Shown: positions 1 through 64,000 of the stretch, one piece after another
Layout of the letters: every line of letters begins with the position of its first letter
Numbering within the stretch: the stretch's first letter is position 1
Assembly: GCF_009834535.1 (NCBI RefSeq)
Contig: NC_045712.1
Location: forward strand, 24,986,001 to 25,050,000
Origin: Camelus ferus
Lineage: Eukaryota
Length of the DNA stretch: 64,000 bases
Direction: 5' to 3'
Notes under the pieces: model-generated
The model's input: only the letters and a program-made list of their open reading frames with translations
Databases searched by the model: none
What the model was told of the DNA's origin: nothing
Program-made: the position numbers and the translations under genes

Positions 1-1004
1 GGCGTGCACACTCAGTGTGTACACACCACATCCTCACGTGCATACCCTCTGTCTGTTGGCCCACATCTGAGGAGGCCAGCAGGCTCCCGGGTGGTGAAGC
101 CCTCCCCTCTGGCCTGGGCCTTGGATGAGGGCAGGTGGGTACAACTGACAGGGACCTATGGGCACCTCAGGCACCACACGGGGCTCTGGACTCTCCACGT
201 GTGCACGTGCGTGCATGAACCCACAAAGTTCTCTGTGACTCTCTGTAGACGTGTGTTTGTATTTGTGAGTCATTGTGTCTGTTTGTAAGAGTCTGAGTGT
301 AAACGTAAGGTGGCCGTGTGTATTGATGACTGTGGGACTGTGTGAGGCCTGTGTGGTCCCTGAGGACCCTGAGGGAGCTCTGAGGGCAGGGACTGTGTTT
401 GTTTTTGTCATCTCTAACTTTGGCACAAGAGAACTCAATAAATATGTGTTGGGCGAGTGTAAACGTACACACTGTGTGAGGGGGGACGGCAGGTGACCTG
501 TATTTCAAGTGCAGCTGTGGGTTTGTCACTCGGGGTGTGTCAGGTGTGGCCTCTATACACAGAAGTGCAGGCTGTGTACAAAAAGGCCCTGGGGCCCAGG
601 GAACAGGTAGGGGCCGAGATCCAGTCCCAGATGCCCTCGCTAAGCTGTGGGCCTGAGCACAGCCCAGGGAAGGAGAGTGTTTAAAAAAATTCCCAAGTTG
701 CTGCCATACAGGCCAGCAGAGAGGTCTCTGGTGGCAGGGGCGTGAATGAGGGACTCAGCAGGAAGGATAGCTCCATCTACCAGAGGAGAAGGACTGCTCG
801 CCAAGATTTCCTGGGGAGCAGAGCCTCAGGCAGGCCACCCCGCTCCCCACAAACCCCATGTTCTCTGGACCCAGAGTCTGAGCCCAGCGAGGGACTTGAG
901 GAGGTGAGGGATTTGGCCTGTCCACCTCTGGGAGAAGAGCACTCCAAGCAGAGGGAACAGCCAATCCGATGACCCACACGTTCCCACTGACTTCCTGACA
1001 CCCT

Positions 1005-1110
1005 CTGCGGTATGATGGAAAAAAATTGAGGCTCAGGGAGCTTGAGTGAGTTGCCCAAAGGTACACAACCAGGAAGCAGCAGGATGAGGTCTTAGACTCA
1101 GGCTGACTAA
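1005..1110 (-). mobile_element. MIR fragment
   Basis: GATGGAAAAAAATTGAGGCTCAGGGAG...GTTGCCCAAAGGTACACA MIR core. Confidence 0.55.
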
Positions 1111-1169
1111 GCTGGTGCTGCTACTCCACCCACTGTGCCCACAGAACGCTACAGCACACAGGTGGATAA

Positions 1170-4990
<3,821 letters not shown>

Positions 4991-5512
4991 GTGCTCCCTC
5001 CCTGCCCAGGCCTCCCTGCCAGTCCCCTGCTCCCCCGCCCCACACTCCCCGCCTTAGAGCCTCACCCCCTCCCTCACTGAAGGACCTGAGCACGCCGGGC
5101 CCCCAAGAGTCTGCACCTGGTGGGCAGGGAGGTGGATTCCCAAAGGAGAGCGTTTCACGTCTTTGGCCCCCAAGCCACATCTATCGCCTGAACTGTCAAA
5201 AGTGTCCCAAGACCCCTCACTCCCACTTGACTTACTCGACTCTCCCCCCAGGACTGGGCCAGGGAAGACACAGCACTGGTGCCAAACCAGGCCTCCACTG
5301 CCCACCCTGCCCTGAGGCTCCGTTTGTGTGGGAGGCCTAGGTCTTGCCCCAGGTGAACTCCTCTAACCTGGTTCTTCTGCCCTACCCAGGACCAAATCTG
5401 GATTCCCTGGGAATCATGGAGGAAGTTGAGATGGGCAGTTTGAGGCCTGTGCATCCCAGCTTAAGTCCTAGCAGAAGAGAGGTCCTTGGGCAGCCCTTCT
5501 GCCTCTCTCATG

Positions 5513-5556
5513 CCTACAGCCACCTCTCCCTCACCTACAGCCACCTCTCCCTCACC
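5513..5556 (+). repeat. 21-bp tandem duplication in the CACNA2D2 3' UTR
   Basis: CCTACAGCCACCTCTCCCTCA x2. Confidence 0.9.
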
Positions 5557-6866
5557 AAGCCCTGCAGGTTGCAGGACAGTGACTGGCTCAGACACAACCC
5601 CATACACATCTGGAGCCCTGAGGGCAGAAACTGGACTCACATTAAACATATCCAGGAGGACACACACAAACACAGATGTGCACAGACACACACAAACACA
5701 TACCGTGGGGTGGGGTGGGAGTGGGGGCTCACAAAGCCTTACACAGGATGAAGGGTTGGTGGGAGGGTTGGCACATGCACACTCCATCTCCTGCTCACCA
5801 TCCGCCTCTAATCTGACCTGCAGCCCAGCTGGTCCTCTGTCTCTAAAGCTGAATGTCAAACAGTGCCAAATGCTGGGGCAAGGGGTGAAGACCCCTCTGT
5901 CCCACCCTAGCCACCAGTGTCCCCTAAATGCCCCTCACTCCACCAGGTGCTCATTGTAACCATTTCTCACTAGTGTCAGGCCTTCAGTGGGACCACATGC
6001 CACTGCCTGCACCCCTCGTCAGAGGAACTCTCACCGGACATTGCCCCTTGCCTTAGCGGGGTGACTTGATCACTCCTAGCTGGGTCATCCCACCCCCAGT
6101 CTGGCCCACACTCAGGCCTGTGCCCACTTCCACACACACTCCCTTGCCAAACTGCTCCTCCCTGCTGAACACTTGCACACACATAAACACATATACACAC
6201 TCGGCACACACACAGGCTGGGCCTGGGCTCATCTTCATTCTGGTCATTTCCCCCAAAGGCATCCCAGCCTGGGGGCCAGTGGGGGACTGAGGGCAGGGGG
6301 ATGTGGCCGTGGGGCTCAGATGGAGTTGGAGGGGGGAGGGTGATGCATTAATTAATGGCTCCGTTAATTAATGTCACGTTGCTTGTTGCTTTCTCAGTGT
6401 GTGTGTATGGTCCATGCCTGCTGCTGGTGCCAGGGTGGGTGCCCAAGCTGTACACCCAGCCTGGATGCCAGCCATGTCTTGCGGGGGCGTGTGTGTGTAA
6501 CTGTAGTGTAGTCAGGTGCTCAATGGAGAATACAAAAATAAAAAAGAATCAAACATATACAGAAAATATATATTTTAAGTTTAAAAAACAAAAGCAGACA
6601 AAACAATCCCCATCAGGTAGTTGTCCAACCCCCGGCTGGGTCTGATCCTTCTCATCACCCACCCGACCTGGCTGCCCCTTGCCTCGGGCTTGGGGGATCT
6701 GTTGGGGGCTGGGGGTCCATTTTCTCTTATCTGCCCTTTTTTTTTGGTTGTTCTATTTTGTACAGCAAGTTGGAAAAACAGCAACAAAAAAGTCAAGAAC
6801 TTTGTAAAATATTGTGTGTGATTCCTTGTAAAATATTTTCAAATGGTTTATTACAGAAAATCAGTT

Positions 6867-6872
6867 ATTAAA
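6867..6872 (+). terminator. CACNA2D2 polyadenylation signal (ATTAAA)
   Basis: ATTAAA at the end of a 1.9-kb 3' UTR, followed by U-rich sequence. Confidence 0.6.
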
Positions 6873-7968
6873 TAATGTTCATATTTTCACTTCAAATGAT
6901 TCCCATCCACTGTGTCTGCCCTGGAGTGAGGATTGGGTGGCCTGAAGACACGTGGCCATGACCTCAGAGCCCCACTCACCACTCAACTGGGAGTGAAGGC
7001 AGTAGGAATCCTGGTTCCTGGAGGGTGTAGGGAATGACGCTTCCCAGGCCTCCTAAGTGCCAGAACTTTGGTATCCTTTGTCTCATAATCTTCTCAAGAA
7101 CCTCCAGGAAAAGTTTTCTTTAAAAAAAAAAAAAAAAAAAAAGTCTCCAGAGACTCAAGGCCAAGACTGTGGAGGAGAGAAGATGGAGATGAGATGCTGG
7201 TTTACGCAAGCGTCTGGCCATAGGGTCAGACCACCTGGGCCTAGTGGGCAGGTCCTCCACTTTGGAGCACAGAGTGAGTACCTGACCTGAGTCTGTGACC
7301 TGGTGCTTGAGGGCCCAGTGCTGTCTGGAGGAGGGCAGGGTCTGGCGCATCCCCAAGCATGATGGCTGCTCCATCCCAGCCCAGGGAAGGCCTGGTACCC
7401 TCAGTGACCACTGCACCTCACACTGGAACCCAACTTTGAGTCTCTTTCTGCAGATCCTCTCAGACTTCCTTCTGGCCGACCCTACACCTTTGTTCACTTT
7501 AACCCCAACTTTCTCAATATCAGCCCTATTCTGTGTGACCTTCCCAGTTCTTTTCAAAGGGAAGGACTTATAAAGACCAGGGCAGAGGTTTGCCAGTGCT
7601 GCTGACAGCTGCTCTCTTACAATACATATTCCACACTCTGTACTCACCTAGTGGGCAGCCAGCTGAGTCCTCACCACCACCTTAGAGTTGGATACTAGTT
7701 TATCCCATACCACAGATGAGCAAACTAAGACTTAAGAGAAATTCTTTCTCCCAGTGAGACAGGCAAGAAACCAGCAAAGGTTTCAGAGGGGAGGTGGCCT
7801 GTGGCTGGGGGACCTTGGATGCTAAATAAATGGAAGAGGGCATTCCAGGCCTTAGCGAGGACACCCTTCCTCACTCCTCTTGTGGCAAGTTCTGGCCACC
7901 GAGCAAAGCCTAGCTAGCAACCCCTGAGACAGCTCCCATGCCCCACAACAGCCCCAGAGGTCCTGGGG

Positions 7969-8180
7969 TATAGTTGTGCTAAAAAATACAGAACATCCAG
8001 TCACATTTGGAATTTCAGATAATCAACAAATACTTTCAGAATATTGCCAACACTGCATGGGACATAACTGTACTGAAAATTGGGGACCTGCCTACACTGA
8101 CGAAAATTATTCATTGTTTATCTGAAATTCCAATTTAACTGAGGGTCCTGTATTTTGATTTGCTAAATCTGGCAACCCTA
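7969..8180. mobile_element. MER53-like palindromic DNA transposon (MITE)
   Basis: Inverted arms 7982-8022 and 8118-8156, terminal GCTAAATCTGGCAACCCTA and central GCATGGGACATA match the recalled MER53 consensus. Confidence 0.75.
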
Positions 8181-8879
8181 CCCTGGGGTGGCATCCAGTG
8201 GGAACCTAGACCCCAAAGATAAAGGATAGCAATACCCTTTTCAACCAGGAAGGTTATGCACACATTGGCAGTTGTGCTGAAGTCAGTGGAAGGAAGGGAT
8301 TCGGCACTTTATAAATGATCTTTGTCATGTAACTATTTTAATTATATGCACATTTTAAAAAAGTAACTCAGTACACACACACACACAAATCAGTTTGCAC
8401 AAGACACAAGCTGCCTTAAGTCACGTTTCAGTGAGGTGGGGGCCAACGGCCAGTCTGACCCAAGTTTGTAGAGAGACCTCTTTTCATCCAGGTCAGCTAC
8501 TGTGGGGAGGAGAGTCACTGAGAGAGGCCCAGCCTTGCCCCTTTGGGGGCTGGAGACCTGAGTTCTAATACGGGCTCCACCTCACTTGTAATAAGGGCAG
8601 CTTGGGCAACACACTGAGCACCCGGGGTGGACTGGTATTTTACACCCCAGGTCCCTTGGATCCTCACAGTAGGTCCTGTCATCACCTCCATTTTATGGTC
8701 CATGAAACTGAATCTAAACAAAGTCCAGGAACTTGTGCCAATGTCACACAGACGCCAAAAGGCAGAGCAAGAATTCCAACCTGAGTCAGGTCCCCTACAC
8801 CCCATACAACCTGGGCCTGGCATACAACAGGCCACGGAAGTTTCGGGAGTTCACACCCACTGGACCATCCAACATTCTA

Positions 8880-9840
8880 TCCGCACACCCGTCCACAAGG
8901 ACACACCCACTCAGACATACAGGCACACACAGAGCCACTCTCCCCGGAAATTCAGCAAATGCGTTGCCTGCAATAGCGCTGCCGCTGGTACCTGCCGCTC
9001 CCCCGACATTAGCTATGCTAGTTCACCCTCTCCCACCTCCGAAGAACGACGGAAACGGTCCTGAGAACTACAACTCCCAAGCACACCCTCCTCTCACCAC
9101 CAACAGGAAGGGCCCGGGCGCATAGCCTCCTGGGACTTGTTGTTCTACCCAGAATCCTGATTTCCGCCGGCCCCGAGTTGGGCTGGGGACTCCATGTCCC
9201 AGCATGCCGCGGAGCCGCAAGGCCGACGCTCAGAGGGCATCCTGAGGCCGCCTGGGACGCGCAGGCGCAGCGCCCCTGTTTGTCGGCGCCTGAGAAGGGA
9301 GGAGGTACTGCCGAAGCCGAAGCCGAAGCCGAGGCCGAGGCCGAGGCCGAGGCGGAGCTGACCAGACTTGACTCCGGCCCAGAACTAGGCTCCAGTACCC
9401 CGCGGACCGTAGGGTCTCAGAGTGGATGGAGGAGACCGAACCCTGAGATCACCGCCAGCCCGGTCGCCGTGCCGCAGGGCCCACAGGGCAGGCAGGCAGG
9501 CGCGCTGAAGCTGCCCGGGGCCTTCCCCCAGGTCCCCGGCCCCGCGACCAGGCCCGGCTCTGCCCTTTGGGACCAGAGGCGACCCAACCGGAAGAGGAGC
9601 CTTCACCGGGGCCATAGGCCAGTGATTAGGCCAAGGCAGGGCCTCCCGTCGGGGCCGACTGGGACGAGGCCCCGGGGAGGCCCCTAGCCCACTAAACCCT
9701 TCCCTCAGGCCGACTCCCGCCGGGAAGATGCAGCGCGCCCTACCGGGCGCCCGCCAACACTTGGGGGCCATCCTGGCCAGCGCCAGCGTGGTGGTGAAGG
9801 CTCTGTGCGCGGTGGTACTATTCCTCTACCTACTGTCCTT
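8880..9840 (+). promoter_or_regulatory. TMEM115 CpG-island promoter and 5' UTR
   Basis: Dense CpG; ACTACAACTCCCAAG (ZNF143/THAP11-type motif) at 9067-9081. Boundaries estimated by eye. Confidence 0.75.
9310..9357 (+). repeat. Hexanucleotide repeat (GCCGAA)3(GCCGAG)4 GCGGAG
   Basis: Read directly from the sequence. Confidence 0.95.
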
Positions 9841-12800
9841 CGCCGTGGACACGGGCTGCCTGGCGGTCACCCCAGGCTACCTCTTTCCGCCCAACTTCTG
9901 GATCTGGACCCTAGCCACCCATGGGCTGATGGAACAACATGTGTGGGATGTGGCCATCAGCCTGGCCACAGTGGTGGTGGCTGGACGTTTGCTGGAGCCC
10001 CTCTGGGGAGCCTTGGAGCTGCTCATCTTCTTCTCAGTGGTGAACGTGTCGGTGGGGCTGCTGGGGGCCTTTGCCTACCTCCTCACCTACATGGCTTCCT
10101 TCAACTTGGTCTACCTTTTCACTATCCGCATCCACGGCGCCCTGGGCTTCCTAGGTGGTGTCCTGGTGGCACTCAAACAAACCATGGGGGACTGTGTGGT
10201 CCTGCGAGTGCCCCAGGTACGTGTCAGTGTGGTTCCCATGCTCCTGTTGGGGCTGCTGCTGCTGCTGAGGCTGGCCACACTGCTCCAGAGCCCAGCACTG
10301 GCCTCTTACGGCTTTGGGCTGCTCTCCAGCTGGGTGTATCTTCGCTTCTACCAGCGCCATAGCCGAGGCCGAGGGGACATGGCCGACCACTTTGCTTTCG
10401 CCACCTTCTTCCCGGAGATCCTGCAGCCTGTGGTGGGGCTGCTGGCGAACTTGGTGCATGGCCTCCTGGTGAAGGTAAAGATATGCCAGAAGACAGTGAA
10501 GCGCTATGATGTGGGTGCCCCATCCTCCATCACCATCAGCCTCCCAGGCACAGACCCTCAAGACGCAGAGCGGAGAAGGTACTGTGGAATCTTCCAAAAC
10601 CTTGTCAAGCTAGGAGAGTATTTATTGATCAAGTCACATCCATCTGTTGAAGTGCTTGCTCTGTGTAGGCTGCTGGCCTACAGTCAGATATTGGGGCAGA
10701 TTCAGAAAGAGAAAATCCAGTTTGTGGCCTTGAGGGGCTCAGCATTTAGGTGTCTGGCTGCAGGAGGTACTTTGCAAAATTAGAGAGTAAAAGTTCCTTT
10801 TCTCACCACTCAGGCCACTTAAGTTTCAAGAAATGCCCTGCTTTTTGGAGCTGTGTAAGGGGCTGTTGGAGAGCTAGGTACACACAACCTTGGCCTTGTC
10901 TCAGAATCTCAGAATCCTAGACCCTAGTCCTGTGGGAGCCAGAGACAACCCGCTGGTCCTTGCTCCCCTGTGAGGGAGGAACAGAGAAAGAGACCTAGAG
11001 TCCTTAAGAGTTGGTCGGGGCCACCCCAAATGCTGAACCATCCCCTCTTCCTAGGCCTTAATTCAGATTCTGTTGTTTCTCTACCACTTATTGAGAGAGA
11101 AGCTTAGGGTATTACTAGACCTACCCCTACCCTGCCCCCGACTTTGGCAGGCATTTGTCACCAAACCTAGGAGACAGTCACCTGACCCACTGAGGGAGCC
11201 TGCTGACCATACCAGGGAGTGGAGATAACCTTTTCATTATCTGTAAACCAAGCCATGTGTACCATGAGGAGTCCCAGCTGAATTATTCACTTGGCCAAGG
11301 CAAGACAGATCTTTTTTAATCCAGCTCTCTCTCTCTCATATCTGTGGACTCACCACAGTGGTCACAGCTCAGTTTCCAACATTATTCTTAAGTTTTTCGA
11401 TGCAGTTACTTGAGTAGTGAAATCTAGAGCAGGATCTGTTCCTACTTTCTGCATTTGTCAAAGGCTTCTGTTTTTTCTCACTGTGAAATGGGTTCTTAGC
11501 AAGCAGCTTTATGAATTCAGCTGGAGTTTTCCCTGTGTTTACTCTCCACTGGGGCTGTGGAGTTGAGTGTGGGACACAACCCTTTCCTGAAGGAGTTTCC
11601 AGATAGGGAAGGGCCACAGGTAACTGTGGTCCAAGGTGGAACGTGTTGAAAAGTACACACGGCATGTAGCAGAGCATAACTCTGGGCCCTACAGTTTATG
11701 TCTCTATGGCTAATGAATCCTAAAGACTGAGGTCTGTCTTAACCTTACATGGTGGAGGAGATGGGGCCAGGAGGCTGGGCCTGGTAGAAACTGAGCTGTC
11801 CTCAGAGCTGTTCAGGTGGGCCCAGACCACAGTGGTGGCCCCTCCTCGAGTGAGAGATCTTGGTTTGTTAGAGTTAGCTGGACATTTGAAAAACCTCTGC
11901 ACAGGCTAAAGAAAATGGACAGGTTCAGGCAGGCTGGGCAGGGGAGGGAGGGATGTTGGGAAGCTGGTTCTTGGTTTAGTTTTGATGTGTTTAGCTTACT
12001 TTGGGATGGGGCTTATTCCTCCAACCAGTTTGACATCTGGCTGCATGCCACTCCCTGACCCAAAGGGCTACCCTATGATGGTGGGAGGCAGGGTTTCCTA
12101 CCTTGGACCCTTGTGAGGGAGTGATTAGCGTGCCACAACCTCTCCCTTGGCAGGCTTTAGACAGAATTGGCAAGGGAGTCTCCAGATTGGGAGCCTGAGT
12201 AGCAGCAGGGAAGAACTATCCTGTCTGTCCCAACTTGCCATGTGTCAGGGTCGAAGTGTGCTGGGGCTTTCTGTGCCTGTGTCATTGCCTCTTCTGGTAC
12301 GGTGGAGATTTTAGTTCTCTGCTGGAACTTGGAAGGCTACACAGGTCCCCCATGCTGGTGGCAGAGTTTGAGGCATCAGCGGCCCACAGTGACCACTATT
12401 ACAAGTGTTACCTGGCAGTATGAGCATTCCACCTCTTGGTAGGGCAGGGTCTCGAGTGCACATATATATCTTCTTTTCGTGAACTTTCCCACTTCCCCCC
12501 AGAGTTGGTTCTCCAGGGGCTGCCCAGTGGAACCAGCAGGCTCTAGCCTGTGTCCTACCCACATGGCTATTTCTCCATCTCTGCAAGGACTCGGGGTGTC
12601 CCTGCTCTAAAACAAGTCCTGGTGGCTTTGGGGATTCTTCGGGAAGGAGAGTATTTGAGTCGGTTAGGAGGGATAGGTTGATCCAGGTTGGCCCTGCTTC
12701 TCAGGCTGAGAGCCAAGGCAGTTGCTTGAGTTCCAACCTTCCCTACAGACCCTTGTTGGGAGGCTCCTTAACAAGGAGAGGCGGAGAAGTAACAGCTCTC

Positions 12801-13416
12801 TCCTTGGATGTGATGCCAGTGCCCAGCAGAAACTCACATGTCCAGGGACTTGCCCTTCCACCTGTCTGCCCTGGGACACCAGCTCTGCCTAGCCTTAGGC
12901 ACCATCCTCAGAACCATTCCTAGGGCTGGCCTGAGGGCAGCCTGGCATATACCCAGCTGGCCTTCTCAGCCTGGAGGTGACCCAGCTATGGAGGGAAGAA
13001 GGCTCTACAGCCTTTAGGTCCTCATTCTGATAGGAGAGTGGGTCCTAATCCAATCCCTGAGGAACCCTGGGCCCTGCATGGGGAAGGGGAACATGTAGGA
13101 TTCTGAGAGGGGAGTCCGAGTAGTAAGGCAAGTTAGTTTCACAGGGGAAGAGTGCAGGGCATGAGGCAAGTCCAGACCCTGAGTGACCTGTCATCTTTTC
13201 CCTGGCCCCAGGCAACTGGCTCTGAAGGCCCTCAATGAGCGGTTGAAGAGAGTGGAGGACCAGTCCGTCTGGCCCAGCATGGACGACGATGAAGAGGAAG
13301 CTGGGGCCAAGGTGGACAGCCCTCTGCCCTCAGACAAGGCCCCCGCACTCCCAGGGAAGGGGTCTGTCCCAGAATCCAGCTTGATCACCTTTGAGGCAGC
13401 TCCCCCGAAGCTATAA
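9728..13416 (+). CDS. TMEM115: Transmembrane protein 115 (Golgi, rhomboid-like), 351 aa
   Basis: Exons 9728-10578 (851 nt, MQRALPGARQHLGAILASAS...) and 13212-13416 (205 nt, QLALKALNERLKRVEDQSVWPSMDDDEEE...PPKL*); 1056 nt total gives 351 aa, same as recalled human length. Confidence 0.97.
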
Positions 13417-13985
13417 CTCCTGACCACCTTGACTGTAGCATCTCCTCTCCCGAGCCCCCACTTGACACCCTCTCAGCTATTCCAGGGCACTGACTGCTCT
13501 GAGGAGAGGGAAGAAGGCCTGCTGGGGGTTGCCACAGCCTTCTGCTATTTCTCGCCAACACTACCCAGGACTCTTGCTACCTGGTTCCAGTTCCAGACAA
13601 CCACTATGCCAGGCATGGGGCCTCTGAAACATCAGCCAGCCCAGGCCACCTGAGGTAAGACTGCACCTCAGCAGGCAGCCCCAAGCAAATGGCTACAGGG
13701 ACACTGGTGCCATGGCTCCTGGGCCAACCCTCACGCCTGATACTGGTTGCCGAGAGCCCCAAGCCAAGGCAAGGATTTGCCAAAAACGTTCTGGGGGTCC
13801 AGCCAGTGCAGGAGCCAGCACAGGGCTGCACATCCCTGCCCACCCCCAGAAAGACTATGTTCATGTCAGGATTTCTGATTCCCTCTGCTGTGGCCATGGC
13901 TGCTTCTGGGCCAGAACAGTCACAGTTCCCAGATATTTTCTACAGGACCACTTGAGTGGGCAGCCAAGCCCAGCCTCGCAGTATC

Positions 13986-13991
13986 AATAAA
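13986..13991 (+). terminator. TMEM115 polyadenylation signal (AATAAA)
   Basis: First AATAAA after the stop codon, followed by a GU-rich tract. Confidence 0.75.
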
Positions 13992-14993
13992 GCAGTTCTT
14001 TGAGGTATGGCTCCTGGGCTCTGTCAGACTGCCTTGTGCAGCCCCCTCATCATATGCAACTGCAAAGTTAGGCAGGGACTTTTTACTCTAGGTTCAAGGG
14101 CTTGGTCCCCAAGGCTCCTCCAGCTGGATTGAAAAAATCATTGCCCTCACTCTCCTTCCCCCAGCACACTCCCCTCCCCACCACCACATGCCCACTGTCA
14201 AGCAGCCTTCCCAGAGCTGCACCCTTACTTATTTTCTCTCTCCCTGCAGTACCCAGTCAGGGAGGACCTGCCTGGAGGATCTGATGATTAAGGGCCTCTC
14301 TATCACAGGGAGTTGTTCTCATCCATGGCTCGCCACCAAGACAGAGTGCTCAGTGCTTGACACCTATGGAGGCAGCCCATCCCCAGCTCCCATCCTGTCA
14401 TTGTCCAGATCTGACCACCACAGTCTGGAAACCAGCACAGCTGGGAGGCTGAAAGGACACACAGCTGCACCATTCACAGCTACAGCCATAGGACCTGCTA
14501 GGGCCCTGGGTGACATGGGATGCCCAGCAGCCAGATTCTGAGGCTAGTGTGCCAGGAAAGCTTTAGCCCCTCAGTGAACAGGTCCCCATCTTGCCCAGCT
14601 GCCCATTTTTTCATGCTGATAGCATTCGCAAGAACTATTCCCAGCTCTGGGTTATTCCTCCCATCCAGTCTTTTCAGTCTTTTTTTTTTTTATTATTTTA
14701 CTTTTTATCTCTTCTGTAATTTCTGGACATACCAGCACAAGTTGAGTTGCTGAGGGGGCAGTCTTGCAAGCCCAACTTCATCTAGACACATGATCCATAA
14801 ACTTCTCTGGGATGGTAGAGAAAGAAGGAAAGGGGAGCACTCCAGCAGGAGGAGCAAGCACAAATGTCACACACAGGACTCCAGCTACCCCTGAGGTGTC
14901 CCATGACCAAGTCAGCTGAGAGAGTGCAGGAGGTCCCAGCCCCAGCTCCTAGACTGAGGGGCAAATCCAGGCTTCCCCTAGGCTGGGAAGAGC

Positions 14994-16832
14994 TCAAGGC
15001 TGGATCCTTTTGCGGTACAGGTAGGCATTGCTCACCTGGTTCATGATGACCAAGCTGGTGATGACAGGGCATAGCACAGCCAGGTACCAGACCCCACCGG
15101 TGACTGTGGCAGTGAACCAGAGTGAGCACATGCCCAATAAGAGGCTGGCACTACCCAGAAGGTAGCCCACCAGCCCAGAAGTGGCATGGTACAGCTTGAG
15201 CTTGGCCAGGGGCCATCGGGGCAGCAGTTTGGGGTAGAGCAGCCCCACCCCACCTGAGCACTGCAGCCCTGCCCACAGCACAGCTAGCAGCCCTGCCCGC
15301 CCGTGCCACGTGGCCAAGTGGGCTTTGCCAAGCTGTTCCTTGTGGAGGATGACAAGGCCCAGGCCCAGCAGTGCACACAACAGGGCCAGCAGCTGCAGTA
15401 CCCAGTGGCAGCGAGCTCGGCCCTTCCGCGAGAGGGAGCGCAGCAGCGAACTCTCAGGAGAGAACACCAGCAGTGCCTCAGTCATCAGGAAAGAGAACTG
15501 GGGAGACAGGGATGGAACACTAAGTAAGAGTGCTGCCCAGCGGAAGGGAAGAGAGCTTGAGATATAATCTAAGCTGCCAGCCAGTCTGGGCAGATTCCCC
15601 TTCATTCTCTCCCCACTGATAAGAGTGTCTATTTGGTGAGACAAGAGTGGAGAACTCTATCTGGGACAGAACATCTGCCCTGAGTAACAAGCAAGAGGTA
15701 CCACTCCACACTTCTTCCTAGGTGCTATTCTGAAATGTCATCTCTGCTGTGTTACTCAGCAAACACAAGGTTCGAGATGTGGCAGTTACAAATGATTCAC
15801 AAGCTTTCTTTTCCTGACATAGAGATGGATACAGTTTCTTGGCAAGCGCTGGCCATACAGGTGCACTGTTTCAGGGAAAATTAGATGTGTCACTATAAAT
15901 TAAGGTGAAAAGGAACACAGGTACACCCAAATGCATATTCTAAGCGTCCTGCCTGGAGGTGGGTGAAGCTTCATTTTGTGCTTAGATAAACCCATTTGCC
16001 CTGCATCTTGAATACTCTGGTTCAAGTCTGGGATATATACCATGGGCAGGAGTTGGAGCATGCAGCTCCTCCAGCCCCACATCCCGTCCCTCCAAACAGA
16101 TACTAAGTGTTCATAAAGATTTAGAAGTCACCAAGATCACCACCCATAGCTATACTTCGTCCCACCCATAAGAGCAGGCCAGGCCCATTACTTACAGCCA
16201 GAGACATAAGCACTGGGTGCCAGGAGAAGAGACCTGGAATGAGAAGAGAAGGCTTTGAGGCTGAAGCAAGAAGAACCCAGCCACACCAATTGCCACAGGC
16301 TGAGGAAAATGAGCAGCCCATCACCCAAGGAGGTGCTGCCAAAATTCAAGTCCCCGCTTGCTGCAACAAGCTGACCCCAAACATATCCTCTCTTCCTGGT
16401 CCCTCCCTAGATCAGAGGCTATGCTTTCCCACTCCTCTGGCAGTCCTCCCTCCTTCCCCCTGCACTTTCCAGGAGGCAGCCAAGTGGAGCACAAGACAAG
16501 AGCAGCCAGGTACTCTGTGGGACCTGGCCAAGCTGGCCCAGCTTCCACACTTACCTACTCCACCCCACTTACCCCTCCAGCATAGCATGCCCCTCAGCCA
16601 GCCAGGCCTTTCCCAGGAGTCAGACACCCAAGGCTTCCTTTTGCCCCTGCTCCCCAGAAAAAGTGGCACTTTCCTTCCCATAAGTCAACTATGAATTCTA
16701 CTTACTGGAGCCAGGCCTGGCAAGTACAGCCACAAAGATGGTGAAGCCTAGGGCCACAAGGTGGGCAGCAGCCCCAGAGGCAGTGCGTAGAGCTCGGTAT
16801 ATGTGCGATTCAGTCTCCACAGAAAGAGCCAT
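14994..16832 (-). CDS. CYB561D2: Cytochrome b561 family member D2 (101F6), 222 aa
   Basis: Minus-strand exons 16832-16706 (127 nt, [20 protein letters not shown]), 16233-16196 (38 nt, [12 protein letters not shown]) and 15497-14994 (504 nt, ...YLYRKRIQP*); 669 nt total. Heme-ligand His motifs SWHP, RCHW, TWHG, LYHA are present. Confidence 0.97.
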
Positions 16833-17063
16833 GGTCAGCCAGGCCGGTGGCTGTAGCCTGAAAGCATAGTAGAGTGAGCAAGGGCCTCTGGTGCCCACTG
16901 TCCACTCCTCTCACTGGAGCAAGAGTTGCAGGGCAGGAATGCCACTCTCTTCCAAGAAGTTAAGATATGAAGGGACAGTACTAAGCTAGGCACCAGGAAT
17001 AGTTGAGACTGGTGGCCTGTCAGAGCGTACACGCTTCTGAATTGGCACTGGTCACTGGCCCAC

Positions 17064-20623
<3,560 letters not shown>

Positions 20624-20748
20624 GGCTGGTGAGGGCTGGACCAGGCACACAGCTGTGACTGCTGTCTCCTGCTAAGCCCTGCCTGGTGCGTGAGGGCTAG
20701 ACCAGCAAACTAGCCCATACTGCCTTAAGGTTGATGCACACTTCTGTA

Positions 20749-20754
20749 AATAAA
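20749..20754 (+). terminator. NPRL2 polyadenylation signal (AATAAA)
   Basis: AATAAA 125 nt after the stop codon. Confidence 0.75.
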
Positions 20755-20851
20755 GTCATCCATTTCAACCTACCTTTATTGAGTACTGCCTCTGAGCCAG
20801 CCACCGGAGAGAACCTTCGGAAATGGAATAGCCATAGTCCTGGCGTCCTGG

Positions 20852-20866
20852 GGCGCCATCTGGTGG
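20852..20866 (-). promoter_or_regulatory. CTCF-type motif between NPRL2 and ZMYND10
   Basis: Reverse complement reads CCACCAGATGGCGCC, a close match to the CTCF core consensus. Confidence 0.6.
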
Positions 20867-20899
20867 GCAGGACCGACAATGGACAAGTAAAAGTGCCAG

Positions 20900-21250
20900 C
20901 TAATTACAAACTGAAAGAAACAATCAGGAAGCTGTGATGAAGAGTGAGTTGGGATGGCTGCTGGGGCTGCTCTGGATTAGATGGGCAAGGAAGGCCTAGC
21001 TGAGCTGACTTAAACTGAACCCTGAAGGAGAAGGAGTATTCCAGGCAGAAGTAACAAGCGCAAAAGCCCTGAAGCAAAAGGCTCCTTGGGATGTACGTGG
21101 AAGCCAAGGGAGGCCCATGGGGCTGGAACTTAGGAGTCAAGTGGGAGTGGGGCAAGAAACGAAGTCCTGAGGTAGGAGAAGGTCAAGAGCCTGATACTGC
21201 AGAGTTGCCGGTAAGCTGCTTTGGACACAGTATTTTGATTTTGAGGGCCA
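20900..21250 (-). mobile_element. L2 fragment
   Basis: GAGTATTCCAGGCAGAAGTAACAAGCGCAAAAGCCCTGAAG, typical of antisense L2. Confidence 0.55.
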
Positions 21251-21677
21251 GAGGCAGCCAGATTCACCCTCATGCGAGGGAATAATGTCTCACGTACACC
21301 TTTAAAGACTTCTGCTACTCAGCAAAGTCAAGGCCACGGTAGTTACCTTATGAGAGGTAATGGCAGCCTGGAATAGGATGAAGAGAAGTGAGCCCTGAGC
21401 GGTATTTCGCGAGTGGAGCCAACAAGGTGGAGCTGGGAGCGAGGAGACCACGGAGAGGCGCATCAGTGTGGGCTGAGAGGGAGCAGCTACAGGAAGAGTT
21501 GGTGGGGGTCAGACCGACTTGACGTCCATCGGAGGAGGGAGCCTAGGCCACAAGAGTCTAGAATTAAGGGAGACCCGTGAGCCACAGCCGGTTGTGAGGG
21601 AGAAAGCCCCAGAAGTCCAGGGAGGGTTGCTACCTGCCGTCTGGCCGTTCCGGGCGCTGCGCCGGCGGCCGCCAGGG

Positions 21678-25623
<3,946 letters not shown>

Positions 25624-25906
25624 CGGCTGCAGCTGCTGAGGGCCAACCACCCATGCTATACAACCTACTAGAGTGTGCCCTGAACCTCTGGATCTCAGCC
25701 TGGCCTCTGCAAGCGCCCCAGTCTCCCAGGTGGTGAACACAGCAGGCGGGTAGAGCTGCTGACCCATCTTCCCCAGCAAAGCACTCCCCGCTTCCTGCCC
25801 CACCCGGCGGGTAGGCTTAGGACGCAGCCTCAGCAAGCTAGGGCAGGCGGCCTGGGCGGGGGGCGAGGGCCGAGGGCCGGATGTGGGGACCCTCTTCCTC
25901 TAGTAC

Positions 25907-25917
25907 AGTAAAGTAAA
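25907..25917 (+). terminator. Candidate weak ZMYND10 polyadenylation signal (overlapping AGTAAA x2)
   Basis: I see no AATAAA or ATTAAA between the stop (25623) and the RASSF1A ATG (26251); AGTAAAGTAAA is the only variant noticed. Confidence 0.45.
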
Positions 25918-25960
25918 GCTGGCTTCCAGAAACACGACTGTTTCCGCGTGGCCCTTTGCG

Positions 25961-25984
25961 GTCGTCGTCGTCGTCGTCGTCGTC
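25961..25984 (+). repeat. (GTC)8 microsatellite in the RASSF1A promoter
   Basis: Read directly from the sequence. Confidence 0.95.
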
Positions 25985-26250
25985 AGGGGGAGGGGAGTTG
26001 CTGGCGGGTTGAAGGGAGGATAGGAAATGGAGGGCGGGGACTCCGCGAGAGCAGCGCATCGCCGCCCCACTCCGCCTGCGGGCCGACACAGCCCAGGCGC
26101 CCAGGTTTCCATTGCGCTGCTCCCCTCGGCTCTCTCCCGCCGCTCTGCCTGAGTCCGGGGGCGGTGCCGCATAGGGGACCGCCCCGCAGCCCCGCCCGCC
26201 CCGCGCTCGCTCGCGCCCAGAGCCGGCCCGAGACCCGGCCCGACCGGGCC

Positions 26251-29200
26251 ATGTCCGCTGAACCTGAGCTCATTGAGCTGCGGGAACTGGTACCCGCGCG
26301 GTGCGCCACCCCGGGCCGTACCCGGCTGGAGCGTGCCAACGCGCTGCGCATCGCACCGGGCACAGCGCGCAACCCCGCAAGGCAGCTGGTCCCGGGCCGC
26401 GGCCACCGCTTCCAGCCTGCGGGGCCCGCCACGCACACGTGGTGCGACCTCTGTGGCGACTTCATCTGGGGCGTCGTGCGCAAGGGCCTGCAGTGCGCAC
26501 GTGAGTAGCGGTCCCTTGCGCTGGCGAGAGCGAAACGGGTGGCCAAGGGGCAGCACCTTCTCTGTGGGCCAAGTTGCGACGGAGAGGGTTTGACGGGGAC
26601 GGTCCCTGTGGACCAGGACAGTTATCTTTGCCCCATAGCAGAAGAGAGTTCGGGCAGATGGTTTATAAGCTTGTCAAGCTCCCCCTGCGTTTGAGACATA
26701 GTTAGGCAGAGGAAGTTACCTGTGAATAACAAGGTGCTTAATTTCGAGTTTAAAGAGTGTGTTGGCCCTTCTTGAGAAAGTCTTTGTGCCACCCAGTCCC
26801 TGAGTTCGTATTCCCACACCTGCCCCTTCCCAAAGAGTCACTCCCCAAGTCCCCCTCCAGAAACCCTGGGATGAAGGGAATTTACCCACCTACGGGAGAA
26901 GGCATGGAAAAGTTAGAACCTTGGGTGGGCCCACTGCAAGCAGTTTTGTTGCGTCTTCACTTAGTAAATACCTACTGTAGGTTCAGTCAACGAGGTGCTA
27001 AAAGATGAAACACAGCCACTACCCTCCCAGGACTCACCAGCAAGCAGAAGTTGATCTTCCACTGGCTATACACCAGCTAGAATCACTTGGGATGCTTTTA
27101 CAGCCCTCCAACTCCCCCGTGCTTATACCCTAACTCACACCTGTTGAATCAATCACTGGGAGTGTATCAGTAATTTTTATAAACAGATTATTCTGTGCAG
27201 CCTGTGTTGAGAATCAATGCTCTGGTTAATTTAGGAACTTTATGGAGAACAGTAGTGATTTTTGCTGAGATAAGGAACTCTGGCAAGGGCAGGGGTGAGG
27301 AAAACTAAGTTTAAAAGGGTAAGAAAGTGAGTTAAATTTTGGCCATGTTGGGTTGAAATGTCTACTAGACATCCAAACAAAGATACTAATACACAGGATT
27401 TGATCTGAGGGGAGAGGTCAGTGATGAAAGCCTTGGATCAGGGGTAGGTCAGTGTACACAGAGCAGGGAGGCAATCAGGACTGAGCCTCAGAGACACCAC
27501 CATTAGACGTGGAAGTTGAAACAGAACTAAAGGAGCTGAGCAGGAGTTGCAGGGAGGTGGGAGGAAGACCAGGATAGAAGGGGCCCCCCAGGAACCAAGA
27601 GGAACAAGCATCAGATGATGCTGAGGAAGTGAAGATGGAGATTTGGCAGTGGGCAGGTCGCTGAGGACCCTGACCAGGGCAGTCTCCTGGAGGGAGGGGC
27701 AGGCCTGATTGGAATGAGTAGAGGGTGAAGGCGAGGGACTGAGAGGTAATTTTCTGGTGTGAGAGGAGTAGAGACAAATAACAACTAGAGCGGGGCATTG
27801 GGTTACAAGGTTTCTTTTCCCCCTTCAAGTAAATGGGCGGAGGGAGGGGCGCTGATAAAGAGGAAGGGGAAAGTTCTGCCCTCGACTCCAGAAATCCAAC
27901 TGTTTAGCAGGCTTGGATCCCTAACCGCCTGAAGCCTTCTCGCCAGTTTGCACACGCCGGTGGCGGGTGGGGGGTGGTGTACCAACACTAAAATCTGTGT
28001 AGCGGTGGGCGGTAACGGGGCCTGAGATAATACCGGTCATGCAGAGCATTATGGGCAACGGCCTTCACCCCTGGGCTATCCCCGGGACGCTTTTCCGTTT
28101 CTTCCCCGCTGTCCCCGGGGTTCCTCCGCCTCACAGCCAGGCTTCTCTGCAGATTGCAAGTTCACCTGCCACTACCGTTGCCGCGCGCTCGTCTGCCTAG
28201 ACTGCTGCGGGCCCCGGGACCTGGGATGGGAACCTGCGCTGGAGAGGGACACGAACGTGGTGAGCGCGGGACCTGGGAGCTTACGGGCAAGGCAGGAACG
28301 CGCAGACGAGCGGGTCACTTTGCAGGCGTTCCCTATGGCCTCTTGGCGTTACGCGCAATAAACGTTCTTATAGCCGACTTTCCCGCGACAGAGAATGGCT
28401 AATTCTGCGCGCGGGCTCGAAGGGGTGCTTGGGGTACTGACTGCGCGGACTGCCCAGAGCCACCCAGGCTCCGCGCAAGCGCAATTTTCGCACCTTCTAA
28501 CAGCCTGTCTTGGGGCCACGGTGGTGCACATGCGCACACGTTGCGACTTGTTCCCCGTGGGAGGTGGGGCCCGCGAGGCGGAGCCAAGTTTAGCTGCCTG
28601 AGCGATGAGATCATTCCTTGAGGCGAGGCGTGCGTGTGGCCCCGCCCTTCGACATTCCTCTTCCAATGAGACAAGAGCTAGATCCTGGCTGTCTACATTT
28701 CAGTGTTAACGGTTGCGGCGCGGACACTGGTTCCGGCGTTCGCGCACACTTACACGCGCGCGCACGCGCATACGCGCCTGGGGCGGTGGTTGGAGGCTAC
28801 GCGCGCGCGGGACTTGCGGAGCTGGCGGGCAGGCGGGCGCGGCGATGGGCGAGGCGGACGCGGGGACGCCTTCTTTCGAGATGACCTGGAGCAGCACAAC
28901 AAGCAGTGGCTACTGCAGCCAGGAGGACTCCGACTCAGAGCTCGAGCAGTACTTCACCGCGCGTACCTCGCTGGCGCGCAGGCCGCGCCGGGACCAGGTG
29001 GGGGCCGGGGATTGCGGGAGGCAGGCTAGGGGCGGTCGCTGGGACCCCGCCCCTCCCTGGTAAGTTTCGGCGTCGAGAGTTTGTAAGCAACCCTGCTCTC
29101 CCGTCAGCGTGGATCCTGGACCCAACCCGGGCCAGTCCTCGGAACCGTGTGTTGGGCTTTCAGCGCGTGGGTACTGGCTGCTGAGGCCTTTCAGTTTCTG

Positions 29201-32200
29201 TCACAGACCGGTTGAACTAGGGGAGGCAGCTCAGTGGCTTGGGGTAGACCAGGGTATTATTCACCTATTACTAAGGCTGACTGCTCAGTCTGGAGTAACA
29301 CCTCGATTTCCGCGTGTGGGTGCTCCCAGCCCCCACTCTGGAGGACCAGGAGGAAGTGGAGCGGGAGGAGTTCTAGCCCGGAATAGAGAAGTGTGTTTAG
29401 GAGAGAGGCAAAGGAAGGTCCGGGCCCCTCCATATGCACTCCTGAATGGAGCCAGCTGAGTCCTCACCTCTTGCCGGTCCTGGCCTGTCACCAGCTGCTG
29501 GAATGGAGAAGATTCTGATCCCGATTCCCCCGACCCCCACCCTGAGGGAAACTGGAATGCTGGCTTGGGCAACACATATACTAAAATTAGAGCGGACCTG
29601 GAGAAAGGGGATTTGGGAATGGATGGGAAGGAAGCCTTGTTTTGGACTGTAAGCATCCAGGAGCACTTTGTCTACAAGAGGTGGGGAAGGCTAGATTGTA
29701 AAATGCCCTGAGAGAGGTCAAGAGAAGGGTTACTAATGCAGTACCATAAGGTATGGCACTAGAGCAGCTGTAGGTCTCAGAGTCTCCCAGGTGTCCCCAT
29801 TATCAAAGACTTCTGTGCTGTGTGCCATGACTGTGACCACCAGGCTCAAATAACTGTTCTGGAGCTGGTACACCTCAGAGGAGCACCCTGGCCAGGGCAT
29901 CAGGAGAAGGATGGGGACCATGAAGTGAAGTTCAGTATATCTGGCAGCAGTGGGACAGAATTCCTTGCATAAGCCAAGAAAAGAGAGTTGTGGATAATTC
30001 TTCAGTGAAAATTTTATACCTCAAGATCTCACTCCAGAGTTTGGGTGCAAGGTTTGAATGTTGATCCCTGGGACTGTCTCTGTCACTCAGGCCTGAGCCA
30101 TTTTCCATTGTGGAAAAGTGAGAAAAGCACAAGACACTGACCAATTGAAAACGAGGCTGGGGAGTTCCAAGCTGTACATAAAAACCACCAGTCACTGTGG
30201 ACAGTGGCAGAGTAGAGGGGGGTGACTGTAGTACAAGAGAAGGGAAATTCCATGGTCCCGTTGTGTATCCCTCTGGGACCGCTGTTGGAATCCTCCTCCA
30301 GCAGTCAGCTTTAGAAACAGAAAAAAACTTACTCCTCTAGAATCCTGACAGCATAGTGCAGTGTCTCCAGTCCAAGTCCCTTGTTTTATGAGTAAAGATA
30401 CTGAGGGAGGTTGACCTGGAGAAGGAAGGGGCTGGAACTGAGGTCACTTCATCCCAGTTCAGGGCTCCTGGATAACCTGAACAGGGAAGAGGAAGGACCC
30501 AGGTAGAGCTTAGAGTCATCCTAGGGAAGGAGAATAATTTAGTGCCATGCCTTTGATCACCCTGTTCTGTAAATAGAATTCTCTTCCTTCTTGCTCCAGC
30601 TCTAGTCTGCTCAGCTTTCCTCCTAGCACCCCTCCCATCTTGGCATTTCTTCCCACGGGGTCACTCCTTCCTGTCCCTCTCCTTGGGCCTGAACAAATAC
30701 ATTTATCCTTTATTCCCAGCCTGCAGCCTTCGTTTTACCCCCCAGATTCCTCACTTTCCAGGGCCCACACTATTGTTCTTACTAGTCCTACAGGATTTCC
30801 CACTGTCTTCAACAAACTTTCTGCTGGAGTTTTCACTTCTCAGTGCTCTTTTCCGTCTAGGAGACCTTTGGAAGCTTGGGGAAGCACACAGGCTTCAATT
30901 TCCACCCCTCCCCCAGCCTCAATCCTCAGCACCATGCACTTGCTGGCTGCTGAGCAGCAGCAGGTTCAAGGTGAAGAGCATACTGCTAAAACGCTGTGGA
31001 CTCTACCTGACCCTTCATCTGTCCTTCTTATTTGTCCCCATCAGATGGTTTAAGCTTAGGGGGCTCCAATGCAGTAGTCAGGGAAAAGCCTCGCTGCCCT
31101 GGGCTGAGCTGAGCACAAGTTTAAGGTTATACTGCAGGAGACATTCTGCTGGGAACTCCCCTGGAACAAGGCATTGGTCAGTGGTGATCTCAGCTGTATC
31201 TGTGACATTCATACCTACTAGGACCTATCTGACGTCAACAGGAAGTAAGGCTGATGCAAAAGGACGAAGGGAGTTTGGCAGAAGGAAGTTAATTCAGAGC
31301 CCTGGCTGCCCTGGGCCATACTCCACCCTTCCGACAAGAATCCAGTCCCTGGAGGAAAAGGAGAAGGGCTGAATGGTGGAGCTAAAATCTTTGGGTTACA
31401 CCTCTAGACCGGGGATTGAGAGGGAGGGTATAGTTCAGTGGTAGAGCACATGGTTAGCATGCATGAGGTCCTGGGTTCAATCCCCTATACCTCCTTAATT
31501 AAAATAAATAAATAAGCCTAATTACCTCCCCCCCCCCAAAACAAAAAACAAACTAACTAACTCTAGACAGCAGGGAAGAGTTCCAAAAGTCTACTTATTT
31601 GGCACTTGTGGGACAGGCTCTACCAGAAGGCTCTACCACGCACCTCTGGCAGTTTGGAGCCTGGCCTGAAGCTGTTTTTTATGCAACTTGGGTCAAGATC
31701 AAATGGCATGTCACAGTGGTTTCCTCGCTATGTCTGAGGAACACAGGGCTGGCCCCAGGTCTCCCATCAGGAGTGTTAACATTGCAGAGATTGCCCTTCC
31801 CCTCCTGCCCGCTAGTAGCTGGGTTCCTGGTGTGCACCACTACCCATACTTCTCACCCTGCAGTGGGTTATGGCCAAGGCAGAGTGGCAAAGTGCACCGC
31901 CTTCTCCAGGACACACCTTGACCCCACCTGACTTGCATGCTGGGATCAAGCTGTCCCTCAGATTCCTACATCTTTTCCTGGTCCCTGACCTCATGCTTTC
32001 AGTTTCCTTGGTTTCAAGGTATCCTTAGGGCCTTCCCCAATGTTGAGGAGGATTCAGGCAGGCGGCAGAGAGAAGCCAAATGATTCTGCCTTGGCTGTGT
32101 CCACCCATAGCATGCAGAACCAGGAGCAGTGATGGATTCTTCTCATCAGGACTTGAACTTTGTTATCAGTTTCCAAAGGCTGCTCATAGGTGGTCCACCC

Positions 32201-33927
32201 AGGGCTCCCCTCCTTTCCTGTGACACACATTGCAGAGGAATGGGTTCCTTAAGGGTCCTGTGTCCATGCTGGTCCATCTTTCAGGATGAGCCTGTGGAGT
32301 GGGAGACTCCTGACCTTTCTCAGGCTGAGATTGAGCAGAAGATCAAGGAGTACAATGGCCAGATCAACAGCAACCTGTTCATGAGCCTGGTGAGTTGATA
32401 GCTTGTTTTGGAGAGAGCCAGGAACCCAGCTGTGTGCCTGGTGTGCAAAGGGTCACAGCTGAGGTGTTCCTGTGTGGGCCCAAACAGTGATTTATTCACA
32501 CTCAGCCTAGCCCTAAGTGGACTGGTAGTACTCAGATCTGTTCCATCTCACCTGGAACCTAGTCATGTTTTGGTTTCTCCTCTTTAGAACAAGGATGGCT
32601 CCTACACAGGCTTCATCAAGGTTCAACTGAAGCTGGTGCGCCCTGTCTCGGTTCCCTCCAGCAAGAAACCACCCTCCTTGCAGGATGCCCGGCGGGGCCC
32701 AGGGCGGGGCACAGCTGTGAAACGGCGCACTTCCTTCTACTTGCCCAAGGATGCTGTCAAGCACCTGCATGTGTTGTCACGCACGCGGGCACGCGAGGTC
32801 ATCGAGGCCCTGCTGCGCAAATTCTTGGTGGTGGATGACCCCCGCAAGTTTGCACTCTTTGAGCGGGCTGAGCGCCATGGCCAAGGTGGGCATCTCCCTA
32901 GCCCCACCATCATGTGTGAGGGTATATATGCACGTGCCTGTGCGCTCAGGGGCCAAGGGACTGCGCCTGACTCTATCACACATTCCCTTCCCCCCTTCTG
33001 GCCCTCAGTGTACCTGCGGAAGCTGTCAGATGATGAGCAGCCCCTGCGGCTCCGGCTCCTTGCAGGACCCAGTGAGAAGGCCCTCAGCTTTGTCCTGAAG
33101 GAGAATGACTCTGGGGAGGTGAACGTGAGTACATGGCCCTCTGTAGTTTCTTGGCAGGACTAGTGGGTTGCAGCTCTAGTAAGGTGTGAAGGAGGAATAG
33201 GGCTGAGGACAAGCCCCACAAAGCCTGTCCAAGAGTATGTGAGCCTTGTAGCTAAAGTGATGGCTTCCAGGACACTCATGCCAAGGTCTAGGGCTTGTCC
33301 CAAGAAGCCAGGAAGTATTGTCTTGGTGCTCTGCTCTTTCCTAATGTAGAAAGTCCTCAGGAGATGCAGGAGTCCGTCTGATGGTGGTGATCCCAGGGCA
33401 GATCAAAGCCTCACAGATGGGCACAGGAAGACATGGAGGTGCCCCCTTCAGGCATTAGGACTTTTTACCTGGAAGCTTTACAGCTCCAAGGTAGTGCGTC
33501 TGCAGAGTGGGGTTAACCTCAGAGAGAGTGGGCATGACCTGTCCACAGGTAACTAGTAAATGTTTGGTTTGGTTGCCTCTCCATAAGGTGACCACCCTAC
33601 TTTGTGGGGCCCATCTTCTATAGAATTGTTGTTGGGAGTCCTAATACAGACCATTCAGGCAAGAACCTGACATTAGAAAGCCCCATCTAGCTGTGTGACC
33701 ATGATGTGCTGGTCTCTAGGGAGGGCCTGCTGGCTTGGTGGTGCCTGCTGCAGACTGTGTCTCCCCCCTACCCCCTGCAGTGGGATGCTTTCAGCATGCC
33801 TGAACTACACAACTTCCTGCGCATCCTGCAGCGGGAAGAAGAGGAACACCTCCGCCAGATCCTGCAGAAGTACTCCTATTGCCGCCAGAAGATCCAAGAG
33901 GCCCTGCATGCCTGCCCCCTGGGGTGA
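26251..33927 (+). CDS. RASSF1: Ras association domain family member 1, isoform A, 340 aa
   Basis: Exons 26251-26500 (C1 domain, HTWCDLCGDFIWGVVRKGLQC), 28153-28259, 32285-32389 (ETPDLSQAE), 32588-32885 (RA domain), 33009-33124, 33781-33927 (SARAH domain); 1023 nt total. Confidence 0.97.
27060..27222. mobile_element. MER5-like hAT-Charlie remnant
   Basis: AGAATCACTTGGGATGCTTT...GAATCAATCACTGGG...TGAGAATCAATGCTCT; recognised by eye, degenerate. Confidence 0.5.
27240..27780 (-). mobile_element. L2 fragment in RASSF1 intron 1
   Basis: Purine-rich L2-like text (TTGGCCATGTTGGGTTGAAATGTCTACTAGACATCCAA; GACCCTGACCAGGGCAGT). Confidence 0.6.
27940..29200 (+). promoter_or_regulatory. RASSF1C internal CpG island / promoter
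   Basis: CpG-dense with GCGC runs (28755-28810) upstream of the ATG at 28845; boundaries by eye. Confidence 0.75.
28845..28997 (+). CDS. RASSF1: RASSF1C-specific first coding exon; splices to 32285 giving a 272-aa isoform
   Basis: MGEADAGTPSFEMTWSSTTSSGYCSQEDSDSELEQYFTARTSLARRPRRDQ followed by GT at 28998; lies in its own CpG island. Confidence 0.93.
31422..31552 (+). mobile_element. tRNA-derived SINE, camelid Vic-1 type
   Basis: GGGAGGGTATAGTTCAGTGG (A box)...GGTTCAATCCC (B box)...AAATAAATAAGCCTAATTACCTCCCCC and an A-rich tail; flanking repeat CTCTAGAC at 31402-31409 and 31561-31568 is a possible TSD. Family name from recall. Confidence 0.85.
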
Positions 33928-34703
33928 CCTCTTGTACCCCTGGGTGGAAGGAGGAAAGTAGGCAGCACCGAGGGCGTGCCGTGTGAGTGTGAGAAGGCCC
34001 ATGTGGCCTGAGGAATGAGTGTGCATGGAGGCCCTCTCTTGCTGGGGGAACAAGCCCACAGAACAGCGAAGGAGATGGCCCCCTGTGTCCACCAGTGGGT
34101 GTAGCAGAGCATGGCTCTGCACCCATCTGCGCTTCATGTACTGGGTCATGGTGGGCTAGGGTTGCCCTGGGACACTGCTCCAGGCTTGCAGCAGGAGTAG
34201 AACAGACAGAAGTCTCCTTAATTTGTGTCTCAGATATGAGAATTTTGGAGTCCCTACCAACAGAATAGGGTCATGTTTGCAGGGATGAGGGCTCTCATCT
34301 ATGGCGACAGGTTGTGTGTTTGGGGTCTTGGATGAGGTCTCAGGACGAGCCAAGGTTGGGTGTGCAACATAAGGCAGGTATCGAGGAAGAGTCTAGGGTT
34401 CCCTTTGCAGCACCCTCTGACTCCTCACACACCCTGTGGTCAGGGAGTGCTGGCTCATGGCGCAGCAGCAGTGCCTCAGTGCCTCCTCCAAGGAGGATGT
34501 CCCTGGGCCAGGGTCTGTATGAGTGTGGGTACTGGCCCAGGTCTGTGCCTTGTTTGCCAGTCAAAGCCAGGGTCTTGCCCTTGGGTATTTTTGATGATGT
34601 GTGCGGATGTATGTAGTATTTTGTGGCCTCAGCTGAATGCCTCCTGTGGGGAAGGGGGTGGGGGTGACAGTCATCAGGGCCTGGGGCCTGAGAGAATTGG
34701 CTG

Positions 34704-34709
34704 AATAAA
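34704..34709 (+). terminator. RASSF1 polyadenylation signal (AATAAA)
   Basis: First AATAAA after the stop, followed by a U-rich tract. Confidence 0.75.
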
Positions 34710-35299
34710 GATTTAAGAATTCTCCCGCTTTTGGATTCTTTATTATGGGACCTTATCTGCAGTTGCCCCTCATGCCAGTGGCTGCCAAGATTAATGGACA
34801 GGCTCATAGATCACCTTTTCAAGTGGGCCCACGGGACCAATTTGTGAAGGATGTGGTGTACAGATATGTACGGAGTCATCACTCAACACCTGCGGGCTCA
34901 GGTCATGATGGGGGCAAGAACATGAGCCGCAGCCAGAGCTTAGGGAAACCACACACGCGAAGCTGTGGGAGACGCTTCACCAACTAGAGATACTACTGTG
35001 ACTCAGACACTGCCAAAGGTACAGACGTTAATTCTTGCCTTCATGAAGAGTGGCTTCTGGTGGGTTTGGAAAGAACACTGAATTTGAAGTTCCTCAGTCC
35101 TGAACGTAGCTATACAACCATTGGCCGATTCCCTAATTCTCCTTACGTTCGGTTTCTTTTCCACTCGCAAAAACGGTGTGGGGGTAGAATGAAGCCAGAC
35201 GGGCACTGAGCTGCCTGGCCTGAGGTCAGGCCCTAAAGTGCTGATTTGGTGGCTGGGCAGGCCATCTGGACCTGACCACTAAGGATTGGGGACGTCGGA

Positions 35300-35990
35300 T
35301 CTGCAGTACACGCGGAAGGAGCCGGGAGGAGGGTACAGCCACCGCTTTCCTGGGTGGGGAGCAGCTCCAGCCGGACAGAGCGTGGCCTGCTGGGACCTGA
35401 CGTCTCTCAGGGCATGCTGGGATGCCTAGCATCTGAGGGCGGCTATTGGTTCAGCCCCGCAGACCGACGAGAGGAGCAGCCAATCAGAGGGGCAGCGTGC
35501 GGAGCGTTTGGAAGCGGAAGTGAGGTTTCCGTGGAGACAGCAGAGCCTGCGGAAGGCGGCGGCGGCACCTCAGAGCTGAGGCCCAGGCAGGGCATGGCGG
35601 CGCCGACGGCCCTGTGAGAGCGAAGAGGCCGCGGGGCTCACCATGCGCCGGCGACCCTGACATGGGCGCCAGCGGCTCCAAAGCTCGGGGGCTGTGGCCC
35701 TTCGCCTCGGCGGCGGGGGGCGGTGGCCCGGAGGCGGTGGTCGCTGAGCAAGCTTTGGTGCGACCGCGAGGCCGAGTCGTGCCCCCCTTCGTATTCACGC
35801 GCCGCGGGTAAGGGCGCGGGATTCCGCCCCGGGGAGGACAGACCGGGTGGCTGGGCGCCCCTCATCATGGGGAACTCCCGCCCCTCTACCCCCTACACCC
35901 GAGTCAGGACGACTCCCATATTTCAGGCCCTCATAGGAACAAGGAACGGGGAAAGGCGGGCAGTCGGTTCCTGGCGGCCTGGCTGCTGTC
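35300..35990 (+). promoter_or_regulatory. TUSC2 CpG-island promoter
   Basis: CCAAT near 35480, ETS GCGGAAGTG at 35514-35522, CpG-dense. Confidence 0.75.
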
Positions 35991-37255
35991 AAGGTCTTCC
36001 TAGGATAAGAATGGGCCTGAGGCTTGTCCCTGGGCAGGCCCTTCGCACTGTGAAGCTAGATTGGGCCTCCCTGAGACTTAAAGACCTTCTCCTTTTATCC
36101 CTTCCACCCAGCCTGCAAGCTGAAGGCTCCTATCCTCCCTCACCCCCAGTTCTTCCTAGAGGAGAATGATCCTCTGTTTTGGTTCCTCACAGTGGTGGGG
36201 TTGGACCCTCTCTGGGTAGTGGCCGGGAAAGCAGGACTGGGCCCTAGTTTGGAGATGGGACCTGGGGAAAAAGACCCTCACCCAGGTATGTTTCCTAGAT
36301 CTGGAGCGCTGAACTCCCCGCTCCCCCAAGGGGCCCAGACCATAGCACTAGATTGGCCTGGCTCTGATGGGCCCCTGAGGACTGGCACTCAGGTGATGCT
36401 GGAGATTTTGCTGTAGATACTAGGGAGACCCATCAGTGGCAGTTTGGCTGCACCAGCCACATTGGCCAGGGAGGATGCAGCCTTTTTCCCTGTAAGCTCC
36501 CTCCTAGCCTAGGCATCTGCTATCTCAGGCTTTGGCCCTGGGCCAACAGTGTCTTCTGGAGTGAGACCAACATGCCCAGGCCTCCATCCTGCCTACTCTA
36601 GAACTTCTGGGTGAAGGCAAGGGCCTGATGTCTTCTTGCTGAACAAACCAGTGATGTTTCGGTATGGCTGCTCTTCTTAGGGTCTGACAGAGTAGCACTG
36701 GCCACCACCCACTCCCCATTTCCTTCTAGTAGACCCCAGACCCTAAGCAAGGGATTCTTCTAGCATATTATCCTCCCTTCCTCACACCAAGGTTGTTTAT
36801 CCCCATTTGGGAAGGGCACACTTCCCTGTGTTCTATGGCATTTGTTATGACCAGGTGTGGGGTTCCAGCGCAGCCTGTTCCCCTCTCCCTCTACACAGCT
36901 CCATGTNNNNNNNNNNNNNNNNNNNNNNNNNNNNNNNNNNNNNNNNNNNNNNNNNNNNNNNNNNNNNNNNNNNNNNNNNNNNNNNNNNNNNNNNNNNNNN
37001 NNNNNNNNNNNNNNNNNNNNNNNNNNNNNNNNNNNNNNNNNNNNNNCCTATGTTGAGTGTGTGGAGGTAGACCCAGATGGGGTCTGCTGTCATGGTGGGG
37101 GCTCTTGGGGGAGGAGCTGGGAGGAACAGGAAGGCTTCCTGGAGTAGGGCCCCTGAGCTGGCCCTCACTAGCCTCTGTTTCCATGGCAGGGCATCGTGAA
37201 GCTGGATCCCCCCCGCATCCACGTGGATTTCCCTGTGATCCTCTATGAGGTGTAA
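35662..37255 (+). CDS. TUSC2: Tumor suppressor candidate 2 (FUS1); 110 aa if exon 2 is 121 nt
   Basis: Exon 35662-35807 (MGASGSKARGLWPFAS..., Gly2 myristoylation motif); exon 2 begins at 36899 (C TCC ATG T) and runs into gap 36907-37046; exon 37190-37255 (GIVKLDPPRIHVDFPVILYEV*). Confidence 0.95.
36907..37046. other. N gap (140 nt), hides most of TUSC2 exon 2
   Basis: The gap begins 8 nt after the acceptor at 36898. Confidence 0.9.
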
Positions 37256-37357
37256 GCCTGGGGAGTGGCAGGCATAAACACCCCCTGCCTCAGCAAGAAA
37301 CCCCCAGGCTCAAGGTGTGGCTTCCATTGAGGAACCTAGGCTGGGGCCACAAACCTG

Positions 37358-37363
37358 AATAAA
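37358..37363 (+). terminator. TUSC2 proximal polyadenylation signal (AATAAA)
   Basis: AATAAA about 100 nt after the stop. Confidence 0.45.
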
Positions 37364-38388
37364 CTCCACGGGCCTGGAACCTTCAGCTGTAAGCGGGGCA
37401 GTCATACAATGTTGGTTGGGTGTTGGTTTGTATGTGGACAAGAGGTGGCTGGTGGCTGGCAAAGGCTGATGGCGGAGTTACCAGCCCACCTTCCCCAGCA
37501 ATCCCTTCAAGGAGCGTGGCAGGGCATATACTGGTCAGGAATGCCTGGGTCCTGTGCCCTTGTCTGGCCTGCTTTCTTCGAAGCTTGTCTAGGGCCCAGC
37601 TCTGCTAGAGGCTACAGCACTTTACAAGCAAGGTCTGCCTTTTTCCAGCCCCAAGGCTGTGGGAGCTATACACGAGTTGAAACTCCCTTTCCCTCACTTC
37701 TTTTACCCTCTCGTTGGAGCATTTCAGCCTGTTTGCTACCTCGATTCCTCCTGTGTTGGACAGAGGCTGGGGGCAGCGCAAGCCTTCTTCTTGCCCGTCT
37801 GTTCCCACCCCCAAATGGATGGACAGTTTGCTAGCTGGTAATAGGAGTAGAGGCTGGTGTGGGAGGCTTCTCCCTCTACCCAGGGCTGGGCTGATCCCTC
37901 CCCACTGTGACTAGTTGTTGTCCCACCCCACCGCCAAGTTGAGGGGACATAGGCTAGGGATCAGGAAGGGACCTGGATGCCTGTGCTTATGGGGAGTCGC
38001 CCCATTCTACCTACTCTGTCTAATCCCCCTTGCCCTTACATGTTCACTACCCTGTGGTAAGGGACAGCACCCCAGGGATGGTGCCAGTAGTTCTGAGGAG
38101 CCCACCACCCCTTCCCTACAGTATACCCATCCCTTCAGGATCAGTCAGGAGAAAGTACGGGAGCCCCTGGGTAGGGACAGAAAGGAGAGAACAACCATAA
38201 AAGGAATATTTAAAATGTGAAAGCTTGTAAATAATCTAGTCCGTGATGTTGTTGGGGCAGTCTGATTTCTACGTAGAAATGATTTTTTTTTTAATTCTTT
38301 ACCGTGCAAACTCTGTGCTTTAAGAGTGTTAAGAAATGGCTTGGGGAGGGTAGCCCTCAATATAAGAAGGCTGTTGTGTTATTTGTTC

Positions 38389-38394
38389 AATAAA
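38389..38394 (+). terminator. TUSC2 distal polyadenylation signal (AATAAA)
   Basis: AATAAA ending an AU-rich 3' UTR segment. Confidence 0.65.
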
Positions 38395-40529
38395 ATTATT
38401 TGTAGACCCTGCATACAAGAGTGACATCCTCTGAGGCTGTGACACCCAGTGTCTAGATCACTGCCTGAGCTCAGTAGGTAGGCCTGGTTCCAGGGCTCTA
38501 GCTGCCCCCATCTCCAGCAGGGCTCAGAGTGAGCCTGCGTGCAGCCTGCAGCCATCCCAGCCACGGCCAGCAGGTGGCAGTCTACTTACACGGACCTCAC
38601 CGCAGGCCTTCAGGATGGAGAGCCGCGCACTTGTGTATTGTGTGCAGTAAGTGGGGATCTCTGGTACTGGAAGGCCCTGGGATGCTTCACTAGGGATTGG
38701 CCCCACCTGCCTGACCTGAGTTGAGAGAGTGACCTCGGATAGGTCTGGAACAGTTGTCCTGCCCCCAGCAGTGCTAGCTGACTCCACATGAAGTCACAGC
38801 CTGAGCCGCTTGGACCTCCAAGGGCCAGCTTGAGGTGGACAGCAATCAGATGGGTGCCACCATGCCCGTGACCTACTGCGAGGTTCTGCAGCCCAAACCC
38901 ACTTGCCTCCTGCCTGTAGGTACTACCAGGAGAGTAGGCTTGGGGCTTCAGTTCCCGGAGGCAAAGCACAGCCACCCAGTACTTCCACTGGTCCCTTCTG
39001 CCTCTTCTCACCTGCTGCCTGCCCCTTGTGGACATTTGACCCACACTTCTCAGGTCCTGCTATGAGGCTGGTTCTTTGCTAGGTCAGGCCCTTGGCCATC
39101 AGCCCAACTCCCAGTCAGGGAGGAGGGAGTTCAGGGACACAGGCTGCTGGGTCTGGGAAGTTGGCCTGCCTGTCTTTTGGAGGTTTAAGCTTGTCAAGTC
39201 TGGAGCAGGATCACTCTGTGCAGCCTGGACTTGTCTTCTTGGAGTAACTTCCTATTTTCCCGACAAGATGCCAGGCTTTAAGGCCATGTCTTCCTCCACT
39301 GTCCCTCCTACTGACTGCCCCAGAGCCAGGGTTCTGCCATGCCAGATGGTATCCCATCACCACTGTCCCAGTGTAGGGGAACTCCCTGTGCTGGGCCTGT
39401 ACTAGCTGACCCCAAAGCTGGAAACAATGGGGGTCAGGGCAGTGCTTCCCCACTCCCTCCCACTGGGCTGCGCTCACTTCCTTCCTGCTGGCTGCCTGAG
39501 GAAGTGTCCCTGCCCTGGGACAGTCTGGCCTGGCCTTTGTTTCCCCAGGGGTCCCCCACCCTTGGTGCTTCCAAGGCCTGTGTCCTTTTTGGAGCCAGCA
39601 CTGTGGTCCAGGACACCACCCTCCCATACCATGTCCTAGACTCCTTGGTCATCAGGGGTAGACTCCAGAGTATGTGCCCACCTCCCCCAGTCTCCCACTC
39701 TTACACAGACTTCTGTTAGGAGAGAGGCCCTGGGCATCAAGGAGGTGGGCCAGTAGGGTAAAGGGGAATAGGCTCAGGGTGACTTGAGGGTGTACAGATT
39801 AGTCTGTAACTCTGGAGGGGCCTACTGGGACCCTGCTGCAGCCCTCCCTGGAGCCAGCCACATTTTGGGTACCCCCTTCCCAAGGAAATACACTCCTTTC
39901 CTCACCAATGTTGTAAGGAGACCCCTACTCTAAAGCATGTTAGTGAAATCCACCCAGGAATGTCCTCTGGTAGGAGAGAACCCTGCAGAATCCACTCTGT
40001 CCCTGCCCCACCCCCACCCCTCAGTCACCACATCAACACATTGTCCACTCTGTCACACACGGGATGCTTCCGCTCTCAGTGGAGAAAAATTGACTCAGCT
40101 CCTGTAAGTTCCCCCAACACCCCGACCCCCAGGGCTGGTTCCCTTCTTCACCACCTGCTTTGGGGAACAATCTGCCTAACATCCCCGTAGTTTGACTCCC
40201 CAGAGCACCACCACCAGGGCCCCTCCACTCACAAGCTGCTGGATTTGAGGAGGGGCCCTCAACCCCATGGGCAGGTTGGGGAGAACTTTCAGTGTTAAGG
40301 AAGCTGCCAGCATCGGGGAGGCTGGCACCTGAGTCAGGTTTCCCAGCCTTCCTGTCACCTGGCACATTTGGCATAGCCAGGGCCTACTCAGGGGAAGGGT
40401 GGGAAGGGCAGCCAGCCAGCAGGACAAGCCGGAGGGAAACAGGGTCAAGGAGGTCCCCTTCCCCCGCATTTGTTGCTGGCCCTTTCCTCTCTGAGGGGCA
40501 GCAGGAAGTGAGGAGAAAGGGCTGGGGTG

Positions 40530-42260
40530 GGAGGCGGGAGCGGGTGGGAGGGATAGGGTTTATCAAGTCGCCGGCGGGCTGCCCGGCGGGCAGCAGCTGG
40601 CGCGATTACCTTGGCTGGAGAGGTTTACCCAGGAAGGAGGGAGGCCGCCCACCTACTGGGCCGGCAGACTCCCACACAGGTGGGCCCGGCGCAGTCTGCA
40701 CCCCGGTGAGTACATGCGCTCACAGCTGCGCTCCCTCCCGCTCCTCAGACACCAGGGTGAGAAATGGGTTGGCAGACTCAGGACACTTGGGTAGCTGAGG
40801 ATCTCAGGGGAACGGATCAAGAAGAGTCGAGGATTCCTCGCCTCATTCCAGCTCCAAGCCTGCTGCCCAACGGAAGGGGCTTTAAGGGCAAAAGGACTCA
40901 GGATATCGGGTGGAGGTCCGGCGGAACTCCCCTAGCCGGGCCGGCTTTCCTAGGTCTAGCCAGGAACTTAAACAAGGGTGGCAGCTTCCTCAGAGTTGAA
41001 AGGGAGCCTTGGGGGCTCCCACTGACCTCCTCCGCCAGACTGTACAGGAGAGGACGGGAGCCCAAGGACTGACTTGTCTCAGATGCAGATCGGAGGCAGG
41101 GGGACGCCCTACAACCAGGGCCCGCTGGGCTTACTGGCCCGCCACAGGGCGGGCCAAGCCGCGACCCACAGCTCGTGTTGCCAGGACAACCACTGCCTCC
41201 GCCCAGCCTTGGAAGGGCTAACATGAGGGTGCTCGGCCCCCTCCCCGAGTCTGGAAGGGGGCGGGGCTTCCCTTCAGACCCGGGACAGAGGGAGGGAGCC
41301 CAGATCCGTGGGGGCGGGGCATTACTGTCCCGGAGGCAGGAGTTCGGCCCTGGTCACCCTCCCGCTTTCCATAAAAAGGGTGCCCTGGGCTGGAGGCTAC
41401 ACTCAGGGGTGCAGAGCCAGATTCGTACTGCCCTCAGCGAAGGCCTTGGAGTCCCACAGCACCTCCTTGTGGCCCGGCTGGGGAACGCCACCTCCTTTAT
41501 TCCCTCCCCGACCCCGCGTCCTTTATGCTGTCCCTTTAAGTGGCTGGCCCCCCTCCGTGGAGTAGAGAGGACTATACCACCGGCCGCGGGCTTCGGGGGG
41601 TGGATTTTGGGCTGACAGGCGTTCATGAATGAGACTCCAGAAGAAAGCCCTATTCGGAGGGGTGTCACGGTCCAACATGGGTGGCCACATTCCTCGGCGG
41701 AGGACCTGAGGACCTTGGAGCCCAAAATGCGGCACCGGCGGCGCAAAAGTCGGGCACACCTTCCCGCCCTGGCCGCAAGTCCAGCGCCGGGTCCGCCTCT
41801 GCTCTGGGTTCTTAAAGAGCCCGCGGGCTAGGGGCGGAGCCAGCAGAGGCGCCGAGCCGGGGCCTTCCCTAGTCGAGTGGCCGGAGCGGGCCAGGCTGGG
41901 GCGGGGATGGCGGTGGCCATGGTGCAGGTCCCGGCGGCGTCCCGCGCGAGGTGAGGGAGGGCAGTGATAGCCTTGCGGCTCTCTCTTCGCAGGTTCGGTT
42001 CTGAGACCCCAGGGATGCGCCTAAGGAGGCGACCCAGGGGCCCCACCCCCACACAGCCGGGTTCAGGCCCCACGTGCGGGGCGGGGGCGGGGTCCCGCAC
42101 AAAGACCAGGTGGAGTGGGCTTTCCCCCGGACCCCTCTGGCGGGCGGGTGCGTGCGTGCCTGGTGGCTGTGGAAGGAAAGGCCGGTCTGCCGGCGCCACC
42201 GTGGGAGATCCGCCGCTCCTTTGTCCCGGCAGGGCCTCCACCAAGCTTGGGAGAATGCGC
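40530..42260 (+). promoter_or_regulatory. HYAL2 CpG island with candidate non-coding first exons
   Basis: CpG-dense; candidate donors CCG|GTGAGT at 40705/40706 and GAG|GTGAGG at 41950/41951. Confidence 0.65.
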
Positions 42261-42844
42261 TGAGACAAAGTCCAGTAGCCTCACTCTTCTGCTGGGCGGG
42301 TGTTAAAAAAGATACCAGCTCTGGGGCTGTGTTCCAGCTTCTCAACTGCTGCATGAGCTGTGCCCTGCCTTACCCAAATGCTATGGTTTCTCAGGACCAA
42401 GAGTTCTTAACAGGTTACAGAGTGGGCCTTGGTTTAGGGGCTCTCAGAAACCATGTCTGGGGTGGTAAGCATCCATGTGTGAGTCTCTGAGCAGTGAGTC
42501 CATAGCTCAATTCTTCCAGTTCTCAGAGGGCTCACAGACCTAACAGAAGTTCCTGCCCAGCCTTAGGCCACCTGCTTCAGAAAGGAGCCCTGTGCTCCTG
42601 GCAGTGAGTTCCCAGGGTCTTGCCTTCCCTTCAGTGGCCTGTGGTCTCTCAGACCTGTTCTAGCCAGTGACAGCGTTTGAACAACCTTGGGCACAGTGCC
42701 CTACACGGTATGGGCTTAGGGTGTGTGGATGGGTTTGGAGTGGGCACCTCCAGGATTCTCTAGCCTAACTTGATCTCTCCCACCCTTCCCACAGTTCCTG
42801 AGCTGGTGCCAGGCAGGTGACACTGTCTTCCTGCAGCCCCCAGT

Positions 42845-45183
42845 ATGTGGGCAGGCCTTGGCCCCGCTGTCACACTGGCCCTGGTGGTGGTGGTGGTGGC
42901 ATGGGCCACGGAGCTCAAGCCCACAGCACCGCCCATCTTTACAGGCCGGCCCTTTGTGGTAGCATGGGATGTGCCCACACAAGACTGTGGCCCACGCCAC
43001 AAGGTGCCACTGGACCCAAAGGACATGAAGGCCTTTGATGTGCAAGCTTCACCTAACGAGGGTTTCGTGAACCAGAACATCACTATCTTCTACCATGACC
43101 GGCTGGGCATGTATCCACATTTCGATTCGATGGGGAGATCTGTGCATGGCGGTGTGCCACAGAACGGCAGCCTCTGGGTACACCTGAAGATGCTAAAGGG
43201 ACATGTGGAACACTACATTCGTACACAGGAGCCTGCAGGGCTGGCAGTCATCGACTGGGAGGACTGGCGGCCAGTGTGGGTGCGCAACTGGCGGGACAAG
43301 GATGTGTACCGCCAATTATCACGCCAGTTGGTGGCCAGTCGCCACCCCGACTGGCCACCAGACCGCGTAATCAAGCAGGCACAATATGAGTTTGAGTTCG
43401 CTGCACGGCAGTTCATGCTGGAAACACTGCGATTTGTCAAGGCATTTCGGCCTCGGCACCTATGGGGCTTCTACCTCTTCCCCGACTGTTATAACCACGA
43501 TTATGTGAAGAACGAGAAAACCTATACAGGCCGTTGCCCTGATGTTGAGGTCTCTCGAAACGACCAGCTGGCCTGGCTGTGGGCCGAGAGCACGGCCCTC
43601 TTCCCCTCTGTCTACCTGGAAGAGAAACTCGCTTCCTCCACTCATGGCCGCAACTTTGTCAGCTTCCGTGTTCAGGAGGCCCTTCGCGTGGCTCACACCC
43701 ACCACAGCAGCCATGCGCTCCCAGTCTATGTCTTCACGCGGCCCACCTATAGCCACGGACTCACAGGGCTTAGCGAGGTATGTGCCTCCCAGGGCCTTGC
43801 CTTCTTCCTAGGGAAACGACTGCAAATTCAAGGTACCAGGGGGCCTCCCCGCTCCCTCTGGTCTACCGGCTACTCTGCATCCCCCCACCTCATTCTCTCT
43901 CTAATCTGGTGAAAGGGTGGCATTGTTACCTCCATTTTGCAGATAAGAAAATTGAGGCCCAGAGATGCTGAGAAATTCACCCAGAGCTTCCCAGCAAATC
44001 CAGGGCAGAGCAGGGACTTGGGCCTAGCATTCTGACTTTGGACTGCATCCTGAGAGATACATACTAGGCTCAAGCCGCCCCTTGACGTGGGAATCGGAGG
44101 CCTAAAGTGGGGATGGGACTGGCTCAAACGTTTAAGGAGAAAGTGAAACTCCTTCTGCCTAGGGGTGATATGGGGAGGACAGGATTGGGGGTGGTCAGCA
44201 AGTCGAAACAGGCTAAGGCCTGCCCACCCTTCTGTCTGTTCTTCTCACCCTGTGGTTTCAGTCTTCCCCAGTGACCCTCTCCTTCTCACACAGATGGATC
44301 TCATCTCCACCATTGGCGAGAGTGCAGCCTTGGGTGCAGCTGGCGTCATCCTCTGGGGTGATGCGAGGTACACCATGGTAAGTAAGACCCACCCAGCCTA
44401 CTGGAGCCAAGTGTGCAGGGACAGGCAGAGAGTTTGGGCTTTGGGCTGCAAGTCTCAAAGTGGCCCCCTTGTCTGTCTCTCACCTAAGGCAGCCCCAGTC
44501 CCAACAGAGAAGAGCCACCTCTCCTGCTCCCTGGAAAGGGGACTTGTTGTCCCGAACAGCTATGGAGTTCCACCTTGCCCCCCTGCCCTGCTGGGTTCCA
44601 GCCCCTACCCCCACCCCCTGCTTAGAAGGAACAGGGACAGTGAGGGCTCAGGCTTGTGTGTGCACATGCGTGCACTGTTAAAAGAAGATAGTCACCACAG
44701 TGTGGACGCAGAGTTTCTATCTGGGCCTGTGAGCTGAGGCAGCTGACCTTGATCCCTGGCCTCTGCCCCCAGGAAACCTGCCAGCACCTCAAGGATTACC
44801 TGACACAGCTGCTGGTTCCCTACGTCGTCAATGTGTCCTGGGCCGCCCAGTATTGCAGCTGGGCCCAGTGCCATGGCCACGGGCGCTGTGTGCGCCGCGA
44901 CCCCAGCGCTAATACCTTCCTGCACCTCAGTGCCAGCAGCTTCCGCCTAGTGCCTAGCCACGACCCTGATGAGCCCCAGCTTCGACCAGAGGGGGAGCTC
45001 AGTCGGGCCGACCGCAACTACCTGCAGACGCACTTTCGCTGCCAGTGCTACTTAGGCTGGGGTGGCGAGCAATGCCAGTGGGACCGTAGGCGGGCAGCTG
45101 GGGGTGCCAGTGTGGCCTGGGCTGGGTCCCACCTCACTGGCCTGCTGGCTGTGTCAGCCCTGGCCCTCACCTGGACTTTGTAA
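42845..45183 (+). CDS. HYAL2: Hyaluronidase 2 (GH56, GPI-anchored), 475 aa
   Basis: Exons 42845-43777 (933 nt, catalytic AVIDWEDWRP), 44294-44377 (84 nt), 44773-45183 (EGF-like Cys domain and hydrophobic GPI signal). The acceptor of the first coding exon is at 42794/42795. (GTG)5 poly-Val in the signal peptide at 42884-42898. Confidence 0.97.
43915..44050 (-). mobile_element. MIR fragment in a HYAL2 intron
   Basis: CCATTTTGCAGATAAGAAAATTGAGGCCCAGAGA MIR core. Confidence 0.65.
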
Positions 45184-45479
45184 GGGTCTCTCACCCGGCT
45201 GTCAGCCAAGCTGGCCTCTGCCACAGGGGCTGTGCCAGGCATGTAGAAGCCTGCAAGGGGTGGACAGACTGGAGTCTGGAGGGGCAGAGCCCCTGGGATG
45301 CCCAGTAGGGTGTCCATGCCAGCTCCTACCCCCTGTTCTAAGGGGGAGGGGCAGTCCCCTGGGAGGCCCCTTCCTCCTGGCCGTAGGGGAAGAGGGGCAC
45401 AGCTGGGCCGGGGAGGACCTGACCCTTCTCCCCTGTCCCTGGGTAGTTTATTATTATTATTTTGGGGTCTCTTTTGTAA

Positions 45480-45485
45480 ATTAAA
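45480..45485 (+). terminator. HYAL2 polyadenylation signal (ATTAAA)
   Basis: ATTAAA about 300 nt after the stop. Confidence 0.6.
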
Positions 45486-47108
45486 TATAAGACAACTGCT
45501 TCTGTGCTTGGATCGTCTGCACCTGGACCAGGGCATGTACGAGAGATTTCAGGCTCTTCCGTATAAGGTTTGAAGTCAGTTCTGTCACTGTGAGACTCCT
45601 CAGCTGCGGACTTCTCATCTGTAAAATGCGTTCACTGGGACCTGGGGGCCCAGAGCTGCCCACTCTAGCTATCCCACTAGGACAGGGACCACTGGGAGTA
45701 GAGGGACTCACATTCCACCTCCAACACCGAGGACCTTGCTTTCTCCATATTAATTGGATGGCAGTTAGGTCCAACCTTCTGTTGAACCTATGAACGGGGC
45801 TCATTGTGCTGCTCCTCCTTGCCCCTGTACCCTGAGCTGGGCCAGTGCCGTTCGCCTCGCCTTGCCCACCCAAGGAGAAAGTGGAAAGCGGATGTTTGAT
45901 CTTCCCTGGCTGGGCAGGTAGCCAGACCACCCCTCCATGCTGTTTTCACAGGCAAGGATGTCTCCACCCACCCTTACCACCCCCCAACCCCTGCTCCTAA
46001 GGACCATGGATTCCAGCCACACGTACCTCTCCCTGTCTGGGTCAGAGAGAGGCAAGCAAGGCATTGGGATCTGAATCCTGAGGTCCAGTCCCTGTCCCAC
46101 CATAGAGATGCATGATGGAGGGATGGGGAGGCATCCTCAATGATCAGTTCTGTCCTGGCCATGGGAGAGCACGGCTTTTCCCCAGCTGTCCCAGGGGAGA
46201 GAAGTTGGAGCTGGAGCAGTCAGACTAGCTCTGACCTGCTTCACTCCCTCTGTTTCTTAAGCAAGTTACCCCTTCAGCCATCAAACCTATACCTGGGGTC
46301 CTGTTGTCCATACCAGTGATGACTCAGCCCCCACACTCGGGAAACACCTGCTCTGGGGAGACAGACTCAAGAGGCAGCCAGCAGTGAGGAGGGCACCCCA
46401 GCCACAAGGACTTAAGGGAAGTGTCCTTGAGGAAATGATTTCTACATTGAGTTTTAAAAGGTGAGGAGGAAACTCAGTGCTAGGAACAAAGTATGGGTAA
46501 AGGCTGGGGAAGTTCAGAACACTGATGGGGACACAGAGTTTGAGGCTGGGGTGTGACTGGGAGCCTGCTGCAGGCAGAGGCAGGAGGGGCAGCCCTGGAA
46601 CAGCCCCAAGCCTAATTGTGTCTGATGGCAGTGACTGTCTCACCTGTTCGGTGAACACACTGAGCACACACACATGCCAGGGCTGGGCTGGGTCCCAGGG
46701 AGGCAGTCATGAACCACACCAACAAAGACCCCATCCTCAGGGGGATGACAGTGTAAAGGGAGATGCTGGATAGTGGAGAGCGCTTCCCAGAGAAGCATCC
46801 AGGTGAGGGAATGGTGTGATTAGAGCCTGGAGAAGCAATCCCCACCAAATGGATCTCAATTCAGGTTGTAAAGCAATCCTCCATCCCCCTGTCTGCTGAT
46901 GGCAGAGAATGGAGAGAGCAGGGCTGGGTGGAAGCCCTGGGAGGGCGATGGCAGAGCACATGGTGGAGGAGGATGCCGAGGTGGGAGGGTTCCCAGCTGC
47001 TTGTGGCTGAGTTGGAGAGAGGTCTGCTGGAGAAGAGTGAGATTCAGGGGTTGGTCAATAAGGCCGCAAGGTGATAGAGTCAGTAGAGGGAGGGCAAGGA
47101 AGGGGGAG

Positions 47109-47341
47109 CTGTGACCTATCTCCCCCACACCTGTGACTTCCCTACCTGTGACCCCCACACACAGCTGTGACCTTACCTGCTTAGCTGTGACCCCCTACAT
47201 ACCTGTAACCCCCTATATGCAAAGCTGATTCCCCTACTTGTGTGACCCTACACAGCTCTTACCTTTCCCAAACCTCTGTGACCTCTACACTGCTTGTGAC
47301 CTGTACCTACCCTCCCATGACCCTCCATACAAACCTGTGAC
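47109..47341 (+). repeat. Degenerate minisatellite with a CTGTGACC core, about 11 copies
   Basis: Cores at 47109, 47131, 47146, 47165, 47185, 47203, 47240, 47276, 47294, about 47315 and 47334. Confidence 0.8.
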
Positions 47342-47534
47342 CACCTCACATCACTTCCCCAGGAGGACCTGGAAGACAGCCTTGGGAAAAGTACAACTTG
47401 GGAACAGAGCAGCAGGAACAGCTGTCCTATGGGTGGGGTGATGGGGAGTGAGGTGACTCAGGGGCCTGAGGTAACACAACCCGAGAGAGCAGGCATTGCT
47501 GCACCGGGAAGCTGGACTGACCTCCCATCTCCAC

Positions 47535-47580
47535 CACACACACACACACACACACACACTCACTCACTCACTCACTCACT
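47535..47580 (+). repeat. Compound microsatellite, about (CA)12 followed by (CACT)6
   Basis: Read directly from the sequence. Confidence 0.9.
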
Positions 47581-48537
47581 ACTGGAACCAATCCGACCAG
47601 TCCAGCTCCGCAGGAGCAGGCCTGTGGCAGGGCCCTGGGTGGAGGATGGCTTCAAGCCCCAGAGCTGCTTCTGCTATTCCACCATCATCGCTTCTCCATG
47701 GGGCTGAGTTGAGCTAGAGAATGCTGGCCTGCTGGTTGGCCCGGTTGTGCCAATTGCAGCCCTAGGTCTCTGGGAGTAACCTCAGAGTTACCCCAGTTTT
47801 GGGAGGTAGCATGGAGCCTTGGGGAGGGGGTCGGGGCTACCTCATGTTCTCCTGTCCCCTCAGCCCCTGGAGTTCTGCCAGGCTCTGTAACATTAATGGT
47901 CATCATTCTGGGACCCTGCTTTCTGAACAAGAGCCGTAGCTACCACCTCTGTGGCTAGATCCCATGTTTGGGTCGTGGCTGATGTGCCCACAGCCCCCAG
48001 TACCCTGGGCCCTCCTCCCCGTTAGCCCTGCCAGCTTCATTCTAGCGAGCCTGGACGGACCAATCCAGATGATAGCCAACTGGGTCACTGCTCCAGTGAC
48101 CACTGTGCCAGAGAGCCAAGACCTCAGATTCAGACTGAGCTGTAGATCCCAGCCGTGCTTTCACCTGGGCCTGGGACATGAGGTTTCCTTCACCCCACCC
48201 TGGCAGGCAAGCCTGGGCCTGGGCACTTAGCAGGTCTGTTACTAGCTTCTGAATCAGCAAGCAAGCAAGTGAAATCACAAAGGGATGAACAAACATGCCA
48301 TCACTGATATGCCTGTGCTCATACCATGATCACACAAACACAGGATTTCATGCTCGTAAGACAACAGGGTTCCATTCTCACATACACAAACACTCTACTG
48401 GAGTTTGTGGGGAAGCCCCGATGTCCAGTAACTGGGGCTTCACCAAGACATGGTCCCTGACCCAGCACGTATACAAATGGGGAAATGCAGCCCTGACTTC
48501 AGGAACACAGTGCCTTTCAGACACAGGTCCCTAGAGC

Positions 48538-48783
48538 AGGGATGACTTACCCACTGGGCACAGTAGGCACAGGGCCACAGTATTTAGATGGGCCCCAAAA
48601 TATTTTAATTTAATCTTTTTTGATTATAAGAGAAGTTTATAATAATGACTATATAATAATGAACTCAGTCTGGATTATACCTACCAATATAGTTGTAAAA
48701 TATATTCTAAAATATTTTTTGGATGAAGGGGCCAACAAAGGCAAACATGCCTAAGGTCCATAGACGTCCTAACACAGCCATGC
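48538..48783. mobile_element. AT-rich island, possible non-autonomous hAT DNA transposon remnant
   Basis: Sharp AT-rich insert in GC-rich DNA; ends CAGGGATGACTTACCCACTGGGCAC...GTCCTAACACAGCCATG resemble hAT termini. Family not identified. Confidence 0.35.
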
Positions 48784-49753
48784 AGGGAAGTACACTCCCT
48801 GGCTGTACCATCCTGAGGCACCTAGACTCCAGTATCACAGACAGGCCTGCCCCGTTAAATCTGCCACCCAGACAGCCTCCCTGCACTGCCTCCCCCCAAC
48901 CATGCCAAAGAAAGCCACAAAGTCCAGCTCCAGCTGACAGAGTGGGAGGGGCCACTTCCGGCCCAGCCCCACGTCCTAGGGAGGGCACTTTGCTAGGAGT
49001 GCAGACATGGCTGGGCTGTCTGGCCCAGCCCTCCAACCCAGGGCCCACCCCCTCAGCCCGCCCCCAGACTGGGTGGAGTGACCCCTACAAAAGCTCAGAG
49101 TTTCCAGCAGCAGCTTCTTCCTCCAAGAGTCCTGGTGCAGCTGGAGCCAGAGTTAAGGAACAGAATCTTGCTGAGCTGGGCCTTGGCCCGCACCACCCTG
49201 GGGTCAGGAAGTTTGGAGAATGAGGCCCTTCAGCCCTGAGGTCAGCAGGGACAAGTGGGCAGACTGGCGGGCGTACAGGAGGGCTGGGCTGACCTTTCCT
49301 TGGTCACTGAGCATCCCCTCCTCCAGTGGCTGGCCAGGATTCCTGGGGGAAGAGACAGGAAAGACTCCCTGGCCCCTGCCCCCACCAGTTGGTCAGCCTG
49401 GGGGCTGAGGGCCTGGCTCTCAGCTCGTCTTCTCAAAACAGATGCCATGGCTTCTGTGGCCCTCGGGAAAGAGGGGGTGGGCGAATTGAGGCCAAGGGGA
49501 GGCCTGTGGGAGACAAGGGGCAGAGGTCCAGCCCAAGAGGCAACGTGGATGTGCCGTCTAGTGGCCATGTTCCCCTCAAGGGTAACTCTGACCTCCCTGA
49601 GCCCTGCAGGTCAATATTTACCTGAAGTCAGAACAGGGGTGGATTAATGAGCAAGGGGCTTGGCCTGCCTGCCCTCAGTACGGGTCAGAGAGTTCTAGGC
49701 CCGCTCTCAGCTCTACCTCCCTTGGCCAGGTTTCCCTAGACCTGCCCTGGGCC

Positions 49754-51601
49754 ATGGCAGCCCACCTGCTTCCCATCTGCACCCTCTTCCTGAACTTGCT
49801 CAGCATGGCTCAAGGCTCCAGGGGCCCTGTGGTACCCAACCGGCCCTTCACCACCGTCTGGAACGCAAACACCCAATGGTGTCTGGAGAAACACGGCGTG
49901 GACGTGGATATCAGTGTCTTTGATGTGGTGGCCAACCCGGGGCAGGACTTTCGCGGCCCTAACATGACCATTTTCTACAGCTCCCAGCTGGGTACCTATC
50001 CTTACTACACGTCTGCTGGGGAACCCGTGTTTGGTGGCCTGCCTCAGAATGCCAGCCTGGATGCCCACCTGGTCCGCACATTCCAGGACATCCTGGCCGC
50101 CATGCCTGCATCTGACTTCTCAGGGCTGGCGGTCATTGACTGGGAGGCATGGCGCCCACGCTGGGCCTTCAACTGGGACACCAAGGAAATTTATCGGCAG
50201 CGCTCACGGTCTCTGGTACAGAGGCAGCACCCCTACTGGCCAGCTCCTTTGGTGGAGGCAGCAGCTCAGGACCAGTTCCAGGGGGCTGCACAGGCCTGGA
50301 TGGCAGGCACCCTCAAGCTGGGGCAAGCACTGCGGCCTTATGGCCTGTGGGGCTACTATGGCTTCCCTGACTGCTATAACTATGACTTTTTAAACCCCAA
50401 CTACACAGGCCAGTGCCCACCAAGTATCCGTGCCCAGAATGACCAGCTGGGGTGGCTGTGGAGCCAGAGCCGTGCCCTCTACCCCAGCATCTACATACCT
50501 GCGGCCATGGAGGGCACAAGGAAGGCACAGATGTATGTGCGGCACCGAGTGAGTGAGGCATTCCGTGTGGCTGTGGGTGCTGGGGACCCTAGTCTGCCGG
50601 TGCTGCCCTACGTCCAGATCTTCTACGACATGACTAACCACTTTCTGCCCCTGGTAAGTCTCCTGTGACCCTGCCCATGTCATAGCCTACCTTGTCTGGC
50701 ATTAGTCCAACAACTGAGGCCACACAGCCCTGGGGCACTTTAGCCTTAGGGCACCTTCATCAATTCCCTCTCACAGTCTTTGAGCACCTGCTGTGTGCCA
50801 AGATCTGCTCGGCACAGACTCAGCATTCATCAGAGAGTCCCTGCCTGCAGGGCACTCACAGGCTAGAGTCAGGGCAAGCCTGCCTCTGGCCACTAGGGTT
50901 AGAGCAGCCCCAGGTGGGGGTTATGAATGATTTGTCCTATCCAATAGTGTCATGTCAGTCTGCTGTGGGGAGGGAGGGAGGCCCCACAGAGCTATGCTGT
51001 CCTTTCTCCAGGAGGAGCTGGAGCACAGTCTGGGGGAGAGCGCAGCCCAGGGGGCGGCAGGAGTGGTGCTCTGGGTGAGCTGGGAGAACACGAGAACCAA
51101 GGTGAGCTCAGGCCCAGGATGGGGGTGAGGGTGGGGGCAGGGGTGGGGCTGCCAGGCTGACCGGGGAGATGCTGGCCCACCGTTTACCCTTGCAGTCCTG
51201 GCTGATTCGCAGGTGAATGCCTCGATGCCCTAGCTGGGCCCATGCCTGGCCGTGATGTCCCTGACACATCCCTTCCCACCTAGGAGTCATGCCAGGCCAT
51301 CAAGGAGTATGTTGACACGACGCTGGGGCCTTTCATCCTGAATGTGACCAGCGGGGCGCTTCTGTGCAGTCAAGCCCTGTGCTCTGGCCATGGCCGCTGC
51401 GTCCGGCGCCTCAGCCACCCTGAGGCCCTCCTCAACTTCAACCCCACCAGTTTCTCCATCAAGCCCATGCCTGGTGGTGGACAGCTGACCCTACGAGGTG
51501 CCCTCTTACTGGAGGATTGGGGGCAGATGGCTGAGAAATTCAAATGTCGCTGCTACCGTGGGTGGAGAGGAACATGGTGTGAGCAGCAGGGCATGTGGTG
51601 A
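49754..51601 (+). CDS. HYAL1: Hyaluronidase 1 (GH56), 435 aa (450 aa from the upstream AUG at 49220)
   Basis: Exons 49754-50653 (900 nt, AVIDWEAWRP), 51012-51101 (90 nt), 51284-51601 (318 nt, ...CEQQGMW*); 1308 nt total. Confidence 0.97.
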
Positions 51602-51869
51602 TTGGCACATGCACACCTTGAGTACCTAGTGCACTCTGGGACTGGCTGTGGCTCTCTCAAGTACAGGCAGTCACACATATCATGGTCACAGTCAGAAGTA
51701 CACTCAGCCAGTCATGAGCCTATGCCAGCACATGCACACGTGCTTACAGACCAGGATAGTTGCATAAGGAGTTAGAGCCTTGGAAACCCACCCAGCATGG
51801 TCAAAAATATTTCTTCCAGAGACACTGAGCAAGTCTTTAAACTTAAGCCATCGTAAGAACTGACACTCA

Positions 51870-52055
51870 TTGGACATCTACTCTTTCCAAGTCCTGTGCT
51901 AAGCCTTTTAAGTAGGCTAACTTAATTGTGCAATCCTAACACGACGTTATGAGGAAACAGGCACACACAGGGAGGGTAAGCACTTTGCCCAAGGTTGCAC
52001 AGCCAGAAAATGAAGGCACTGAGATTCAAACCAGGCTGCCTGGCTATAGAGGCAG
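51870..52055 (-). mobile_element. MIR fragment in the HYAL1 3' UTR
   Basis: GAGGAAACAGGCAC...CTTTGCCCAAGGTTGCACAGC...GATTCAAACCAGG. Confidence 0.6.
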
Positions 52056-52133
52056 AACCCTTTGGCCCCTATTGTGTGTTGATGGTAAACAGCCCTGCGC
52101 AACCTGAATCCGCTCAGAAGTATCAGCCTTGCA

Positions 52134-52139
52134 AATAAA
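52134..52139 (+). terminator. HYAL1 polyadenylation signal (AATAAA)
   Basis: AATAAA about 530 nt after the stop. Confidence 0.65.
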
Positions 52140-52379
52140 GCTGACATGACTCTTGCTTCAAGAGCTGTTTATGGAGCGCGTAATACGTGCAGGCGCTGGG
52201 ATCCAGAAGGCACAAGAAAAGTTCTCTCACTCAGAGCTGATGTCTGTCCGAGGGCGGCTACTTCCCAGGGTGGGGCCCAGATTCCAGGAGGAACTTCCAC
52301 CTGACCAGTCGCACCCTGGACTGGGGCAGAAGCCCCACGTGAGCTGAGACAAAGCGGAGCAGAGGCGAGACCTATCTGA

Positions 52380-52830
52380 GCCTGGGGCGGGGCGGGGCGG
52401 GGCGAGGCGAGACAGAAGCCCAGCCAACCCGAGACAGAGCCCGCGCTCAGTCGGAACTCACTGGGCCTCGATAAGCAAGGACAGGCGGGGCAGAGGTGGA
52501 GCCAGGGCAGAGGCCCGATCTGCGTTGGGGTAGTGTCATGACACTCACGGCCGGGGGCGGGGCCTAGGCGGCGGCCGCGCAACCCGGGAGACACCGGAAG
52601 TGGTGCGCCGCGGGCCGTGACGGCTGCAGTGCGACCGCCGCACCGCTAGGGGCCAGCGCGGGCGGCCGGAGGAGTCCGAGACAGAGAGCGAGATACCGAT
52701 TCGTGCGGATCGTGGACGCGGAGCATCCCGGAGTACGGCGTCAGCATGTCAGTAGTGCCCCCTCCCCACGCTCGGCGTGTTCGTCTTCATTGTCTCCCGC
52801 TCTTCGCGTCTGCCATGCGTACTGTCCTCA
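52380..52830 (+). promoter_or_regulatory. Shared NAA80/HYAL3 CpG-island promoter and probable common non-coding exon 1
   Basis: (GGGGC)4 GC boxes from 52384, ETS CCGGAAGT at 52594-52601; candidate donor GTACGG at 52733 (weak, uncertain). Confidence 0.7.
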
Positions 52831-54456
52831 AGTGACTCTGCCGCCCTGCATGCCCTCTTTGCGTCTATCTTTCCCTCCCAGAGCATGCCGAGCCACACCC
52901 ACCCAAAGTCAGGCTCCCGAAGCTTCCACCCCCAAACTCCACGGTTTGTCACACACTGGGAAGAAGGGGGAAACCGAGGCAGGAGAGACTGCCCAGTCTG
53001 AGGACCCGGGAGCCCCGCCCGCAGTGGGTGGGGTCGGCACAGAATGGGTTAAGCTCGCGGGGGAAGTTTGGGGCTCCAGGCCCAGGGGCGGATCTTGGGG
53101 CTTCCTCCCTCCTGGTCCAGGGGTGCAACTGCTGTGGAGGTGGCTGATGCAGGTGAGGAACTTACAGCCCTCTGAGTGGGACGTGGTGTGAGGGGAGGGG
53201 GCTGCCTGTTACTGACCAGTGTGGAACTGGCCTCAAGCTCAGGGAGCCTTCTTGGGGAGGAGGTAAAGGGGAGCCAGGGCATCCCCTCTGGAGCAGGTGA
53301 GTAGAAGGGTAGGGCCCAGCGGCCACCTGCCACTAGAATACCCCCAGCATAGACCCTCCTGCCAGCAGAGCCTCGGGTAGGATGGGCAGGCATTGGAGTT
53401 TGGAGGCAAGGGGTCTGAGCCCCCAGCCTGGTGGCCGTTGGACACCCCTGTGGATGTAGGAAGGAAGCTGTGGTTCTTATCTACGGTGGCTACGAAACTC
53501 AGGCCAGTGGGGAACCAGGTCTGTAGGAGCCACATTGCTATGTGCGCCTGGCCCGTTGCTACAGCTGCTGGGACCCTTTCTGAGGGGACAGGTGGGTCCT
53601 TGCCCAGTTAAAGTGCCCTGAACTGGGCAGTTTGGGGGAGGGAGCCATGAACTCTGTGTCCCAGGCAGGGAAGGCAATCCAGGCAGGGGAAAATTGAGCC
53701 TGATGGGTGGGTGAATGTTGTCCCAGGATCTGTTAGGTAGTAGGCACGACCCAGGTGGTCAAAAAGGCTGGGACCTGGAGTAGAGAGAGAAGGGTGGGAC
53801 AGCAGAGTTCCTGGGGGTAGCTGTGTTTCCTCCAAAGGGAATGCAGGGGGTTAAGCAGGGGGTTGTGGTGTCTAGTTTGCATCTTCTGTCCACTGGCCAG
53901 CCAGTTGCCATGGTATAGGGCTGGATCCACTGTCCTGGGGAGGACAAAGCTGTAGCCAGAGCAGGCTGAGGCCAGGACTCTTTTGAGTTCTGCCCCAGCC
54001 TTTAGCCCTCAGTCTCTGTCCAGTGTAAGGCAGGGCATCCTGGACCCATCCCCTCTGCTCTCCACCTGAGTCAGCTCCCCCAGGTATAGGGGATGGGATC
54101 CTCCAGGTCATCGGTGCTGTCAAATGAATATGGGGGCAGGGTGCAGCCCACCAGTATGAGGATGTGTGGCCCTCCCTAGCACTCTGTCAGCCACTCTTTG
54201 CCCCAACCCCATCCTCCCTTCTGGCACAGCCCAGCATGGCTGTTGTCCACAGGATGCTCTCTTGTGGTCTGAGGCGATAACACTGCCTGGAGACTGTGGC
54301 GTAACCCCTTGCCTGGGACTGAGCTACCTGCAACCCAGCATGAGATAACCTTGGTTCCTAGCCTGACTCAGCTGAGCCTGGATCCTCCATGTAGGCAAGA
54401 GCTGACTCAGCCCTGGCCCAGCCAAGCTGACCCCTACCCTAGACCCTACATACCAG

Positions 54457-55287
54457 GTGGAGCTGATCCTGAGTACCAGCCCACCCCAACTAACTCTGGG
54501 TCCTGCATGCCAGCCAGAGGTGACCCTGAGATCCAACCTGGCCAAGCTGACGCTGGATCCTGCACGCCAGCCAGAGGAGACCCCAGCCCCCAACCTGGCT
54601 GAGCTGACCCTGGAGCCTGTGCATTGCCGACCTGAGCTCCTGGATGCCTGTGCCGACCTCATCAATGAGCAGTGGCCCCGCAGCCGCGCCTCCCGCCTGC
54701 ACTCCCTGGGCCAGTCCTCAGACGCCTTCCCCCTCTGCTTGATGCTGCTGAGCCCCTGTCCCACGCCCGAGGCAGCCCCCATTGTGGTGGGCCATGCCCG
54801 CCTGTCACGGGTGCTGGACCGGCCCCAGAGCCTCCTAGTGGAGACAGTGGTGGTGGCCCGGGCCCTGAGGGGCCGTGGCTTTGGCCGCCGCCTCATGGAG
54901 GGCCTGGAGGCCTTTGCTCACGCCCGGGGCTTCCGCCGGCTACACCTCACCACCCACGACCAGCTACACTTTTATGCCCACCTGGGCTACCAGCTGGGTG
55001 AGCCTGTGCAGGGCCTGGTCTTCACCAGCCGGCGGCTGCCCACCACCCTGCTCAATGCCTTCCCCAGGGTTCCCTTTTCCCGGCCACCTGTCAAGGCCCC
55101 TAGCCTGACTGCCCAAGCTGCCCTAAGAGCCCCAAAGGAGCCATCATTGCCACCACCCCCTCCCCTGCCTGAGCCCTTGACCGCCTTACCCCGACCTCCA
55201 GCAGGGCCCCCTCCACAAAGCCTGCTGGAAACACAATACCACGACCTGAGAGGATGCCCTGTATTCTGGATGGAAAAAGACATCTGA
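54457..55287 (+). CDS. NAA80: Actin N-terminal acetyltransferase NAA80 (NAT6/FUS2), single coding exon inside HYAL3 intron 1; start codon unresolved (GTG at 54457)
   Basis: Open frame containing the GNAT domain (LINEQWPRSRASRL...VVVARALRGRGFGRRLM...HLTTHDQ), the polyproline PPPPPLP motif and the C-terminus FWMEKDI*. The position equivalent to human Met-ELILSTSP is GTG. Confidence 0.93.
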   Translation: MELILSTSPPQLTLGPACQPEVTLRSNLAKLTLDPARQPEETPAPNLAELTLEPVHCRPELLDACADLINEQWPRSRASRLHSLGQSSDAFPLCLMLLSPCPTPEAAPIVVGHARLSRVLDRPQSLLVETVVVARALRGRGFGRRLMEGLEAFAHARGFRRLHLTTHDQLHFYAHLGYQLGEPVQGLVFTSRRLPTTLLNAFPRVPFSRPPVKAPSLTAQAALRAPKEPSLPPPPPLPEPLTALPRPPAGPPPQSLLETQYHDLRGCPVFWMEKDI

Positions 55288-55472
55288 GGACTACCCAGTG
55301 CAAGACACTGTCTTTCCGGGTCAGTTGACTGCCCAGGACAGTACCAGCCTCAGCCCACTGGCCATCCTCAGCTTCTAGGCCCTGGGGGCAGCTTTAGCCT
55401 GGGCACATTTCCCAAGTGCCAGTGGGGCCAGGAGATGGCTCCATGGCTGTAGCTCAGAGCTCTGTGTGGCTG

Positions 55473-55478
55473 AATAAA
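55473..55478 (+). terminator. NAA80 polyadenylation signal (AATAAA), inside HYAL3 intron 1
   Basis: AATAAA 185 nt after the stop, with a GU-rich downstream element. Confidence 0.75.
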
Positions 55479-55672
55479 GGCTTCTCTTGGGTGTGGCTGT
55501 GACAGTGTATTTGTTGACCCTCACCCCCACTTCCCAGCCTTGTCTTAGGTCCCCTATGCCTGCAGGAGCCCCCAGATCCACCTTGGCCTTAGGGCCATGG
55601 ATGGAGGGACATTTACCCTTTGCTCCCCTCACTCTACCAGGCCCAGGGGACAGGGTTTCTGTTTCCTTCCAC

Positions 55673-56050
55673 ATTCACTCACTCATCATTGTTTACTGAG
55701 CACCTGCTGTGTGTCAGGCCCTGGATTGGGCACAGGCAGTGGGGAACTGGACAGACAGGCTCTGGACCCAAGGGACAGGGCAGGCATACAGTGGCAGGAT
55801 CCATGCTGAGTCAGTGGGAGCTCAAGTGCCCTCATTCCACTTGGAGATCAGACCTAGGTGATGGCACAGCAGAGATCTGAGTGCTGAGTAGGGATTAAGC
55901 CAGGCAGGGTAGGAGCTGAGTGTTCTTGGGGCAGGAAACAAGATGGGCAGAGGAAAGAGGGGACTTGTGAGAGCTGTGGATGGGGGAGATGTCAGAGGGC
56001 ACAGTGTTGTCATGACAGAAATGGACAACATGGAAGGGTACCTGCCCAGG
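55673..56050 (-). mobile_element. L2 3' end fragment
   Basis: CATTCACTCACTCATCATTGTTTACTGAGCACCTGCTGTGTGTCAGGC, typical antisense L2 tail. Confidence 0.6.
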
Positions 56051-56231
56051 CCATCTTGAGCTGTGAGAAGCCCATGTGACCCCCTTGGGAACCATGCTCT
56101 TCCCACCTTCCTTCCTTGTGGGGAGGAGCTGGAGAAATCTTCCCACTTTCTCTGTTGAGCAGAAGGTATGGCCATGGCCATGGACTCTAAACTCACACTC
56201 CCTTTCTCCTGCAGGTTTCCATCCCTGGGGC

Positions 56232-57821
56232 ATGACCATGCAGCTAGGCCCGGCCCTGGTGCTAGGGGTGGCCCTGTGCTTGGGGTGTGGCCAGCCCCAG
56301 CTGCAGGCCCCTGAACACCCCTTCTTGGTGCTGTGGAATGTACCCTCAGCACGCTGTAAGGCCCGCTTTGGTGTGCACCTGCCACTGGAGGCCCTGGGCA
56401 TCACGGCCAACCGTGGTCAGCATTTCCATGGCCAGAATATCACCATCTTCTACAAGAATCAACTCGGCCTCTATCCCTACCTTGGGCCCAGGGGCACAGC
56501 TCACAATGGGGGCATCCCCCAGGCTGTGCCCCTTGACCGCCACCTGGCACAGGCTGCCAATCAGATCCGCCACAGCCTGCTACCCGGCTTCGCTGGCCTG
56601 GCAGTGCTGGACTGGGAGGAATGGTGTCCACTCTGGGCCGGGAACTGGGGCCACCGCCACGCCTATCAGGCAGTCTCCTGGGCTTGGGCACAGCAGGTAT
56701 TCCCCAACCTGGACCCCCAGGAGCAGCTCTACAAAGCCCGTACTGGCTTTGAACAGGCAGCCCGTGCACTGATGGAGGACACGTTGCGGCTAGGCCGAGC
56801 ACTGCAGCCTCACGGGCTCTGGGGCTTCTATCGCTACCCAGCCTGTGGCAATGGCTGGCGCGGTCGGGCTTCCAATTACACAGGCCACTGCCATGCAGCT
56901 GCCCTGGCCCGCAACACCCAACTCTATTGGCTCTGGGCTGCCTCCAGCGCCCTCTTCCCCAGCATCTACCTACCACCCAGGCTACCACCTGCCCATCACC
57001 AGGCATTTGTCCGATACCGCCTGGAGGAGGCTTTCCGTGTGGCCTTCACTGGGCACCTACATCCCCTGCCTGTCCTGGCCTACGCCCGCCTCACACACCG
57101 GAGGTCTGGGAGGTTCCTGTCCCAGGTAAGTGAAAGCTGAAGTCTAGGGGTCTGAGTGGGGAAGCATGACATTCTCTGAGTGAAGGGCCTGGAAGCCACT
57201 CAGAGGCTCAAGGTCAAGGGGCCCTGCTCTAGAGGTGGAACCAGATCATGGTAGTGAGCCACGGAAGTTCTGGAAGTTGGATGTAGGCCCAGGTGGATCT
57301 AGCCAGCCCAGCCCTGGCTTAGCAGCTCTTTGCCTCCAGGGTGAACTCATGCAGACCATTGGTGTGAGTGCTGCACTGGGGGCAGCCGGCGTGGTGCTCT
57401 GGGGGGACCTGAGTTTCTCCAGCTCTGAGGTGATCATTGCCCCCTCCAGCCTGCCACACATTCCATGCTGGGGTCCCAGAGTTGGGGAAAGACTATGTCA
57501 GGGCCATGGAGCAGGAGCATTGATACATCCCTCCCCTCTCCTCAGGAGGAGTGCTGGCATCTCCATGACTACCTAGTGGGCACCCTGGGCCCCTATGTGA
57601 TCAACGTGACCAGGGCAGCCATGGTCTGCAGTCACCAGCGGTGCCATGGCCATGGCCGTTGTGCCTGGCAAGACCCAGGACAGCTGGAAGCCTTTCTGCA
57701 CCTGCAGCCAGATGGCAGCCCTGGAGCTTGGGAGTCCTTCAGCTGCCGCTGTTACTGGGGCTGGGCTGGCCCTACCTGCCAGGAGCCCAGGCCTGACCTT
57801 GGGCCTGAAGAAGCAACATAA
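56232..57821 (+). CDS. HYAL3: Hyaluronidase 3 (GH56), 419 aa
   Basis: Acceptor at 56214/56215; exons 56232-57125 (894 nt, [10 protein letters not shown]), 57340-57429 (90 nt), 57546-57821 (276 nt); 1260 nt total. Confidence 0.96.
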
Positions 57822-58299
57822 AGCCAGGGGTCACCTGCCCCTGACCTCCTTGTCCCTGCTGCCATTTTTCCAGTCCTGGGGTGGTGGCTCTGTCACACTC
57901 TTGTTCTATTTTGCTTACAGTCAATTCTCCTGTGCACATATCCCACTTCCCATGGGATCCCTGGGGAGTGGAAGAGGCCAGAAGAAACGCACCAGTTTAA
58001 AACCAGAGGCCCTCTGAGATCACCTGATCCCTCCTGACAAGGAAGCAGCCCCAGGAAGTCAGTGTTCCAGAAGTTTAGGGCTGCCAGCCCAGGGATCTAT
58101 TCTACATCTCACTGAGAACATGGAGAGATCACAGGAAACCCTCCACGGGCAGGAGGGTGGGGAGGCTAGAGGGGAGGGGAGTGGGGTGGGCCAGGGAGAT
58201 CTTGGCTAAGATCTGTAAGTGCTAAGCTGTTGTCTGTACTGTTTTCATCATAAAGTTACTTCTTTCACTGCCTAAGGTTAAGCTGTTCCCCGATTCTAC

Positions 58300-59170
58300 T
58301 GAAACCCACCCTCCCCTCGTCATCGCTAGCATCCCGCTGCAAGAGCCCAGAAATGCCGGTCCTGCGTGGTGGGCAGCTCCAAGGGGACAGCTTCAGAGTT
58401 AACCACTACACGTGTTGGGGGCCGCAGGGCATTGTGGGTGCATAGTTCAGCTAAAGCGGCGTGGGCTTATAGGTCCCGGGAGTAGACTACAATTCCCGAG
58501 GTGCTCTGCGCCCAGCCGGCCGGCGGTAATCTCGGCGCGCAACACTTTGGGAATGGTAGTTTCGGCAATGTGAAGGCGGGTCTGAGTCTAGCAGCCAGGA
58601 ACTCGTCTTCCCGGCCACCCGTTCAGTAGGGCGGGGCGCTTCAACCTGTTTGGCAGGGCGGGGCGCCTCGCGAAGATGGTGGCGCGCGCGGCGTGTGGCT
58701 CCCGTCGTCTGCCGAAGTCTCAATTCAGCACACTGGCCGGCGACTCGCTGGTCTGGAGCCCCCGCCCGCCAGGTGCCTGACCCCGCGCCCATCGACGCCG
58801 GATTCCCGACATGCCCCGCGCCCGAAAGGGCAGTGCACCCCGCAGAGGCCAGCGCCGCGGAGGAGGTAAGTGGGGGACGCGGCGCAAGTGAGGAACGGCG
58901 AGTGGGGGTCCTGATTGGGTTCCCGTCTGTGTCCCCGAGGGTCCTGGGGTGAGGACTCCTGCCTCATCCAGTCTGGTGCGGCGCCCCGCAACTCCCCTGT
59001 GGCCCGCACGTGCGCCAGGAATCAGCGGCCACGTGTGTGCTCAGCTTGAGCGCGTTGCCTGTCTGCCTGGAGCCCTAGCTCCCGGCCCTAATCCGGTGTG
59101 CACCTCCCGGCCTTAGTTGCTTCATCGTTCCGCCATACCGGTCGTCTACTGTGGTGGACGTACCGGCCAG
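58300..59170 (+). promoter_or_regulatory. IFRD2 CpG-island promoter
   Basis: ACTACAATTCCC at 58486-58497, inverse TTTGGGAATGGTAGTTT at 58546-58562, GC boxes at 58629-58665. Confidence 0.75.
58811..58865 (+). CDS. IFRD2: IFRD2 first coding exon only; no further IFRD2 exon recognised in the window
   Basis: MPRARKGSAPRRGQRRGG+G followed by a consensus donor GTAAGT; matches recalled human MPRARKGNTLRKGGQRRGG; syntenic position right after HYAL3; CpG-island promoter. Confidence 0.85.
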
Positions 59171-59480
59171 GCAGAGCAGGAACCCAGCCCTTTCTCCAAG
59201 CCCTGATCTTTCCTGGACTAGACTAGGAAGTTGGCCGGAGGGTGGCTTTTCCCGGAGCACCAAGAGAGGGAGTGATGGGGAAGCTGCAAAATTTGGGTCT
59301 TGGCTGCTTGTCTCTGGAAGGTAGATGAGTGCCCTGGAGCCTGAGGCAACCCTGAGAGTCGCTTATCAGGTCGACCAGGAGGAGCATGTTGTGGTACAGT
59401 AAAGATATATGTTTGCAGGGATGGGGTGCCTATTAGACACACCTCAGACACGGTCACCACTTTAATGGGGCTTGTGAGGG

Positions 59481-59967
59481 TGTTACCGAACCAAATTTGG
59501 GTCTGTCCGCGTGCAGTAAAGCCAATCTACTGACACTGGGTTGTAGTATAGGAAAAAGCAGCGTTTATTGTAAGGTGCTACAGGGAGAACACATGGCTCG
59601 TGCTCAGAAACCCAGAACTCCCCAAAAAGTTTCAGTGAAACATTTTTAAAGGCAAGATGAGGGAGAGCATGCCAGGATATGTAAAAAACTGCACAGTTAT
59701 CTGATTGCTTGATGGTGAGGTAACAGGGTGGTTGTCACGGGGATTTCACTTTATCAGTTCTCAGGTGCCAGTAGGTCTGGAGGCTATGGTGCTCATGATC
59801 ATCAATTAGTTAACTTCGTCCATTTGGTGGTGGTTTTAGCACCTTAAAACAATTGAGGCAATGTTCATCAAATACCATTATCTAGGTACTTAAGAGAGAA
59901 GCTACAGCAGAGAATATGGGGGAGGGGCCTGTCCCAGGAAGGCCTCATAGGGTCCTGCTCCGTTACA
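59481..59967 (-). mobile_element. Solo ERV1-class LTR (487 bp) in IFRD2 intron 1
   Basis: Termini TGTTACCGAACC...GCTCCGTTACA (TG...CA with short inverted ends); 4-bp TSD AGGG at 59477-59480 and 59968-59971; minus-strand AATAAA at 59564-59569 and TATA-like CTTTAAAAA near 59643-59651. Confidence 0.85.
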
Positions 59968-60729
59968 AGGGGACATTGAAGAGGGTGGCAACGCTCCAGA
60001 AGGACTAGTGCTGGGGGACAAGTTCACTGAGTGGTGACAGCCCCAGATAGGAACCAAGGAAGCCTCAAGAGAGGGGTTCTTGGGTGAGTCCTGAGAAGGT
60101 TAAGAGGAGAGCGCCATATAGAGGCCACAAGCTGGGCAAGGGCCTGACATCTGGAGGGGCCATGGCACAGTGGACCAGATGAGGGAAAGTTGGGTCTCTG
60201 GTTTGTAGGGTAGTGAGAGAGGAGGTGAGCAGAGGCCAGTGTGTGTGTGTGCGCTGGACTTTGTCTGGCAGGCACAGGGAGTATGTACATAGTTCCTGGA
60301 AGTAGGGCCAGCCTGGTGACCAGAACATGTCTGGAGCTCCACTACAGTAGCTGCCCTTGCCAAAGTCAGTCCCTGACCCTGGGCAGAACCCACTCACATA
60401 AGTGGTCCAGCTCTGCTGACCCTGAAATTGCCCTGTGTTCACCTGTTTTCAGGGGCTCATGCAGTCAGGGGCCACTCAGCTCTCTGCACTTCCCAGGGTC
60501 AGAAGGAGCCTGTGTGTCCATCCACCTGGGGCTGAAGGCCTGGGATGGACCAGGGGGTGCTCAGAAGCCAGTATGCTTGAAGCCTGGGGCACCCACCTGC
60601 ATCCACTAGGAGCTGGGCCTTTGCCGCCAGGGCTGGTGGGTGACCTGGTGAGCTTGTTGGTCCACAGAAGAGCCATTAGTAGTCACTTGTTTAGTCATTA
60701 CCTTCACTTGCCTTGCCCCAAAGAGGTCT

Positions 60730-60835
60730 TCTTTGCAGATGGAGAAATTGAGGCTTTGAAGACTAGGAACCTGACCTGTTTACACTCCTGTTAGGATGTG
60801 TAGCTGGGATTTGAACCCTGAGTCTGTTTGACTGT
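60730..60835 (-). mobile_element. MIR fragment in IFRD2 intron 1
   Basis: TTTGCAGATGGAGAAATTGAGGC...GCTGGGATTTGAACCC. Confidence 0.6.
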
Positions 60836-61855
60836 TTTAAGTCCCCGACCCTTGCCCTGGCCATTTTGGGGCATCCAAAGGCTCCTCCAGGATCTGCCTG
60901 GATATGCCCCCACCCTAGGCTGGGCTGCTGGCCTAAGTGGGGCCTATGCAGCCCCCTCTCCCTTGGCCCAGTATCCTAGGTATCCTTAAAGCAGTCCGGT
61001 CAAGATGGCAGAGTAATAGGACATAGGTCATATGGCAGCTATGCTACCTTAAAAAGTTGCATGTGAATTAATTTTAGTTCACATGAAACTTTTCAAACCT
61101 TGAGGCTTCCTTATCTGATGATTTTCCATATGTGGTATTTGAAAACCAGGAGCAACCAGAGTCCTAGCTAAGTGATTTTAATTTCTGGGAGCAGCAAGTA
61201 CTGCTTTTGGTGGAATATTCATCCCTTAAATCCACCCTCCTGTTAAAAATCATTTCCACACTGTGTGTTCATAGTTCTGTATGGCATGTTCCATTTCATT
61301 TCATCGTTGACTTCTTGTGCCAGTGTTCAGTGACTGATTTCTTTGTAGCCGAGAACTTGATTATCAGCATCCTCTTTTATAGCTTCTTAAGTCTCTTAAA
61401 GAATAAAGTTGATTCATATGGACCTGCTAAAATAGTATTTTCTGGATGTAAGGTAAGGTGAGTATTTAAGATGAATGAAACTTTCGTGTTGGAGTCGGTT
61501 GAAGTGAGAAATTAACTCTTTAAATACTGCTTCTTTAAGAAGGCATTTTATGAAAAATTTTGTGTGTCTTTTGTTTTTAGCTTACTGTATTTTTTTCTAG
61601 TTTGTTGATAGAGAAAACCAGTATATAGTATTCCTCTTGCTGTCTTCCAGTGGTAGTTTAAACACAGATTTATTCCCCCTCAGGTGATCGGTTTGCTGTG
61701 TTAGATTTTTGTTTTCTTTTAAAATAACTCTTATTGAAGTATAAAATATATATAAAGTATACATAATGTGAACATTTTTACACATGTACACACCTAACCC
61801 AGATAAAACCACCACCTAGATAACAAATTAGAACATTTATATAATTTCACTTCTA

Positions 61856-62467
61856 AAAAATAGACTTTATTTTTTAGTACAGTGTTAGGTTCGTAGCAAA
61901 ATTGAATGGGAAGTACAGATTTCCCATATACCCGTTGCTCCCACCCATACATATCAGCATTCCACAGCAGAGGTACATTTGTTAACAGTTGGTGAGCCTA
62001 CATTGACATGTCATTACCACCCAAAGTCTGTAGTTTATGCTAGGGTTCACTCTTTGTGTTGTATGTTACGAGTTTTGCCAAATGTATAATGGCTCCACCA
62101 TTATAGTATCATACAGAATAGTTTCGCTGTTCAAAAAATTCTCTGTGCTTCTATTCATCCCTTCCTCTTCCCCAACCCCTAGCAATCACGAATCTTTACT
62201 GTTGCCATAGTTTTGCCTTTGCTAGATTGTCATGTAGTTAGAATCATACAGTATGTAGCCTTTTAGATTGGCTACTTTTACTAAGTAATACACATTTAAG
62301 GTCTTTTCCTGTCTTTACAGGGCTTGATAGCTCATTTCTTTTTACTGCTCAATAATATTACATTGTCTGCATATACCACAGTTTGTTTATCCATTCACTT
62401 ATTGAAGGACATCTTGGTTACTTCCAAGTGTTGACAATTATCAATAAAGCTACTATAAATCTCCATG
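61856..62467 (-). mobile_element. Old L1 (L1MA/L1MB-like) 3' end
   Basis: Typical antisense L1 3' UTR text (CATTGACATGTCATTACCACCCAAAGTC; GTTTGTTTATCCATTCAC...GAAGGACATCTTGG). Subfamily is approximate. Confidence 0.75.
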
Positions 62468-62478
62468 TAATATAATTT

Positions 62479-62638
62479 TTAAAAATTAAAAAAAATTTTG
62501 TACAATTTATGTTTATTTATTTTGGGGGGCATAATTAGGTTTATTTATTTATTTTTAATGGAGGTACTGGAGATTGAACCCAGGACCTTCTGCATGCTGA
62601 GCAAGTGGTCTGCCACTGAGCTGTACCCTCCACCCCCT
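62479..62638 (-). mobile_element. tRNA-derived SINE, camelid Vic-1 type
   Basis: Reverse complement of the same head and body as the copy at 31422; direct repeat TAATATAATTT at 62468-62478 and 62639-62649 (TSD). Confidence 0.85.
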
Positions 62639-63110
62639 TAATATAATTTGTTTTTTATACAAAATGTATCTTGATGCTAGTGTTTTTCTAGAATGAAAGC
62701 TCACTCTTTTTAAAGAAGAGTAATACGGCATTTAATATTTGTCATGAATTCAGACAGATGTTTAGATTCAGAAACTGTTATAAAGTGGGCCAGATAAAGC
62801 TTTTCCTTTTTCTGCTTTAGCTTTGATCTGATTAACTTCTCTGTGCTTTAGTTTCCTCATCTTTTAAATGTAGACAACTTTTCCTTTCCTCCCTCTAAGC
62901 TTTGCACCCTGGCATGATACCTGGGAAATTGGGCTTTAAGTAGGTAATTATTTTACATGGGAAAGTGTAAGCTGTGCTGTGAATAAGCCTTATTGCTGTA
63001 TTGGGGTCCTTACTGAAATACTGGCCCTGTGGGCTGCTGAATGTCTACATCTTAGCGTTCTTTGTAAAACTTCTTGATGGTAAATATCCTTATCAAGAAT
63101 CTGATGGTGG

Positions 63111-63476
63111 TGTGGGAAGGGATAACTTGGGAGTTTGAGATTTGGAGATACTAATATATATAAAATACATAAACAAGTTCATACTATATAGCACAGGGAA
63201 CTATATTCAGTATCTTGTAATTTATGATGAAAAAGAATCTGAAAACTACATGTATGTTTGTGTATGACTGAAGCATTATGCTGTACACCAGAAATTGACA
63301 ATACACTGTAAACTCACTGTACTTCAATGGAAATATATACATATAAAAAAAGAATATGAAAAGGAATATATATATACACATATATATGTATAACTGAATC
63401 ATGCTGTATGCCACAATTAACACAGCATTGTAAACTGACTATACTTGAATCAAATAAAAAATATAAACAATGCAAA
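63111..63476 (+). mobile_element. 5'-truncated cetartiodactyl-type L1 3' end
   Basis: GGGAGTTTGAGATT...TATAGCACAGGGAACTATATTCAGTATCTTGTAAT, an internally repeated terminal segment and an A tail; TSD AAGAATCTGATGGTGG (63095-63110) vs AAAAATCTGAGGGTGG (63477-63492), 2 mismatches. Confidence 0.8.
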
Positions 63477-63639
63477 AAAAATCTGAGGGTGGATAAGAAA
63501 AGTCTTATATCATGAGTTACTTTTGGGTAAATGCACTTAGAGGTAAAAAAAAAATCAAAAACACTTTCCTTTAAAGATTTTATTTTTTCAAGTATAAGAC
63601 TATAGTTAAGGTCATACCCATTGAACATAGCAGGTTACT

Positions 63640-64000
63640 TTTTATTTTAATTCCAGTGTGATCAATTGATTAACTGAAGTACAGTCAGTTACAATGTGTC
63701 AGTTTCTTGTGTAGAGCACAATATCCAAGTCATGCGTATACATACATACATTCACCTTCATATTCTATTTCATTAAATGTTATTATGACATACTAAATAT
63801 AGTACCCTGTGCTATAAACAAGAAACTTCCTTTGTTTTTTTTAATCTATTTTTATGTATAGTGGCTAACATTTGCAAATCTAAAACTCCCAAATTTATCC
63901 CTTCCCATCCCCTTTGCCTGGTAACCATAAGATTGTTTACAGTGTCTGCGAGTCTGTTTCTATTTTGTAGTTTAGTTCAATAGTGTCCTCTTTTATTCTT
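63640..64000 (-). mobile_element. L1 3' end, antisense, runs off the window
   Basis: Reverse complement resembles the 63111 copy (ATATAGTACCCTGTGCTATA; AACTCCCAAATTTATCCCTTCCC). Confidence 0.75.

Follow-up and report, generated by a model that had tools for sequence, protein, structure and literature searches.

Camelid NAA80 is, with a probability that we put at roughly 55%, a live gene whose translation begins at a non-AUG codon (CUG or GUG) between positions 54520 and 54610 of the window, the 64,000-nucleotide stretch of Camelus ferus DNA analysed here (NC_045712.1, positions 24,986,001 to 25,050,000 of the forward strand; all coordinates are those of the window). On the spliced mRNA, the reading frame opens after a TAG formed at the splice junction, and its first in-frame AUG lies at 54742, inside the catalytic domain. 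We establish here the state of the sequence, the splice junction and purifying selection on the catalytic domain, and we infer a non-AUG start and the codon that serves it.

Identity and locus of camel NAA80

HYAL2, HYAL1, NAA80 and HYAL3 follow one another in this order on the forward strand of the window, and Glyco_hydro_56 genes flank NAA80 in every locus retrieved. The camel NAA80 protein scores above the Pfam cut-offs for Acetyltransf_1 and Acetyltransf_7, its codons 46–276 align with chain N of the human NAA80 structure (PDB 6NAS, E=1.7e-124) with the RGRGFG acetyl-CoA motif conserved, and the Drosophila enzyme (5WJD) aligns from camel codon 52 (E=5e-20). By homology, the camel ORF is assigned as the ortholog of NAA80, the actin N-terminal acetyltransferase of the GNAT superfamily. 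Human NAA80 (NAT6/FUS2; PDB 6NAS, 6NBE and 6NBW) shares with it the position between HYAL1 and HYAL3, the GNAT core with RGRGFG, the proline-rich loop and the C-terminal strand, as well as an N-terminal extension rich in repeats, without which the enzyme is still active (PMC7141826). The protein encoded in the window matches the NCBI Camelus ferus model across their shared part, and the models of C. ferus and C. bactrianus (P0121, P0122) contain an identical protein from codon 20 onward.

The NAA80 frame has no in-frame AUG before its catalytic domain

The camel NAA80 frame occupies 54457–55287 on the forward strand, with GTG as the first of its 276 codons and the stop codon TGA at 55285–55287. 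Its main features, together with those immediately around it, are:

54403–54405, forward strand: TGA closing the frame upstream, next to a camelid-specific 2-bp deletion at 54408/54409 (sequence, alignments)
54592–55071, forward strand: GNAT catalytic domain, codons 46–205, with RGRGFG (Pfam, PDB 6NAS, selection tests)
54742–54744, forward strand: first in-frame ATG (sequence, structure alignment, Pfam)
55072–55287, forward strand: proline-rich loop, last strand and stop, the loop being fast-evolving in all lineages (structure alignment)
55473–55478, forward strand: predicted AATAAA polyadenylation signal, 3' of the NAA80 stop (from sequence)

The TGA at 54403–54405 is in the NAA80 frame and 5' of GTG 54457, and between it and 54742 the window sequence and its list of open reading frames contain no in-frame ATG. 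The ATGs upstream of NAA80 open tiny ORFs (54254, 8 codons; 54340, ATG AGA TAA; 54389, ATG TAG), the one at 54340 being present only in the species of the window, with CAGGAG in its place in dromedary and alpaca; those at 54507, 54644 and 54665 are out of frame. The earliest in-frame ATG, at 54742 (LCL-M-LLS), would yield a product of 181 residues without approximately the first 50 residues of the fold. Since the alignments begin at camel codon 46 for the human construct and at codon 52 for the Drosophila enzyme, codons 46–95 are part of the fold and ATG 54742 lies inside it. A preliminary description of this DNA, made from the letters alone, had claimed that NAA80 has no usable in-frame AUG before its catalytic domain, and had pointed to the GTG at 54457, the in-frame TGA, the tiny or out-of-frame upstream ATGs and a first in-frame AUG within the acetyltransferase fold. 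The sequence and the structural alignments agree with it on each of these observations, and the main claim is strengthened by the RNA junction reported below.

Four candidate start sites are absent in camelids

Our DNA alignment covered camel, dromedary, alpaca, hippo, fallow deer, dog and a fruit bat (Rousettus), and a survey took in approximately 85 placental NAA80 proteins; the human comparison rests on primate and rodent proteins (e.g. P0055, P0023, P0013) and not on human DNA. The candidate start sites are distributed as follows:

54344–54346, forward strand: site A, 'EMTLAPS', ATG in hippo and deer, ATA in camelids (DNA alignments, proteins)
Site B, 'MQELTL', the primate/rodent start: AGG in camelids and in all laurasiatherians examined (alignments)
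54457–54459, forward strand: site C, the Met of 'MELILSTSP'; an ATG stands here in Rousettus DNA and in the primate and rodent proteins, camelids share GTG with hippo and deer, and dog has GTA
Site D, the 'PEM' Met, about 43 codons before CADLI: removed in camelids at 54544/54545 (alignments, protein survey)
54544–54545, forward strand: breakpoint of a 114-bp (38-codon) in-frame, camelid-specific deletion between repeat units (alignments, protein survey)

All four of these positions lack an AUG in camelids. Site A serves as the upstream start in the deer, horse and hyena models, and in camelids the 2-bp deletion at 54408/54409 additionally breaks the frame behind it. Both human start methionines that the preliminary description had named are present in the primate and rodent proteins P0055, P0023 and P0013, at 'MELILS' and 'MQELTL'; the camelid gene has neither, and its N-terminal extension is 38 codons shorter by deletion. 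As had been proposed, the site of the upstream human start reads AGG in camel, a state that extends across the laurasiatherians examined. The GTG at site C is old and not camelid-specific, because hippo and fallow deer carry it too.

The ATG of site D is retained in hippo, deer, dog and Rousettus and is near-universal among the approximately 85 placental proteins; judged from the alignments, it appears to be the sole usable AUG in dog and hippo. The protein models that lack it (hyena, pig, colugo, tamandua and P0047) each have another in-frame Met: site A in hyena, site C in colugo and P0047, upstream methionines in tamandua and, in the pig model P0026, a Met exactly at camel Leu52, which corresponds to CTG 54610. 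Camelids alone in this survey are left without one. A 181-residue tree shrew model (P0089) had suggested a second AUG-less lineage, a reading that we rejected because an assembly gap immediately 5' of it accounts for the short model.

Other laurasiatherian NAA80 genes (dog, hippo, deer and bats) thus resemble the camelid gene in their exon 1 donor and acceptor region, and dog, hippo and deer also in a site C codon that is already GTG or GTA, but they have kept the 'PEM' AUG that camelids deleted. The 114-bp deletion is common to Camelus and alpaca, and on these alignments we take the loss of the 'PEM' methionine to be the decisive camelid-specific lesion. The GTG at 54457, presented earlier as the key lesion, is real but is shared with hippo and deer, leaving the deletion as the decisive event.

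Exon 1 is spliced to 54518 and the junction forms an in-frame TAG

We compared RNA contigs over 51500–54405 from four runs (X1–X4) of four studies, bearing in mind that read-assembled contigs lose rare variants. In all four runs, the sequence that follows the end of a contig at the exon 1 donor 52747 maps to 54518, which defines the intron as 52748–54517 (gt...ag). The transcript features are:

52432–52747, forward strand: first exon common to HYAL3 and NAA80 transcripts; contigs start at 52432, 52506 or 52592, so the 5' end is approximate; donor CAT/gtcagt at 52747/52748
52748–54517, forward strand: intron spliced out of NAA80 mRNA (contig junction), also retained in unspliced contigs
54518–54522, forward strand: acceptor in use, ccagccag/AG, with the same loose end in X1–X4
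56215–56234, forward strand: HYAL3 exon 2 acceptor at 56214/56215, with the HYAL3 ATG at 56232 (contig loose end)

At the junction 52747/54518, the last T of exon 1 and the AG at 54518–54519 form a TAG in the NAA80 frame, with GTG 54520 as the next codon. The acceptor lies 4 nt downstream of 54514, which is used by the NCBI Camelus models, the two forming a CCAG-CCAG tandem. In the contigs of the four runs, none of the loose ends at the exon 1 donor led to acceptors at 54252/54253 or 54456/54457, the junctions whose comparison had been proposed, and an AUG exon spliced into 54456/54457, one of the options offered by the preliminary description, was accordingly not seen; 54518 is used instead.

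The same donor is also joined to HYAL3 exon 2 (56215) and, in one run, to a minor acceptor at 55205. Transcription and splicing of camelid NAA80 are evident in many RNA runs, and unspliced NAA80 transcripts with several upstream AUGs are abundant in some of them. An apparent gap in intron coverage in X3 had raised the possibility of an internal transcription start, which we rejected: X3 holds the whole intron, and the gap reflects filtered contigs.

Hippo, deer and dog share the exon 1 donor. In a bat-like mammal, whose proteins are similar to those of Molossus and Pipistrellus, spliced contigs (L018, L019) join the counterparts of the camel exon 1 donor and acceptor, and unspliced contigs (L016, L017) confirm the intron; the next AUGs on its spliced transcripts are located at and just before site D. 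Because this mammal shares the donor and acceptor pair, we suggest that the common mammalian isoform consists of exon 1, the junction TAG, a short leader and the site D AUG.

Annotated isoforms with an in-frame AUG

The NCBI camelid gene models offer a different route to an AUG, namely a minor or tissue-specific splice form that enters through the acceptor 54513/54514. Its AUG would be either ATG 51949 in an 'exon 0' followed by exon 1 (Camelus models) or ATG 53147 ahead of the donor 53152 (alpaca model):

51949–51975, forward strand: 'exon 0' of the NCBI Camelus models, MRKQAHTGR, ATG 51949, in the HYAL1 3' region
53147–53152, forward strand: ATG CAG just before the second donor, 53152/53153, of the NCBI alpaca model (models, contigs); in the contigs it apparently serves HYAL3 rather than NAA80

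Models of this kind exist for three Camelus species and alpaca, the CCAG-CCAG tandem makes partial use of 54514 plausible, and ATG 53147 with its strong donor is found in all camelids. Against this, 54518 is the sole exon 1–NAA80 junction in the contigs of the four RNA runs, and these contigs show no donor loose end at 51975, a result to be read with the tendency of contigs to lose rare variants, so that absence of such a form cannot be read from them. At the donor 53152 the contigs behave as if they split two ways, a pattern consistent with joining to HYAL3 exon 2. Exon 0, situated in the HYAL1 3' region, has the look of repeat-derived sequence and resembles a MIR repeat; in contiguous exon 1, a TAG at 52564 is not followed by any ATG. 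Alpaca exon 1, moreover, carries a 2-bp insertion that breaks the frame of the Camelus model, and the N-terminal extension of that model is therefore not conserved as coding sequence within camelids. Taken together, we consider an AUG-bearing isoform of this type unlikely. In practical terms, the N-termini of the current NCBI camelid NAA80 models are unsupported by the RNA contigs sampled.

The catalytic domain is under purifying selection

Camel and alpaca differ at 11 of the 831 ORF positions (1.3%), compared with a divergence of 2.0–2.1% in the flanking intron and downstream DNA. Within the GNAT domain (codons 46–205) we counted four synonymous and no nonsynonymous differences (dN=0, dS=0.031), against approximately seven nonsynonymous differences expected at the intronic rate. 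Codons 46–95, which lie 5' of the first AUG and within the stretch 54457–54741 for which the preliminary description had suggested such a check, contributed three synonymous and no nonsynonymous differences, counts that are small, as this within-camelid test rests on few substitutions overall. Three-taxon branch estimates of omega for the GNAT domain were 0.16–0.29 for camelids, 0.19–0.23 for hippo and 0.09–0.12 for deer. By parsimony, five synonymous and three nonsynonymous changes fall on the camelid stem, in line with other lineages, with no nonsynonymous change in codons 46–95. We detected no disabling stop or frameshift in the 276-codon frame of the window, dromedary or alpaca, which bears out the earlier statement that the rest of the ORF is intact and conserved. 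These selection counts, with no nonsynonymous change where about seven were expected and an omega like that of hippo and deer, argue that selection still maintains the protein sequence of the catalytic domain, its portion 5' of the first AUG included.

They also bear on the possibility that camelids have no working enzyme, the gene giving only the 181-residue product from AUG 54742 or nothing at all, as a young unitary pseudogene or a severe hypomorph. Every canonical start is gone, an intact ORF is weak evidence at 1.3% camel–alpaca divergence, and the proline-rich loop shows five nonsynonymous and no synonymous differences between camel and alpaca. NAA80 knockout cells are reported to be viable (PMC5924898), and human NAA80 deficiency is described as not lethal (PMC8599064). 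The loop, however, is fast-evolving in every lineage, and the AUG-less state is older than the Camelus/Vicugna split, yet four species carry the frame without a stop or frameshift. The missing nonsynonymous changes in the GNAT domain extend to codons 46–95, which lie outside the 181-residue product; omega on the camelid branch resembles that of AUG-bearing lineages and is not near 1, the value of relaxed selection; and the gene, as described above, is transcribed and spliced. Purifying selection on the catalytic domain thus disfavours the hypomorph or pseudogene option that the preliminary description had left standing, and we regard a decaying gene as improbable.

An assembly or consensus error, with a true ATG at 54457 or with the deletion absent, is refuted: GTG 54457 and its neighbouring bases are identical in the window, in the dromedary (L012) and alpaca (L009) assemblies and in eight Logan contigs (L001–L008) built from separate sequencing runs of two studies, unspliced and colinear with the window, so that a check of the bases in read-assembled contigs and other camelids returned GTG in all and ATG in none.

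Non-AUG initiation as the best proposed explanation

Of the three options set out in the preliminary description, a spliced AUG exon went unseen and pseudogenisation is disfavoured, which leaves non-AUG initiation as the surviving reading. The segment in which such a start would leave the catalytic domain whole, and the first AUGs beyond it, are as follows:

54520–54612, forward strand: stretch from which a non-AUG start would encode the whole catalytic domain (codon and context scan, extent of the functional construct in PMC7141826)
54644–54667, forward strand: first AUGs on the spliced mRNA, at 54644 and 54665, out of frame, in weak context, with ORFs of 32 and 25 codons

After the junction TAG, the in-frame near-cognate codons are GTG 54520, CTG 54526, 54538, 54547, 54553, 54595, 54604 and 54610, and ACG 54550. 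Of these candidates, the CTGs at 54538, 54553, 54595 and 54610 combine A at -3 with G at +4. A hairpin downstream of candidate start codons gave a weak signal at 54553 alone (z=-2.2), to which we attach no weight. The spliced leader contains at most one tiny upstream ORF.

Human NAA80 residues 78–308, without the 77-residue extension, are sufficient for actin acetylation in vitro and for rescue of knockout cells (PMC7141826), and this construct begins at camel codon 46. Because it is active, a start anywhere from 54520 to approximately 54610 should give a working enzyme. Approximately 7000 NAA80 molecules are present per HAP1 cell (PMC7864067); with NAA80 needed in small amounts only, a low yield from inefficient initiation may suffice.

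From these observations, we propose the following course of events. In the ancestral state, the first exon of HYAL3 and NAA80 would have been joined to the NAA80 exon within its repeat region, an in-frame TAG arising at the junction, and the conserved 'PEM' methionine, as the following in-frame AUG, would have started translation. Before the split of Camelus and Vicugna, a repeat-mediated 114-bp deletion may then have taken out this AUG while the splice was kept, with the remaining AUGs already gone or also lost (GTG 54457, ATA 54344, the 2-bp frameshift). The result would be a nearly AUG-free leader followed by an in-frame run of GUG and CUG codons from 54520 to 54610, with strong Kozak context at four. 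A protein of approximately 225–255 residues would result from initiation at any one or several of these codons; it is predicted to be at least as long as the human deltaN construct, which is fully active, or within a few residues of its length.

Near-cognate initiation is usually weak, and the mammalian main ORFs that have only a non-AUG start include EIF4G2/DAP5 (GUG), TEAD1 (AUU), STIM2 (UUG) and TRPV6 (ACG). Camelid NAA80 resembles these genes in its conserved coding sequence 5' of the first in-frame AUG, its near-cognate codons in good Kozak context and its AUG-poor leader. It differs from them in that their starts are ancient, common to vertebrates or mammals and experimentally demonstrated, whereas in camelids a putative non-AUG start would have taken the place of an AUG in this lineage only.

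Several points count against a non-AUG start, among them the usual weakness of near-cognate initiation and the unspliced, AUG-containing transcripts that abound in some runs. A scanning ribosome next reaches the out-of-frame AUGs 54644 and 54665, and the tandem acceptor 54514 is located just 4 nt upstream of the one in use, making a minor AUG isoform possible.

Discussion

To our knowledge, NAA80 is the only actin-acetylating enzyme. Its loss is reported to alter cell motility and cytoskeleton assembly (PMC5924898), and human NAA80 variants to lead to hearing loss and developmental delay (PMC8599064). In the literature that we searched on NAA80 in camels and on non-AUG initiation of NAA80, we found nothing relevant.

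Our data are compatible with a broader proposal, to which we give somewhat less than an even chance: that camelids moved actin's N-terminal acetyltransferase to obligate CUG/GUG initiation before camel and alpaca split, and have kept it under selection since. The loss of every AUG, specific to one lineage, from a gene under selection is rare, and it would provide a clean natural test of the extent to which near-cognate initiation can sustain an enzyme, as well as a new lineage-specific case in the known class of non-AUG-initiated mammalian genes. An obligate non-AUG start probably lowers the dose of NAA80. If the proposal is true, camelid cells would be a natural experiment on NAA80 dose, and camelids could serve as a natural low-dose NAA80 model, possibly with sub-stoichiometric N-terminal acetylation of actin.

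NAA80 starts in annotated models and other mammals

The NCBI models of camelid NAA80 are 326 residues long in Camelus and 358 in alpaca, and they begin either within repeat-like DNA from the 3' region of HYAL1 or within intron-side sequence. These models enter the gene through an acceptor at 54514, as against 54518 in the RNA contigs of four runs, and their N-termini are probably artefacts arising from a forced ATG.

Segments of the NCBI camelid NAA80 models (proteins P0001, P0121, P0122 and P0125)
51949-51975, 52568-52747 and acceptor 54514, + strand of the window

The 'PEM' methionine is also missing from a pig NAA80 protein model (P0026, UniRef A0A8D1KLR4), in which the Met of 'LTMEP' occupies the exact position of the camel CTG at 54610. 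On the evidence of this protein model, the pig Met is a candidate that may serve as a replacement start.

In contigs of a bat-like mammal (L016-L019), a difference of a single nucleotide brings the normally out-of-frame ATG of 'GCATGCCA' into frame, four codons upstream of the 'PEM' methionine (MPSEM...). The stretch upstream of this ATG is out of register with the frame of other mammals, as would fit an untranslated leader.

A 181-residue NAA80 model from the tree-shrew, which starts at an internal Met, was rejected as a sign of a second AUG-less lineage, being due solely to an assembly gap directly upstream.

Tree-shrew (Tupaia chinensis) NAA80 locus with assembly gap
L015, 2560-3000

A first exon common to HYAL3 and NAA80

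HYAL3 and NAA80 share their first exon, whose donor at 52747 is joined to the HYAL3 exon 2 acceptor at 56215, and this AT|G join creates an upstream ATG within the HYAL3 leader. A branch in the contigs suggests a second donor at 53152, which likewise fits acceptor 56215. Additionally, a minor junction in one RNA run (X1) links exon 1 to the proline-rich region of NAA80 (52747 to 55205), leaving out nearly all of the NAA80 ORF.

Variation among camelids

The ATG at 54340-54342, which opens the mini-ORF ATG AGA TAA, is found only in Camelus ferus; the sequence at that site is CAGGAG in both dromedary and alpaca. Within Camelus, the contigs and models differ by two coding polymorphisms.

Coding polymorphisms in NAA80
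54769, G>A, Glu to Lys, variable loop
55078, T>C, Ser to Pro

Between camel and alpaca, the proline-rich loop of NAA80 carries five nonsynonymous and no synonymous differences, exceeding the intronic rate.

Proline-rich, profilin-binding loop of NAA80
55072-55206, + strand, codons 206-250

This loop evolves quickly in every lineage, yet the 5:0 ratio between camel and alpaca is striking.
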